Origin: Saccharolobus solfataricus P2
GTDB taxonomy: Archaea; Thermoproteota; Thermoprotei_A; Sulfolobales; Sulfolobaceae
Assembly (NCBI RefSeq): GCF_000007005.1
Contig: NC_002754.1
Length of the DNA stretch: 64,000 nt
Reading direction: 5' to 3' (one strand)
Below are positions 1 through 64,000 of the stretch, piece after piece. Within the stretch, counting starts at the first letter, position 1; each line of letters starts with the position of its first letter. The notes under the pieces were generated by a model. It did no database searches, was not told the DNA's origin, and saw only the letters and a program-made list of their open reading frames with translations. The translations under genes and the position numbers were made by a program.

Positions 1-1
1 A

Positions 2-148
2 CATATGTGTTCATATGTCAGGGGAGTAAAGGATAAAGAGGCTAAGTTAGTTTCAGTAGCTTACAGAGGACTGTTTAAGACTAATAGGGCTTTACAAAAT
101 CATGTATTTAGGCTACTCGATAATGCAAATAAGGTAAACTTATTATAG
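2..148 (+). CDS. folE: GTP cyclohydrolase I, C-terminal end (5'-truncated by window edge)
   Basis: Own translation from nt 2: [28 protein letters not shown]..., TAG at 146-148. Matches the FolE C-terminal HxCxxxRGV...RGxF motif. Not in the ORF track. Confidence 0.85.
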
Positions 149-167
149 AGTTTTTTAGAATAATTAA

Positions 168-1073
168 TTGTTAATGGGCAGTAAAGATAAAGTTATATCT
201 ATATTGAAGGAAAAAGGTCCTATATCCCAAACTGAATTAAGTAAACTTTCTGGATTATCGAAGAGCAGATTATCTGAAGTCTTATCCGAACTTGAGAAAC
301 AAGGTATAGTAAAAAGGAGGAAGGTTTTAGGAAAAAACCTTGAGGTAAGTTTATCTCAAGATAGATTTTTGAGATTGGGAATTATAAGAGCTGCAGAATA
401 TCCATTTATAATTCCATTTATTAAAAACTTGGAAAATAGAGGATATAGCGTTACTGTTAAAATTTATGAAAATGGAATTGATCTAACTAGGGATTTAGTT
501 GAAGCAAAGTTAGATTTAGGCCTATCCCCGATCATAACGCAAATAATATTTTCGACGATATATCGGAATATAAGAATTATTGGGGGAGGCGCTAAAGGGG
601 GAGGTGGTATTATAGGCAAAACTTGTAACAGAATTGCATCAACTGTAATGTCAAGTATGGAAATATGGGCGTTTAGTGAATTCAAGAATATTGAAATCAT
701 TCCATCTTATAGTTCATATGAAATGTTAGACTTTCTTGAAAAAGGGATAGTAGATGGTATAGCAATTTGGGAACCTTTTTTGTCAATTTTAGAGAGGAAG
801 GGACATAAGGTACATAGATTTACACCATTACACTGTTGTACTTTAGCAGTAAGGGAAACTATGGATTGGGAGAGAATAAAGAATATTTATGAAGAATCGT
901 TTAGCTGGTTTAAATCTTCCATAGATAGATGGGTTTCAAGTTATTCAAACTTACTTAATATTGATTATAATATTCTAAAAGAAGCATCAAAAAATTATGA
1001 ATTCGATTATTACCTCGACCTTAAGGAGTTCAAAAACTCATTAAAAAATACTGGTATTTTTATACCAATTTAG
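168..1073 (+). CDS. Winged-HTH transcriptional regulator fused to an SsuA/NrtA/NMT1-like substrate-binding domain
   Basis: N-terminal HTH ([30 protein letters not shown]). C-terminal PBP2-like motifs DGIAIWEPF and HCCTLAVR. No signal peptide. Confidence 0.75.
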
Positions 1074-2485
1074 GAATCTAAATAATAGTATAACTCCATT
1101 GGGTGTGGATAACCTTGCAAGCTTCTTGCCTCATCTCTCTTTAAATCTATGTAAGTATCTAATATTGACGAATTAAATACTGGCTTCAAGAACTCTTTAT
1201 CACTTTCTAACTCATCTAAAGCTTCATTTAATGATCTAGGTAGTTCTTTTATTCCCAATTGTCTTCTCTTCTCTGGAGTTAGATGGTATATATTCTCATC
1301 CACTGGATCTCCTGGATCTATTTTCTTATTTACACCATCTAATGCAGCCATTAGTAAAGCAGCAAATGCTAGATACGGATTAGTGGATGGATCTGGAGGT
1401 CTATACTCTATTCTTTTTGCCTTTTCCATTCCTCTATAGTATGCTGGCACTCTAATTACGGCACTTCTGTTTCCCTTACTCCACGCAATGTAAACTGGAG
1501 CTTCAAACCCTGGTATTAACCTTCTATAACTGTTTACAGTAGGTGAGACTATTGCAGATAAAGCCCTAGCGTGTGTTAAAAGACCTCCTATTACATATCT
1601 TCCAAATTGGCTTATCTCTGCATATTCGTCATTAGGATCATACATTAAATTCTTCTTTCCATCTTTAGTCCATAAACTGAGGTGCGTGTGCATACCAGTT
1701 CCATTATCACCATAAATAGGTTTTGGCATGAAAGTTACTACTAATCCGTGTTTAGCGGCAATATTTTTAGCTACATACTTCAAAGTTTGGACCTTGTCTG
1801 CAGTATCTACAAGAGTAGAGAATCTGAAATCTATTTCCCCTTGACCTGCAGTTGCAACTTCATGATGTGTAGCCTCTATGGTGTATCCAAAGTACTTAAC
1901 TAAAGTATCGACTATCTCTACTCTTACATCCATTAGCTGATCAACTGGTGGTGCAGGGTAATATCCCTCTTTAAATCTTATTACAAAGGTTCCACTATCG
2001 CTCCACGGAGCCTCCCTTGCATAAATTTTGTACCCAGTTCCAGACTGTGGGGCACTTACGTCTAATTTTACCTTATCAAACATGAAGAATTCCAATTCTG
2101 GACCATAGTAGGAAGTGTAGCCTTGTTCTGTCTGGTATTTCTCGGCTTCCTCGGCTATGAATCTAGGATCTCTTTCAAATCTTCCCTTTCCCCCTCCCCA
2201 AAAAACTTTGCATAAGACTCTAGCTACTCCTGGAGACCAAGGAATTAGTGTCATAGTCTCTGGTACTGGTAAGAGTACCATATCACTTTCATAAATGCTC
2301 GTAAATCCTCTTATACTGCTTCCGTCTAATTTTCCGAAACCCGTCTTTAAGGATTCTAAATCAAACTCGTCAGCAGGTATTGTAATATGATGCAGCCTAC
2401 CGGGAACATCTGTGAATTGTAGATCTACCCATTTTATGTTATTTTCCTTTAGGAATTTGAGTACATCTTCTGCTGTACTTGGCAT
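1070..2485 (-). CDS. glnA: Glutamine synthetase type I
   Basis: [45 protein letters not shown] motifs; 471 aa. Confidence 0.98.
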
Positions 2486-2542
2486 GTATGTGGCTATTCA
2501 TATATAGTTTAAAAAGATTGCTAGATATTATCATAGAAAGTT

Positions 2543-2570
2543 TTCACATTCTTATGTGGAATTTCACATG
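2543..2570. promoter_or_regulatory. Candidate operator (CACAT/ATGTG/CACAT half-sites) upstream of the glnA TATA box
   Basis: TTCACAT-TCTT-ATGTGGAATTTCACAT. Putative minus-strand TATA (TTTAAA) at 2508-2513, about 25 nt before the glnA ATG. Confidence 0.35.
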
Positions 2571-2607
2571 AGATTTCTCAAAATCTTTCAATTATCTTAT
2601 AAACCTT

Positions 2608-3216
2608 TTAGAAAACTTTATGTAGAGAGCCATTATTCATCACGTAATGGTGATCAGAAAATTTAGCATCTTCAGTATCTTGAGTAACGTAAATTAGATC
2701 TATTTGATTCTTTTTACATAGATCGGTATAGATATTAATAAAATATTCCTTTTCTGAGATATTACTGAACCCCTCATCAACTAAAATTAGGTTAGGTTTT
2801 GTTAAAATAGCTGTGGCTAATGATACTTTCTCCCTATTTCCTAAACTTAAATTACCTACTTTTTTGTTCTCATTCGGAACTCCGAGTAATTTAGCCACCT
2901 CCATTACTTCTTTATCATTTACTTTTCTTCCTCTTAGTTTAGCTCCCCATGTTAGATGTTTCTTTAAGTCTAATGTGGGAATGTAACTATCTGGAGTTAC
3001 TAATATAACATTTCTCTTGTTTATAGGTAAATTTGTGATATCTATGTCATTTAATCTAATGTACCCTTCATCTGGTTTTAAAATTCCGGCAATAACGTTT
3101 AATAATGTACTTTTCCCACTACCATTTTTACCGGTAATTGCAATTATACCTTTTTCAGAAAAATTAACATTTAGCAAAAAAGCTTGTAATTTCTTTTTTA
3201 CATATACCTCAATCAT
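2608..3216 (-). CDS. Orphan ABC-type ATP-binding protein with degenerate motifs
   Basis: Walker A GKNGSGKST; signature LSLGN; Walker B ILVDE; H-loop YVTQD. No permease adjacent. Confidence 0.85.
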   Translation of the reverse strand: MIEVYVKKKLQAFLLNVNFSEKGIIAITGKNGSGKSTLLNVIAGILKPDEGYIRLNDIDITNLPINKRNVILVTPDSYIPTLDLKKHLTWGAKLRGRKVNDKEVMEVAKLLGVPNENKKVGNLSLGNREKVSLATAILTKPNLILVDEGFSNISEKEYFINIYTDLCKKNQIDLIYVTQDTEDAKFSDHHYVMNNGSLHKVF

Positions 3217-3614
3217 TTCAAGTATTTATTTACAGTACTCTCTAAAGTATCTTCATCAACAGCTCCAACTAAGGAATCAACCAACTGACCATTGACGAAA
3301 ATTAATGTAGTAGGTATATTAAGTACGCTATACTTATCCGCAATTTTTTGATTTTCATCAACGTTTAGTCTTCCAAAAACTGCTTTACCTTTATATTTCT
3401 CAGCAACTTTTTTATAAATTGGTTCATAGAGGTGGCATGGAGCACACCATTCAGCCCAACAATCAACTAGAACTAACTTATTATTTCTAATTACCTCATC
3501 GAAGTTCTCTTCAGTTAAGACTAATGTAACATCCTCCTTCTTTTTACCATATTCCTCAGCCTTCTTTTGTAATCTTTCAGCAACCTCCTTAATTAATGAG
3601 TCAATTTCGCTCAA
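3213..3614 (-). CDS. trxA: Thioredoxin with N-terminal helical extension
   Basis: WAEWCAPC active site; FGRLNVDEN; IPT cis-Pro motif. Confidence 0.95.
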   Translation of the reverse strand: MSEIDSLIKEVAERLQKKAEEYGKKKEDVTLVLTEENFDEVIRNNKLVLVDCWAEWCAPCHLYEPIYKKVAEKYKGKAVFGRLNVDENQKIADKYSVLNIPTTLIFVNGQLVDSLVGAVDEDTLESTVNKYLK

Positions 3615-4965
3615 TCCTATCTACCACATAAACTTTCTTCAATCTCTTATAAAAAGCTACCCTAGAATTTACATAATTAAGTAATTCATCCTCAATTCCG
3701 GCTTTGTGCTCCTTTACCTTAACTAAGGCAACGGGTTGCTGTCCTAGATTTCCAGCATCTTCCCCTATAACTTTTACGTCTTCAACCATTGGATGAGTCT
3801 TTAAGATCTCTTCTAAATCTCTTGGAAATATCGGGTAGCCCTTAAATTTCAACATCCTCTTTTTGACTCCTCTAAAATACAATAAGCCCTTTTCATCAAT
3901 CTTAACTAAATCACCTGTTCTTAGCCACCCCTCATTAAATACTCTGGCCGTCTCCTCTCTATCTTTATATCCTAGCATGAGCCAAGGAGCCTTAACCCAC
4001 AATTCTCCCTCATTATTCTCATTGCCCTTATCATCTACTATCTTTATCTCAACGCCAGGCAAAGGTTTTCCTATCGAAATTACTCCAGATAGCTCTTTGG
4101 GTTGGAAAGTTAGAATTAAACCCTCAGTAAAGCCGTATTGTTGAACAATATCCTTTCCGTATTTACTCTTAAATGTATTTACGGTCGATGGATACAGTGG
4201 TGCAGCAGAACTTACACACAGTTCTAAACTATCTACTTTCCTTTTTTCCTCGTTATTTAAGTAATCGTAAACAGTTGGGACAGTTGATAGATAATTTATG
4301 TTATATTTGTTTATACTTTCAATAGCCTCATCGACGTTAAACTTACTCATAATATATAACTTGCCACCAGCTTCCAAGGTAATACCTAACACGCTATTTC
4401 CTAAGACGTGAGCTAAAGGAACTGTTAGTATTCCCCTAATCTCTTTAAGGCCAATAGAATTGTAGAGCGTCGCAGAATTGAGTTCAACTCTGTTAGCGCT
4501 ATGCAGTACTTGCATTGTCCTTCCTACTATTCCAGCATAATAGTAAACTAAGCCGACCTCATCCTCTCTGTACTCATAAGGTTTTGTAAAAACGTCTTTT
4601 CCTCTCTTATTCACTATCACCTGGTACGATTTGAGAATATCGTACTCTCTCTTGTATATCTCCTCGTCGGTTACTATTAGGTCAGGGTTTGAATCCTCCA
4701 ATATGAACTTTAAATCTTCTGCTGAAGTTTGCGGGTCAACTGCAACTGCCTTACCGCCTGCCCAAAATATTGCTAAGTAATTAATCACTGACTGCAGAGA
4801 GTTTAACATTATATGGACTACAGTATCTCCAGGTGAGATGTTGGAAGCTACATATACTACTTCTCTCGTAACTTGTTCATAGGTAAGTGACTGATTTTTG
4901 TCAATTAAAAAGGTTTTTGAAGGCGTTTCTTTAAACCATTTATAGAGTAATGTTGCAAGACTCAC
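3601..4965 (-). CDS. AMP-binding (acyl-CoA synthetase-like) protein with degenerate catalytic motifs
   Basis: YGFTE and RTGDL are present. P-loop reads YYYAGIVGRTMQV, and the protein ends before the C-terminal catalytic Lys motif. Confidence 0.85.
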   Translation of the reverse strand: MSLATLLYKWFKETPSKTFLIDKNQSLTYEQVTREVVYVASNISPGDTVVHIMLNSLQSVINYLAIFWAGGKAVAVDPQTSAEDLKFILEDSNPDLIVTDEEIYKREYDILKSYQVIVNKRGKDVFTKPYEYREDEVGLVYYYAGIVGRTMQVLHSANRVELNSATLYNSIGLKEIRGILTVPLAHVLGNSVLGITLEAGGKLYIMSKFNVDEAIESINKYNINYLSTVPTVYDYLNNEEKRKVDSLELCVSSAAPLYPSTVNTFKSKYGKDIVQQYGFTEGLILTFQPKELSGVISIGKPLPGVEIKIVDDKGNENNEGELWVKAPWLMLGYKDREETARVFNEGWLRTGDLVKIDEKGLLYFRGVKKRMLKFKGYPIFPRDLEEILKTHPMVEDVKVIGEDAGNLGQQPVALVKVKEHKAGIEDELLNYVNSRVAFYKRLKKVYVVDRIERN

Positions 4966-5001
4966 AGTTTCCTTTTTTATTACACAATCTTATTAATTCT
5001 T

Positions 5002-5880
5002 ATGATAAAGATCGTCGGATTATCACGAATTCATATTACCTTGTTTGATCTTGAGGGAAAATATGGTAGACTCGACGGTGGGGCAGGAGTTGCCTTGAAA
5101 TACCCTAGGATAGTAGTTAGGAGTGGCAATTGTTTTAAGCCTGAAGTCTCCTTGCCTTTTGATGTCCCTAAAATATGTATAGAGGAAGACTTTGAACAAC
5201 ATATAGGACTTGGTCACACTACACAATATTTGTTATCAGTGGCTAAGCTAGCTGCTGAATATAATTTTAAGAGGCTTAACTCATATGAACTAGCCAAATT
5301 GGTAAAAAGAGGTGGGACATCCGGTGTCGGTGTTTACGCCTTCGAGTATGGAGGTTTTATAGTAGATGGAGGCCATTCCACTAAAGTAAAAAGGGAATTA
5401 TTACCATCGGATTTCTCTTCTGCTCCTCCTCCCCCACTAATAGCTAGACTAAATTTTCCTTGGTATATTTACGTTAATGTGGTTAGGGGCGGTAGAAGAG
5501 TATTCGGAAAAGATGAGATTAACGCATTTAAACAAGCTAAGCTAGAGGGATTAGATACTTTGGCGAGAGTAGTTTTAATGGAGTTAATTCCATCAGTTGC
5601 AGAAAGAGATTTGGAAGGAGCGTTAAATGCTATCTCGTTAATACAGGATCTAGGATTTAAGAAAGTTGAGGTCTTTTTGCAAACTGATGAGGTCAAAAAA
5701 CTTATGAATGATATGGTTAAAGCTGGGTTTCCCGCTGGTCTTTCCTCCTTCGGTCCAGCCGTCTATACATTCGTTAGCTCTAAAAGGGAGGGTGATGAGT
5801 TAATTTCAAGATTTGGTGGATTTGTATCTGAACCAAATAATGAGGGTGCTAAGGTATTCTGGAGTACGATGAGTTCGTAA
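5002..5880 (+). CDS. beta-ribofuranosylaminobenzene 5'-phosphate (RFAP) synthase, GHMP superfamily
   Basis: SRIHITLFDL.G..GRLDGG.G; HIGLGHTTQ; RGGTSGVG...F..GGFIVDGGH; GLSSFGP. Confidence 0.9.
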   Translation: MIKIVGLSRIHITLFDLEGKYGRLDGGAGVALKYPRIVVRSGNCFKPEVSLPFDVPKICIEEDFEQHIGLGHTTQYLLSVAKLAAEYNFKRLNSYELAKLVKRGGTSGVGVYAFEYGGFIVDGGHSTKVKRELLPSDFSSAPPPPLIARLNFPWYIYVNVVRGGRRVFGKDEINAFKQAKLEGLDTLARVVLMELIPSVAERDLEGALNAISLIQDLGFKKVEVFLQTDEVKKLMNDMVKAGFPAGLSSFGPAVYTFVSSKREGDELISRFGGFVSEPNNEGAKVFWSTMSS

Positions 5881-6908
5881 TTAGTGATTTAAGAGAGGTT
5901 TATGGTGAATATTTAAACGACTTCTTGAATGCCATAAGGAAGCCAAATCCTAGATTATACATTAGGGTTAATACTCTAAAGACCTCTGTAGAGAAAATAC
6001 TGGAAAGGCTTCCACATTTTAAGCCGGACGAAGATTTCAAAGAGGCAATTTACGTTGAGATAAAAGGGCCAAATGAAATTAACATTCATGAAAATAAGGT
6101 AATTGTAGATAAGAAAACTGCGGAAAGCGCTATGTTAGGTGCTAATGTTTACAAACCGGGTTTAAAGAGTGTTGTAATTAATAATGCAAAAGATAAAAGG
6201 GTTACAGTTTATAGCGATAATGGAATACCAGTAGCTGAGGGTAAATATTATGGCATGAATACTAATTTAGTAGTTGAGGTTACGAATTCCTTATACACCT
6301 CCCCTAAATTAGCTGATCTGCCAGAGTTGAAGAATGGATTAATATATGTTCAAGGTAAGGCATCAATGTATGTTGCTCATTTACTTGATCCACATCCTAA
6401 TGAGAAAATAGTAGATATGACTGCATATGCTGGTGGGAAATTAACTCATATTTATCAGTTAGAGCCTAGAGTTAAGCTTATTGGTTTTGATCATACTGAA
6501 AAGAAGGTAGAGAAATTAAGGGATTTAGCAAATAAAATGGGAATGAGAATAGAAATATATAAGGCGGATTCAAGGTATCTTTACGAGGATTATAAAATAG
6601 GTGATGTTGATAAAGTGGTAATTGATCCTCCATGTTCAGCGTTGGGGATAAGGCCTAAATTATACGACCATAAAACTAAACAAGATATACTCAATTTCCA
6701 TAAATACCAGAAGCAATTCCTAAATTCCGCTTATAAGATTTTAAAGAAAAATGGTGTGGTAATTTATTCTACTTGTACTGTAACTACATGGGAGAACGAG
6801 AAGGTTATAAATGATCCAAGATTTTCGGTAGAATATGAGATTAGATTTCATCCCCATATTCACGAAATTACCGGTTTTTTCATAGCTAAGCTAATAAAGA
6901 AAGGCTAA
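5859..6908 (+). CDS. RsmB/NOP2/NSUN6-type RNA m5C methyltransferase with PUA-like insert; start probably upstream of the track's 5925
   Basis: YIRVNTLK, motif I DMTAYAGGK, IDPPCS, YSTCT. The frame is open back to a TAA at 5850-5852 and has only ATT/CTG as upstream start candidates. Confidence 0.85.
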   Translation: MEYDEFVISDLREVYGEYLNDFLNAIRKPNPRLYIRVNTLKTSVEKILERLPHFKPDEDFKEAIYVEIKGPNEINIHENKVIVDKKTAESAMLGANVYKPGLKSVVINNAKDKRVTVYSDNGIPVAEGKYYGMNTNLVVEVTNSLYTSPKLADLPELKNGLIYVQGKASMYVAHLLDPHPNEKIVDMTAYAGGKLTHIYQLEPRVKLIGFDHTEKKVEKLRDLANKMGMRIEIYKADSRYLYEDYKIGDVDKVVIDPPCSALGIRPKLYDHKTKQDILNFHKYQKQFLNSAYKILKKNGVVIYSTCTVTTWENEKVINDPRFSVEYEIRFHPHIHEITGFFIAKLIKKG

Positions 6909-6919
6909 AAATTCTATAT

Positions 6920-7429
6920 ATGCCAATAGAAGAGTATTTAGGTAAAACCCCAAAGGTTTCTCAGAAGGCGTACATACATCCTACTTCTTACATTATAGGT
7001 GATGTGGAAATAGGGGATCTGACGAGTATATGGCATTATGTTGTGATTAGGGGAGATAATGACAGTATAAGAATTGGCAAGGAATCTAATGTGCAAGAGA
7101 ATACTACAATCCACACAGATTACGGATACCCAGTTGAAATTGGCGATAAAGTCACAATTGGTCATAATGCTGTTATTCATGGTGCCAAAGTCTCATCTCA
7201 CGTTATTGTAGGAATGGGGGCAATATTATTAAATGGATCTCAAGTTAAGGAATACTCAATTATTGGAGCTGGGTCTGTAGTTACTCAAGGCACTGTTATC
7301 CCTCCCTATAGTGTAGCAGTTGGAGTTCCCGCTAAAGTTATCAAAAAGTTAAGAGAAGATGAGATTTTGATAATAGATGAGAACGCTGAAGAATATTTAA
7401 AGCATACGAGGAGGTTATTGAAATTATGA
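6920..7429 (+). CDS. Gamma-carbonic anhydrase family (left-handed beta-helix) protein
   Basis: Hexapeptide repeats; RGDND.I.IG..SNVQE; Zn-ligand His in IHTD and GHNAVIHG. Confidence 0.9.
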   Translation: MPIEEYLGKTPKVSQKAYIHPTSYIIGDVEIGDLTSIWHYVVIRGDNDSIRIGKESNVQENTTIHTDYGYPVEIGDKVTIGHNAVIHGAKVSSHVIVGMGAILLNGSQVKEYSIIGAGSVVTQGTVIPPYSVAVGVPAKVIKKLREDEILIIDENAEEYLKHTRRLLKL

Positions 7430-8394
7430 ATAAGGATTTGAAAGCTATAAAATGGTTTATTACAACGCAAATTCTTAAAGATCCTTTTAATCCCGCATAT
7501 GCAACGTTTAAGGTAACATCTAGATGCAACTTGAGATGTACATTCTGTTCTCCATCGTATTATTCTGGTGAATTAGGAGAGGGAAGTACGGAAAGGGTGA
7601 AAAAGATAATAGACAATTTGAGGGATTCGTCAATAGTTGTCTTATCGTTTGAAGGTGGAGAACCAACTTATAGGCCAGATATTTTAGATCTTTTAGAGTA
7701 CGCACACGATGGGTCCTTTTATATTATGCTTACAACTAATGGTTATAGGCTTAAGGATGAAGATTTCCTAACTAAACTGGCAGACAAGATAGACTTCTTG
7801 CACTATTCTATAGACGAATATCATTGGAATGTGAAGGAATTAGAGAATTTATGTAGGTTCAGGAAATATGGCCTTAAGGTTAACGTTCAAACCGTAGTTA
7901 CCAGATATAATTTATATAAATTGGAGGAAAAAGTTAGGAAGGTTGCTGAATGTGGATACAAGATACTAGCGATGCCTGCAGTAGATTATCCCAATTCAAA
8001 GGTAAAGTTAGCTCCAGATCCTTACGAATTTTATAAAGTACTGTATGATCTGAAGCGAAAATATGGTTCTACATTAAATAACTCATGGGGATTCATAAAC
8101 GCCATAATAGGTAAAGTCCCTAAAAGGGTAGTAAGTTATGCAATAACCATATATCCTAATGGCGACTTGCCTTATCCAGACGATATAAATGGAGAAATAG
8201 TTGGAAACGTAGCTGAAGAACCCCTAAATAAAATTTTACAATCTAGTAAAGTGAAGGAATTACAGCAGAAAATGCTAGAAAATCAAGCTAAATTTGAATA
8301 CTTACATTTGCAAACTGCTTCGTTCAATAATATTAGAGATCTAGCATCATATGTTAGTGAAATGTTAAGGTGGCGTTTTACTGGAAGAGCTTGA
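7426..8394 (+). CDS. Radical SAM protein, function unknown
   Basis: CNLRCTFC (CxxxCxxC), FEGGEP, TTNG. C-terminal region lacks auxiliary-cluster cysteines. Confidence 0.9.
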   Translation: MNKDLKAIKWFITTQILKDPFNPAYATFKVTSRCNLRCTFCSPSYYSGELGEGSTERVKKIIDNLRDSSIVVLSFEGGEPTYRPDILDLLEYAHDGSFYIMLTTNGYRLKDEDFLTKLADKIDFLHYSIDEYHWNVKELENLCRFRKYGLKVNVQTVVTRYNLYKLEEKVRKVAECGYKILAMPAVDYPNSKVKLAPDPYEFYKVLYDLKRKYGSTLNNSWGFINAIIGKVPKRVVSYAITIYPNGDLPYPDDINGEIVGNVAEEPLNKILQSSKVKELQQKMLENQAKFEYLHLQTASFNNIRDLASYVSEMLRWRFTGRA

Positions 8395-9240
8395 CATTGC
8401 CTTAAGGTATTCATTCCTTAAATCGTCTAGGACTAAATGTGTGTAGATTTGAGTTGTTTTTATATCCTTATGTCCTAGTAATTTCTGTAATGTAATTACA
8501 TTAATTCCTCTTTTTAGTGATAAGGTAGCGAAAGTGTGTCTCAAAATATGTGGTCTTAAATCAATTCCAACTTTCTTACCTAATCTCTTTAATTTTCTAT
8601 ATAAAGTATCATATTTTAAATCGAATAATTTGTCCTCAGCTTTCTTTCCCTTTATGTACTTTCTCAACAGCAGTTTAGTCTCATCAGTAAAGAAAACTAT
8701 TCTTTCCTCTCCATTCTTAGTATTCCTAACTCTAATCATGTTATTTTCCAAATCTATATCCTTTACTAATACCGATAACAATTCATTTGCACGTAACCCA
8801 GTATCTAATAGTAACCTTATTATTAATTTATCCTTAGTCCTCTTACATGCGTTAAGTACTTTCTGGATCTGAATCTCGTCCAGAGCCTTAACTTCTTTTC
8901 TCCTTACTTTAGGAATAGGTGGCCTTACAGAAACGTTAATCCATTTAAGGAATCTTCTCACTGCAATTATATAATATCTAATGGTAACACTCTTGGCTCT
9001 CTTCTTTTCTACTTCGTCTCCTTTAACCTTACCCTCTCTATTTAACAGACTAGAAATCCATCTGTTTAGATCTTCACTAGTAACCTTTCTAGGATCTTTG
9101 TTTATAAAGTCTAGAAAGTCCCTTACTGCGGTAGAGTAAAGCTTTATAGTTCCATTTCCAGCTCCTGCGATAATTAATGCGTTTATGAAAGCGTTATAAA
9201 GATCTCCGGATTCTGGTGGAGAGCCTAGATCAAGCTTCAC
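8365..9240 (-). CDS. xerA: Chromosomal tyrosine recombinase XerA
   Basis: TGLRANEL, KNGEER, HILRHTFAT, LLGHKDIKTTQIYTH (R-K-H-R-H-Y set). No flanking att sites seen. Confidence 0.92.
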   Translation of the reverse strand: MKLDLGSPPESGDLYNAFINALIIAGAGNGTIKLYSTAVRDFLDFINKDPRKVTSEDLNRWISSLLNREGKVKGDEVEKKRAKSVTIRYYIIAVRRFLKWINVSVRPPIPKVRRKEVKALDEIQIQKVLNACKRTKDKLIIRLLLDTGLRANELLSVLVKDIDLENNMIRVRNTKNGEERIVFFTDETKLLLRKYIKGKKAEDKLFDLKYDTLYRKLKRLGKKVGIDLRPHILRHTFATLSLKRGINVITLQKLLGHKDIKTTQIYTHLVLDDLRNEYLKAMSSSSSKTPP

Positions 9241-9314
9241 ATATTATATGTAGTAGGATTAAGTCTCAAAAGGATAAACTCTTAATAATTAGGGTATTAC
9301 TTACTTAGCTTATT

Positions 9315-10832
9315 ATGGTATCATTGCTTCTGATTTCCTTGTTATATCTAGGAATAATGTTGATAGCTGCTAAGATATCTGAGGAGATATTCAGAAGAAT
9401 TGGTTTAGTAACTTTTGTTGGCCCTATATTAATGGGCATTCTACTTGGAAACGGTGTATTTGGAGTCATACAGATTAATGAGATTATCTCATTTATTACA
9501 TCTCTTGGTATAGTTTTTCTATTATTCTTGGCTGGAGCTGAAGAGTTTAACGTCGAAAATAGACCTAATGCTAACGTATTTCTAGCGGTGATATTAGAGT
9601 CAATTATACCATTTTCGGTAATACTCGTTGCGATCTATATTATAGGCTTTAAGAACTACCTAATTCTCATAGTCCCATTAGCAATGAGTAGTGCTGGTCC
9701 CTTATCCAGAATGCTGATGGACGTTAAGATTTCTGATAACAGAATTTCTAACTTAATTTTCCAACAAGTAATCTTAATAGAAATAATTTTTGTGATATTG
9801 TTTGCAATACTCTTAAAGACTAGTGAAATTCTGATTACAATAATTGAAATTTTCTTGGTATTCGCATTTACGATAATGTTTGGTAGAACTTTAGCTAAGA
9901 TTCTAGAGAAAATAGAGTATTATTTTAAGGCGAGAGAAATAGAGTTTGCCTCGCTTATTGCAATAATTTTAATCATAGGTTATTTAGCAGAATTATACAA
10001 ATTTAATTCAGCCATATCAGCCTTTTTCCTGGGTATATTATTAAAGGATTATTTAAAAGATAGGCCAGAATTACTGGAGAGGCTTCACGCATTTACATAT
10101 GGATTCTTTGAACCATTATTCTTTTTAGGTATAGGCTTATATGTTACTAAAATTAACGCATCCATTATTCTTTTTAGCTTGCTCTTCTTCTCACTAATAA
10201 TTGCTTCTAAATTCCTTGCCGGCTTTATTTCATCGAAGATTCTAAATATTAAGGGGAAGATAAATGGATTTGCAACTAGCGTAAAAGGAGGAGTTGATTC
10301 ATCACTATTGCTTACTGGACTAACTTTAGGGTATATAAACGAATTCATGTACTCGTTTTCAATTTTAGCGATTTCGCTTTCAGCATTAATAGTTCCCCTC
10401 CTATTTCAAATTAATTTTAAAATTAGTAATAAAATTTCAGAGAGTAAAAAGGTGAAACTCTCTCAAGAGGTAATTAAGCTTCAGATAAAGCCACTTTACG
10501 CTTCATGTGAAGAGAACTTGAGATCGGTAATTAGTAAAATTAGTGAAAGAGGTGTTAGGGGAATAGTTGTTGTAAATTATGAGAATAAACCTCTAGGTTA
10601 TGTTTCAATACAAACTTTACTTGAAATTGACCCCGAACTATATGAGAGTACTAAAGCTTGCGAGGTACCACTGGATGAGGTTCCAATAGAATACGATAAC
10701 GTGAAAGTTATAGATCTTCTAAGAAAATTTAGGGAAACTGAGAAACCGGTAATAGCAATTATAAATAAGGAAGGAGTCTTAGTCACTACAGTATATGAAA
10801 GAGAACTGGCGAGGTTTTTAATTTCCTTTTAA
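9315..10832 (+). CDS. Cation:proton antiporter (CPA2-like) with C-terminal CBS domains
   Basis: About 12 hydrophobic segments; GIVFLLFLAG, FFEPLFFLGIG; C-terminal CBS pair. Confidence 0.85.
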   Translation: MVSLLLISLLYLGIMLIAAKISEEIFRRIGLVTFVGPILMGILLGNGVFGVIQINEIISFITSLGIVFLLFLAGAEEFNVENRPNANVFLAVILESIIPFSVILVAIYIIGFKNYLILIVPLAMSSAGPLSRMLMDVKISDNRISNLIFQQVILIEIIFVILFAILLKTSEILITIIEIFLVFAFTIMFGRTLAKILEKIEYYFKAREIEFASLIAIILIIGYLAELYKFNSAISAFFLGILLKDYLKDRPELLERLHAFTYGFFEPLFFLGIGLYVTKINASIILFSLLFFSLIIASKFLAGFISSKILNIKGKINGFATSVKGGVDSSLLLTGLTLGYINEFMYSFSILAISLSALIVPLLFQINFKISNKISESKKVKLSQEVIKLQIKPLYASCEENLRSVISKISERGVRGIVVVNYENKPLGYVSIQTLLEIDPELYESTKACEVPLDEVPIEYDNVKVIDLLRKFRETEKPVIAIINKEGVLVTTVYERELARFLISF

Positions 10833-10845
10833 GCATTAAGATCTT

Positions 10846-11364
10846 ATGACAGTTTGGTATACTGGAACTGGTGATAAGGGTAAGACGAAATTACCTTCAG
10901 TTGGCGAGATTTGGAAGGATGATGATATTGTAAATGCTATTGGAGATCTTGATGAGTTGAATGCCAGTTTAGGCGTTATTTCATCCCTTTATCCACAACT
11001 TCGTGAAATTATGGTAAGAATTCAATCAGATATATTCTCACTTTCCTCAGAAATTGCTGGGTTTGACATGAATTTCGAAGAAGAGAAGGTAAAATGGATA
11101 GAAGAGGAGATCAGTAGTTTTTCTAAGGGCATACCCGAGTTAAGAAATTTCATTTTACCGGGAGGACATGTCGCAGCTTCTTTTCTTCATCTAGCTAGAA
11201 CCATATGCAGAAGGAGTGAGAGAAGTGTAGTAAAGATATTAAAGAGGAGTAAGGCGAAGGACGTTCACGTTAAATACCTTAATCGTTTATCCTCATTGCT
11301 ATTTGTTTTAGCATTATACGTTAATAAGCAAGAGAAAGTCCAAGAGATTATATGGAAACGTTAA
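10846..11364 (+). CDS. pduO: ATP:cob(I)alamin adenosyltransferase, PduO type
   Basis: [49 protein letters not shown]. Confidence 0.93.
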
Positions 11365-12277
11365 AACCAATTCCTCTCCTTAAAGCCTCTTGATAAGCTA
11401 TGTGGGCAGTTATGTTATCCTCTACAGCAATCCCCACAGTTTTAAATAATGATGGTCTTTCTATTTTTATTCCCTTTTCTATTATTTCTCCCAGTTCTTT
11501 TATCATTTTGTTTTCCAATAATCCTCTTTGTTTAGGAATGATATAATCACCACTCTCTTTAGAAACTGCTTCTAACGAGTCGACAATATAACTCTTTACC
11601 TTTATTATAGTATCATCATCTAATTCCCTCGAATCTGGAGTATGGGCTCCTATACTTGATAAATGAAATACATCTTTTAGATACTTACCTAATACAACTG
11701 GAAAATTAGATGAGGTGGTTGCGAAGATAGTATCTGAATTCTTCAATAACGTTTCTAAGTCCGTAGCCTCACCGCCAACTCTCTTAGCTAATTCGAAGTG
11801 AGATTTTCTAGCTGAAATGTAAAGCTTCTGAACTTTAAAGTACTCTAAGGCTAATTTTGCGTGATAGTATGCTTCAGTGCCTGCACCTATTATTCCTAAG
11901 ATGCCTATATTTCTACCATTTATAGCTAACTCAGTCGATAATATACTTGCTGCAGCGGTTCTTATTGCAGTTAGCGTTGTCCCATCAATTATCGCTAAAA
12001 TCTCTCCAGTATCTGGTGACATCAATATTACAACACCTTGAACTAATGGTAACCCTCTCTCTTTATTCTCAGGTATAACGTTAACTATTTTGGTCACAAA
12101 AGAATAATCAGTTGATGATGGCATTAAGCCCCACCAATTTCCCTTTACACTCATGACTAACCTTTGTGGTTGATCTACCTTCTTCTGATAATGCAATTTG
12201 AATGCCTCTTTCACTGAGCTTACGGCTATTTCAGCTTTTAATAATTCATCTAGATCTTTCCTTGTTAAGATAATCAT
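11348..12277 (-). CDS. Ornithine cyclodeaminase/mu-crystallin family dehydrogenase
   Basis: [39 protein letters not shown]. Confidence 0.88.
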
Positions 12278-12491
12278 TAAGTTAAGATCCTTTTATCGAT
12301 TATAAACTTTAACATTATTTTGGAATTTTCTGATTAGCATAAGAATTAACCCTAGGACTATATGCAGTATTATTTAAAAATGCTTTTTAGGGATATTAAG
12401 GACACATTAAAAGGAAAGTCGATAATTAATATTATATCTAATATACCTTTACCCATTGTATTTAATACTTATCAACATAATACTACTAAGC

Positions 12492-12505
12492 AAAAAGTTT
12501 ATTTA
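12492..12505 (+). promoter_or_regulatory. BRE-TATA promoter for the surface-protein gene (leaderless start at 12528)
   Basis: AAAAAG-TTTATTTA about 25 nt upstream of ATG 12528. Confidence 0.5.
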
Positions 12506-12527
12506 CAAACACGTTTTGCATAATGTG

Positions 12528-13946
12528 ATGTCAGTGAATTTAAGAAAAGTACTTGTAACTGGTTTTATATCACTATTTGCAATTTTAATGTTAATACTTC
12601 CAATTACACTAGCACAATCGCAAACGATAAGTAATGTACTCCTTATTCCAACTGGTTTTATCACAATTCCTACAAGTGGTTCATCAGCCTCGTTTACGGC
12701 TTACGTCATAAATAATAACCCAAATAGTGAAACAGTAACTGTTTATTTGAACGGTAACTCATATACTACATTAACTATCCCTCCCTATTCTTACTCTCCG
12801 GTTACGTTATCTTTATCAACTGGTAAGAACATTTTAATCGTAAACGGCCAGTCTCTAATAATTAACGTGAATAGTATATCTAAGGTTATATCTGCAAACA
12901 TCTTGCTAAACAACAGTGCAAACTTGATATTAATAAATGGAATACCCGGTAAGCTTTACACAGTAAATTTAACAATTGCAAATATCCATAATTGGAACAT
13001 CTCCATATCCACATATACCTATTCATCAATATTTTTCACCAATATGTATAAGCTCTACAACGCTCCGTTTGAGTTACAACCGCCTCTGTCAAACTCCTCT
13101 TACATACCGATTCTAGTACCACTTTACGTTCCACAAGGTCTATATTATTTCTATAATTACGTTCAGTTCTATAATATTAGTAATTATCAACAAGTGTTGG
13201 GGTACATTCCATTTTTAATTTTTATAAATGTAAGCTATGGGTTGAATGGTACGTTAGTTACGTCTAACACGTATACATCTAATAACATCACGGTATCGTA
13301 TGTTACAGCAAACGGCTATACATACATTTTATCTAAGTATCCATTTAGCTTAAGCGATAAAGTTATAGTGAAAGTTATTCCACACTCATCCTCTCTTAAT
13401 CCATATACAGTGGTCTTAGGTAACTTCACCTCAACACTGACAATAAATGGTCAAGCATTACAAGAACCTTACTTTGGGAGTAATAGCAGTGAATTTGCAT
13501 ATGGTAATTCTTGGATAGAATTAAAGATCCCTGAACAGTATACCGGGACACAATATCAAATAAATATAACTTACATTACACCACATGGTATAGTAAGCAC
13601 TGGAGTAATACCCGCCATTACTTCTTCTACTACAACTACTACAACGACGAGCTCTACTACAACTACAAGTACTACTACCTCAACGACATCTACTACCTCA
13701 ACTTCTTCCTCAACAACTTCGACTACGACATCGTCCTCCTCAACAACTACTACCTCTTCTTCAATTACATCCTCCTCAACCACATCATCAACAACTTCTT
13801 CAACATCCACTACCACACCCACCTCGACTTCCTCGTCTACTACCTCAGTTACTACTTCTGGGGTATCTACTTCAGTTATAATAGGCATTGCAATAGTGGT
13901 GATAATAATAGTGATTGTCGCTGTAGTACTTTTAAGAAGAAGATAG
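12528..13946 (+). CDS. Secreted membrane-anchored surface glycoprotein with Ser/Thr-rich stalk
   Basis: Signal peptide MSVNLRKVLVTGFISLFAILMLILPITLAQ, many N-x-S/T sequons, about 80-aa S/T tract, C-terminal TM helix plus RRR. Start revised from 12456. Confidence 0.85.
   Translation: MSVNLRKVLVTGFISLFAILMLILPITLAQSQTISNVLLIPTGFITIPTSGSSASFTAYVINNNPNSETVTVYLNGNSYTTLTIPPYSYSPVTLSLSTGKNILIVNGQSLIINVNSISKVISANILLNNSANLILINGIPGKLYTVNLTIANIHNWNISISTYTYSSIFFTNMYKLYNAPFELQPPLSNSSYIPILVPLYVPQGLYYFYNYVQFYNISNYQQVLGYIPFLIFINVSYGLNGTLVTSNTYTSNNITVSYVTANGYTYILSKYPFSLSDKVIVKVIPHSSSLNPYTVVLGNFTSTLTINGQALQEPYFGSNSSEFAYGNSWIELKIPEQYTGTQYQINITYITPHGIVSTGVIPAITSSTTTTTTTSSTTTTSTTTSTTSTTSTSSSTTSTTTSSSSTTTTSSSITSSSTTSSTTSSTSTTTPTSTSSSTTSVTTSGVSTSVIIGIAIVVIIIVIVAVVLLRRR
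13619..13870 (+). repeat. Low-complexity Ser/Thr-encoding tract (ACN/TCN codons)
   Basis: Imperfect ACT/ACA/TCC/TCT triplet runs inside the surface-protein gene. Confidence 0.85.
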
Positions 13947-13984
13947 AGTAAAAGAAAATGCAAAGGGAATATAGGCTTTTTTTA

Positions 13985-15076
13985 TTAAACCTTCGTACCA
14001 GCCTCTATTACGCTTCCATGTTTAATTACTTTTTCTGGTGAAATTAAAGCGCCAAGTTTATTGAATCTAGGTCTACTTAGTGAATGTGCTGGGTAACTTG
14101 CAGTTATGACAGAAGCTCCTATCTTAGCTCCTTTACCTACTATTGAGTAAGTCAAATAGGATTTTGAACCTACTTCAGCAAAGGGTTCAATTAAAGAATG
14201 GGCAATTTCACAGTAAGCTCCTATCTTAGCTCCCTCCTCTATGGAGGAATAATCTCTAACTAGAGAAAATGATCCTACGTAAGCGTTTTTACCAATATAA
14301 GCTGGTCCTTTAATTATTGCATAATCTTCTATTATTGCATAATCTTCTATTATAACTCCTTTCCCTATTATTGCGTTTTTCGAAATCTCAGCCTTATCTG
14401 AAATTACGCTTTCTTTTCTCCTTAGCAACGTTTCCAATGCAAATAATAAATCCTCTGGGTAACCTATGTCAACCCAACTCTCTGACCAAATGAAATAGTT
14501 GAGTCTAGCTTGACTAGAAAGTAGATCAATATAATCTAGTAGAGAGGTGAAATTGTCCTTTGGTTTTGGTAGTATGTAGGCTCCACCTAACGCTAGAGTT
14601 GAGCTTTCTTTAACTACCTTTAGTTTATTATCGACGATTTTAACTAAACCGTAAGTTTCTGTTCCCTCACTTATCGGTATCAGCGGTATTACCGCTTGAC
14701 TCCCCGTCATTATGTATGTGTCCATAAGGCTCTTGTAGAATTCCGCAGGCGCTATTATATCACCAAATGCCAATACAAATACGTCATCATCAATACTTTC
14801 TATACCTTCTAGAACTGCTCCATCAATTCCTTGTTTCTTTTGCACTATGGTCTCAAAGGACACGTCAAGTTTCTCCACCTCTTCTTCTATTTGATTTCCC
14901 TTCTCGTTTACAATTATTTCAAATTCTTTTACACCAGCTTTCTTTAAACCCTCTATTGTGTAGTTTATTATTGCCTTACCTAGTACTGTAATAGCTTCTT
15001 TCTGTACCTTCTCAGTATATGGTAACAGTCCCTCTCCCTTTCCTCCAGCTAATACTATAGCCTTCATTTCACTCAA
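13985..15076 (-). CDS. Sugar-phosphate nucleotidyltransferase with C-terminal left-handed beta-helix (GlmU-like)
   Basis: KAIVLAGGKGEGLLP, FGD, WVDIGYPEDL, hexapeptide repeats. Overlaps glmS; start may be 15067. Confidence 0.85.
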   Translation of the reverse strand: MSEMKAIVLAGGKGEGLLPYTEKVQKEAITVLGKAIINYTIEGLKKAGVKEFEIIVNEKGNQIEEEVEKLDVSFETIVQKKQGIDGAVLEGIESIDDDVFVLAFGDIIAPAEFYKSLMDTYIMTGSQAVIPLIPISEGTETYGLVKIVDNKLKVVKESSTLALGGAYILPKPKDNFTSLLDYIDLLSSQARLNYFIWSESWVDIGYPEDLLFALETLLRRKESVISDKAEISKNAIIGKGVIIEDYAIIEDYAIIKGPAYIGKNAYVGSFSLVRDYSSIEEGAKIGAYCEIAHSLIEPFAEVGSKSYLTYSIVGKGAKIGASVITASYPAHSLSRPRFNKLGALISPEKVIKHGSVIEAGTKV

Positions 15077-16844
15077 CCGTTACTGTTTTCGCTAGGTTCC
15101 TAGGCTTATCTGGATCATATCCTCTCTTAACAGAAGCATAATACGCAATAAGTTGAATTATTGGCGCTATGGCAAGTGAAGAAAGTTTTTCGCTAGTATT
15201 TACTAGAATTTCAGTATCTGCGAAATTAAGTCTCTTATTCACACTTATTGAATAAGTCTTGCCACCTCTAGCTTTCATCTCTTGCAAATTCTTCTCTAAT
15301 TCATCTACTAGTTCACCATCATTTACGAAGATTATTGGAAATCCACTCTCTACTAACGCTATTGGACCATGTTTACTTTCGCCGGCTGGATACGCTTCTG
15401 CATGAATGTATGCTATTTCCTTTATCTTTAATGCCCCTTCCATAGCTAAAGGTACTCCTAGACCTCTTCCTAAATAATAAACGTTGTTCTTGTTAGCTAA
15501 TTCCTCCCCAATCTTCTTAGCAAATCCTTCAGTCTCAGTTATTACATTTCTAACTGTCTCATGAGCAGTTTCCAGATACGAAATGCTTTCTTTTTCTATT
15601 AGGGAATATAAGAAAAGTAAGGATACTATCTCAGATGTGAAAGTTTTTGTAGCAGCTACCCCTATTTCTGGCCCAGCTCTCATATATAATTTGTAATGAC
15701 TTTCCCTAGCTATGTCGCTCTCAATTACGTTTGTTAATGCAATTATCTTAGCCCCTTCATCCTTGAATTTCCTAATTCCCATTTTCACGTCGAGAGTTTC
15801 TCCACTCTGACTTATGGCAAGTACAATATCACCCTTTCTAGCTCTAAAATTGTGGTATTCAGATGCAATTAATGGAATAACCGTATACCCCTTTCTTGTA
15901 AGTAATAGGGAGAAATATAGTCCAGCGTGATAACTCGTCCCTGCAGCTGTAACTATTATTCTAGAGGACTCTCTTATTTCCTCAGCGATTTCATTTATCT
16001 TATCAACTTCACTTAAAAGTCCAGAAATTGTGTCTTTAACAGCTATTGGGCTCTCATGGATTTCCTTAAGCATAAAGTGAGGATATCCTTGCTTAGAGGC
16101 TGATGATGCGTCCCAATCTATAATTTTTATTCTACTTGTAACATCTATTGGATTACCGTTTTCGTCTTCCATATAAACAGTATTTGGCGTAACATATCCT
16201 AGCTCTCCATCAGATATTACTATAACCTTTCTAGTATAAGGTAAAAATGAAGGTATATCACTAGCCACAAACGTCTTATCATCTCCTAATCCTATTACTA
16301 ATGGGTTATCTCTCTTTGCAAAGAAAATTCTTCTCTCTCCCTTAACTATTGCTAAAACTGCATAACTGCCTTGAATGTTCTTTATTGCGCTTCTAAACGC
16401 TTGAAAAGTATCCATACCTCTCTTCATGTATTCCTCCATCATATGGGGTATTACTTCGGTGTCAGTCTCGCTTTTGAACTTATGGCCTAGAGCTTGTAAC
16501 TCATCCCTTAGCTCTTTAAAGTTCCTTATTGTTCCATTATGAATCACTGCTATATTATTGATGCAATCTGTGTGAGGATGAGCATTGTAATCAGTAGGAG
16601 CTCCATGAGTAGCCCATCTGGTATGTCCTAAAAATGCGTAACCAGATAATTCTTTAATATTTTTCTTTCTCACTACTTCCTCAACAGTACCTTTAGCCTT
16701 TCTGACCTCTAAATTACCGCCTGAAAGTGCTGCAACACCAACACTATCATAACCCCTATACTCTAATCTATTAAGGCATGAGACTACTAATTCAGCTAGT
16801 CTATTACTTTCCTTATTTGACACAATCCCTATAATTCCACACAC
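15069..16844 (-). CDS. glmS: Glutamine--fructose-6-phosphate aminotransferase
   Basis: MCGIIG, LEYRGYDS.G, GHTRWATHG, SQSGET, C-terminal PRNLAKTVTVE. Confidence 0.97.
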   Translation of the reverse strand: MCGIIGIVSNKESNRLAELVVSCLNRLEYRGYDSVGVAALSGGNLEVRKAKGTVEEVVRKKNIKELSGYAFLGHTRWATHGAPTDYNAHPHTDCINNIAVIHNGTIRNFKELRDELQALGHKFKSETDTEVIPHMMEEYMKRGMDTFQAFRSAIKNIQGSYAVLAIVKGERRIFFAKRDNPLVIGLGDDKTFVASDIPSFLPYTRKVIVISDGELGYVTPNTVYMEDENGNPIDVTSRIKIIDWDASSASKQGYPHFMLKEIHESPIAVKDTISGLLSEVDKINEIAEEIRESSRIIVTAAGTSYHAGLYFSLLLTRKGYTVIPLIASEYHNFRARKGDIVLAISQSGETLDVKMGIRKFKDEGAKIIALTNVIESDIARESHYKLYMRAGPEIGVAATKTFTSEIVSLLFLYSLIEKESISYLETAHETVRNVITETEGFAKKIGEELANKNNVYYLGRGLGVPLAMEGALKIKEIAYIHAEAYPAGESKHGPIALVESGFPIIFVNDGELVDELEKNLQEMKARGGKTYSISVNKRLNFADTEILVNTSEKLSSLAIAPIIQLIAYYASVKRGYDPDKPRNLAKTVTVE

Positions 16845-16884
16845 ATTAATCTATCTTTTAAGCACTGGTAAATTAGACTTTTCC

Positions 16885-17829
16885 TTATAGTATCGAAAAA
16901 ATGACACCATCTTTAGTTAGTGTAGAATTAACTATTCTAGCGTTGTAACTCCTCAGAAGAACTTCAGCCTCAACGGACTTTATACATATTATGGAACCCC
17001 CAGCCCCTCCCCCACTGATCTTACAACCTTTTATTCCCAATTGTTTAGCTCTAGAAACAATCTCATCAGCTTCTGGTGAAGTTATTCCTAATGAAAACAA
17101 TAATCCATGATTTACGTACATTAAGAGTCCTAATTCCTCGAAATTTTGTTCGACTATTAAAGATTTAGCCCTATTAGTTATCTCGCCTATCACATCTAAT
17201 ATGTTCTCAAAGACTTCCTTGTTTGACTCCTTAAGCGTTCTAACACGCCATAAAACATCAGCAGTACTCATACTCCTCCTTATGTATCCTGCAGTCAGTT
17301 CAAAATTGGTATCTATTTTTTCAAATCCCTTTCCACCAGCTGGAAAGTAAATTAGCCCACCATAAGTTTCAGTATAAGTATCCATCCTACTGGCTATTCC
17401 TTGAACCTTTAACTCTATATTGTGCGAGATTTTGGCTATTTCATCTCTGCTTAAATCAATACCCAAATATTTAGAGTAAGCAGCAACAGTGCCAACAATA
17501 ACTGCAGCACTAGTACCTAATCCAACAGAAGGTTCGACTGTTGAATTTATTTCTATTTTAACTGGCTTCTTCATTTCAAAATAGTTCAACACCTCAAATA
17601 CATATCTAAGTACTTTCTTAGCCTCATCGCTCTCAATTTTCATCTCATTTAAATCTAACTTAACCCCTTTTATATTAAGGGATGGAGATATAATTAGGAA
17701 CTTGTCGTTTTCACTTACCTTTACCTTTAAACTTTCTGAAATAGTCATTGCGATTGCTGGTCTATCGTAAACTACAGCATGTTCCCCAAATAATGTCAGC
17801 TTCAACGGAACCTTAGCTTCAACCATCAT
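16885..17829 (-). CDS. mvk: Mevalonate kinase
   Basis: PLKLTLFGEHAVVY, GLGTSAA, ASRMD, KISGGGAGG. Confidence 0.93.
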   Translation of the reverse strand: MMVEAKVPLKLTLFGEHAVVYDRPAIAMTISESLKVKVSENDKFLIISPSLNIKGVKLDLNEMKIESDEAKKVLRYVFEVLNYFEMKKPVKIEINSTVEPSVGLGTSAAVIVGTVAAYSKYLGIDLSRDEIAKISHNIELKVQGIASRMDTYTETYGGLIYFPAGGKGFEKIDTNFELTAGYIRRSMSTADVLWRVRTLKESNKEVFENILDVIGEITNRAKSLIVEQNFEELGLLMYVNHGLLFSLGITSPEADEIVSRAKQLGIKGCKISGGGAGGSIICIKSVEAEVLLRSYNARIVNSTLTKDGVIFSIL

Positions 17830-18135
17830 TACATGAAAAAGTCTAGGTTTAAAATAATAAAGTTCATTTACGTATTTTAGATAGGCTTCTTCTCCGATAT
17901 AGCAGTTTGGTAAGAATCGTTCTTAAAATTATGTAAATTACTAGAACTTACACAAACATTAACGAAGCTGAGTATACGAATACGAACATTACGTATACTA
18001 TGAGTTGTTTCAAGAAAACACTAGCCGTGATCTAATAGAAGCTAATAGCTGTAGCATAGAGAATTAATTATATTTGCATTAAGAAATTTATTTTATTTTT
18101 TACGTATTATTTCAAAAATTTTTCACATAATGAAC

Positions 18136-19296
18136 TCAGTTATTTTTATGCCTATAAAGAGTATAATAAAGTGGTAAATTCTGCCTTTCTTTAACCTCAT
18201 CCTTTATTTCCTTTACTAACTCCTCAACAGTCATACTTTTCTGCTCATTCCTCGCTCTGATTTTTACAGTAAGAGTATTAGTCTTTACTTCCCTTTCTCC
18301 TATAACTATAACGAAAGGTATCCAGTCAGTTCCGGCTCTTCTTATCTTATTTCCTAAGCTATCATCTAGGTCGTCAATGTTAACTCTTATTCCCTCCTTT
18401 CTTAACCTTTCAGCAACTTGTATCGAGAAATCCAAGAAGTCTTTCTTAACTGGCAAAAGTCTAACTTGAATTGGATTAAGCCAATCCGGTAATGTGGGAG
18501 GCTGTTGTTTAACCGACTCTAAAATGAAGTAATATATTAATCTTCCGACGTCTACGTAGATTTTACTCTCATTAACCCACCAGACCCTAATCCTATTTTT
18601 ACTATCGTTAATTTCCTTGGGAAAATTTAACTCTCTAACACCACCATACACTACCACTATCCTAGGATTCTCATTGATACATGGGAGAATTCTTCCGCTC
18701 TCAACGTTTTGATAAAGTATACTCATTTCACCATCACGTACGTTCTCGTTATTTTCAGATTCGAAAAGCGGTTGAAACAAGTTCCTTAAATACCCTATTG
18801 TAGCTCTCCTCATGAACGCACTTTCAGAGGAGCTAGGAAATCCAAATTTTTCACAATACTTTAACTCCTCACTTTTCTCCAACTCCTCAGTTTTTCTTAT
18901 TCTCCTAGATAACTCACTTAAAGGATGACCATAGCAAGATATTGAAAAAGCCTTATACCAACCAAATGGCGCCCTATAAACCTTTACCTTATCCTTTAAT
19001 AGATTCTCCAAGGATTCAAGTATCTTTATTGCAGTATCTGGGTTTGCTAAATTAGAAGATAGGTGAGCGTAAGGGTAAATAACCACAGAATCCGCTTTTA
19101 CCTTACTATAAACGTCTAAGATATCGTCTATTGCTTTGCTTAAAATCTCCTCATCATCTCCTTTCTCCACTGTAGTAAAACAGACTAGAGTGTTCTTCAG
19201 CTCTATCGATTTTAATTTTGCTTCTTCTGGTTCCTTAATAGCTCTTTCCTTTACATTAAATGAGAAGTCAGATGCGTGAATAAATAGTATTATCAC
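18136..19296 (-). CDS. Free-standing threonyl-tRNA synthetase editing protein (ThrRS-ed) with anticodon-binding domain
   Basis: MIILFIHAS..., YPYAHLS, RAPFGWYKAF.I.C.GHPLSEL; C-terminal LPDWLNPIQV...GNKIR..G. No aminoacylation core. Confidence 0.93.
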   Translation of the reverse strand: MIILFIHASDFSFNVKERAIKEPEEAKLKSIELKNTLVCFTTVEKGDDEEILSKAIDDILDVYSKVKADSVVIYPYAHLSSNLANPDTAIKILESLENLLKDKVKVYRAPFGWYKAFSISCYGHPLSELSRRIRKTEELEKSEELKYCEKFGFPSSSESAFMRRATIGYLRNLFQPLFESENNENVRDGEMSILYQNVESGRILPCINENPRIVVVYGGVRELNFPKEINDSKNRIRVWWVNESKIYVDVGRLIYYFILESVKQQPPTLPDWLNPIQVRLLPVKKDFLDFSIQVAERLRKEGIRVNIDDLDDSLGNKIRRAGTDWIPFVIVIGEREVKTNTLTVKIRARNEQKSMTVEELVKEIKDEVKERQNLPLYYTLYRHKNN

Positions 19297-19318
19297 AAAT
19301 TACGGTTACTTTAAACGT

Positions 19319-20587
19319 TTATAAACTAATTTCTTGACCATTTTCCGGAGTTATAACTTCAACCCCAATCTCTTGCTTTATTAGATCCGCTAAAGATGAT
19401 TCATTATCTGGAGAACCATGAACGAGCACGACTTTTTCCAAATCCTTAACGGATTTAACTATTTCCAACAACTGTCTTCTTCCAGCGTGACTTGAAAAGT
19501 CAAAGATTTCTAACCTAGCCTTTAACAATCCAGAATACTCATCGAACTTACCCATTTCTAATAGCTTCCTTCCCGGAGTGTTAATAGCTTGGTAACTGAC
19601 TAAGAATACCGCATTCTTACTATTTTCTGATAGCTTTTTGAAGTAATAAACGGCTGGCCCACCCTTAAGCATTCCCGCACTCGCAACGATAACCCCTTTC
19701 TCCTTCCATGCTCTATGCCTATCCTCCCAGCCCTTAACGTAATTGAAATTATCATAAGCCTTCTTAAGCAGATCTGGTCTATTCAAAAACTCTTTAAAAC
19801 CAAGCATTATCTCCGTTATCTCTCTGGACATACCGTCATAATAAACTGGATAAGGAAAATTCCTTTCCGCCAATACAGATAAGACTTCCTGGCTCCTAGC
19901 TAAACTAAAAGCTGGTACTAAAACAGTCCCACCGCTTTCTACTACTTCCATAACCTTATCGTAGAAATCGTTTTCAACATCTTTTCTATTTGGATGATTA
20001 AACTTGCCATAAGTTGACTCCATAACTAAAACATTTGCATCTCCTATATTCTCAATTTCTGCAGGTTTCATTAATTTGGTCTCCGTTAAGTTAATATCCC
20101 CCGTAAAGGCTATTACGCCTTTCTCTGACGATACCTTAATAATAGAACTTCCCGGTATGTGCCCAGCATTGTAAAGCGAAACTTTCAAACTATCTATTTC
20201 TACTTCTTCCCCATACCCAATTGCCATGAAATTGTCCATTGTTTTCCTTACTTCAACCCATTCGTACGGTATTTTAGCTCCAGAAAGCTTTAGAAAATCC
20301 TTTAGCATTGTCTCAGTTATTATCCTAGTGGCCACAGTGCCATAGACCTTAGTGTTCAATGAACCTATTTGATAAATAGGTAAAGCTCCTATATGGTCTA
20401 GATGTGCATGAGATACGACAAAGCCCTTCACCTTACCTGGCATTTCTTGCAACGGAAAATTAGGATTGTCCTTTTCATCGAAGTTTACACCATAGTCTAG
20501 TATTATGCTACCATCACTATTTCCAACCTCAATGGCAGATCTACCTACTTCTCTTCCACCACCTAATATTTTCAGAAAGTAATTCAT
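19319..20587 (-). CDS. Metallo-beta-lactamase/beta-CASP ribonuclease (aCPSF2-like); start revised to [11 protein letters not shown]
   Basis: [39 protein letters not shown]. The track's longer start is an antisense shadow of nac. Confidence 0.92.
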
Positions 20588-20645
20588 TTGTGAAATATCG
20601 TAACCGCAAACTATTAAGTTTACTTCCTCTTCAATAAAACATGTA

Positions 20646-20996
20646 ATGGCAAAAATAAAACCCTCTGATCTAAAGAAAATGGAAAGAATGGGAATAAAAA
20701 CTGAACAAATAAATGCAACTAGAGTGATAATTGAGACTAATGAAAAGAATATAGTAATTGAAAATCCTACCGTTATGAAAACAAATGTCATGGGCAATGA
20801 GGCAATTGTTATATATGGTGGGCAAACCAGGGAAGAGAAAAAGCAGAGTCAAATTGAAATAAAAGATGAAGATGTAAAATTTGTCGCTGAACAAACTGGT
20901 AAAAGCGAAAAAGACGCCAGAGAGGCCTTAGTTAAGGCAAATGGCGACATAGCAAAGGCAATTATGATTCTGCAAGGAGAGACCTCAAACCCTTAA
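20646..20996 (+). CDS. nac: Nascent polypeptide-associated complex (archaeal NAC)
   Basis: NAC domain plus C-terminal UBA ([11 protein letters not shown]...AREAL....GDIAKAI). Confidence 0.93.
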
Positions 20997-21687
20997 TTAA
21001 ATCCTCCTCAGTTGGTTTCATAGAGACAATGATGTTTATTCCTTCAACCTCACTTAACATTAAGGCTAAGGGGTCTAGCTTAACCGGTCTATGGAAAACC
21101 ACAACCTGAGGCCTTATTGGGGCAACCTTAAGAGCTATCATTGGAGACCTACCGCTACTTACTCTCGTGAAAACCACAACCCTATTCACCATCATACTCA
21201 AAACTTGATAAAACTCTAAACCACTTAAACTCAGAATAGCCCTAATACTATCGGTAACAACGTAACCGTAAACCTTCTTATCAGTAACAAAGGAATTTAC
21301 GACAACACCGTCAACAGCCCTAATCAACTTATCTATACAAATAGGAGAATTGAAATCCCTCATATCAACAATGAAAGGGAAATTTATACCAAACATCTTA
21401 GCCAACTCTTTAACAACCTTATAACCCCTCCTAGCGTCAATTGAAATCAAAGCAGACACATAACGCTTAATGAACTCACTACCAGCCTGCCTTCTTCCCC
21501 TTTCGTAATCTGCGATAACAGATTGCTTAATTCCCATCTCCCTAGCCAGCTCACCTTGAGAAACGTTAAACATTTCCCTCCACTTCCTTAAAGATCCGGA
21601 TATATCCTTACTCCAAACAATATCTCCAGATATTCTCTTACCAATAGTCTCTATTATATAGGAATCAAATAATTCATCAACTGCCAT
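20962..21687 (-). CDS. XRE-type HTH transcriptional regulator with C-terminal DRTGG-like domain
   Basis: GDIVWS....[32 protein letters not shown]; [14 protein letters not shown]. Confidence 0.8.
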
Positions 21688-21723
21688 TAGTGTTATAAAC
21701 ACGCGTTATAATTTAAATAATAG

Positions 21724-21799
21724 GGGTCCGTGGTCTAGCCTGGACTAGGATGCGACGTTCGGGTCGTCGTGGTCCCGGGTTCAAATCCCGGCGGACCCA
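21724..21799 (+). tRNA. tRNA-Pro(CGG)
   Basis: GGGTCCG/CGGACCC acceptor stem; CGACG-TTCGGGT-CGTCG anticodon arm; GGGTTCAAATCCC T arm; no encoded CCA. Confidence 0.97.
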
Positions 21800-21880
21800 T
21801 ACATAAATTAACTACTTCTTCCAATTCCTAACTAAAATCTCCCGAAAAGTAATGCATAATATACGAAATTTACGTTAATG

Positions 21881-22013
21881 GGTACTTTGTAGAATCGTCG
21901 AATTTTCACTATAGAGTTGGTGGTAGAACAAGCAGAGATTGTGCATCTGATCATCAATTGAAAGGAAGTTAATACTAGTTCAGTAGAAAAATATTCAACA
22001 CGTTAACTAAGCA
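21881..22013 (+). repeat. Diverged direct repeat, copy A (pairs with 28738-28871)
   Basis: Manual alignment gives 89/134 identities, with perfect blocks AATTGAAAGGAAG, AAAAATATTCAACA and AACTAAGCA at equal spacing. Confidence 0.8.
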
Positions 22014-22168
22014 TTTAGTGAGACCTATGATAGTAAAGTATCTCGGTTTCATTAGAAGATAATAATTGCCATACTCTCCCTAATGGGATTTTACGATAAT
22101 ATTTAAGATCTAATGTGAATTTCCTAAAGTGCTACCCCATATCCAAAACCAAAGTTTCTATTCTCAAA

Positions 22169-23398
22169 TCAAATAAGATACTTCTTTAAAATTTTCAAGA
22201 CAGAATTGGCAACATTATCCCAATTCGAATGCAGCTTTAAGAATTCCATTAACTTATCTCCATTCATGATCTCTTCAATTTCTTTCTCACTCATTTTGTA
22301 GAACTTTAAAGCGTTTTCAGCCATACTTTCCTTATCGAATTCATTAACAATCCTAACACACTCTAATCCTCCATAAACACTCTTAATTGCGGGAATGTCA
22401 TAGGCAACAACCGGCGTACCTAGGGCTAGAGATTCTAGAGCAACTAATGAGAAACCATCAACATGAGATGGATAAATTAGAACCTTAGCCTTAGAAACAA
22501 TATCTGCTAACTCCTCCCTCTTAACAAAGCCCTTATAGTCAACCCTCAAATCGTATTTTCTGACCTTAGACCAAAACCTCCTCTCGTTGTATTTATCGAA
22601 AAATTTGCCCATTAGAATTAACCTTACCTTATTACCACCCCTCTTTTCCATAATGCGCAAAATGTCTGGCAACTCATGAAAACCCTTATCTTGATTTAAC
22701 CTACTCCAGAATACAACGTAATCCTCTTTCCCCCTATTCCTAAACTTCAGAAGAGAAGGATTAAAAGCATTTCCGGGTTTAATAACCTCACCACCTAAAC
22801 CAGACTCAAGTAAAGGAGCTTCACTGACACCAGCTAAAAAAGTAGGTTTTTTCACTTTTTTAAACAACCTCTTATACAAATATTTTATATACTCGTTGTA
22901 TAGAAACCTAGTGTGAAAACCTTTTCCAGTATATGGATTTACACCATAAAATTTGACTAATCTCCTAAAGTATCTAAGGGAGTTATTATAAAAGGGGGGT
23001 TCATGGAAAGTTACGCCATATTTAGTATCCCTAGCCAGATAGAAAATATCAAGGGATGTGTGGTCTGGCTCGTACAAGATATCGGCGTCAACTTTAAAAC
23101 CCTTGGAAAACTCCCTAGCGATCTTATCGGCAAATAAAAACCTCTTAAGCCTTCCAATTCTCCTCTTCTCCTCCAATATCTCATAAAATTCATCAGCAAC
23201 CTTTATGCCTTGGCTCTCTAATTCCTTAGCCTTCTTCTCTACGTTCTCCTTATCCCATGAAAGGACTGGGCTAGAAGGGTAATATACAATTTTGAAATGC
23301 TCCTTAAGCCTAATCGTAACCTCATAAGCATGAACGGCTCCACCACCAGCAAAATACGGTGAGAGGAATTTATCGTAGACAACTCCCAGTGTAGTCAT
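22169..23398 (-). CDS. Glycosyltransferase family 4 (GT-B fold)
   Basis: GGGAVHAYE, SRLNQDKG, YPSHVDGFSLVALESLALGTPVVAYD. Confidence 0.92.
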   Translation of the reverse strand: MTTLGVVYDKFLSPYFAGGGAVHAYEVTIRLKEHFKIVYYPSSPVLSWDKENVEKKAKELESQGIKVADEFYEILEEKRRIGRLKRFLFADKIAREFSKGFKVDADILYEPDHTSLDIFYLARDTKYGVTFHEPPFYNNSLRYFRRLVKFYGVNPYTGKGFHTRFLYNEYIKYLYKRLFKKVKKPTFLAGVSEAPLLESGLGGEVIKPGNAFNPSLLKFRNRGKEDYVVFWSRLNQDKGFHELPDILRIMEKRGGNKVRLILMGKFFDKYNERRFWSKVRKYDLRVDYKGFVKREELADIVSKAKVLIYPSHVDGFSLVALESLALGTPVVAYDIPAIKSVYGGLECVRIVNEFDKESMAENALKFYKMSEKEIEEIMNGDKLMEFLKLHSNWDNVANSVLKILKKYLI

Positions 23399-23437
23399 TT
23401 CCTACACATAAACTTTATTTAGTCTCAATAAAAATTC

Positions 23438-23611
<174 letters not shown>

Positions 23612-23734
23612 TTTTCAACAACGAAACTTCAATACCCTCTTATGCCTATTATATTTTTATTTAATGGTACAAAATTTGAAACTGTATACAAAGCTTTATA
23701 AAGTATTTTCGCTTATTCCACTAGCAGATGTAGT

Positions 23735-26700
23735 ATGAATAAAACCCTCGGTCTAATCCTAACCTCTGTATTCCTACTATCCACTTTAGGCATAATAACT
23801 GGATTTGTAATACCAACACAAGCTGCCAACTCTAATGATGCGGCAATATACACAATACCTAGTGTTACTAGTGTAAGTAATACTTCTAATATAGTCATTA
23901 ACCTATTCTTTAACGCTACTTCAAACTCTACAGTAGGCGCACAAGCATCTGCATTTAATTATGGTTTAGCAATTAACTATACTTTAGATGCCATAACGTT
24001 TACCGTGGTACTTCCAAGTGGTACGTCCTATCCACTAATAAAATTAAATGCTAAAAATTTTGCAAATTATGGATATTATGATCTAGCTCACAATTCAATA
24101 GTTTTACTATTAAATACTACTGCTTCATCCACAGCCAAAGAATTGGCATATAGTTATGAGCAAAGTATTGGAGTAACTCCTTCAGCAAGTTATAAAATTT
24201 ATAATTATACTAATAAAACCGTAAATGTTAATCAATACATGAATGAGCTACCTCTATCAATGTTGATATATATGGCAACTAATGGAAAATATAACAATTT
24301 AGCATCATTACCAGTAGGTACTAAACTAGAATTCACTTACGCTGGTGTCACTTATATCATAGCAGTGTCCCCAACCGTGAAATTAGTAGGTGAGTTATTA
24401 AACCCATTGTATACAGCAAATTCAAAGATGTTACCTGGCACTAACTACGCAGTTGGAAGAAGCAACATAACCGTAGCAGTTTACGATAACTTGATTACAA
24501 CTACCACATCACCATTTAACTTTACCTTAACCTATTCCTCATTAGCGCCAGCCCTAATATACTGGTTTGTAATAGCTAATACAACATATACTAATAATGG
24601 TGCTTCTACACCAACAGCTAGCTTCCAGGCTCCACCGTTTAAACAATACTTCCCATCTAATAGTACCATATTATATTCCGCAGCACCAACTAAAAGTTCG
24701 ATCCTAATGTTTAATGGACAAATGAACGTCACTGCACATGAAAACGTAACGCTAACCTTACAAACCGGTACTAACATATACACATCTCCAAACTTCAACG
24801 TGACTCCACCAGGTAATTATACTTTCTCTGGTAAGTTAGGTGTTGGATTCAATGGCTTCATCTATCAAAACGGTAGTGCAACATTAACTGCAACTATATT
24901 TAATGGTACAATTAATTTCTTCTTTAGCAGTACTGGCCAGAAAGCCGCATTTACTTTCTTCCTAGTTCCGATAGTTCCAATAAACTTAGGCGATAATAAT
25001 GGTGCAACAGTGATCTATAATGGGGTATCTCTCAACACTGGCTTCCCACAAGTAGTAGTAATGTTTAACATAACTGGTAATTTCACTAAATCTGGAAGTA
25101 ATTATCTATTATACGGATCAGTATATGAGGCTGAGTTAAAACCGTTAGGCTCTACTCAATTACAAAAATTAGCTGGTGCAACTGATAGTACACAGTTCGT
25201 GGGTAACTTAATTTCATCCGCTTCATCACCTTTAGTATCTTACTTCAACTACGGTGAATCTACAACAACAATAACAGGAACATCATTATCCTTCACAGTG
25301 CTAATGCCATTAAAGTTCATTGTTGAGAGATTAGGCTACATCTATCTAGTAACCTTCCATATATGGGGTCCGTCAGCTACTGTAACTGTAACTGGTGTTG
25401 ACTACCACGGTACCCAAATTGCACTAGGTTCCTTTAGAGCATATGTAGCACTTCCAAGCTTCTATACACTGCCAAAAACTCCATTGGTTGGCTTAACTTG
25501 CGACAACATGTATACACTAGCACAAGTAAGTGATGCTGGCTCAGTCCTAGAGACCTCCACGGCGAATTCCAATGCTAATAATGCAACTGTTATTGGACCC
25601 TATGACTTAATGTCCAATGCTGGTCTACACGTGGCAATTTACAATGGTTCTAAACTAGTGAAGAGTGGGAATTTAGGCCTATTACCCAATGCGACAACAG
25701 CTCCTATAACCACTACTATAACGCTAAATGGACAAACAGTTGCATTAACTTACTCTTCTGCTCCAACAGCGATATACCCAGTTGATTTCAAGTTTGAGCC
25801 AGGATTCAGTTACAGTGTTACAACTAACGTGATATATAATACTTCAATTCCAACCTATGTTGTGACTGTATATATGCCATTGAAATACATACTACAAACT
25901 AAAATCGTAATGTGGTATGTGAGTCCTGACTATGCTGCTTACTTCTATTATTCAAGCACTGGACAGTATCAAACTAGTAACGTAACCTTAACGTTTGCAA
26001 ATGTTACTCCAGAATTAGTAATGCCACAAGTATTCCCGGTTGGCAAACTATACATGCCCTTCGGAATTAATGATCCGTATTACGTGTTCTACAGCAGTAT
26101 AAGTATAGGTCCGCAGAGTGGAGTAATTGAAGCTGTTGAGAATGGATTTAACGTAGGTAACATTACTTCAATTACTGTAGAACTAAATGGTATGAACGAG
26201 TCAATAGTATTATCACCACTAAATGTTAGTAAATTATTAATATCAAGTAACTTAGGTGAAGTATCTCAATGCAGCCCATTATTTACAACTACACTATTCA
26301 ACATATCCGCGTTAGCTTCACTATTAGGTTTACCAAACGCAGCTGCTCTAAATGGAAGCTATTTATATGTAACCTATCACGATATAATCAGTGGAGCTTA
26401 TGTGACAAACAGGACCTTACTGGTGGTTGGTCAATTCTACGTGATGCCACCAACTACTCCAGGTTCGGTTGAATGGATATTAACTGCAAAGTACATTAAT
26501 GCTACAACGGGTATTCCAGTTGAGATAAGCTATGCTGTAGTGCAACAGCCAAGTGCTAAGGTAGTTGATATAAACGCAGCTAATGCAAGCATTACACAAA
26601 TACAAGTAACTGGTGTGAAGATTGTTAGCAAGTACGCTACTGTGACAGTTATGTATAATCCAAGTAATGCAAGCACAATCGTATACATGAACGGTATGTT

Positions 26701-27430
26701 TGTAGCTTCATATGGTGGTAATCTAATATCTTCGCTATCAGAGACGTCAACATTTGGAGTATATTACGGAGCAGTAGTTAACTTATATGTAGCGACTGGT
26801 ACATTAAGTAGTCCTAACGGAACAATGTATGTAGTATTAGGATCTCATAAAGTTGCAGTAGGTACTGCTAATCTATACACTTACGCTGGATACCACTTCG
26901 GTCCATACACAGCCCTACCACTAGTATCTAATGTAACATTTACAGTACAAGACCCAGTAACTCATGCGACACTCACTGGTCAAACCACCTTAGGTGCATT
27001 TAACAACACTCCAATTAGGTTAGCTCCATTAGGTGTATCAATACCTCAAACTGCCCAATATAAAGTGTTCTACTACTATAGCACACCTTTAGTATTAAGC
27101 CCAACAAGTCAGTACATAGTGTTGTCTGTGACAAGTGTTATATCCTATCCATATCCATTCTACATAGAAACTGTATCGTTCTTAGGTTATAACGTAACTA
27201 CTGGAACTCCAGTGCCTGGCACTCCAGCATTCCAGACAGTATATTCGCCATCCTTAGGTCCTGGTGTAGTATTACAAGTACCTGTTCAGTCATATCAGTT
27301 CATAAGCTTATCGACTCCAAGTGAGCCTCATACAGTAGTAATGTTTGCAGTGCCGTTTGCAGGCGGTCCAGCAATATCTCTATACCCGACATTCTTAGTA
27401 TACGCTAATGTGACGGCGATTTCAAGTTAA
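23735..27430 (+). CDS. slaA: S-layer protein A
   Basis: 1231 aa, Sec signal peptide, T/N/Y/V-rich with very many N-glycosylation sequons, no C-terminal TM, followed by slaB. Confidence 0.93.
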   Translation: MNKTLGLILTSVFLLSTLGIITGFVIPTQAANSNDAAIYTIPSVTSVSNTSNIVINLFFNATSNSTVGAQASAFNYGLAINYTLDAITFTVVLPSGTSYPLIKLNAKNFANYGYYDLAHNSIVLLLNTTASSTAKELAYSYEQSIGVTPSASYKIYNYTNKTVNVNQYMNELPLSMLIYMATNGKYNNLASLPVGTKLEFTYAGVTYIIAVSPTVKLVGELLNPLYTANSKMLPGTNYAVGRSNITVAVYDNLITTTTSPFNFTLTYSSLAPALIYWFVIANTTYTNNGASTPTASFQAPPFKQYFPSNSTILYSAAPTKSSILMFNGQMNVTAHENVTLTLQTGTNIYTSPNFNVTPPGNYTFSGKLGVGFNGFIYQNGSATLTATIFNGTINFFFSSTGQKAAFTFFLVPIVPINLGDNNGATVIYNGVSLNTGFPQVVVMFNITGNFTKSGSNYLLYGSVYEAELKPLGSTQLQKLAGATDSTQFVGNLISSASSPLVSYFNYGESTTTITGTSLSFTVLMPLKFIVERLGYIYLVTFHIWGPSATVTVTGVDYHGTQIALGSFRAYVALPSFYTLPKTPLVGLTCDNMYTLAQVSDAGSVLETSTANSNANNATVIGPYDLMSNAGLHVAIYNGSKLVKSGNLGLLPNATTAPITTTITLNGQTVALTYSSAPTAIYPVDFKFEPGFSYSVTTNVIYNTSIPTYVVTVYMPLKYILQTKIVMWYVSPDYAAYFYYSSTGQYQTSNVTLTFANVTPELVMPQVFPVGKLYMPFGINDPYYVFYSSISIGPQSGVIEAVENGFNVGNITSITVELNGMNESIVLSPLNVSKLLISSNLGEVSQCSPLFTTTLFNISALASLLGLPNAAALNGSYLYVTYHDIISGAYVTNRTLLVVGQFYVMPPTTPGSVEWILTAKYINATTGIPVEISYAVVQQPSAKVVDINAANASITQIQVTGVKIVSKYATVTVMYNPSNASTIVYMNGMFVASYGGNLISSLSETSTFGVYYGAVVNLYVATGTLSSPNGTMYVVLGSHKVAVGTANLYTYAGYHFGPYTALPLVSNVTFTVQDPVTHATLTGQTTLGAFNNTPIRLAPLGVSIPQTAQYKVFYYYSTPLVLSPTSQYIVLSVTSVISYPYPFYIETVSFLGYNVTTGTPVPGTPAFQTVYSPSLGPGVVLQVPVQSYQFISLSTPSEPHTVVMFAVPFAGGPAISLYPTFLVYANVTAISS

Positions 27431-27434
27431 AAGG

Positions 27435-27447
27435 TTTTTATTTTTTT
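27435..27447 (+). terminator. U-rich terminator/attenuator between slaA and slaB
   Basis: TTTTTATTTTTTT 4 nt after the slaA stop. Confidence 0.55.
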
Positions 27448-27471
27448 CTCTTAACCATATATTTGAGGTGA

Positions 27472-28665
27472 TTGGTTGTGAAAAAAACATTCGTTTTATC
27501 TACCTTGATATTAATTTCAGTTGTAGCGTTAGTGAGTACAGCAGTTTATACATCTGGTAACGTAACTTTTTACAGTCCTAGTGTAAATAATCAAATTTAC
27601 TATGTTGGAAAATCAGTAACAATTGATGCTGTTGTTCCTCAACAATTTGCTGGTCAAGGAGCTGTTATAAACTTATTCTTCCCTAATTCAACGCTAGCTG
27701 CTAGTATTCCTACTACCGTTAATGCTACTGGTGGAATTTATGTGCCCAATGCTTATACATTTCCTCACGTAATAGGAATTTGGCAAATTACTGTTGAAGT
27801 TACTGGTGGTGTGGCTGTAGGTACAATTGACGTTAATGTTACAACTCCCGCAGTAGCTCCAATCATATTAACTCTACAAAACTTAGCTATGTATGAGAAT
27901 ACTTACCCACAGTTTATAGAGTTTGCTAATGGTATCATAACTTCAGTGGTTATGCAAAACGGTACTGTGAACATAATGGGTTACGTCTATAATAGTACAG
28001 TAGGTCCATTATCTGGTGCTACTGTTTCCTTAACTCTTAATATACCCACTGTTGGGACTAAAACGTTATCTACGACAACTGCTTCAAACGGGTCGTTCAT
28101 GTTAAGTTTCCAAGTTCCTCAATTATCAACCACTTTAACGCTAATATCTTCCTACTTGATCAGTGGTAGCTTAACGGTATCTTATGGAGTCCATACTGTA
28201 ACTTATAACGTATTTATAACCGCAATTCCGAACTATCTTAGTGTAATTAATGCGTTAAATAATGAAGTTAGTACGTTAAGGAGTGAGATCTCATCGTTAA
28301 ATAGCACAATCGCTAGCTTAAATAAGAGTTTAGCTAATGCAAATACTCAGATATCCAATTTACAGAGTGAGATAACCACATTGAATAGCGAAATAGGAAA
28401 GTTAAACAGTACTGTAGGATCGCTAAGTACTCAACTTAGCTCACTGTCTTCACAGTATAATACTTTGAGCAGTCAAGTTACTGCACTAAATGGTAAAATA
28501 AGCAATCTAAGTACAAGTCTCAGTACTTTAAACGGAGAGGTTGCTAGCTTAAGGAGTACTGTTAGTAGTTTAACTACAATAGCCTATGGCGGAATTATAG
28601 CTGGCATAATAGGTCTAATTGTTGCAATAGTAGCCATAGTACTAGTAATGAGGAGAATAAGTTAA
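27472..28665 (+). CDS. slaB: S-layer membrane anchor protein B
   Basis: TTG start with GAGGTGA SD; signal peptide; beta-rich domains; long heptad coiled coil; C-terminal TM helix plus RR. Confidence 0.93.
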   Translation: MVVKKTFVLSTLILISVVALVSTAVYTSGNVTFYSPSVNNQIYYVGKSVTIDAVVPQQFAGQGAVINLFFPNSTLAASIPTTVNATGGIYVPNAYTFPHVIGIWQITVEVTGGVAVGTIDVNVTTPAVAPIILTLQNLAMYENTYPQFIEFANGIITSVVMQNGTVNIMGYVYNSTVGPLSGATVSLTLNIPTVGTKTLSTTTASNGSFMLSFQVPQLSTTLTLISSYLISGSLTVSYGVHTVTYNVFITAIPNYLSVINALNNEVSTLRSEISSLNSTIASLNKSLANANTQISNLQSEITTLNSEIGKLNSTVGSLSTQLSSLSSQYNTLSSQVTALNGKISNLSTSLSTLNGEVASLRSTVSSLTTIAYGGIIAGIIGLIVAIVAIVLVMRRIS

Positions 28666-28676
28666 GCTAATTATTG

Positions 28677-28705
28677 TTTTTTTTAATAAGAACTTTTTCT
28701 TTTTT
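28677..28705 (+). terminator. U-rich terminator of slaAB
   Basis: T8 run followed by TTTTTCTTTTTT directly after the slaB stop. Confidence 0.55.
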
Positions 28706-28737
28706 CCAAACTCTGTTTCAATGCGTTCATTGCTTAA

Positions 28738-28871
28738 GGTGCTTTGTGGGTTTGATGAATTTTTCGCCAAGAGTTAAGAGGATTCATAAACAGAAATTGA
28801 ACATCTTGAGATTAATTGAAAGGAAGATATTGGTGATTTAATTTAAAAATATTCAACAGATCAACTAAGCA
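28738..28871 (+). repeat. Diverged direct repeat, copy B (pairs with 21881-22013)
   Basis: Same conserved blocks and spacings as copy A, with one indel. Confidence 0.8.
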
Positions 28872-28924
28872 GCAGCTCATAGGGAAAAAAATAAATACCT
28901 TCCCCATTCTCATTATTATAGAGT

Positions 28925-29006
<82 letters not shown>

Positions 29007-29017
29007 ATGTGATTGAG

Positions 29018-31201
29018 ATGTTTGAAAATTACTTCATGGATGCGGTAAAGGGTTATTATAGGCATTTAGCGATAATTGAATCTCAAGATCCTTTAGAGAA
29101 GATTAATTCATTAATTGATGACTATTTAAAGGTTAACAAGAAGCCAAGGGTTATATACGGCTTTCATCCTTGGCTCGACAATTCAAAAGATAGAATGAAA
29201 GAGCTGAAAAAGAGATTTGAAAACTTTCTCGACATAGATTACTCCAATTCAGAGAAATATCTTGGGCAAAGCGCGGATTTGGTAATATTAGACGCAATGG
29301 ATGATTTTAGGCCTAACTACATTGCTAGATTCGTTGACATGACTAAGGGAGGAGGTATAGCGATAATCTACAGCGATAACATCCTAGAGGGTAAGTTGTA
29401 TAAGAAGTCTTTGACCAGGTATGGTGTTGTTAAAGATCTGTTTGAAGCTAGGTTTATTGAACTGGCTAAGAGATATAGAGGGATCATTTTCTTTCAAGGA
29501 AATGATAGGATAACTTTTACACCGTATTCCTCAAATGAAACTCACAAACCATACAAGAAAATACCTAAAAGTCCTAAAGTTTCGATGGAGCTTCATGAGC
29601 TTTGTCTATCTTCTGACCAGAACAAGGTTCTTGAGGAATCCTTGTTCATTATGAATCTAGGGAAAAGAGTTTTAGTAATAACTGCAGCAAGGGGTAGGGG
29701 TAAGAGTGCATCCATAGGTTTGTTTTTGTCTTATTTAATGAGTGAGGGAAATTTTGGTAGTATTATAGTAACTTCCCCAACGTACTATTCTTCACAAGAG
29801 ATATTCAAATTCATAATTAGAGGGTTAGAAGCTCTAAATGTTAAGTATAAGGTAATCACATCAAGGGATGGTAAGATAATGAAGATATCTACAAGGGATT
29901 CCAGGGTAAAATGGGTTTCTCCGGACTTAGCTAAAAATGAGGAGGGTGATTTAATAGTTATAGATGAGGCAGCTGCTATGGGTATAGAGTTTTTAGACTA
30001 TATCGTGAGATCTTGGGATAAGGTAATCTTGGTTACTACTATTCACGGTTATGAGGGTTCTGGGAAGGCATTTTTAAAGTACGTTGATAAACTGAAGGGT
30101 AAGGTTCTTTTGAAGAATATAAAGATGGATTATCCTATTAGGTATGCTAAGGGTGATCCTATTGAGAAGTTCTTATTTGATGTATTCTTATTGGATGCTG
30201 AACCGCATGAAGTTGAATATAATGGTAAGTTGAAAATAGTTGAGGTTCCTCAAGAGGAATTGTTTCGAGATGATGATTTGCTTAAGAGCGTTTATGGAAT
30301 ATTGGTTACTGCTCATTATAGGAATTCCCCTGATGATTTAATGCTTTTAGGCGATATGGCTTTCCAAAAGGTTATAGTAGGTTATTCATCTGAGAATCCT
30401 GTGGCAGTTTGTCAAGTTGTCTATGAGGGAGGTCTAACTGATAAGCAAATATGGGATATTTCCAATGGGTTAAAGAATGAGGGGCATTTGATTCCTCATA
30501 GGCTTATAAAGTACATGAGGGCTTTAGATTTCGGTAAGTTGAAGGGTTGGAGGATAATGAGGATTGCTGTTTCTCCGGAAAATCAAGGTAAGGGTATAGG
30601 GAGTAGAGTTATCGAAGAGGTTATTAAGATGGCGAAGGGAGTTGATTGGATTGGATCTTCATTTGTTGCAGATTACTCCGTTTTACGATTTTGGATAAAG
30701 AACGGATTTTTGCCGGTTTATTTATCCTCTATTAAGAATGAGGAACTTAATGGTTATTCGGTGATTGTGATTAAGGCTTTAAGCGAGAGAACTAAGGAGT
30801 TTGTTGTTAAACTTTCCAGTTTATTGAAGGATAAGCTATTGAGAACTTCTCATCAAGTCTATTATAATTTGAATCCTCAACTTATTGTTCTATTATTAAG
30901 GAATACTTACAGTGAAAGGATAGAGGGAGAGGTTCCAGATCTATATGTTGATAAGATTAAGGCTTATACTGAAGGTAAGGTTCCATATAATGTCATCGCT
31001 GAAGCTGCACATTTCTTAGTTACTAAACATTTTTTAGAACTTAAAGCCGATTTAAGTATAGAAGCCGAGGCTTCACTAGTAGCTAGAGTTTTACAAGGTA
31101 AAAGTTGGTATCATGCAGGTTTAATGTTAGGTTTGAGTAGTAGGGAAGTTGAAGATAATGTTAAGCAGAGTTTAGGGGTTTTGTTAGAAACTTATACTTA
31201 G
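29018..31201 (+). CDS. tmcA: tRNA/RNA cytidine acetyltransferase TmcA/Nat10 (helicase + GNAT); start revised out of the tRNA
   Basis: [47 protein letters not shown]. The track start at 28970 lies inside tRNA-Gly; GTG 29009 is an alternative start. Confidence 0.92.
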
Positions 31202-31429
31202 TGGACTTTCTCTCTCTGTATAGATGGTATGTATATGTTATGGAATCACTTTACTTTGCAGTAGTTTTCCAAAGGTATGAAGAAGGGATTGTTATCTTTT
31301 ATCATCTTGTAAAATAGCTAAATTGAAGATTTTTTATCATTTTCTTTTAACTAAACACTTTTTGATGCAAAATTTACTAACTAAATAGACTATAAACATG
31401 TTTTCGTTGCTGTAATACGGGACGGGAAA

Positions 31430-31624
31430 ATGAAGAAAGAAAAGAGCAGTTTTGAAGTGGAGATACAATTACGCTAGAGAAACGATAAGTATCACACCTA
31501 TTGATCGGAAACGATAAACGGTTAGGCGAAGGAAATTTACGTTGTTCTTCAATGGCGTTATTTGGTTATATGTAAATTAGAAATGGAATCGAGGGTAAGG
31601 TTAGCTGTTTTCCCTATACTTTAA
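31430..31624 (+). pseudogene. Decayed SSV-type integrase N-terminal fragment near the tRNA-Ser 3' end
   Basis: Single frame MKKEKSSFEVEIQLR*RNDKYHTY*SETING*AKEIYVVLQ with three internal stops. In register with the SSV1-type int N-terminus ([18 protein letters not shown].YVGPL, recalled from memory). Confidence 0.65.
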
Positions 31625-31831
31625 TTTAAATCATTTTATGCTCTATCACGTTAGTCTCAACCATAAGGTAAGTTATAAGGCTCCTTTGAGCTTAACGGCA
31701 TAAGGTTCACTTTTCTGTTTTTCTCCTCAGTTAATTTACATAGAATTCCTTGGGAACATCACTCCCGTCGAACCGGAATTATAGAGAACTAGTAATAAGA
31801 AAAATCAATATAAAAAGGGTTAAACGCTTAG

Positions 31832-31916
31832 CGCCGGGGGCGGGATTTGAACCCGCGCAGGCTAGACACCTACTGGCTCTCAAGGCCAGCCCCTTGGACC
31901 ACTCGGGCACCCCGGC
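31832..31916 (-). tRNA. tRNA-Ser(TGA)
   Basis: GCCGGGG/CCCCGGC acceptor stem; CTGGC-CTTGAGA-GCCAG anticodon arm; long variable arm; G discriminator. Confidence 0.96.
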
Positions 31917-31940
31917 AAATTATAGTTTAACACTATAGCT

Positions 31941-32501
31941 TTAATCTTTAACTATTGTTATTAAGGAATATCCTTTTTTTCTCTTTATGGATTCAATTTT
32001 AAATCTTTTACTGAATATTTTCTCTATATTTTCTTCACCCTTATATGCTATCAACTGTATGAATCCCTTTTCAACTAATCTATCATAGGCTTCGGCTTCA
32101 AGCTTCTTTAGAAAATCTACTCCTTTAGAAAGAGGAGGGTTAGAATAAATTGCGGTAAATTTAACGTCGATAGGAATGTTATCAAAGATATCTGATTTCA
32201 CTATTATTGTCCTATTTTCAACCCCATTAAGTTTTGCATTTTTCTTAGCCAGCTTAATTGCAATGTAGTTGACATCTACCATGTAGACCTTAAGGTTAGG
32301 ATTTTTCAATGCTAGGTAGATTCCTATGGGTCCGTAGCCACAACCAACGTCTGCTACAGTTCCGTTTTCCGCTACTTTTATGTTTTCCAAAAGTATCCTT
32401 GTTCCCAAATCTAGTTCCTTTTTTGAAAATATCCCCGGTGAGGATAGAAGGGTTAGAGGTATACCGTTAATTACTTCAAAAATTATGTACTCATGACTCA
32501 T
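31941..32501 (-). CDS. Class I SAM-dependent methyltransferase (RsmC/MTS-like)
   Basis: PGIFSKKELDLGT, DVGCGYG.IG, SNPP. Confidence 0.88.
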   Translation of the reverse strand: MSHEYIIFEVINGIPLTLLSSPGIFSKKELDLGTRILLENIKVAENGTVADVGCGYGPIGIYLALKNPNLKVYMVDVNYIAIKLAKKNAKLNGVENRTIIVKSDIFDNIPIDVKFTAIYSNPPLSKGVDFLKKLEAEAYDRLVEKGFIQLIAYKGEENIEKIFSKRFKIESIKRKKGYSLITIVKD

Positions 32502-33532
32502 GTTTTTTCCATGCTTTTGGATATATATCTCTCTGCATAAAAACTCTACTTAAGTTGACTACTATTCCCTTTTTTGCGTTTTCCAATTCTTCGCTGTCCA
32601 TTAGTGCGTTGCCTGTCGCTACTAATTCCCCTTTAAGCGTTAATACTGCGACTGTATCGTTCTTTTTAAAGTTCTGATAAGCTACTACTCCAGGTACTGC
32701 TAGTTGCGCACCATAAGCTAATGCGTTTACAGCTGAGTCTTCTATTACAATTTTTGGAATTTCACAAGTTGCGAATTCCATTGGTATAAGTACTCTTCTT
32801 AGTTCTGTTTCGTCTTTGCAGTTCTTGTATAAGTATATTGCTTCAGAAAGTTCGTGTAATTTCACTAGATTTGTGGATTCTGTGAAAATCCCGGATCTAG
32901 TTCTTCTTAGCTCTCTCATATGAGCTCCACAACCGTAAATTATTCCTATATCATGACATAATTTTCTCATGTACGTCCCGGAGTCACAGTTTACTCTAAG
33001 TAATACTAACTTCTTGTCCATGTCTAGAATTTCTATATCATATATTCTTCTAATTCTTAGTCTCCTTTTGACTGATGATCTAACTGGTGGTCGTTGGTAT
33101 ATTTCTCCTTTAAATGAACTTATTATCTTTGCCAATTCCTCTTTATTGTATTCACAGTGAACTTGCATTACACATACGTACTCTTTTCCTCCTTTACTTA
33201 TATAGTTCATTATTTTAGTTGCGTTCTCTATTCCTATTGGTAACACACCGGTAACTTTAGGATTACCCCGCCCAATGAATGGGCTCTAGGGTCCCCCCAT
33301 GTCCTGCTTTGGTAACGTTTAACATCTTTTTAACCCAATACGCTACTTCATGGCTCGTGGGCCCTGGAGGTTTATCAAGGTTTATTATTGAGTTTTTGAT
33401 ATGTATCTCTATTGGTCTTTTTTCTGGATAATATCCGTATTTATCTGATGTTTCACTATCCTTCCTTATCTTCCATTCATTTTTATATCCACAAAAATTA
33501 TCTATTTTGTAAATAAAATCATTTAAAATCAT
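32491..33532 (-). CDS. cbf5: H/ACA pseudouridine synthase Cbf5; two exons (33532-33286 and 33263-32491), 339 aa after splicing
   Basis: The two track ORFs join after removal of a 22-nt intron, restoring GHGGTLDPKVTG. Also LDKPPGPTSHEV, SGTYMRKLCHDIG and a PUA domain. Confidence 0.95.
33264..33285 (-). other. 22-nt bulge-helix-bulge intron in cbf5
   Basis: Minus strand GGGA-CCCU-AG^A-GCCC-AUUCAUU-GGGC-GGGG-UA^A-UCCU: two 3-nt bulges separated by a 4-bp helix. Confidence 0.93.
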
Positions 33533-33537
33533 CTAAA

Positions 33538-33828
33538 TCACAATGTTGGCATCCTAATCTTTATTTTCTCCTTCATGTACTCTGTTAAGTTGGACTCCTC
33601 TAATTTCTTCTTTACTTCCTCATCCGAAGCTCCTTTCTGTATATCAATTTTCTTATCAGTTGGTTCTAAGTGAAGAATGTTAACCCTTCTTCTCTTAACG
33701 CCAGTTATGTCTTTTGGTCCGGTGACTAATACGAAATTGTCATCTATTATGTCTACTATTACGCATTTGCTTCCAGCTTCTCTTCCTTTTACTTTTACAC
33801 AAATTCTTCCAACTTCTATTGCGGGCAT
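33538..33828 (-). CDS. rpl14e: 50S ribosomal protein eL14
   Basis: [34 protein letters not shown]. Confidence 0.96.
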
Positions 33829-33868
33829 TTTAATCTCACAAAAACTTTTAAGAGGCTTAAATTTAAGA

Positions 33869-36610
33869 TTAGTGCCAGTATTTTCTTGTTCTTATAAATC
33901 TTTTCTCTTCATCTATTAAGGCCATGTAAAACTCATTTTCTCCTTCATTTAATTTACTCAATACTTTGCCTAAATTACTTGGTCCAACTCCATTAGTTGC
34001 TAATGCTATTAGGCTGTACTTACCGTAATCTGGGAAGAAGGAGGCAACTCTCTTCAAGTCTTCTAACTGTCTTCTCTCCTTACTTGTTAATTTCTCACCT
34101 TTTATTGCTTTTCTCACTATCTTCACGGAATCGCTATCATCTGGATTAGTTGCAGTTAAGAAAATTGAGGAACATTTGGGGCATTTGCTAGGTGAGTTAA
34201 TTATAGAGTATTTTCCCTCCCACCCACATGAGAGACAGATTAATTTCAGCTCCTTGTTTTCTAATCTCTTTTTGAAAATTTCAATCATTAATGGTTTTTC
34301 TTCTTTATCGAACGAGGTGTAGTTAAGGATTTTATCTAGAAATTGTTTAGCTAAGGGGGACGCTTCGTAAACCTCTACTATTTTCCAGTTGTAATTCTTG
34401 AGTTCCTTTATTATTTCTACATCATAATTTTTGACTAATAATTCCTTAACTGCTTCTTCTCCAATTATTGTATCTCCATAAGCCTTTATAATGGATGAGG
34501 TAAGCGTTATTTCCTTTTCTGGGTCTATCATCCCAAACCTCTTTATCTCAACCAATAATTTCCACTTGAATTGCGGACTTTCTTTAATTCCCTTCTTTAA
34601 TATTTCAATTATTCTGTCTATAGGAGTAGAATTTAGCGTAGAGACAATTTTTTCCATATCATTTTTAGTTATTGGCAGTACAGAAGATATTGCGATGTGA
34701 TATGGATCAGCCCTATAAGTCGTTTTGGTCTGTTTTTCTACGTCTAACATAACTGAAATTATGGCACCAAGCGTGTTGTTTCCTCTTGAGCCGAATGGTG
34801 AATGCACTATTATTAAATTATTCTTTACTATTTCAACAAGGATTAGATCTGGTCTTAGTTCTGGATATCCTCTTTTCATGTATTCTCTAACTACTTCAGC
34901 TAAGCTATTATCTTCAGTTTCCCTTTTTTCCTTCTCCACTGCGTAAATATACTCGTAGACTTTCCTAGCTATCTCTTTCTCAACTGGAATTGATTCTCCG
35001 AACCAACTAGGCAATATTCCGTTTTTTAGCTCAGCCCTTTCCACAAATATTCTGTCGTTCTCTATGGATACGACTTTCCATAGTCTACTTCCTAAAATGA
35101 ATACACTATCTTCATCTAGTGTGACTACGAAATCTTCGTCTAAGGTACCTATTTTCATGTTGGTAGCATGGTCAATTACTATATAACTTCTAATGGAATC
35201 TGGTATCATATTAGTAGTGTAATAATATTTCCAAATTCTTCTACTTGGAAATAAGCTTCCGTCTTCTCTTCTTTTAACTATTTTTGCGCTCTCTAATAAT
35301 TCTATAACGTTTTCGAACATCTCATCGGTGAAGTTCTCGAAATAAAATGAATTGCGAAGAATCTCCATCATTTCTTTAGGGTTTTTATAACCTTCTAAAA
35401 CCATTCCCGCTATTTCATGTGCTGCAACGTCAAGTGGGTTTTCTTCAAACAGGGGTTTTTCCAAATAACCAGAATATAATGCTTCAATTATTGCTCTGCA
35501 CTCTAAAATATCGAAAAGGTCCTCTGAGGGTATAACGTAACCTATAGACGTTCTACCTATTTTATGTCCACTTCTTCCGACTCTTTGAATTAACCTAATT
35601 ACTTGTCTCGGTGACATGTATTGGACAACTAGATTAATTCTACCGATATCAATACCCAATTCTAAGCTCGAGGTTGCGACTATAGCGTCTATATTACCGT
35701 TTTTGAAGTCGTTTTCAGTTTTTATTCTAATTTCTCTTGATAATGAGCCGTGATGAGAAGCTATTTTTAAGGAATAGTTACTCATGAGTTGGTTTGCTAT
35801 GAATTCGCTAGTTTCCCTAGTATTTGTAAATATTATAATAGGTTTGTTGTTTTTTATAATTTCGTTAAGTTTCTCAAGTCTCGCAATTGTATCTGGTCTT
35901 AATCCCAACTTTACTGCTAAATCCGCATCTTTCTTTTCAACCTTAGGGAGTATTAAATCCACTTTTATATCCTTTATTGCGTTGATATTCGCTATTTCGA
36001 CCTCTCCCTCTCTATCTAAGTACCTTTTTGCTATTTCAACATCACCAATAGTAGCTGAAATTCCTATTAATTGAATTTTATTTCTTGTTGCTATTTTTTT
36101 GATCCTTTGGATTAGTACAGAGAGTTCTATTCCTCTTTTCTCATCTAACATTTCTTGTAATTCATCTATTATTATCCATTTCAGATTGGTAAAGTACTTC
36201 CTAAAAGTATCGTTTAGCACTAAGTAAAGTAACGTTTCTGGCGTTACTAATAATACGTCAGGAGGGTTATCCAAAATTTCCTTCCTTTCTTTCTGAGAGG
36301 AATCTCCGTGTCTTACGTTAACACTAATATTAAAGGCTTCACCTAGCCTTCTTAACCTTAACTCAAGGTCTCTATTTAGCGCTCTTAAGGGAGTTATATA
36401 GAGTGTTGAGATTTTTTCAGGTTTATCTTTAAAGATAGTATAAAAAATTGGTAATATCGCTGCCTCAGTTTTGCCATACCCCGTTGGTGCTATGATTAAA
36501 ACATTCTTTCCAGATAGTACTTTTGGTATTGCTATTTTTTGGATTGGCGTTAAATCTTCATAGCCAAGTTTCTTCAGTCTTACCAAGAATTCATTGGTTA
36601 CATTTATCAT
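33869..36610 (-). CDS. lhr: Lhr-family ATP-dependent SF2 helicase
   Basis: [51 protein letters not shown]; C-terminal Zn finger CxxC...CxxC. Confidence 0.93.
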
Positions 36611-36649
36611 TACTTTGGCAATAATGTAATACTAAAGAGGAGTATATAA

Positions 36650-38368
36650 ATGTATGAGAAGAGACACATTGTTGCTAATATATTAATGCTTATTGTAGCT
36701 TATCTAGTTGATAATTTAATGTATTATTTGACATCAGCAGGTAATTTAAGCCAGTTAGTAAATAATCTGTCTACATTACTATTAATTATTCCTATATTAG
36801 TAGTGATATTTTCAGTATTCATAACTTTAATGTTTTCATCCATAATAGTCTCATTCCTTTATTACGTAACAGCCATAGCTTACGCGTTAGTAATTTCTAA
36901 TAACGTGGGCTCTACCCTTATTTTATCTACGTTCTTAAATTTGTTAGGATATTATGCTCTTGCTACTATTATTATCGGAGTTATATTGGGAATTTCTAGA
37001 AGAAGTTTTCCAGATGAGATTTTGTTAAATGTTTCACGGCTTAATGTGAGTGTTAATAAGAAGAATGCTATCTATGGGGGATTGATTGTTTTAATTTCTT
37101 TCCTGATTTTCTATGAGGTTTTATCCAGTCCATTCTTGTTTGTAGGTAGCATAGCATCATTCACCTTACTATTCTTTATTTCAAATGACTCTATTTTTCC
37201 GTTAATTATCTTGTCGTGGTTCTCATTTCCATTCCTATTTACGCAATTATCTGCGTATTCTGTTAACGAGAAGGGGATAGAGCTCGGTTCTATTGAGGGA
37301 GTGTTGGCTCCTTCATTAGTTAATAGGATATCTAATACTAAGTATGGTTGGAAGAAATTTTCTAACTTGAAGTTTGTTCTAAACTTTGATGGAGCAAAGA
37401 ACTATAACATAGTGATACTAGGTACAAGTGGATCTGGAAAGTCTAGTTTAGCTAAGAGTATTATTGGGAAATTTACAGATGCTAGTTTCTTGGTTTTTGA
37501 TCTACATGGAGAGTATGAGATTGAAAAAGCAGAAAGAATTGACATCTCTAAGAATTCATTAAATCCTCTTTCGTTAAATGGCGCATCTCCTAGGCAAAGG
37601 GCATTGGAAGTGGCTTATATGCTAAGGTCCATTTTTAAACTTGGTAATTTACAAACTATAGATATTTTTAATATTATAATGGATACCTATGCCGAAAAGG
37701 GAATTGATGAAAACGATGAGAGCAGTTGGAATTTAACACCACCTACTTTTAGGGATGTATTATTAATGATAGAGAGAAGGAAGAAATTAGTTGATAATTC
37801 ACAAGACCTTTCTAGGCTATCTTCAATTGAACCGTATATACAATTTTTGGCTAATCAAATTTTAAGTGGTAATAGCTTAAATATGAAAAAAATTTTCGAG
37901 AGTAATATAATTCTGGATTTTTCTAAAGTTACTACAGACGAGCTAAAATATGTTTTAATTGAAACGATACTTAGAGATTTTAGAAATTACATATATAGGC
38001 GTGGGATATCTGGTTTGTGGAAATTTTTGGTTATAGACGAGGCTCCTTTTATACTCAGTAAAGAGACTGGATTAGAGATAGTTGAGAGATTATTCGCAGA
38101 GGTTAGGAAGTTCGGAGTCGGAATGATTCTTATATCTCAATTAACTGAGAATATAGAAAATATTGTCCAAAATTCGAGTTATATCTTTATATTTAATGTT
38201 GTTGAGCCAAAAGAGTTAGATTACTTAAGTAGGGTGTTAAGTGGAAGCGACAGAGATAAATACGAGGCTATTTATCAAGCTATTCGATCTTTAGAAAGGG
38301 GTTACGTGGTTACTGTAAGCGGGGATAACAGAGCTATACTTTTAGTAAAGCTTAATTCTTTAAAATAA
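36650..38368 (+). CDS. Multi-pass membrane protein fused to a HerA/FtsK/VirB4-like P-loop ATPase
   Basis: About 6-7 hydrophobic helices in the first 200 aa; GTSGSGKS; FDLHGEY; LNPL; LVIDEA; EVRKFGVGMILISQ. Confidence 0.85.
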   Translation: MYEKRHIVANILMLIVAYLVDNLMYYLTSAGNLSQLVNNLSTLLLIIPILVVIFSVFITLMFSSIIVSFLYYVTAIAYALVISNNVGSTLILSTFLNLLGYYALATIIIGVILGISRRSFPDEILLNVSRLNVSVNKKNAIYGGLIVLISFLIFYEVLSSPFLFVGSIASFTLLFFISNDSIFPLIILSWFSFPFLFTQLSAYSVNEKGIELGSIEGVLAPSLVNRISNTKYGWKKFSNLKFVLNFDGAKNYNIVILGTSGSGKSSLAKSIIGKFTDASFLVFDLHGEYEIEKAERIDISKNSLNPLSLNGASPRQRALEVAYMLRSIFKLGNLQTIDIFNIIMDTYAEKGIDENDESSWNLTPPTFRDVLLMIERRKKLVDNSQDLSRLSSIEPYIQFLANQILSGNSLNMKKIFESNIILDFSKVTTDELKYVLIETILRDFRNYIYRRGISGLWKFLVIDEAPFILSKETGLEIVERLFAEVRKFGVGMILISQLTENIENIVQNSSYIFIFNVVEPKELDYLSRVLSGSDRDKYEAIYQAIRSLERGYVVTVSGDNRAILLVKLNSLK

Positions 38369-38683
38369 ATGGTATCTGGTATGTCAACAGATGAGGAAAA
38401 GGAAGGGACTAGTGACGAGGAGGTTAATGAGGAAAAGGAAGTTGAGGAGACATCGGAAGACGAGTTTCCAAAACTTTCAATACAAGATATAGAGCTACTA
38501 ATGAGAAATACTGAAATTTGGGATAACTTGTTGAACGGTAAGATTACTTTGGAGGAAGCTAAGAAGTTGTTTGAGGATAATTACAAGGAATATGAAAAGA
38601 GGGATTCTAGGAGGAAAGCTAAAAAGGCTGTTAGTAAAAAAGTTAAAAAGACAAAGAAAAAAGAGAAGAGCGTAGAGGGTTAA
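38369..38683 (+). CDS. rpo13: RNA polymerase subunit Rpo13
   Basis: Acidic N-terminus, core FPKLSIQDIELLMRNTEIWDNLLNGKI, basic C-terminus. Confidence 0.92.
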   Translation: MVSGMSTDEEKEGTSDEEVNEEKEVEETSEDEFPKLSIQDIELLMRNTEIWDNLLNGKITLEEAKKLFEDNYKEYEKRDSRRKAKKAVSKKVKKTKKKEKSVEG

Positions 38684-38687
38684 AATT

Positions 38688-39437
38688 ATGTTTAAGATTG
38701 TTTACCCTAATGCAAAAGACTTTTTCTCTTTTATAAATTCCATTACGAACGTTACTGATTCCATTATTCTAAATTTCACTGAAGATGGAATATTTTCGAG
38801 ACATTTGACTGAAGATAAAGTGCTAATGGCGATTATGAGAATACCTAAAGATGTTTTAAGCGAATATAGTATTGATAGCCCTACTTCAGTTAAATTGGAT
38901 GTCTCTTCAGTAAAGAAGATTCTTTCAAAAGCCAGCTCAAAGAAAGCTACGATCGAGTTGACAGAGACTGATAGTGGATTAAAGATTATAATAAGAGATG
39001 AGAAGAGTGGGGCGAAAAGTACAATTTATATTAAAGCAGAGAAAGGTCAAGTTGAACAACTAACTGAACCGAAAGTTAATTTGGCCGTGAATTTCACTAC
39101 AGATGAAAGTGTACTTAATGTAATAGCAGCTGACGTAACTTTGGTTGGAGAAGAGATGAGGATTTCAACAGAGGAGGATAAGATAAAGATAGAGGCTGGT
39201 GAGGAGGGGAAAAGATATGTCGCATTTCTTATGAAGGATAAACCCCTAAAGGAACTTTCTATAGATACATCGGCATCATCTTCTTATAGCGCGGAAATGT
39301 TTAAGGATGCTGTAAAAGGTCTAAGAGGTTTTTCGGCCCCAACAATGGTAAGCTTTGGAGAAAATCTCCCTATGAAAATTGACGTAGAAGCAGTAAGTGG
39401 GGGTCATATGATCTTTTGGATAGCGCCAAGGTTATAA
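38688..39437 (+). CDS. pcn1: DNA sliding clamp PCNA1
   Basis: PCNA fold; recognised as the S. solfataricus-type PCNA1 sequence; ends FWIAPRL. Confidence 0.93.
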   Translation: MFKIVYPNAKDFFSFINSITNVTDSIILNFTEDGIFSRHLTEDKVLMAIMRIPKDVLSEYSIDSPTSVKLDVSSVKKILSKASSKKATIELTETDSGLKIIIRDEKSGAKSTIYIKAEKGQVEQLTEPKVNLAVNFTTDESVLNVIAADVTLVGEEMRISTEEDKIKIEAGEEGKRYVAFLMKDKPLKELSIDTSASSSYSAEMFKDAVKGLRGFSAPTMVSFGENLPMKIDVEAVSGGHMIFWIAPRL

Positions 39438-40543
39438 ATTATTTTATTACCTCTTTTTATAATTCCAATATATTTATTATTTGAGTTTAATATGCCCGTG
39501 CTATCTCCCTCAAGGACTAGTAACCCAGCTTCAATAGGGTTCCCCTCTTCTATCCATCCTCTAATTCCTAAAAACTTATAAGCGTTAATAGTACTTGCCT
39601 TCAATATTTGTAGTGAGTGGTCAGAAAGTGGATCTTGAACCCTTGAAATTAGAAGCAAAGTCTCCATTTCTTTCCACATGTCTGGATCTAATACTCCCCC
39701 ATTATCAGTTCCAATCAATAGATTAACCCCACTCTTTAACCCATTTATTACCTTTGGTATCCCTACAGAGAACCACAGATTACTCCTTGGACAATAAACT
39801 ATGGATGCTTTCCTATATCTCATAATATCAATTTCCTCTTCACTTAAATAAGTACCATGTATTATTAGGTTTGGTTCATATCTTTTCATAACGTACTCTA
39901 AGTCATCTCTTAACCAATGTTTTATGGTCTCGGATACGTGAACAGACCTAATTTTATTGTTAAATACGTGTTTTATTAACTCTATTTCAGATGTGCTAAA
40001 AGCACTAGATAACCCATAACCGTCAGCTATTTTATATAAACTATTTAAATTACGGATATCCTTGAACTCATCTTCTTCAAGTCTTCCTAGAAAGTAATAC
40101 TTCACCCCGTTCGTAGCCATTTTCTTCTTAATTGTACTTGAAATTAAGCTTCCCTCTAATCCTTGCTCTCTAAAGTCTATCATTACATTTGAACCTAGTT
40201 CTCTCGCTCTTAAGACAAATCTCTCTATGGAGTTCATGATGGATTCTTTTGTGTTTTTTGCAAAACATTCGTATTTAACGCTATGCGGATCTCCAACGAC
40301 TTTACTTATTGGCATATTGTATCCCATTTCTTGGCATATGAAGTCGGCAGAATGCACATGAGCGTTAACTATCCCAGGGATTAAGATTCCGTTTTTAAAC
40401 GTTATGCCTTCAGATGAGAAACCATTTCCTATATGAGTTATTATACCTTCTTCTATTTCTATATTAACGTTCTCTCTTATTTCTAGCTCTTCTCCTACGA
40501 GAGCTATTCTTACATTTAGTGTTATTCTTCCTCCATATGCCAA
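39404..40543 (-). CDS. Amidohydrolase/deaminase superfamily protein, last gene of the riboflavin operon
   Basis: PGIVNAHVH, HVSE, HG, SIVYCPRSN, IGTD metal-site motifs. Confidence 0.88.
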   Translation of the reverse strand: MAYGGRITLNVRIALVGEELEIRENVNIEIEEGIITHIGNGFSSEGITFKNGILIPGIVNAHVHSADFICQEMGYNMPISKVVGDPHSVKYECFAKNTKESIMNSIERFVLRARELGSNVMIDFREQGLEGSLISSTIKKKMATNGVKYYFLGRLEEDEFKDIRNLNSLYKIADGYGLSSAFSTSEIELIKHVFNNKIRSVHVSETIKHWLRDDLEYVMKRYEPNLIIHGTYLSEEEIDIMRYRKASIVYCPRSNLWFSVGIPKVINGLKSGVNLLIGTDNGGVLDPDMWKEMETLLLISRVQDPLSDHSLQILKASTINAYKFLGIRGWIEEGNPIEAGLLVLEGDSTGILNSNNKYIGIIKRGNKIIYNLGAIQKII

Positions 40544-41217
40544 GTTTTTTCCCTATTATTTCTTATTTTTTCTAAAGAAGTAGTAGCCAATCTTATTGCA
40601 GTTCTCGCATTTTTCCCTATTCCTATTCCTACCTTTATCTTGTTATCATCACTAAATTCTTCGATTACTTTATTGACGCTCTCAGTCGATATAAAGCCTA
40701 AATAATTATCCCCGCCTAGATATTGCAGTATCCCGCCTATCTTGTATAAAAATCTTGATAAGTTTACATATATATTGGTTATCTCTATAAATGAGTCGTA
40801 TACAGATGTGTATTTTAACGTTTCCGTATTAAAATTTATATCGAAATGCAAAGCGGCTATTTTTTCGTCTGTATATTCCTTAATTTCATTATCGTCTTGA
40901 TTATTTAGACAAATTGACGCGTTCCATTGCGCCTCTAGTGGAGTTTTTCCATAACCTAGGCAAGACTTTATCCTTACTGGAAGGTTCTCTTGCATATCAT
41001 TTATCATGTATGCTAGTTGAGTGGTAGTTATCCCATCAGCTATCATTAGGAAATTGTCAAATCTGAGTTGAAGGGGAAATGTGTTATATTGGGAGGCTAT
41101 TTCATGAATTTTCATCATAAATTTATTTTGAATTTTTTGGATTAACCACTCTCTATCATACCCTAACCTTTCAGTCCACTCTCTATAATCTAAAAGCTTT
41201 ATCGCTAATATCTTCAC
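40522..41217 (-). CDS. gch3: GTP cyclohydrolase III
   Basis: YREWTE.LG.DREW.IQ, RFDN, YLGGDN, KVGIG.G..AR.A; rib operon context. Confidence 0.92.
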
Positions 41218-41678
41218 TCTATGATCACCGTTTCCTTGATTTCTTTTAATTCATCTAATTTCCTAGTTCTCTGAACTAATTTTATTGCAGCCTCTACTGC
41301 TCTGGTAGCGTATTCTTCAATTCTTTCAACAGCTTGTTCGTGGGTTGCTCCATGCCCAATTATCCCTAACGTCACTGGTTTGTTGAATTCCGTAGAGAGA
41401 TCGACTATTTTCCTAGCAGTCTGGCTTGCAACTAGCTCATCGTGCTTAGTTTCTCCCTTTATTACTGCTCCTAAAGTCACCACAGCATCTATGAAGTCTT
41501 TCTCAAGAAGTTTTTTAATTGCAAGAGGCATATCGAAGGTGCCTGGTACTTTTATTACCACTTTTACTTCCACATTCAAGAATCTAGCATGTGATAATGC
41601 TTTTTGTAACATCAACTGCGTAATATCATAGTTGAATTCAGCTACTACTATACCTAGTCTAATCGATTTCTCCTGCAT
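41214..41678 (-). CDS. ribH: 6,7-dimethyl-8-ribityllumazine synthase
   Basis: [35 protein letters not shown]. Confidence 0.96.
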
Positions 41679-42126
41679 TGCTATACCCCTGTCTCAACCC
41701 TTTCCCCGCGTATTTAGTTAGCGCATTTTTGCCCTCCTTTACTAGCTTAACTAAGTTTTTAGCGTGTTTAGTGGCTCTATCAATTGCTATTTCCTTTAGT
41801 TTCTCCTCATCATCTGCTTCATCCTCATGTACTGTTACGTCAATCACGTGTTTAGAAGTTAGAATTTGAACCATTATTAAGCCTATGCTCGTAGCTAAGT
41901 AGCTGTACTTATCTAACATCGTTTTGCCTACCCATCCCAAGGTTATTACACCATCACATCCTTCATCTATTAATCTTTTCGCAGCTACTGGTAGGTCTTT
42001 AATACCTGGTACAGTATACCTAACGATATCCGCTTCACTGTCTTCGCTTCTTATTACCTTGTATACTAGACTTCCCATATCTACTCTTGAAAATGTAGTA
42101 TCCGCTATTCCATATTTTCTCGTCAT
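41659..42126 (-). CDS. ribC: Archaeal riboflavin synthase
   Basis: [34 protein letters not shown]. Confidence 0.95.
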
Positions 42127-42782
42127 ATGATCACCTCTTTAAAGATGTCTTTTCCCTCTATAAAGTGAAGCCCGAAGTTCTTTGCAATCATTTTTGCCTT
42201 ATCTTTATTCATGCTGGACTTCTCGTCTAGTATCTCTGCTATTACCGCACTTCTTTCTAATCCTAGTTTTTGTAACAATGTTATTGATAATTCAGTATGG
42301 CCCCTTCTCTCTCTTATATCCCTTGCAATGAGTATAGGTACATGACCTGGTGTCATGAAGTTCTCATAAAATTCCCTTCTTGCCTCTTCTGGATTTGTTT
42401 TAGTTTTGAGTATTATTTTATGTAATTCGCTTATAGTAATATATCTATCATAGTCAGAGATTCCAGTTTTTGTATTAACATGATTAACCCACACGGAAAA
42501 TGCTGGGTAATCTCCATAAGAAGGCTTCTTTACTAGTTTACTGTATGTTTCGTGTTGTTTTAACTCTTCTGCTATAAAATTCAGACCTAATGTTTTAGCT
42601 TCGTTAATTGCTGTTGCGTAGCATATTAATCCCCCTGCTTCTTTCCTTAGAGTATATATGCTTTTCCAGCTTATTGCTCCCGCGTAAAATACCATGTCAG
42701 TTTCTTCTTCCCTTCCATCAAAATCATATATTAATATCGGTATTCCAGATTCTAGATCTTTACGTAAACTGAGAAAATCCAT
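42123..42782 (-). CDS. ribB: 3,4-dihydroxy-2-butanone 4-phosphate synthase
   Basis: YDFDGREEETD, FS.WVNH....TGISD.DR, PGHVP, RRGHTEL. Confidence 0.95.
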   Translation of the reverse strand: MDFLSLRKDLESGIPILIYDFDGREEETDMVFYAGAISWKSIYTLRKEAGGLICYATAINEAKTLGLNFIAEELKQHETYSKLVKKPSYGDYPAFSVWVNHVNTKTGISDYDRYITISELHKIILKTKTNPEEARREFYENFMTPGHVPILIARDIRERRGHTELSITLLQKLGLERSAVIAEILDEKSSMNKDKAKMIAKNFGLHFIEGKDIFKEVII

Positions 42783-42821
42783 ACCAAGAATATCAGAACT
42801 GCAATAGTATAAAAAAGTATT

Positions 42822-42837
42822 TACTCATATCTAAGTA
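42822..42837. promoter_or_regulatory. Imperfect palindrome next to the ribB promoter (candidate operator)
   Basis: TACTCATA-TCTAAGTA (6/8 symmetric) directly upstream of a minus-strand TTTTTTATA box at 42808-42816. Confidence 0.45.
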
Positions 42838-42909
42838 CAATATTTATTTAAACGGGTAAATTATTGATCCAACAGAAATATAAGCTTAAGTTATAAAGTT
42901 ATAGTAGCA

Positions 42910-43668
42910 ATGTCCTCTACTGGATATAATCCATTCAACTGGAAGTTTGTACTACTATCACAAGTAATGATGATATTGTTTTCTCTAGTACTTAGCTTTT
43001 TCCCAAAGTATTTTATAGAATTTTACATACTATACATTTTAGTTTACTTGGGTATAACATCAGTAATAATGATGCGTTCGAATCCTTTACTTAGAGAGAG
43101 GAGATCCTTAGGTGAAATAGCTAATGCTAGAACCTTATATGAAGAGAAAAAAGCAAGTGAACTCGTAAACCAAGATGAGGAGTATTTAAAGGAAACTACT
43201 GAGGTAATGAAGAAGAATTTCTCCTCAATGGGTATTATGTTCTTATACATGATAATACTAATATTAGTTTATAATTATGTGATAATTAGATTTGTTACTA
43301 ATATTGATAATACATTATATAAATTTGGATTCTTCGTGTTGTATTTTGAATTGCTCTACGGTGTTAGCTTTTTAATGAATAGACGTGTACTAAAGTTTCA
43401 AACTAATATCCCCATGGCGCCTACATCATATAAAATAACAGAAAAAGGTATTATAGCTACTGATAGATCTGGCGTATTTTTACCATCAAAGTATCTAATA
43501 GATGCCCAAATTTCTCAAAATAGAGATAAAAAGTACATTGAGATTAGGTCTTCATCAAAGTTCCCATTCCAGGTGAGACTGTATTCACAAGATATAGATA
43601 AAGTTTCCGAATTAATTGAGAGGGTAAAGAAAATAGAGCTCAAAAAACAATCCTCAGCTGAAAGTTAG
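42910..43668 (+). CDS. Conserved membrane protein (DUF2208-like)
   Basis: Four hydrophobic segments and a C-terminal beta domain; family assignment from memory. Confidence 0.6.
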
Positions 43669-44944
43669 AAAAGTGTAAGTGAGAGTAACTTGCAACAGTG
43701 TTATTGCTTTTTACGCCGTCCAATTTATTAATAATACCTTTCCCTATTCTAACTTTAAATACAAATTCTTTTTCATTAACGCTTATGGGTTTAGACACAT
43801 GAAATTCATGCCCCCTGACTACATTGTTCTTATTAACTATGAAGTTCTCTTTAACTGCCTCTAATTCTGTATATCCAATTGTTAATTTATCTTTAGTTTT
43901 TATATCAATATCAAAAATACCAGTCATACTATGGTTTTTATTATTTTCGTCTATTAGGTTTTTAGATAAGTACATTAGTCCACCGCACTCAGCATAGATT
44001 TTTACTCCCGCGTAAGACATATTTTTAAGCCATTTCTTCGTTCTAGTGGACTTTTCTAACTCATTTAGATGAAGTTCTGGATAACCTCCCCCGATATATA
44101 TGGCTTCCGCATCCTCCACATATTCGTTATTTAGAGGGCTGAAGAATTCCAATTCGTATTTATTTTTCAATATATCCAAGTTTTCTTGATAATAGAAACT
44201 AAATGCTGGATCGTAAGCTATTGCCATTTTTCTTTTTACCCCATTACTCTCATTATCTTCCGGAAGATCGATTTCAAGATCTTCATCTGAAGCCATTTCA
44301 TAGATCTTATCTAAATCAACGTATTTCTCTACTAACTCTGAGGCATATCTAATTAAGTTTTGTACTTCTCTATTATCTTCGACGGTAACTAAACCTAAAT
44401 GTCTAGACTTAATTTCTAAATTCTTATCAAATGGGACATAGCCTAAAACTTCAACATCCTCTACTGCGTTCCTACAGTAATTATAATGGGTCTCAGAAGC
44501 TATTTTATTAAAGATTACACCCCTTATACTTACGTCGCTTCTATAATATTTTAGCCCCTTTACAATTGCACCTACAGTGCTCCCTATGTTGGAGCAGTTA
44601 ATTATTAAAATTATTGGGGTCTTAGTAACCTTGGCTAGCTCATAAGTGCTGTAAAGCGTGTCAACACCATCATATAAGCCCATTACTCCCTCAATTATTC
44701 CTATATCGAATTCCTTTCCGTATTTCGCTAGACTTCTTTTTACATTATTTTTTCCCATCATCCATAAGTCCAAGTTTATTGAAGGAAAACCTGTGGCAAT
44801 CTTGTGATATCCTGGATCTATGAAATCTGGTCCCGCTTTGAAACCTCTGACTTTATATTTTTTAGATAGTGCTCTCATTATTGCTGAGGTTATAAGCGTT
44901 TTACCTGATCCACTTCTATCTGATGATAACAATATCCTTTTCAT
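43640..44944 (-). CDS. cbiA: Cobyrinate a,c-diamide synthase
   Basis: [55 protein letters not shown]. Confidence 0.95.
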
Positions 44945-45053
44945 TGCTATTAGAAGTATATATTTAAAAGGTAGTTAAATCTTGTGAATCTTTAGTTAAA
45001 TTGAAAGTATGATATATCTTAAATCTTTTGAAAGGAATATAAGATTGATTAAC

Positions 45054-45788
45054 ATGAAAGTAGTTTACGATGATGTAAGGGTTCTTAAAGATATCATACA
45101 AGCCTTAGCCAGGTTAGTTGATGAAGCGGTATTAAAGTTTAAGCAAGACAGCGTAGAGTTAGTCGCGCTAGATAGAGCTCATATTTCCCTTATATCAGTA
45201 AACTTGCCTAGAGAGATGTTTAAGGAGTATGATGTAAATGACGAATTTAAATTTGGCTTTAATACTCAATATTTAATGAAAATTTTGAAAGTAGCCAAGA
45301 GAAAAGAGGCAATAGAGATAGCTAGTGAATCTCCAGACAGTGTTATCATAAATATTATAGGGAGTACTAATAGAGAATTTAATGTTAGGAACCTAGAGGT
45401 ATCTGAACAAGAGATACCAGAGATCAATCTACAATTTGATATATCAGCGACTATTTCCTCAGATGGTTTTAAGTCTGCTATATCAGAAGTTTCCACAGTT
45501 ACGGATAATGTAGTTGTAGAGGGCCACGAAGATAGAATACTAATTAAGGCTGAAGGTGAAAGCGAGGTTGAAGTTGAATTTTCAAAAGATACCGGAGGTC
45601 TTCAAGATTTGGAATTCTCTAAAGAGTCCAAGAATTCATATTCCGCGGAATATCTTGATGACGTCTTATCTTTAACTAAACTTTCAGATTATGTGAAGAT
45701 TTCATTCGGTAATCAGAAGCCCCTTCAGTTATTCTTTAATATGGAGGGAGGGGGGAAAGTTACTTATTTATTAGCTCCAAAAGTTTGA
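45054..45788 (+). CDS. pcn3: DNA sliding clamp PCNA3 (start likely MKVVYDD)
   Basis: [13 protein letters not shown] fold, ends YLLAPKV. Confidence 0.93.
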
Positions 45789-45790
45789 TA

Positions 45791-46777
45791 ATGAATGTGA
45801 AAAAAGCCTTAGTGGGTAGTTTTCCAAAAAATCCAAAATTAGGGAAAGTAATTTCATGGTACAATACAGGCAAGATAAATAAGGAGAAACTAGAGAAGCA
45901 TATAAGTGAGAATATAAAAAAATTGTTTGAGCTAGCTGGAAATATCAAACTAGAGTATACTACCAATGGACTTTTTAGGTGGGATGACATAGTGGATGTA
46001 ACATTTGGTTTTATTAGTGGTACTGAAAAGGGTCCCCTACAAAGGTTTTTCGATAATAACTTCTATTATAGACAACCTATAATTAAGGAGAAAATAAATG
46101 TAAAGAAGAGAGAGGAAAACTCTTTCCTACAAGATTTGGAATTCTCTAGGAAAATTAAGGAAGAAGTAAGTTTACCTTCAAAGTTAAAGGCCGTAATTCC
46201 AGGACCTTTAACGTACTATGTACTATCTGATAATCGGTATTACAATAGTCCAATAGAACTAATGATGGATTATGCATCAGTGGTTAATTCATTATCACAA
46301 GAACTTTCGAGTGTGGTAGATGCTATAGAAATTCATGAGCCTGCCATATATACTAATAACATCAAGAGAGATATTTTAGAGAAATTACCGGAGATATACA
46401 AAAGCATGTTAGATAATGTAAAAATAGAGAAGCATCTAATAACCTATTTTGAAATCAATAACTTAAAGAGGCTAGATACTCTATTCTCCTTACCAGTAGA
46501 CTATTTTGGTATAGACGTGATAGAGAACTTGAAGAAACTTGGGAGAGTATATACATATTTCTCCTCTAGGAAAGTATACTTAGGTATGTTAAATGCTAGG
46601 AATACTAAGATGGAGAGGATAACTACAATTATTAGAGTTTATAACTCCGTTAAGCGAAAAGGTGTAAGTGATGTAATTATAGGTAATAATACCCTATTTG
46701 ATTTTATACCAGAGGTAGTTGTTGTAAAGAAACTTAAACTTTTAAAGAAATTAGAAAAGGTGGAAATCAATGAGTAA
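45791..46777 (+). CDS. Methionine synthase MetE, N-terminal (non-catalytic) half
   Basis: [35 protein letters not shown]. Zn ligands absent. Confidence 0.85.
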
Positions 46778-47768
46778 GTTACCTTTACTTCCTACCACTG
46801 TTATAGGAAGCTATCCTAGACCTAAATGGTTAAGGGAATCCATAAGGCTCCATAAAGCTGGTAAAATGAGCAATGAGGACTTACAAGAGGCCTTTAATGA
46901 TGCTGTAATAGCAGTTTTTCAAGATCACTATAAGGCAGGGGTGGACGTACCTACAGATGGCGAAGTCAGAAGAGATGAAATGGTTGAATTTTTTGCCGAG
47001 AGAATAAAAGGGTTTAAATTCTATGGTCCAGTACGAGTGTGGGGAACTGCATATTATAGGAAACCCTCTGTTGTAAGCAAAATTGAATATAGAGAACCAA
47101 TGTTAGTTGATGAGTTCACTTTTGCAAAATCCGTCTCTTATACTGATAACTTAAAAATAACAATAACTGGTCCTTACACCATAGCTGAATGGTCCTATAA
47201 CGAGTACTATAGAAATAAGAAAGACCTAGTTTTTGATCTAGCGAAAGCGATAAATCAAGAAATCAAAAATTTAGTAGAAGCAGGTGCTAAAATAATACAA
47301 ATAGATGAACCCGCCTTACATACTAGAAAGGAAGACGTAAGTTGGGGTGTAGAAGCAGTAAATGAGGCTGTAAAAGGTGTAAATGCTAAGTTGGTTATGC
47401 ATATATGCTATGGTGATTACAGCTTTGTTGCACCATACTTTAACGAGATTAAAGTTGATCAGATTAATTTTGCATTAAAAATTTACAACTACAAGCCTTT
47501 AGAGCTTTTGAAGAAGTATGGTTTCGATAAGGAACTTGGCGCTGGCGTGGTAGATGTGCATAATAGAAAGGTCGAGACGTCTGAGGAAGTTGCCAATGAT
47601 ATAAGAAAGATTTTAGAGTATTTCCCACCAGAGAAAGTGTGGATAAATCCAGACTGTGGGCTGAAATTACTTTCTAGAAAAATAGCCTATCAGAAACTAG
47701 TATCCATGGTAGAGGGAACAAAGGTTGTCAGAGAAGAACTTAAAAGGAAAGGATATAGTGTAGATTAA
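46770..47768 (+). CDS. metE: Methionine synthase MetE, C-terminal catalytic half
   Basis: [30 protein letters not shown], Zn ligands HICYG and NPDCG. Confidence 0.95.
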
Positions 47769-47791
47769 AGGTAGTAATTTGGTGAACGCAG

Positions 47792-48250
47792 ATGAACAAG
47801 AGGAGGGCTAAAGGTAAATCGCATTCCATAAGGCCTGCTAGAGCTGGAGCACCTAAATGGGTAAGGTTAACCAGAGAAGAAGTTGAAATGCTAGTTGAAG
47901 AATTGGCAAAAAGAGGTTATACTCCATCAATGATAGGGATAATATTAAGAGATCAATATGGGATTCCTTTAGTTAAACAAATAGTCGGGAAAAAGGTTAC
48001 TCAAATACTGGAAGAAAGAGGTTTAGCTCCTCAAATACCTGAAGATCTTTTCAATCTGATAAGGAAGGCAGTAAATGTAAGGAGGCATATCAATGAATAT
48101 CCACGTGATAAAACAGCAAAGAAAGGATTAGAAGAGATTGAATCAAAAATCAGGCGTTTAACTAGGTATTATAAAGGTATTGGAAAACTACCACAAGAAT
48201 GGGTTTACGATCCTGCAAAGGCCGAGCTATTAGTAGCTGGTGCAAGTTAG
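47792..48250 (+). CDS. rps15: 30S ribosomal protein uS15
   Basis: [36 protein letters not shown]. Confidence 0.97.
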
Positions 48251-48633
48251 TAGTTTTTGTTGTAAGTTTCGTTTACTCTTTTAACCAATACCTCTCCTAT
48301 TTTCTCATCAAATCCTAATGGATCAGCTATTGTTATTTCAATTTCTCTTCCCATGTATCGTATTTTCTTTTCATCGTTGTCTATACCTAGTAGCCTTGGG
48401 ATATCTCTTCTGAAATGAGTTCCGGTTGCAAATAGTAATGGAACTACTACTATCTTGTCAGCGCCTTTAGCGAGAAGGTTACTTAGGGCTTCGCTTAGCG
48501 TAGGTTTATTAAATTCTAAGAAACCAAATTCCACCAAACTAAAATATTTAGATAAATATTCGGCATACTTAATACCAACGTCTTTCCATTCTGGTATCTT
48601 GCTACCATGTAAAACTAACAAAACTCCTAGCAC
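48247..48633 (-). CDS. cbiX: Sirohydrochlorin cobaltochelatase CbiX, short form
   Basis: [25 protein letters not shown]...DIP, PLG. Confidence 0.9.
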
Positions 48634-48710
48634 CGCTGTTCACATAGCTTATGGTAATGCGATTTTATATATTTGTTTTAAGTATACCACACAAAAGGTG
48701 GCATTGTTAA

Positions 48711-49355
48711 ATGCCGGACTTCAAAATTGTCATTTCAGATCCACAATCTGTAGAGCCTAAAAGAATAAAGGTCAAAGTAAAGGCAAGTGATCAAGTTAAA
48801 TCAATTACTGGGGAAAAAGATGGAAAAGCGGTACCACAAGCTAAGGTTAATGAAAAAACTAAACAATTATTAAATGTTGATACGCTTTTAACATTAGAAA
48901 TAACCAAACAAGAAGGCGATAAAAAGGTAAAGGTAAAAGGTCATTTTAAGGTAGATGTAGATAACAGTGTACCAGATAACGAAGTATGGATAAGTAAAAC
49001 AATGGCGGAGAAATTTGGAGCTGAGGATTTTGAAGCCTTTGCATATAGGACTAAGACGCTACAAATAAGTGTTGATCAAAACAAGGCAACGAATCTAGTC
49101 GGTCTAAAAATAGGCGATGTATTCGAAGCTAATCAACTAATTGGGTTACCAGTTAAGTTGAAGATAACTGGAGGATCGGATAATTCAGGGTTCCCAATGC
49201 GATTTGATGTTATTGGGGCAGCTAAGCGTAAAATATTACTAAGTGGGCCTCCTGGATTTTACCCGAATGAAAATGGAGAAAGAAGAAGAAAAACTATACG
49301 AGGAAATACAATTAGCCAGGAAATAGTTCAAATTAATACCATAATAGTAAGGTGA
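48711..49355 (+). CDS. rps6e: 30S ribosomal protein eS6
   Basis: [34 protein letters not shown]. Confidence 0.96.
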
Positions 49356-49363
49356 AGTAGTTT

Positions 49364-50611
49364 TTGGCATGGCCTAAAGTTCAACCAGAAGTTAATATAG
49401 GTGTAGTTGGTCATGTAGATCATGGTAAGACTACACTAGTTCAAGCAATAACGGGAATTTGGACATCAAAACATTCCGAAGAATTAAAAAGAGGTATGAC
49501 AATAAAACTGGGTTACGCAGAGACTAATATAGGTGTTTGTGAAAGTTGTAAAAAACCTGAGGCATATGTAACTGAACCCTCATGTAAATCTTGTGGATCA
49601 GATGATGAGCCCAAGTTTCTGAGACGAATTTCCTTTATTGATGCCCCGGGCCATGAAGTTCTAATGGCTACAATGTTATCTGGAGCTGCATTAATGGATG
49701 GCGCAATTCTAGTCGTTGCTGCAAATGAACCTTTTCCGCAACCTCAGACTAGAGAACATTTCGTAGCATTAGGTATAATAGGAGTGAAAAACCTAATTAT
49801 AGTTCAAAATAAGGTAGACGTAGTCTCCAAAGAGGAAGCGTTATCGCAGTATAGGCAAATAAAGCAGTTTACGAAGGGAACTTGGGCTGAAAATGTACCT
49901 ATAATCCCAGTAAGTGCACTTCATAAGATTAATATAGATTCTCTAATCGAAGGTATAGAAGAGTATATAAAAACTCCTTACAGGGATCTCTCACAAAAAC
50001 CTGTTATGCTTGTGATAAGAAGTTTTGACGTTAATAAGCCCGGTACCCAATTCAATGAGTTGAAGGGTGGTGTAATAGGTGGCAGTATTATACAAGGTTT
50101 GTTTAAAGTTGACCAAGAAATAAAAGTATTACCGGGCTTAAGAGTGGAAAAACAAGGTAAAGTATCTTATGAACCTATTTTCACAAAGATTTCGTCCATA
50201 AGGTTTGGAGATGAGGAATTTAAAGAGGCTAAACCAGGAGGTTTAGTTGCAATAGGTACATATTTAGATCCCTCATTGACTAAAGCTGATAATTTGCTTG
50301 GCAGTATTATTACCTTAGCTGATGCTGAAGTTCCAGTTTTATGGAACATTAGAATAAAGTATAATCTCCTAGAACGTGTAGTTGGAGCTAAGGAAATGTT
50401 AAAGGTAGATCCCATAAGAGCTAAGGAAACTTTAATGTTGTCTGTAGGTTCATCGACGACTTTGGGTATCGTTACCTCTGTAAAGAAGGATGAGATTGAA
50501 GTGGAGTTAAGGAGACCTGTGGCAGTATGGTCTAATAATATTAGAACTGTCATAAGTAGGCAAATAGCTGGTAGGTGGAGAATGATAGGATGGGGTTTAG
50601 TAGAGATCTAA
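49364..50611 (+). CDS. eif2g: Translation initiation factor aIF2 gamma subunit
   Basis: [32 protein letters not shown]; TTG start after AGGTGA. Confidence 0.98.
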
Positions 50612-51012
50612 AAGTACTAGTTGATACTAATATTTTATTGTACGTGTATGATGGTTTAGATCCATTTAATAAGGTATTAGAATTTCTAGATTATAAACCG
50701 TCTTTTTTTATTCATTCTACAGTCTTAAGAGAGCTAGATATTTTATTTGAGAAGAACAAAAAAGGATTTATTATATCATCTAGAATTAAGATAGCCAGAA
50801 AATATTTGGAAGTATATAAAAATTTATGGAATTTAATAAATGATTATGATGATTTACCTACAGATGAAGCATTAATAAGGACCGCTCTTAAGCATAATAT
50901 GTTTATATTTACTAATGATAAGGAATTAAAAAATGATGCAATTAAAAAGGGTATAGGAGTTTTATTTCTTCAGAATAGGAGTAAAATTATAAAATCCTTA
51001 TATCCTATCTAA
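50575..51012 (+). CDS. PIN-domain nuclease (Fcf1/Utp24-like)
   Basis: VLVDTN, VLRELD, TDEAL, FTNDKEL; conserved aIF2g-rpoE context. Confidence 0.85.
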
Positions 51013-51015
51013 CGT

Positions 51016-51558
51016 ATGTATAAACTTATTAAAGCACGTAGCATTGTGAGGATTCCTCCAAATGAATTTGGCAAGCCGTTAAACGAGATAGCTTTAAACG
51101 AACTAAGGCAGCAATATCAAGAAAAGATCCTCAAGGATTTAGGTCTAGTTTTAGCTATATTAAATGTGAAAACCAGTGAGGAAGGGATACTAGTATTTGG
51201 CGATGGCGCTACTTACCATGAGGTTGAATTCGATATGATAACCTATGTACCAGTTGTACAAGAGGTAGTTGAGGGTGAGGTTTTACAAGTTGACAACTAT
51301 GGCATATTCGTTAATTTAGGTCCAATGGATGGTCTTGTTCACATTTCCCAAATAACAGATGATACACTAAAATATGACAATGTAAGAGGTATAATATTCG
51401 GAGAGAAATCTAAGAAAGTGATACAAAAGGGTGATAAGGTAAGAGCAAGGGTAATAAGCGTCGCATCTACGGTAACAGGTCGGTTGCCTAGAATTGCTTT
51501 AACAATGAGGCAACCCTACTTAGGTAAACTAGAGTGGATAACACAGACTAAGAAGTGA
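51016..51558 (+). CDS. rpoE1: RNA polymerase subunit Rpo7 (E')
   Basis: [35 protein letters not shown]. Confidence 0.97.
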
Positions 51559-51564
51559 GTATAA

Positions 51565-51765
51565 ATGGCTAAGAAATCAGTCTTTAAAGCATGCAAAAAT
51601 TGTAAGGCATTAGTAGATACTGATAAGGAAACATGTCCAGTATGTGGAAGTACTAGTTTTACAGATGAGTGGGATGGTATGATAATTATCATTAATTCAG
51701 AGTCTGAAATAGCCAAAATAACTGAGGCACCAAAGCCATGGAAGTACGCAATAATAATAAAGTAA
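51565..51765 (+). CDS. spt4: Transcription elongation factor Spt4 (RpoE'')
   Basis: KACKNC...CPVCGS....W.GMIII. Confidence 0.96.
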   Translation: MAKKSVFKACKNCKALVDTDKETCPVCGSTSFTDEWDGMIIIINSESEIAKITEAPKPWKYAIIIK

Positions 51766-52277
51766 ATCTATGCTTTAGTTTTGATAATTTAAGAAATGAA
51801 CTTTCTAGGCCATATGGTATTCTTTTTATAAATAACAAAATCTTTTTAGAGTTTATATCTAAATCGATACAACGAGGTTCTAGGATAATTACTGTAGGAG
51901 ATTACGTAAGTAGAGTACTAGAAGAAAATGGCATAGTTCCCTTCTTAGAAGTCATAGATGGAAAAACTAAGAGAACTATAACACAGAATAGAGCCATTAC
52001 AAGAAATAAGGAATATAAGGTAACAAATGAGGCAGGGAAAATTCGATTTGAAATATTTGAAATCATGGAGAATATCCTAAAAGATAGGGAAGGTGGAGTA
52101 GTTTTTGTAGATGGAGAGGAGGACTTACTCGTTATTCCGGTCACATTAAGTGCAAATCATGGTGATATAGTAATTTATGGACAACCCAATGCAGGAGCAG
52201 TTGTAATTATTGTAAACGAGATGATAAGGTGGAGAGTAAGAGATATATTAGAAAAAGCTATAGTAAAAGAATGTTAA
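51738..52277 (+). CDS. GTP-dependent dephospho-CoA kinase (DUF359)
   Basis: TVGD, IDGKTKR, N.AG.I, VDGEEDLL, YGQPN.G.V. Confidence 0.88.
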   Translation: MEVRNNNKVNLCFSFDNLRNELSRPYGILFINNKIFLEFISKSIQRGSRIITVGDYVSRVLEENGIVPFLEVIDGKTKRTITQNRAITRNKEYKVTNEAGKIRFEIFEIMENILKDREGGVVFVDGEEDLLVIPVTLSANHGDIVIYGQPNAGAVVIIVNEMIRWRVRDILEKAIVKEC

Positions 52278-52312
52278 CTCTTCTACTTCTTAAAGAGTAA
52301 ATCTTAACTTAA

Positions 52313-52365
52313 TCAGCCCTGCGCAGGATCTTCATTTTTAATTCCGTCCTTCCGAGCGTCATCAT
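52313..52365 (-). ncRNA. Box C/D guide sRNA overlapping the apgM stop codon
   Basis: C ATGATGA, 12-nt guide CGCTCGGAAGGA, D' CGGA, C' ATGAAGA, 12-nt guide TCCTGCGCAGGG, D CTGA. Confidence 0.82.
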
Positions 52366-53606
52366 GAACCGTATTTCTCTGCTCTATTAGAGTAGTTTAA
52401 CAATATATTTGTTACGTCTAATCCTCTTATTCTTAGGCTTCCCTTTCTAGCCTCCTTCTCGTTAAAATCTCCTACATTATCGTTAATAATTGGATAAGGT
52501 ACGTAGAGAAGTACTGGAACTGGATCTCCAGTATGTTCTTTAATTTCTACTGGGGTAACGTGATCTCCAGTAAACATTAATATTAAATTATCTCTTCCGA
52601 TATTGTCTATAATAGCTCCTATTACTCTATCTATCCTCTCTATTGCCTTTACTTTTTCTTCTACTAATCCATCATGTGATGCTGCATCTGTAGCTTTAAT
52701 ATGTAGGAAAACGAAATCATTCTCCTTTAATAATTCTATTGCAGCTTTAGCTTTGGCGTTATAATTAGTATCTATACCTCCAGTAGCACCCGATGGCGTT
52801 ATAACGTTCATACCGAGTTCTCTACATATTCCTTTTATGAGTGCTGTAGCCGAAACAGCCGCAGCTTTAAGTTTGGTATAGCTTGAAAATGGCGGTAACT
52901 TAACGTAATGAGCGGCTCCTCTCAATAGCACAATGTTAGCAGGCTTCTCTCCTTGTTCTATTCTTCTCTTATTTATTTCAGAGGAATTTAATACATCAAA
53001 AACTTTCCGCGTAAGTATATTGATGATCTCGGCTGTTCTTATAGCTTCGTTAGAATCTTCTAATGGTTTACTTTCTAGAACTTTCAAGCCCTCATGATGA
53101 GGATCAGTATCACTAACCTTATCACTTATTCCTTTCCCGGATAATACTACTGCTATTCTATGCTCTGTTCCTTTATAAAATTTAATCTTTACGTCATTTA
53201 TCTCTTTAATTTTTTCGTTTAATTCCTTTACTAGCTGCTCTCCTTCTTCAAGCTTCCTTCCTGCTCTCCTATCAACTACAACTAGATCATTATTCACTGT
53301 AGCGAAATTTCCTCTAAATGCAACATCTCCGTGGCTAAGCGTAGCTCCAGCTCCTAATGCCTCGAAAGCCCCTCTTCCCCTATAGTAAACATGTGGATCT
53401 AGGCCAAATATTGATAGATGTGAAGTATCACTCCCAGGAATTATACCCGGTGATATTGGATCCATTAAGCCAATCATTGAGTTTTTAAGCAAGTCAGTTA
53501 TGGCTGGTTTATTGGCAGCTTCTAATGGGGTTAATCCATTTAATTTAGATACCGGTCTATCTCCTAAACCATCTGCGACTATTAAAAGAATTTTATATTG
53601 CTTCAA
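52362..53606 (-). CDS. apgM: 2,3-bisphosphoglycerate-independent phosphoglycerate mutase
   Basis: [45 protein letters not shown]. Confidence 0.95.
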
Positions 53607-55840
53607 CCAATCACCGATCTCTTTATTTCTTTTACCATGTTTTCATATCTCATAATATCAGCTTTAGTTAGACTAGGCGTTACAATCTTCATGGTATCTA
53701 GGAAATCTTGCATAGTAATTTTTATTTCTAGATTGCTCATGCAACTCTTTATAGTCTTATCAGTGCACTCTTGATCTTTGCACTCCTTTTTGGCTTTATT
53801 TAAGCAATCGTAATACTTTTGTCTCAGTACTTTCATTGTTGTTTCCCTAGCTAAGGCTTCTATATCAGCTCCCGTATATCCTTCAAGTTTTTTGGCTAAC
53901 TCCTCTAGGTTTACACTAGAATCTATAGGTAATGTTCTAGTGTAAATTTTGAGTATCTCTATTCTAGCCTTCTCATCAGGTGGCGGAACATATATTAATC
54001 TATCAAACCTACCAGGTCTTAGCAATGCTGGATCTAAAATATCTGGTCTATTAGTTGCAGCTATAACTACAACTCTATTTAGTGATTGAATTCCATCCAT
54101 TTCTGACAATAACTGATTTACTATTCTTTCTGTTACACCAGAATCATGTGTAAAGCCTCTCATGGGTGCAATCGAATCTATTTCATCAAAGAATATTACG
54201 CAAGGAGCCGTTTGTCTTGCTCTCCTAAATATTTCTCTAACTGCTTTTTCACTTTCACCTACCCATTTGGATAATATTTCTGGTCCTCTCACTGCTATGA
54301 AGTTTGCTCCGCTTTCAGTCGCCACAGCCTTCGCTAGCATTGTCTTTCCAGTTCCGGGTGGACCAAATAACAATATACCCTTAGGTGGTCTAATTCCAAG
54401 CTTTTCAAACATTTCTGGAAATTTCAATGGCCACTCCACAGCCTCTCTTAATTGCTGTTTGGCTTCTTCCAGTCCTCCAATATCCTCCCATTTAACCTTC
54501 GGAACTTCAACGTATACTTCTCTAAGGAGTGTTGGTTGAATGAACTTCATGGCGTCAATGAAATCTTGCATTGTTACTTTCAATTCCTTTAAAACATCTA
54601 CTGGTATTTGTTCTTGTTCTAGATTAATCTTGCGTTCATTTATAAATCTTCTCAATGCATTCATAGCTGCCTCTCTAGCCAGAGCTGCGAGATCAGCTCC
54701 AGTGTAACCGTGAGTCTGCTCAGAAATTTTATCTAAATCTACATCCTCAGCTAGAGGCATGTTTCTGGTATGTACTTGTAGAATCTCTTTTCTAGCCTTA
54801 GCATCGGGTGGTCTAATTTCTATTTCCCTATCAAATCTGCCAGGTCTTCTTAATGCAGGATCTACTGCATCTGGTCTATTAGTTGCTCCTATAACTATTA
54901 CTTTTCCTCTTCCTTTAATTCCATCCATTAGAGTTAACAATTGCGCTACTACTCTTTTCTCTACTTCTCCAGTAACTTCTTCTCTCTTTGGTGCTATTGC
55001 ATCAATTTCATCAATGAATATTATTGCTGGAGAATTCTTTTCTGCTTCCTCAAATATTTCTCTTAATCTTTGCTCACTTTCCCCATAGAATTTACTCATT
55101 ATTTCTGGTCCATTAATTGAAGTGAAGTATGCACCTATCTCATTAGCCAGTGCTCTAGCCAATAAGGTTTTTCCAACTCCCGGTGGTCCATATAGTAGTA
55201 CACCCTTTGGAGGTTCTATTCCTAGATGCTGGAAAACTTCTGGATGTCTCATTGGTAGTTCTACTATTTCTCTTATTTTCTCTTTTACATCTTCAAGATC
55301 GCCAATATCTTCCCAAGTTACCTTAGGTACTGCTGCAGACTCTTTTACTGGTTCTTGTCTTATCTCTAATGATGTCCTACCAGTAATCCTTACTGATTGT
55401 GAAGGCTGAGTCGAAACTACGACAAAATCTATTGAGCCAACATAAGTAGGTACAGAAATTGTTTCTCCTCTGCTTATCGGTTTATCCATTAACCAGTCTT
55501 TAACGTATTCTACGAAACTCTGACTAAAGGATATAGGTTGTGTTGGAGCTAAAACTACTTTAGTGGCATCTTGTACTTGTGCTCTCTTTACTGTAACTTC
55601 ATCTCCAATACCCACTCCTATGGATCTTCTAATGTAACCATCTACTCTTATCTCATTGTCTGCAATTCCGTCTCCTATTAATGCTTGAGCTAACGCAGAA
55701 CCAGAAGGTCCAATAATCTCTACATAGTCACCGTTTTCTATGCCTAGTCTGCTTATAGTGTAATCCGTTATTCTGGCGACTTTTCTCCCAACATCTCTTT
55801 GCCTAGCCTCTACCACTCTCAATTTCAATTGTTGGGACAT
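53603..55840 (-). CDS. cdc48: Cdc48/VAT-type AAA+ ATPase (two AAA modules); start revised to MSQQLKL
   Basis: GPPGVGKT and GPPGTGKT, two Walker [29 protein letters not shown] box at 55861-55868 fits a leaderless ATG at 55840. Confidence 0.95.
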
Positions 55841-55905
55841 ATTATTCATCTTTCCGAAACGTTTAAAATAAGTCTTACTCATTAAAACTATACGAGATTG
55901 GGAAG

Positions 55906-58900
55906 TTGACAAGCATCAATAAAGTCCCACCCTCAATTTATACTAGGTCATGTCCCAATTGTGGAGGAAATATATCATCTCAGAGATTATTTAATGGTTC
56001 CGTATGCGAATCATGCCTAAAGGATGATAGAGAGTTTAGTAATTTATCTGATCTCATTAATATCCTTTCTGAAAATAGTAATTTGAAAAATCTTACTCAA
56101 ATACGTGATGTATTAGAAGAGTACAAGAAAGTTGAAGAAATATTCGGTAAATTATTAAATAATTCAAAACCTATAGGTCCTCAAAGGTCGTGGACAATAA
56201 GGTTCTTAAGAGGAGAGAGTTTTGCAATCATAGCACCTCCCGGTTTAGGTAAAACGACCTTTGGTTTAATAATGTCCCTATATAATGCTACTCGTAATAG
56301 GAAATCTATCATCATTTTCCCAACGAGGACCTTAATCTCACAAACAGTAGATAAATTGGCAAAATTTTCTGAATTGTACTCATATTCGCCTAGGATACTT
56401 TATAATAAGCAATCTCCTACTCAGACTGAGAACATATTAGACCAACTTAAGAGTGGGAATTTTGACATATTCATTTCAACGAATAGATTTGTAATTCAGA
56501 ATTTATCTGAGTTATCAAATATAAAGTTTGACTTCATTTTCGTAGATGATGTCGACGCTGCGTTAAAGTCTGGAAAAAGTGCTAAGGCGATACTTCGGTT
56601 GGTAGGATTTACTGATGAAGACATTCAAACGACCATGAAATTACTTAGAGAAAATATTGGGGAGGAGGAGAAGTTTGGAAAAATTCAAGAGATTAGAGAA
56701 AGTAGGTTAAAGGACAAGATAGTAATTTTCTCCTCTGCAACCATTAGTAGAGGAAATCCCATACTCTCATCGCTTATGGGTTTTAGACCCGGGAGTTCTG
56801 TGATATATCTAAGGAATATTTATGACTCTTATATTGATCTAACTCAAACTTGTAAAGGACAAGATTTTGAAGAGTGCACTCTTGGTACCGTTATCAAACT
56901 TCTTAAAAGACTTAATGATGGTACTTTGATTTTTGTACCCATAGATAAGGGTGCCCAATATGCAGACTATCTAGCTTCGAATTTGAGAGATCATGGGATA
57001 AATGTGGAATCTGTTGCATCATCTTCTATCTCCAAACTGGAGAAATTTGAAAGAGGTGAGGTAAGCTCTTTAGTCGGAGTGGCTACACATTACGGAGTTT
57101 TAGTGAGAGGAATAGACTTACCATGGAGGGTAAAATATTCAATATTTGTGGGGATACCAAAATTTAAGTTCAAAATTGGCGAATATATGCATCCATTAGC
57201 GTTAACCAGATTGCTAAGCTTAGTATACTTAGTGAAGAATGATGATAAAGTAAGGGGTCTACTTAGTTATATTCGTAAGAGGTTAAGAAAAATAAGCCCT
57301 GCGGCCTTAGCGATGTTAGCTAAGGATATAAGAGAGGGAAAGATCGATGATGAGAGGTTAAAGGAAGCATATAATTTAGTTAATGAGTATCTAAAAGATA
57401 ATGAGTTTTTGAAAAAAGTATCTGATGTTGGAGATTTGGTAATAGAAGGGGATTATATTCTAATGCCAGATTACCTAACCTATATTCAAGCTAGTGGTAG
57501 AACATCTAGACTTTACGGCGCTAATTTAACTACTGGTCTTTCAGTATTATTAATAGATAATTCTAGATTATTTGAGTTACTTAATAAAAAATTAAATTTA
57601 ATTTTAGATGAAGTAAAATGGTATTCACTAGATATTGATGCAGATAAACTTGGACAAGTAAGTCTAAGCGATATCTCAGCTAAAATAACAGAAGAAAGAG
57701 AGAGTTTAAGTAAAATCAAGAAAGAAGGAAACGTCGAATCATCATCCCTTAGTGTTAAGACTACTTTATTTATAGTTGAATCTCCTAACAAGGCTAAGAC
57801 TATTTCAAACTTCTTTTCTAGACCGTCTACGAGATCATATGGTAAGCTTAGAGTTTATGAGACAGTACTTGGAGATAGAGTCTTAATTGTAGCAGCTAGT
57901 GGTGGGCATATTTATGATCTAATAACGGAAGATGAAAGTGAAAAGCAAGATGACAACTACGTGTATGGAGTACTAGTGAAAGATAGTAAATTTATTCCAA
58001 TTTATTCTACTATAAAGAAATGTGAAAAAGGTCATCAGATAGTAAAAGATCTAAGTCAAAATAAATGCCCTATTTGTGGATCCAGAATAGTAACTGACAA
58101 AACAGAAGTAGTAGATATATTAAGGAAACTGGCTCTTGAAGTAGACGAAGTTCTTATAGGTACTGACCCTGATACTGAAGGGGAAAAGATTGCTTGGGAT
58201 ATATATCTGGCTATCCGTCCGTTTAATGGTAATATAAAAAGGGCAGAATTTCATGAGGTTACCAGAAGAGCGATACTTAATGCAATAAAGAACCCGAGGG
58301 AATTTAACGATAACCTAGTTAAATCTCAAATTGTAAGAAGAATTGAGGATAGATGGATTGGATTTAAATTATCACGAAAACTACAAACAGAATTTTGGGA
58401 ACAACACTGTACATCTATATCTAAGAAAAATAGCAAAGATGAAGAATGCAAAGAAAATCGTAATCTAAGTGCGGGTAGAGTCCAAACTCCAGTATTGGAT
58501 TGGGTAGTTAATAGATACCAAAAATATAACGAAAATAAGAAGAAGTACCTTATTATAGAGTCTCAAGATAAATCAATCTTTCCCTTTAGTGTATTGGCTT
58601 TAAAGAAGAATGGCTTATCTAAAAATACTCAAATAATTATACATCTAGAAGATATAAATATAAAAGAAGAGGAATTTGGACCCTTGCCACCATACACTAC
58701 GGATACACTACTATCTGACGCTGCTAACCTTTTGAGAATTCCCGCATCAGATACTATGAGAGTAGCCCAAGATCTTTTCGAATTAGGTTTGATAACTTAT
58801 CATAGAACTGATAGTACTAGGGTATCAAATGTTGGTATAAGTGTAGCAGAAACTTATCTTAAATCTAAACAAGTTGACATTTCCAAAATATTTAGACCAA

Positions 58901-59634
58901 GATCTTGGGGAGAAGGAGGTGCACATGAAGCTATAAGACCTACCAAACCCCTAGATGAGACAATGTTAAAGGCATCCATAGAACAAGGGGACTTAGAACT
59001 ATCCAAACAATTGACTTTTAACCATTTTAGAGTATATAATCTAATATTTAGGAGGTTCATTACTAGTCAACTACCACCACTAGTAGTAACTAAACAGATA
59101 GTTAGGATAAGGGCGTATACTAAGGACAACATTGAATTGGAATTGGATGAGAATAAGAAGGAATTTGTTATTGGGTATAAATTAAAGGAAGGAGATGAAT
59201 TTAGACAAACATTACAAGACGCTATTTATACTCTATTTAGGCTTTATCAACCTTTAGATGAAAAAATGAAAGGGAAAGAGCTTTCTGCAACAATAACAGG
59301 CACATTAAATAAGAGTGATGTGCAGTTATATACTGAAGGAGAGTTGATAAGTGAGATGAAAAGTAAACAAATCGGAAGACCGAGCACGTACGCAGTAATA
59401 ATCTCTACTTTAAAGAAGAGAAGATACATTATAGAATCAAAAAATTTGAAGAAAATAATACCAACTAAATTAGGTATGGCAGTAAAAGAGTATCTTATGG
59501 AAAATTATAAACAGATAGTATCTGAGAAACGAACTGTGAAATTACTGGAAAAGATGAACGAGGTAGAGGAGGGTAAAGTTGATTATTTAGTACTCTTAAA
59601 AGAATTATATAATGAAATACAAACAATTAGTTAG
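55906..59634 (+). CDS. rgy: Reverse gyrase (TopR1)
   Basis: N-terminal Zn finger [27 protein letters not shown], topoisomerase IA domain with [25 protein letters not shown]-like motif. Confidence 0.98.
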
Positions 59635-59636
59635 GA

Positions 59637-60518
59637 ATGGTGAAAAAGTTTATGCTTATAGCTTTAGTCCATTTAAGGCTTAAAGAATTGTCAAGGAAAC
59701 ATAATCTAGAGAAAGCTAAAAAACTAATAAGACAAGCAAAAGATAAAGGTGCAAAATTAGTTATACTACCTTCTCTGTTCCCTTCTGGAAACATGTTTGA
59801 AATATACGATAACGACAAAAAGCTAAGAAGTTTTATTAAAAACCTTGCAGAAAAAATTCCTGGTAACAATACTGATACTCTAATAAATCTCGCTATGGAT
59901 GGGGAGGTTCATGTAATAGTTGGTCCTATTTTGGAACAAGCTGGCCCTAAAATATTCCTTACTTCCCTTATAATATCGCCACAAGGAGAGATTATAGGGA
60001 AATATAGGAAAACTGTGTTATCTGAAAAGGATATAAGGCTGGGCATATCGGCGGGAAAAGAACCAGTTAATGTAGTTCTTGATAGAAAATATGGTATTAT
60101 CGCTGAGGACGATATTTTCTCGCCAGAGATCAGCAGACTACTAGCTATGGGAGGTTCAGAAATAGTTATTGGTACAATGAAGGCCCTGGGAAAAGAGCAG
60201 CAGGTTATAAAACATCTTGCCATAGCAAGGACCATAGAGAACGGAATACCTTATTTGATAGTAGGGGAAAGTATAGAGGATGAAGAGGGAGAAATTATAG
60301 GATACTCGCCAACTTTCATTACCTCTCCAGATAATTTGATAAGCAAGGAGGCTGAAGAAGATGATAGTTTACTATTTGTCGAAAGCTCAATCTTGTCATC
60401 GTCAAAACAAACGTCATTAACTTATCTAGAACCGATAATAAACGGTCTTTGTAAAGGTGTAAAAAAGATTAAAGGGGAGGCAAAGAAGAGATCTGCTTCT
60501 ACAATGGAAGAGGAGTAA
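59637..60518 (+). CDS. Carbon-nitrogen hydrolase (nitrilase) fold protein lacking the catalytic Glu and Cys
   Basis: [32 protein letters not shown]. Confidence 0.8.
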
Positions 60519-60521
60519 TTT

Positions 60522-60854
60522 TTAAGATGCTGCTATATATATTTCTAATCTTCTATTCTTAGAATATAACTTTACTACGTTTTGGTTTTCTAACTCCTTT
60601 AGTATTTTTCTAGCTACACTAATGCTTATTCCCGATTTGGTAGCTAAGGCGTACGGGGTTATGATACTCTCCTTCTTTATTTCATCTAGAACTTTCTTTT
60701 TAGTTTCTTCATCTATAGTTACAGCTCTACTAATTATCTCTTTCCCAGTTTTAGACGGACCCTTCTTTTTCTCCTCTGCCTTCTGTTGTTTTTCAGCTTC
60801 CTTCTTTAATCTCTTTTCCATTGTTGAAATAGGTTTCTTCGAAGCTCCACCCAT
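60522..60854 (-). CDS. rps25e: 30S ribosomal protein eS25
   Basis: Lys-rich N-terminus; winged helix ITPYALATKSGISISVARKILKEL. Confidence 0.95.
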   Translation of the reverse strand: MGGASKKPISTMEKRLKKEAEKQQKAEEKKKGPSKTGKEIISRAVTIDEETKKKVLDEIKKESIITPYALATKSGISISVARKILKELENQNVVKLYSKNRRLEIYIAAS

Positions 60855-60902
60855 CTCTTACTCACTATGCTTTAAATTCCAATTCTGCCTAATAAATTAT
60901 AG

Positions 60903-61634
60903 ATGTCATCTGAATTATTAGAAGAGACCATAAGCAGAGTATCAAAGTTTGCTTCAATTTTTGGAATATCAAAATCGGAATTAAAAGTTTATTCATATCT
61001 CTTAATATATGGACGAGCAACTGCGAGAGAAGTCTCAAACAAGTTAAGCTTACCATACACTAAAGTATATAATGTCCTATCTAAACTAGAGGGAAGAGGG
61101 TGGGTTATAAAAATAGATAAGAGACCCGCAGTGTACGAGGCAATTCCTTTAAGAGATGTTTGGAATAAGATTAAAATTACTTTTCAAGAAAAATTGGACG
61201 AATTTGAAAAACAATTTATCGAGCCGATATCTAGTATTTTCTCCTCAAATATGGCATATAATATAGTTGTTATACCAAGAGATAATATTATGGATAATGC
61301 ACTAAGACTACTCAAGGACTACAGCAAGATGTATTTAGTTGCAATATCCTATCAAGAGTTCGTAAGAAGCGATATTATAGATATATTAAGGGCTAATTCG
61401 CTTAAAGCAGAGACTAAAATAATAGTCGACAAAAGCGTTAATTTACCAGATATCTCATCAGCTCAAGTTAAGAGAGCTCAATCGCTATTTGGCAGTGGTA
61501 TAATCACATCTGACTCAATTCTCCTAGTCATAAAGAATAATGATATATTAACTGGTCTATTTTCAAATCATAAATATCTAATAGACATCGGCACAGTATA
61601 TTTTAATCACTTATGGTCTACATTACCGGGATAA
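60903..61634 (+). CDS. TrmB-family transcriptional regulator
   Basis: FGISKSELKVY..LL..G.ATA.EVS....LPYTKVY.VL..LE.RGWV. Confidence 0.9.
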   Translation: MSSELLEETISRVSKFASIFGISKSELKVYSYLLIYGRATAREVSNKLSLPYTKVYNVLSKLEGRGWVIKIDKRPAVYEAIPLRDVWNKIKITFQEKLDEFEKQFIEPISSIFSSNMAYNIVVIPRDNIMDNALRLLKDYSKMYLVAISYQEFVRSDIIDILRANSLKAETKIIVDKSVNLPDISSAQVKRAQSLFGSGIITSDSILLVIKNNDILTGLFSNHKYLIDIGTVYFNHLWSTLPG

Positions 61635-61677
61635 CTCTTATAAATGTTATAAAATTAACTATGCTATTTGAGTTTCT

Positions 61678-61830
61678 ATGAAAATAATAACGGTAAAACT
61701 ACCAGAGCAGTTTCTGGAAGCAATAGACGAATTAGTTAATACGGGTAGATATGGTTCTAGAAGTGAAGTCATAAGAGCAGCAATAGGGGATTTTATACGG
61801 AAAGAACTATGGATAACTACAGAAGAGTAG
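61678..61830 (+). CDS. Small ribbon-helix-helix (CopG/Arc/MetJ) DNA-binding protein, 50 aa
   Basis: Own translation [50 protein letters not shown]; TTATAAAA box about 25 nt upstream. Below the ORF-track length cutoff. Confidence 0.9.
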
Positions 61831-61880
61831 ATGATGAAGGCTGGTATTTTTGATAAAGTGAAATAAGACACCAAAGCTGA
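61831..61880 (+). ncRNA. Box C/D guide sRNA directly after the RHH gene
   Basis: C ATGATGA, guide AGGCTGGTATTT, D' TTGA, degenerate C' GTGAAA, guide AAGACACCAAAG, D CTGA, followed by a T6 tract. Confidence 0.75.
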
Positions 61881-61930
61881 ACCTTTTTTGTCAAGTAGAA
61901 AGATACTTAACTAACTATTTTTCCTATTAT

Positions 61931-62701
61931 ATGATGCCATTAAACGAAGGAGATCCGGTAGTAATTTGGATAGATCCAAAAAGAGTATATATTTCCAAAC
62001 TGGAAAGAGGCAAAAGGCTTGATACTGATAAGGGAGTAGTATTTTACGACAATTTAATAGGTCTTGAATATGGTACCTCACTAACCTTGAAAACTGGTGT
62101 TAAAGCCTACTTACTAAAACCTACTATCCAAGATCTCTACTCCAAAGGGTTAAAGAGACCCTCACAAGTTCTATATCCTAAAGATATAGGATACATTTTA
62201 ACTACCCTTTCACTAAATCAAGTAAAGACAGTTATCGAAGCTGGAACTGGTTCTGGATTTCTTACAATCTCCTTAGCTTTAAGTTTAAGTGAGAACGCTA
62301 AGATCTATACTTATGATATAAGAGAAGATATGCAAAAAGTAGCTAAATTTAACGCAAATGTGTTGGGTGTTCAAGATAGGATAGTATTCAAATTGAAGGA
62401 TATAAGGGAAGGTATAGACGAGAAGGAGGTAGACGCAATTTTTCTAGATATGCCCGATCCATGGAACGCCATACCAAAGCTTTATGAGTCTCTGAAACCT
62501 TCGTCCACCATAATTATATTTGTTCCTACAGTAAATCAAATAGAGAAAACATACTTCGCAATGAAGAATTCTGGAATTATAGATATTCATGTAGAGGAAC
62601 TTATCTTGAGGGAGTATCAAGTTAAAGAGAACGCTATAAGGCCTAGAAATATAGGTATCATGCATACGGGTTTTATTATTAGGGGAAGAAAATCAATATA
62701 A
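61931..62701 (+). CDS. trmI: tRNA (adenine-N1)-methyltransferase TrmI
   Basis: [42 protein letters not shown]. Confidence 0.95.
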
Positions 62702-62725
62702 GGTACTGTTATTGGAGTATATTTG

Positions 62726-63058
62726 ATGAGTGAAGTTAAGTTTAACGCATATTCTAAAGCGATAATGGAGTTTGAGGATGAAATAAAGAGAATAAAGAAA
62801 GAGATAGCAGATGATAGTAAAAGATTAATCACCCTTTCGGATTCTTATCTTTCTGAGTTAAGGGCAACTGCTGAGAAATCATTAGGAGATGTTCAGAAAT
62901 TATTGAACGATGAGAAAAAAAGGCAGTTAGATGAGATAAGAAATAAATATATTTCAGAACGAGAAAAACAATTAGAGGAGATAAGAAAAGAGGCTGAGAA
63001 GAATATCGATAAGGTTGTAAATGAGGTTATAAGGCAACTATTAGGTGTCTTTAAATGA
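62726..63058 (+). CDS. atpH: A-type ATP synthase peripheral stalk subunit H (V-type G-like)
   Basis: Highly charged coiled coil of about 110 aa; stop overlaps the start of subunit C. Confidence 0.7.
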   Translation: MSEVKFNAYSKAIMEFEDEIKRIKKEIADDSKRLITLSDSYLSELRATAEKSLGDVQKLLNDEKKRQLDEIRNKYISEREKQLEEIRKEAEKNIDKVVNEVIRQLLGVFK

Positions 63059-64000
63059 GTTATGCGATCTATTCTTTTATACATTCAATTTCCAGAACGC
63101 AAAAGGTTTCATTATTAACAAAAGGTTTAGTTAATGAATTAATAAGTAGTGAAAGTTGGAATAATGTTGCCTCTCTGCTTAAAGAAAGGGGAATAATTGA
63201 GGAACAACCAGCTAGTTTAGAAGATTTTGAATACATGCTCAAGTCTAGATCTCTTACACTATTAGAAAAGATAAGGAATTACTTTTCAATTTTTAGAGTA
63301 ACCTATAATATAGTTGACCTATATATTTATATGATATCTCTAGACGAATTGAAAAACATAATAGTTAGTATAGTTAACGGCACTGGTAATGGAAATAGTA
63401 ATAAAATAAGATTTTTTAGAAAGTACTTTGATCAAATACCATCTTCACTTGAGGAATTAATGAATAGTTTTAAGGGAAATGTATACGCTAATGCACTTTC
63501 ATACGCCATTAAGGATGGACAGGGAAAAAATATATCCTATCTTCTATCGCTACTTGATATCTATTTCATAAAGAAACTATCAGAGATTATAGAAGGTTTC
63601 AAGGGAGATTGGAAAAGCCTTGCTGAAAATATAATATGTTATTATAAAGATTACTATTCAATATCATTGGCAATTAAACATAAAACAGTAGAGAATACTG
63701 TTTGTAAAATCGGTACCGAGATACTTAAAGATCTCTCTTCTTCCACAAGTGATGCTGAAACACTTGATATTTTAAGACGAACTCAATACTCAAAGCTACT
63801 TAACGTAAATAGCACTTATGGGGCGCTCGCTAGCATGTATAGAATAGCGAGAATCAACGCCAGGAAGAACTCAGAGCTAGTATTTATGAGTTCTCCATTT
63901 AACCCTGCCTTAGCATTAGCATTAGCAGAACTAATACGTCTTGATACGGAAGATATAATAAGTATAGCGAATGCGAAAAGCCTACGATTAAAGGAAGAAA
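63055..64000 (+). CDS. atpC: A-type ATP synthase subunit C (3'-truncated by window edge)
   Basis: Own translation is open from ATG 63055 to the window end (>315 aa): ...SSPFNPALALALAELIRLDTEDIISIANAK..., typical of the subunit C C-terminus. Confidence 0.75.
   Translation, partial: MSYAIYSFIHSISRTQKVSLLTKGLVNELISSESWNNVASLLKERGIIEEQPASLEDFEYMLKSRSLTLLEKIRNYFSIFRVTYNIVDLYIYMISLDELKNIIVSIVNGTGNGNSNKIRFFRKYFDQIPSSLEELMNSFKGNVYANALSYAIKDGQGKNISYLLSLLDIYFIKKLSEIIEGFKGDWKSLAENIICYYKDYYSISLAIKHKTVENTVCKIGTEILKDLSSSTSDAETLDILRRTQYSKLLNVNSTYGALASMYRIARINARKNSELVFMSSPFNPALALALAELIRLDTEDIISIANAKSLRLKEE

What the first reader, a model, noticed from the sequence alone, without database searches (positions are those of the whole stretch)
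33255..33295. Protein-coding gene intron: a BHB intron splits the catalytic Asp codon of cbf5
Seen: the ORF track breaks Cbf5 in two. Removing AGCCCAUUCAUUGGGCGGGGUA (33285-33264) gives CTA GAT CCT and restores GTLDPKVTG. The junctions fold into a canonical bulge-helix-bulge (bulges AGA and UAA, helix CCCU/GGGG, intron stem GCCC/GGGC), and unspliced RNA terminates at an intronic UAA. Known: cbf5 introns are the rare documented case of archaeal pre-mRNA splicing by the tRNA splicing endonuclease, so this is striking but not new. Inference: it may tie pseudouridylation capacity to endonuclease activity.
Basis: partly seen in the sequence, partly recalled or inferred. Interest (0 to 1): 0.7.

Follow-up and report, generated by a model that had tools for sequence, protein, structure and literature searches.

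The report
Known tRNA-type intron in archaeal cbf5
A 22-base intron of the kind normally found in tRNA genes interrupts the catalytic aspartate codon of the pseudouridine synthase gene cbf5 in this Sulfolobus-type archaeon; it is real, but it is the classic case published in 2002.

Summary
On the minus strand, cbf5 is split into an 89-aa ORF and a 251-aa ORF. Removing 33285-33264 (22 nt) joins CTA G|AT CCT and gives a 339-aa protein. That protein matches the Cbf5 equivalog model end to end and aligns without a gap to P. furiosus Cbf5 through GHGGTLDPKVTG.

The junctions can form a 4-3-4-3-4 bulge-helix-bulge, cut after the second base of each bulge. That pattern alone is not informative: 164 hits in the window against about 163 in shuffles.

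The real support is threefold:
- 33 loci carry an insert at the same nucleotide. The central helix is 100% paired, and all four intron-stem pairs show compensatory changes.
- At least 24 public read-set assemblies match the window exactly except for these 22 nt.
- Published cDNA evidence exists for Sulfolobus solfataricus, which the window matches (22-nt intron).

Three corrections:
- The premature UAA straddles the 3' splice site and is not purely intronic.
- The outer helix is not conserved across taxa, so the family motif is "relaxed".
- The regulatory idea is untested and was already proposed in the literature.

Verdict: already known, low interest. Side observation: Jordarchaeia (Asgard) MAGs and one Thermofilaceae-labelled MAG carry an insert at the same site.

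The parts
33286..33532 (-). cbf5 exon 1 (247 nt: codons 1-82 plus the G of Asp83). It starts 5 nt after the stop of the upstream L14e gene.
   Evidence: NCBIfam profile positions 2-68 of Cbf5. DKCLD domain.
33264..33285 (-). 22-nt BHB intron AGCCCAUUCAUUGGGCGGGGUA. The boundary could be slid by 1 nt because both sides read A; the symmetric cut after the second base of each bulge gives this assignment.
   Evidence: This exact stretch is absent from contigs L082 and L084-L093, which otherwise differ from the window by at most one base. Intron GC is 59% against 35% for the window.
32491..33263 (-). cbf5 exon 2 (773 nt: AT of Asp83, codons 84-339, and the stop). It overlaps the downstream methyltransferase gene by 11 nt.
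   Evidence: NCBIfam profile positions 73-322. TruB_N, TruB_C_2 and PUA domains.
33259..33295 (-). Whole bulge-helix-bulge motif: outer helix h 33295-33292 with 33262-33259; central helix H 33291-33288 with 33269-33266; intron stem h' 33284-33281 with 33273-33270; loop 33280-33274.
   Evidence: Read directly from the sequence. Folds. Pair counts across 33 loci.
33285..33287 (-). 5' bulge AGA. Cut between G33286 (last base of exon 1) and A33285 (first base of the intron).
   Evidence: Left unpaired in the MFE fold. AGA in 30 of the 32 intron-bearing rows.
33263..33265 (-). 3' bulge UAA. Cut between A33264 (last base of the intron) and A33263 (first base of exon 2). The same triplet is the in-frame stop of the unspliced message.
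   Evidence: unspliced translation ends ...GTLEPIHWAG*.
33538..33828 (-). Context: ribosomal protein L14e gene immediately upstream, probably co-transcribed.
   Evidence: NCBIfam NF003320, 147 bits. The same L14e-cbf5 order is seen in other loci.
31941..32501 (-). Context: small-domain (MTS) methyltransferase gene overlapping the 3' end of cbf5.
   Evidence: Pfam PF05175, 127.6 bits.

Best explanation
This is the cbf5 gene (catalytic subunit of the H/ACA pseudouridylation complex) of a Saccharolobus/Sulfolobus solfataricus-type genome. It is interrupted by a 22-nt archaeal bulge-helix-bulge intron.

The gene is transcribed with the intron. The exon-intron junctions fold so that two 3-nt bulges lie on opposite strands of a 4-bp helix (CCCU/GGGG), closed by a G+C-rich intron stem. 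The heterotetrameric tRNA splicing endonuclease EndA cuts after the second base of each bulge (AG|A and UA|A). An RtcB-type ligase then joins the exons. This rebuilds the codon GAU for the catalytic Asp83 and the reading frame of a 339-aa Cbf5. Unspliced RNA can only yield an 89-aa fragment lacking the Asp, because the 3' bulge UAA is an in-frame stop.

Shown here: the split, the exact restoration, conservation and covariation of the motif, and intron-less transcript-like contigs.
Taken from the literature: cDNA evidence and endonuclease cleavage.
Inferred from general knowledge: the ligase.
For: 1. Sequence and ORFs.
2. The spliced protein is a complete Cbf5. NCBIfam equivalog gives 483.9 bits against a cutoff of 242, in one stretch over profile 2-322. 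Pfam shows four domains in order. phmmer gives E = 3e-108 to P. furiosus Cbf5 3lwo, with a gapless match across kaghggtldpkvtgvlp.
3. Across the 80 loci plus the window, 33 carry an insert at the same nucleotide and 48 carry none. Registers were fixed by the coding sequence, not by structure. On that basis H is paired in 100% of cells, with one double change (CCCU/GGGG to CACU/GGUG). The intron stem is paired in 99%, with compensatory changes at all four pairs. The covariation score is 0.249 against 0.093 in shuffles (0 of 500 reach it) and at most 0.104 for slid partners.
4. Contigs from public read sets (L082, L084-L093) differ from the window, wherever they align to it, only by exactly these 22 nt, apart from a single mismatch each in L085 and L087.
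5. The 339-aa product is on record only from Logan read-set assemblies. Every NCBI genome record carries the two split ORFs.
6. Contig ends look transcript-like. L085 and L086 begin 2 and 5 codons inside the ribB ORF. L088-L090 begin within 33 nt of one another.
7. Literature: a 22-bp intron with cDNA AB245525 in S. solfataricus; cleavage between the second and third bulge residues by the hetero-oligomeric endonuclease; circular-RNA junctions one nucleotide from the cbf5 intron in S. solfataricus.
8. The window's Cbf5 matches the S. solfataricus rows of the published alignment, allowing for OCR noise.
Against: - Thermodynamic prediction alone is weak. z is -2.3 for the 56-nt fold. The strict 3' bulge is not the MFE. 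With +/-120 nt of context, the H pairs drop to probability 0.04.
- The bare BHB pattern is as common as in shuffled sequence.
- I could not read the library type of the SRA runs, so the RNA origin of the intron-less contigs is inferred.
- Some of those contigs are long (25 kb) and share an end with an intron-bearing contig. That would also fit DNA.
Confidence: 0.97

Rival explanations
1. Split gene or pseudogene. The two ORFs are translated separately, or not at all, and no RNA splicing takes place. The 22 nt would be a frameshifting insertion.
For: Gene callers and public annotation treat it this way. An 89-aa and a 251-aa product are on record for the window's own sequence (P0139, P0140). 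Most Sulfolobaceae entries are exon-2-only proteins of about 240-260 aa.
Against: - Neither ORF encodes the catalytic Asp. The N-terminal ORF ends GTLE..., and the C-terminal ORF starts at a GVL-internal GTG.
- The insert sits at the same nucleotide in 33 loci, with a conserved, co-varying helix around it.
- Precisely spliced contigs exist.
- Published cDNA exists.
- Cbf5 is universal in archaea.
Confidence: 0.01
2. The intron-less contigs are DNA, not RNA. Some laboratory or natural strains would have lost the intron from the chromosome, so those contigs say nothing about splicing in this strain.
For: - Library metadata could not be read, and no paper in the library cites the runs.
- L082 is 25 kb long. 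It begins at the same window position (about 54067) as the intron-bearing contig L081.
Against: - The intron-less ORF occurs only in Logan read-set assemblies, never in an NCBI genome record of this species, although 12 index blocks hold contigs over 1 Mb.
- It turns up in at least 7 unrelated accession series, each time matching the window over the aligned stretch with at most one mismatch.
- Neighbouring runs of one series give the spliced form (SRR10582085) and the unspliced form (SRR10582088).
- One contig (L083) breaks 17 nt before the junction.
- Contig ends fall at gene starts.
Confidence: 0.03
3. Regulatory reading (the reader's inference, and the 'negative regulator' hypothesis of Watanabe and colleagues). 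The intron is kept because splicing efficiency sets how much active Cbf5 is made, coupling pseudouridylation to splicing-endonuclease activity. The alternative is a neutral relic that is hard to lose.
For: - It lies in the catalytic codon, with a stop in the 3' bulge, so unspliced RNA is fully non-productive.
- It is retained at the same site in all 15 Sulfolobaceae rows of the Cbf5 tree (window plus 14 loci) and in many Desulfurococcales loci.
- Both forms appear among read-set assemblies.
- The hypothesis is stated in the literature.
Against: - There are no quantitative data on spliced and unspliced ratios under any condition.
- Several lineages (Pyrodictiaceae, Ignicoccus, some Acidilobaceae) live without the intron.
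- Conservation of H is partly forced by the coding sequence (Thr-Leu-Asp).
- Retention is also explained by the difficulty of precise deletion.
Confidence: 0.2

Closest known systems
cbf5 pre-mRNA intron of Sulfolobus solfataricus, S. tokodaii, S. acidocaldarius and Aeropyrum pernix (Watanabe et al. 2002; Yoshinari et al. 2006; Yokobori et al. 2009, PMC2738675)
   Same: - Same gene and same insertion point inside the catalytic Asp codon.
- Same BHB-like junctions, cut between the second and third bulge residues.
- The length of 22 nt equals the value listed for S. solfataricus.
- The protein matches the S. solfataricus rows of the published alignment.

This is that intron.
   Different: Nothing of substance. 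The strain is not identified. The window's proteins occur on an NCBI contig of 3,034,024 bp.
Archaeal tRNA and rRNA bulge-helix-bulge introns cut by EndA
   Same: A 3-nt bulge, 4-bp helix, 3-nt bulge core. The cuts are symmetric. The intron is short and has no ORF. The enzyme system is the same according to the literature.
   Different: It sits in a protein-coding message, with no tRNA body. Across taxa only H and the intron-side helix are conserved. The exon-side helix h is paired in 71% of cells with no compensation. That makes it the relaxed form, attributed to the crenarchaeal (alpha-beta)2 enzyme.
Haloferax volcanii HVO_1309 mRNA, cleaved by the splicing endonuclease (cited in PMC10485636 and PMC7714728)
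   Same: A second archaeal mRNA processed at a BHB by the tRNA splicing endonuclease.
   Different: A different gene and phylum, and a homodimeric enzyme. It is not inside a catalytic codon. I did not examine it here.
HAC1/XBP1 unconventional mRNA splicing in eukaryotes (Ire1 plus tRNA ligase). Comparison from general knowledge.
   Same: It works alike. A protein endonuclease cuts two structured sites in an mRNA, a tRNA-type ligase joins the exons, and removal of a short intron changes the reading frame and the product.
   Different: The nuclease is Ire1, not EndA. The sites are stem-loops, not a BHB. It is a stress-regulated switch, which has not been shown for cbf5.

Membership tests
Archaeal BHB intron (EndA substrate) | Two 3-nt bulges on opposite strands, separated by a 4-bp helix | tested here: met
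   CCCU/GGGG lies between AGA and UAA. H is paired in 100% of cells over 33 loci, with one compensatory double change. The MFE fold keeps H and the 5' bulge but shifts the 3' side by one pair.
Archaeal BHB intron (EndA substrate) | Symmetric cuts within the bulges give a junction that makes sense | tested here: met
   AG|A and UA|A give CUA GAU CCU, the full frame and the GTLDPKVTG motif. The same junction is present in L082 and L084-L093.
Archaeal BHB intron (EndA substrate) | Flanking helices h and h' (strict hBHBh' form) | tested here: inconclusive
   In the window both can form (4 bp each). Across loci h' is 99% paired with compensation at all four pairs. The outer helix h is only 71% paired, with none. 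The strict form is 5.2 kcal/mol above the MFE at 37 C. This fits the 'relaxed' motif of the literature.
Archaeal BHB intron (EndA substrate) | Cleavage by the splicing endonuclease and ligation of the exons | not testable with these tools
   Reported for Sulfolobus cbf5 in the literature.
Archaeal BHB intron (EndA substrate) | Spliced RNA exists | tested here: met
   At least 24 read-set contigs lack exactly the 22 nt. Their RNA origin is inferred, not read from metadata. cDNA AB245525 is listed for S. solfataricus.
Cbf5 / TruB-family pseudouridine synthase | Domain order DKCLD, TruB_N, TruB_C_2, PUA, and full-length match to the Cbf5 equivalog model | tested here: met
   Pfam. NCBIfam NF003280, 483.9 bits against a cutoff of 242, and TIGR00425, 445 bits. 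PDB Cbf5 chains at E = 1e-108.
Cbf5 / TruB-family pseudouridine synthase | Catalytic Asp in the GxxGTLDPxxxG motif | tested here: met
   Present only after splicing, as Asp83. It aligns with ...ghggtldpkvsg... of P. furiosus Cbf5. That this Asp is the catalytic residue comes from the literature.
Orthologous cbf5 intron of Sulfolobales/Desulfurococcales | Same insertion nucleotide, host within Sulfolobaceae, and the length reported for the species | tested here: met
   Same nucleotide in all 15 Sulfolobaceae rows (window plus 14 loci), and the window nests among them with SH-aLRT 100. The 22 nt equals the S. solfataricus entry.
Group I / group II intron, intein, programmed frameshift (considered) | Ribozyme core or in-frame protein insert; slippery site with an intact product | tested here: not met
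   - 22 nt is too short for a ribozyme core.
- No Rfam family matches at the site; the only hit is a chance-level one in exon 1 (E = 0.35).
- 22 is not a multiple of 3, so it cannot be an intein.
- Reading through by any frameshift would still lack the Asp.

The most novel reading that the evidence does not exclude
The cbf5 intron is not confined to Sulfolobales and Desulfurococcales, as the published model has it. Five distinct Jordarchaeia-type (Asgard) loci and one Thermofilaceae-labelled MAG carry a 21-31 nt insert at the very same nucleotide of the Asp codon. In these the central helix is intact and compensated (CACU/GGUG), and the reading frame is broken or stopped, so splicing would be required.

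If these bins are correctly assigned, there are two readings. Either the intron is older than the Sulfolobales/Desulfurococcales ancestor, or it has moved between phyla to an identical site. Either way an Asgard lineage, already known for heavily interrupted tRNA genes, would splice an mRNA with the tRNA endonuclease.
Probability: 0.5. Interest if true: 0.45.

Novelty: already known. Interest (0 to 1): 0.15.

Why it matters
For the scan this is a true positive. Scientifically it adds nothing to what was published in 2002-2009 for this same species.

Its practical value lies in annotation:
- Public records still split the gene into 89-aa and 251-aa proteins.
- Most Sulfolobaceae Cbf5 entries are exon-2-only.
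- Even a curated joined CDS of S. islandicus carries Glu in place of the catalytic Asp, because its junction is set 2 nt off.

Read-set assemblies can serve as a ready check of such junctions.

Tried and rejected
- **Rfam.** The whole window at gathering thresholds gave only four tRNAs. The local region at E <= 10 gave one chance-level hit (sRNA41, E = 0.35) inside exon 1. No curated family covers the intron.
- **Strict 4-3-4-3-4 BHB pattern scan.** I scanned both strands for introns of 14-120 nt. There were 164 hits against 162.6 in shuffles, so the pattern cannot be used as evidence or to find further introns.
- **Folding with longer flanks.** The H helix has probability 0.9 with +/-60 nt and 0.04 with +/-120 nt. 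This was not informative.
- **Literature search for the SRA run numbers.** Nothing was found, so library types remain unverified.
- **Genome-collection scan.** It returned mostly distant loci. It favoured introns whose length is a multiple of 3, because tblastn reads through them. That enrichment is a ranking artefact, not biology. The window's own species was not among the 80 loci. I inferred its identity from the published alignment and from cluster data.
- **AU test.** It does not reject placing the extra intron-bearing lineages with Sulfolobales and Desulfurococcales (p = 0.30). One gain or several cannot be decided.
- **Intein, group I/II intron, frameshifting and pseudogene** were considered and rejected (see the membership table).

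Full report
**What is in the sequence.**
Read on the minus strand, the region is ...AAAGCAGGACATGGGGGGACCCTAG AGCCCATTCATTGGGCGGGGTA ATCCTAAAGTTACCGGTGTG.... The ORF list shows an 89-aa ORF (33532..33263, ending GTLEPIHWAG*) and, in another frame, a 251-aa ORF (33246..32491). Deleting 33285..33264 (22 nt) joins the 247-nt exon 1 to the 773-nt exon 2. The result is 1020 nt and a 339-aa protein reading ...KAGHGGTLDPKVTGVLP.... The Asp83 codon is rebuilt from G33286 and A33263-T33262. Because the intron's first base and exon 2's first base are both A, the boundaries could be slid by one base without changing the product. The symmetric cut after the second base of each bulge gives the stated coordinates.

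**What the gene is.**
The spliced product carries DKCLD, TruB_N, TruB_C_2 and PUA in order.
- It scores 483.9 bits against the NCBIfam Cbf5 equivalog (cutoff 242), in a single stretch over profile positions 2-322.
- The two separate ORFs cover only positions 2-68 and 73-322.
- Against solved structures the best match is P. furiosus Cbf5 (3lwo, E = 3e-108). The alignment has no gap across kaghggtldpkvtgvlp.
- Upstream, 5 nt away, is the L14e gene. Downstream, overlapping by 11 nt, is a small-domain methyltransferase gene.

**The fold.**
The sequence allows a complete 4-3-4-3-4 motif:
- outer helix GGGA/UCCU;
- central helix CCCU/GGGG;
- intron stem GCCC/GGGC;
- bulges AGA and UAA.

The predicted MFE of the 56-nt piece (-22.5 kcal/mol, z = -2.3, 3 of 200 shuffles as good) contains the central helix, the AGA bulge and the intron stem. 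On the 3' side, however, it pairs A-U and leaves a 2x2 loop. The strict form costs 5.2 kcal/mol more at 37 C and 1.3 kcal/mol more at 80 C.

With longer flanks the prediction becomes unstable. A scan for the bare 12-pair pattern finds 164 instances in the window against 162.6 in shuffled sequence. Foldability alone is therefore not evidence.

**Comparative evidence.**
A scan of one genome per species returned 80 cbf5 loci. I anchored the splice sites on the coding sequence only (end of the Leu codon, start of the Pro codon). On that basis, 32 sequences (the window and 31 loci) plus L067, found by hand, carry an insert of 17-57 nt at the same nucleotide. The other 48 loci carry none.

Pair counts on these 33 sequences:
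- The central helix is paired in 100% of cells. One pair changes on both sides (CCCU/GGGG to CACU/GGUG).
- The intron stem is paired in 99%, with compensatory changes at all four pairs. Variants include GCAC/GUGC, ACCC/GGGU, GCUC/GAGC, GGGG/CUCC, GGAA/UUCC and GCGC/GCGC.
- The outer helix is paired in only 71%, with no compensation.
- The covariation score is 0.249, against 0.093 +/- 0.013 in shuffles (0 of 500 reach it). With partners slid by 1-3 columns it is at most 0.104.

The conserved unit is thus helix H, the two bulges and the intron-side helix. That is the 'relaxed' motif which the literature ascribes to the crenarchaeal heterotetrameric endonuclease. In a Cbf5 tree the window sits inside a Sulfolobaceae clade of 15 rows, all intron-bearing (SH-aLRT 100).

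**Transcript-like evidence.**
I looked up where the neighbouring helicase is encoded.
- One contig is identical to the window (L081).
- One (L082, SRR1801263) is identical over 8742 nt except that exactly the 22 nt are missing.
- The 339-aa spliced ORF is on record in 26 index blocks of the collection. Ten places were fetched (L084-L093, from seven accession series).
- Wherever they align to the window, all show the single 22-nt gap and at most one mismatch.
- The spliced protein is known only from Logan read-set assemblies. The NCBI genome records of this species carry the split ORFs.

I could not read the library types, and no paper in the library cites the runs. So the RNA origin is an inference. 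It is supported as follows:
- Both forms occur in neighbouring runs of one series.
- One contig stops 17 nt before the junction (L083).
- Contigs start 2 and 5 codons inside the ribB ORF (L085, L086).
- Three contigs start within 33 nt of one another (L088-L090).

The rival reading, DNA of intron-less strains, is not excluded. I give it about 3%.

**What is already known.**
Yokobori et al. 2009 (PMC2738675) summarise the field:
- cbf5 pre-mRNA splicing was found in 2002 in A. pernix, S. solfataricus and S. tokodaii.
- Cleavage depends on a BHB-like structure recognised by the splicing endonuclease.
- The cut lies between the second and third bulge residues.
- The authors proposed a negative regulatory role.

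Their table lists 22 bp for S. solfataricus, with cDNA AB245525. The S. solfataricus rows of their alignment match the window's protein, allowing for OCR noise. The S. shibatae row differs. The closest named relatives of the window's proteins are S. islandicus (92%) and S. shibatae.

Danan et al. saw circularisation junctions one nucleotide from the cbf5 intron in S. solfataricus. A 2023 review treats cbf5 as the first archaeal mRNA spliced by the tRNA endonuclease. The finding is therefore the published case itself.

Observation: confirmed. Interpretation: supported.

Corrections:
- The stop that ends the unspliced frame is the 3' bulge UAA (33265-33263). It straddles the splice site.
- 'Canonical' is true of what this sequence can form, but not of the family-wide motif or of the MFE.
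- The proposed link between pseudouridylation and endonuclease activity is untested and not new.

**Mechanism, with status of each step.**
- Transcription with L14e: inferred from the 5-nt spacing and from contigs spanning both genes.
- Folding of the junctions into the BHB: supported by covariation.
- Cleavage by EndA at AG|A and UA|A: from the literature, consistent with the junction seen.
- Ligation by RtcB: general knowledge, not tested.
- Translation of the 339-aa Cbf5 with Asp83: shown at sequence level.
- Unspliced RNA gives an 89-aa fragment without the Asp: shown at sequence level.

**Things seen on the way.**
- **Jordarchaeia-type loci.** Five distinct loci carry a 27-31 nt insert at the same nucleotide: L049 (labelled Candidatus Jordarchaeales), L072, L094/L095, L096/L097 and L098. 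All have H = CACU/GGUG, varied but paired intron stems, and stops or frameshifts on read-through. All lie in the usual L34e-cmk-L14e-cbf5 neighbourhood.
- **Their protein relatives.** Six protein clusters at least 80% identical are all exon-2-only. The next relatives, at 63%, are full length.
- **A Thermofilaceae-labelled MAG (L067)** has a 21-nt insert.
- **Tree placement.** In the Cbf5 tree these lie outside the Sulfolobales/Desulfurococcales clade (SH-aLRT 98). An AU test does not reject joining them (p = 0.30).
- **Prior reports.** No paper in the library combines cbf5, Asgard and intron. A 2026 preprint reports that Jordiarchaeia tRNA genes are unusually rich in introns.
- **S. islandicus annotation.** The public 339-aa CDS reads GTLEPKV. 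Its DNA (CP001400) shows CTG G|AGCCCATTTCACTGGGCGGGGTA|AT CCA, a 23-nt intron. The annotated junction is therefore 2 nt off and puts Glu in place of the catalytic Asp.

**Verdict.**
This is a real feature, read correctly, and already known in this species. Interest is low. The wider distribution of the intron is the only lead worth a follow-up.

Noticed in passing
L049:3233-3262; L072, L094/L095, L096/L097, L098 (cbf5 loci of Jordarchaeia-type MAGs): An insert of 27-31 nt sits at the same nucleotide of the cbf5 Asp codon in five distinct Asgard (Jordarchaeia-labelled or closely related) loci. H is CACU/GGUG, a compensated form of CCCU/GGGG. The intron stems are paired but varied, and read-through meets a stop or a frameshift. 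The Cbf5 protein does not nest in the Sulfolobales/Desulfurococcales clade, although an AU test does not exclude that (p = 0.30). I found no report in the searchable literature.
   Followed up: partly
L067:3200-3220 (CAZJJA010000011, labelled uncultured Thermofilaceae): A 21-nt insert AGGGCTGCTAGGCCCGGGGAG lies at the same site, with intact H and intron stem and a stop on read-through. The 2009 survey found no intron in cultured Thermofilum. The bin's label may be wrong.
   Followed up: partly
L099:848-870 (S. islandicus M.14.25, CP001400) and protein P0145: The public joined CDS of S. islandicus Cbf5 (339 aa, for example ACP38460.1) reads GTLEPKV. The DNA shows a 23-nt intron whose BHB-consistent removal gives GTLDPKV. 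The annotated junction is 2 nt off and replaces the catalytic Asp with Glu.
   Followed up: yes
window 32491-33532: Public records of the window's own sequence hold two separate proteins (89 aa and 251 aa). Nearly all Sulfolobaceae Cbf5 entries are exon-2-only (about 240-260 aa). Some begin with residues read out of the intron (GRGNPKV, RGDPKV).
   Followed up: yes
window 28924-29001 (tRNA-Gly) and 28976-31201 (TmcA-like acetyltransferase): Three read-set contigs end at 28975/28976, inside the tRNA-Gly gene. One contig (L087, SRR4096252) leaves the window's sequence exactly at the tRNA's 5' end (28924) and continues into ABC-transporter genes that are absent from the window. The 741-aa ORF call for the acetyltransferase starts inside the tRNA gene. 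This may be a strain rearrangement or an integration site.
   Followed up: no
window 33303 (end of contig L083, SRR1588090): One read-set contig stops 17 nt upstream of the 5' splice site. That fits a mixture of spliced and unspliced molecules in the sample, but the offset from the expected branch point is unexplained.
   Followed up: no
L009, L019-L025, L033-L045, L051, L070 (Desulfurococcales/Acidilobaceae loci): All 17 non-Sulfolobaceae introns in the fetched set are multiples of 3 (27-57 nt). This is a selection artefact: tblastn reads through in-frame inserts and ranks those loci higher. The published survey lists many lengths that are not multiples of 3.
   Followed up: yes
window 33360-33429 (-): A weak Rfam match to archaeal sRNA41 (21 bits, gathering score 45, E = 0.35) lies inside cbf5 exon 1. 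It is most likely chance.
   Followed up: no
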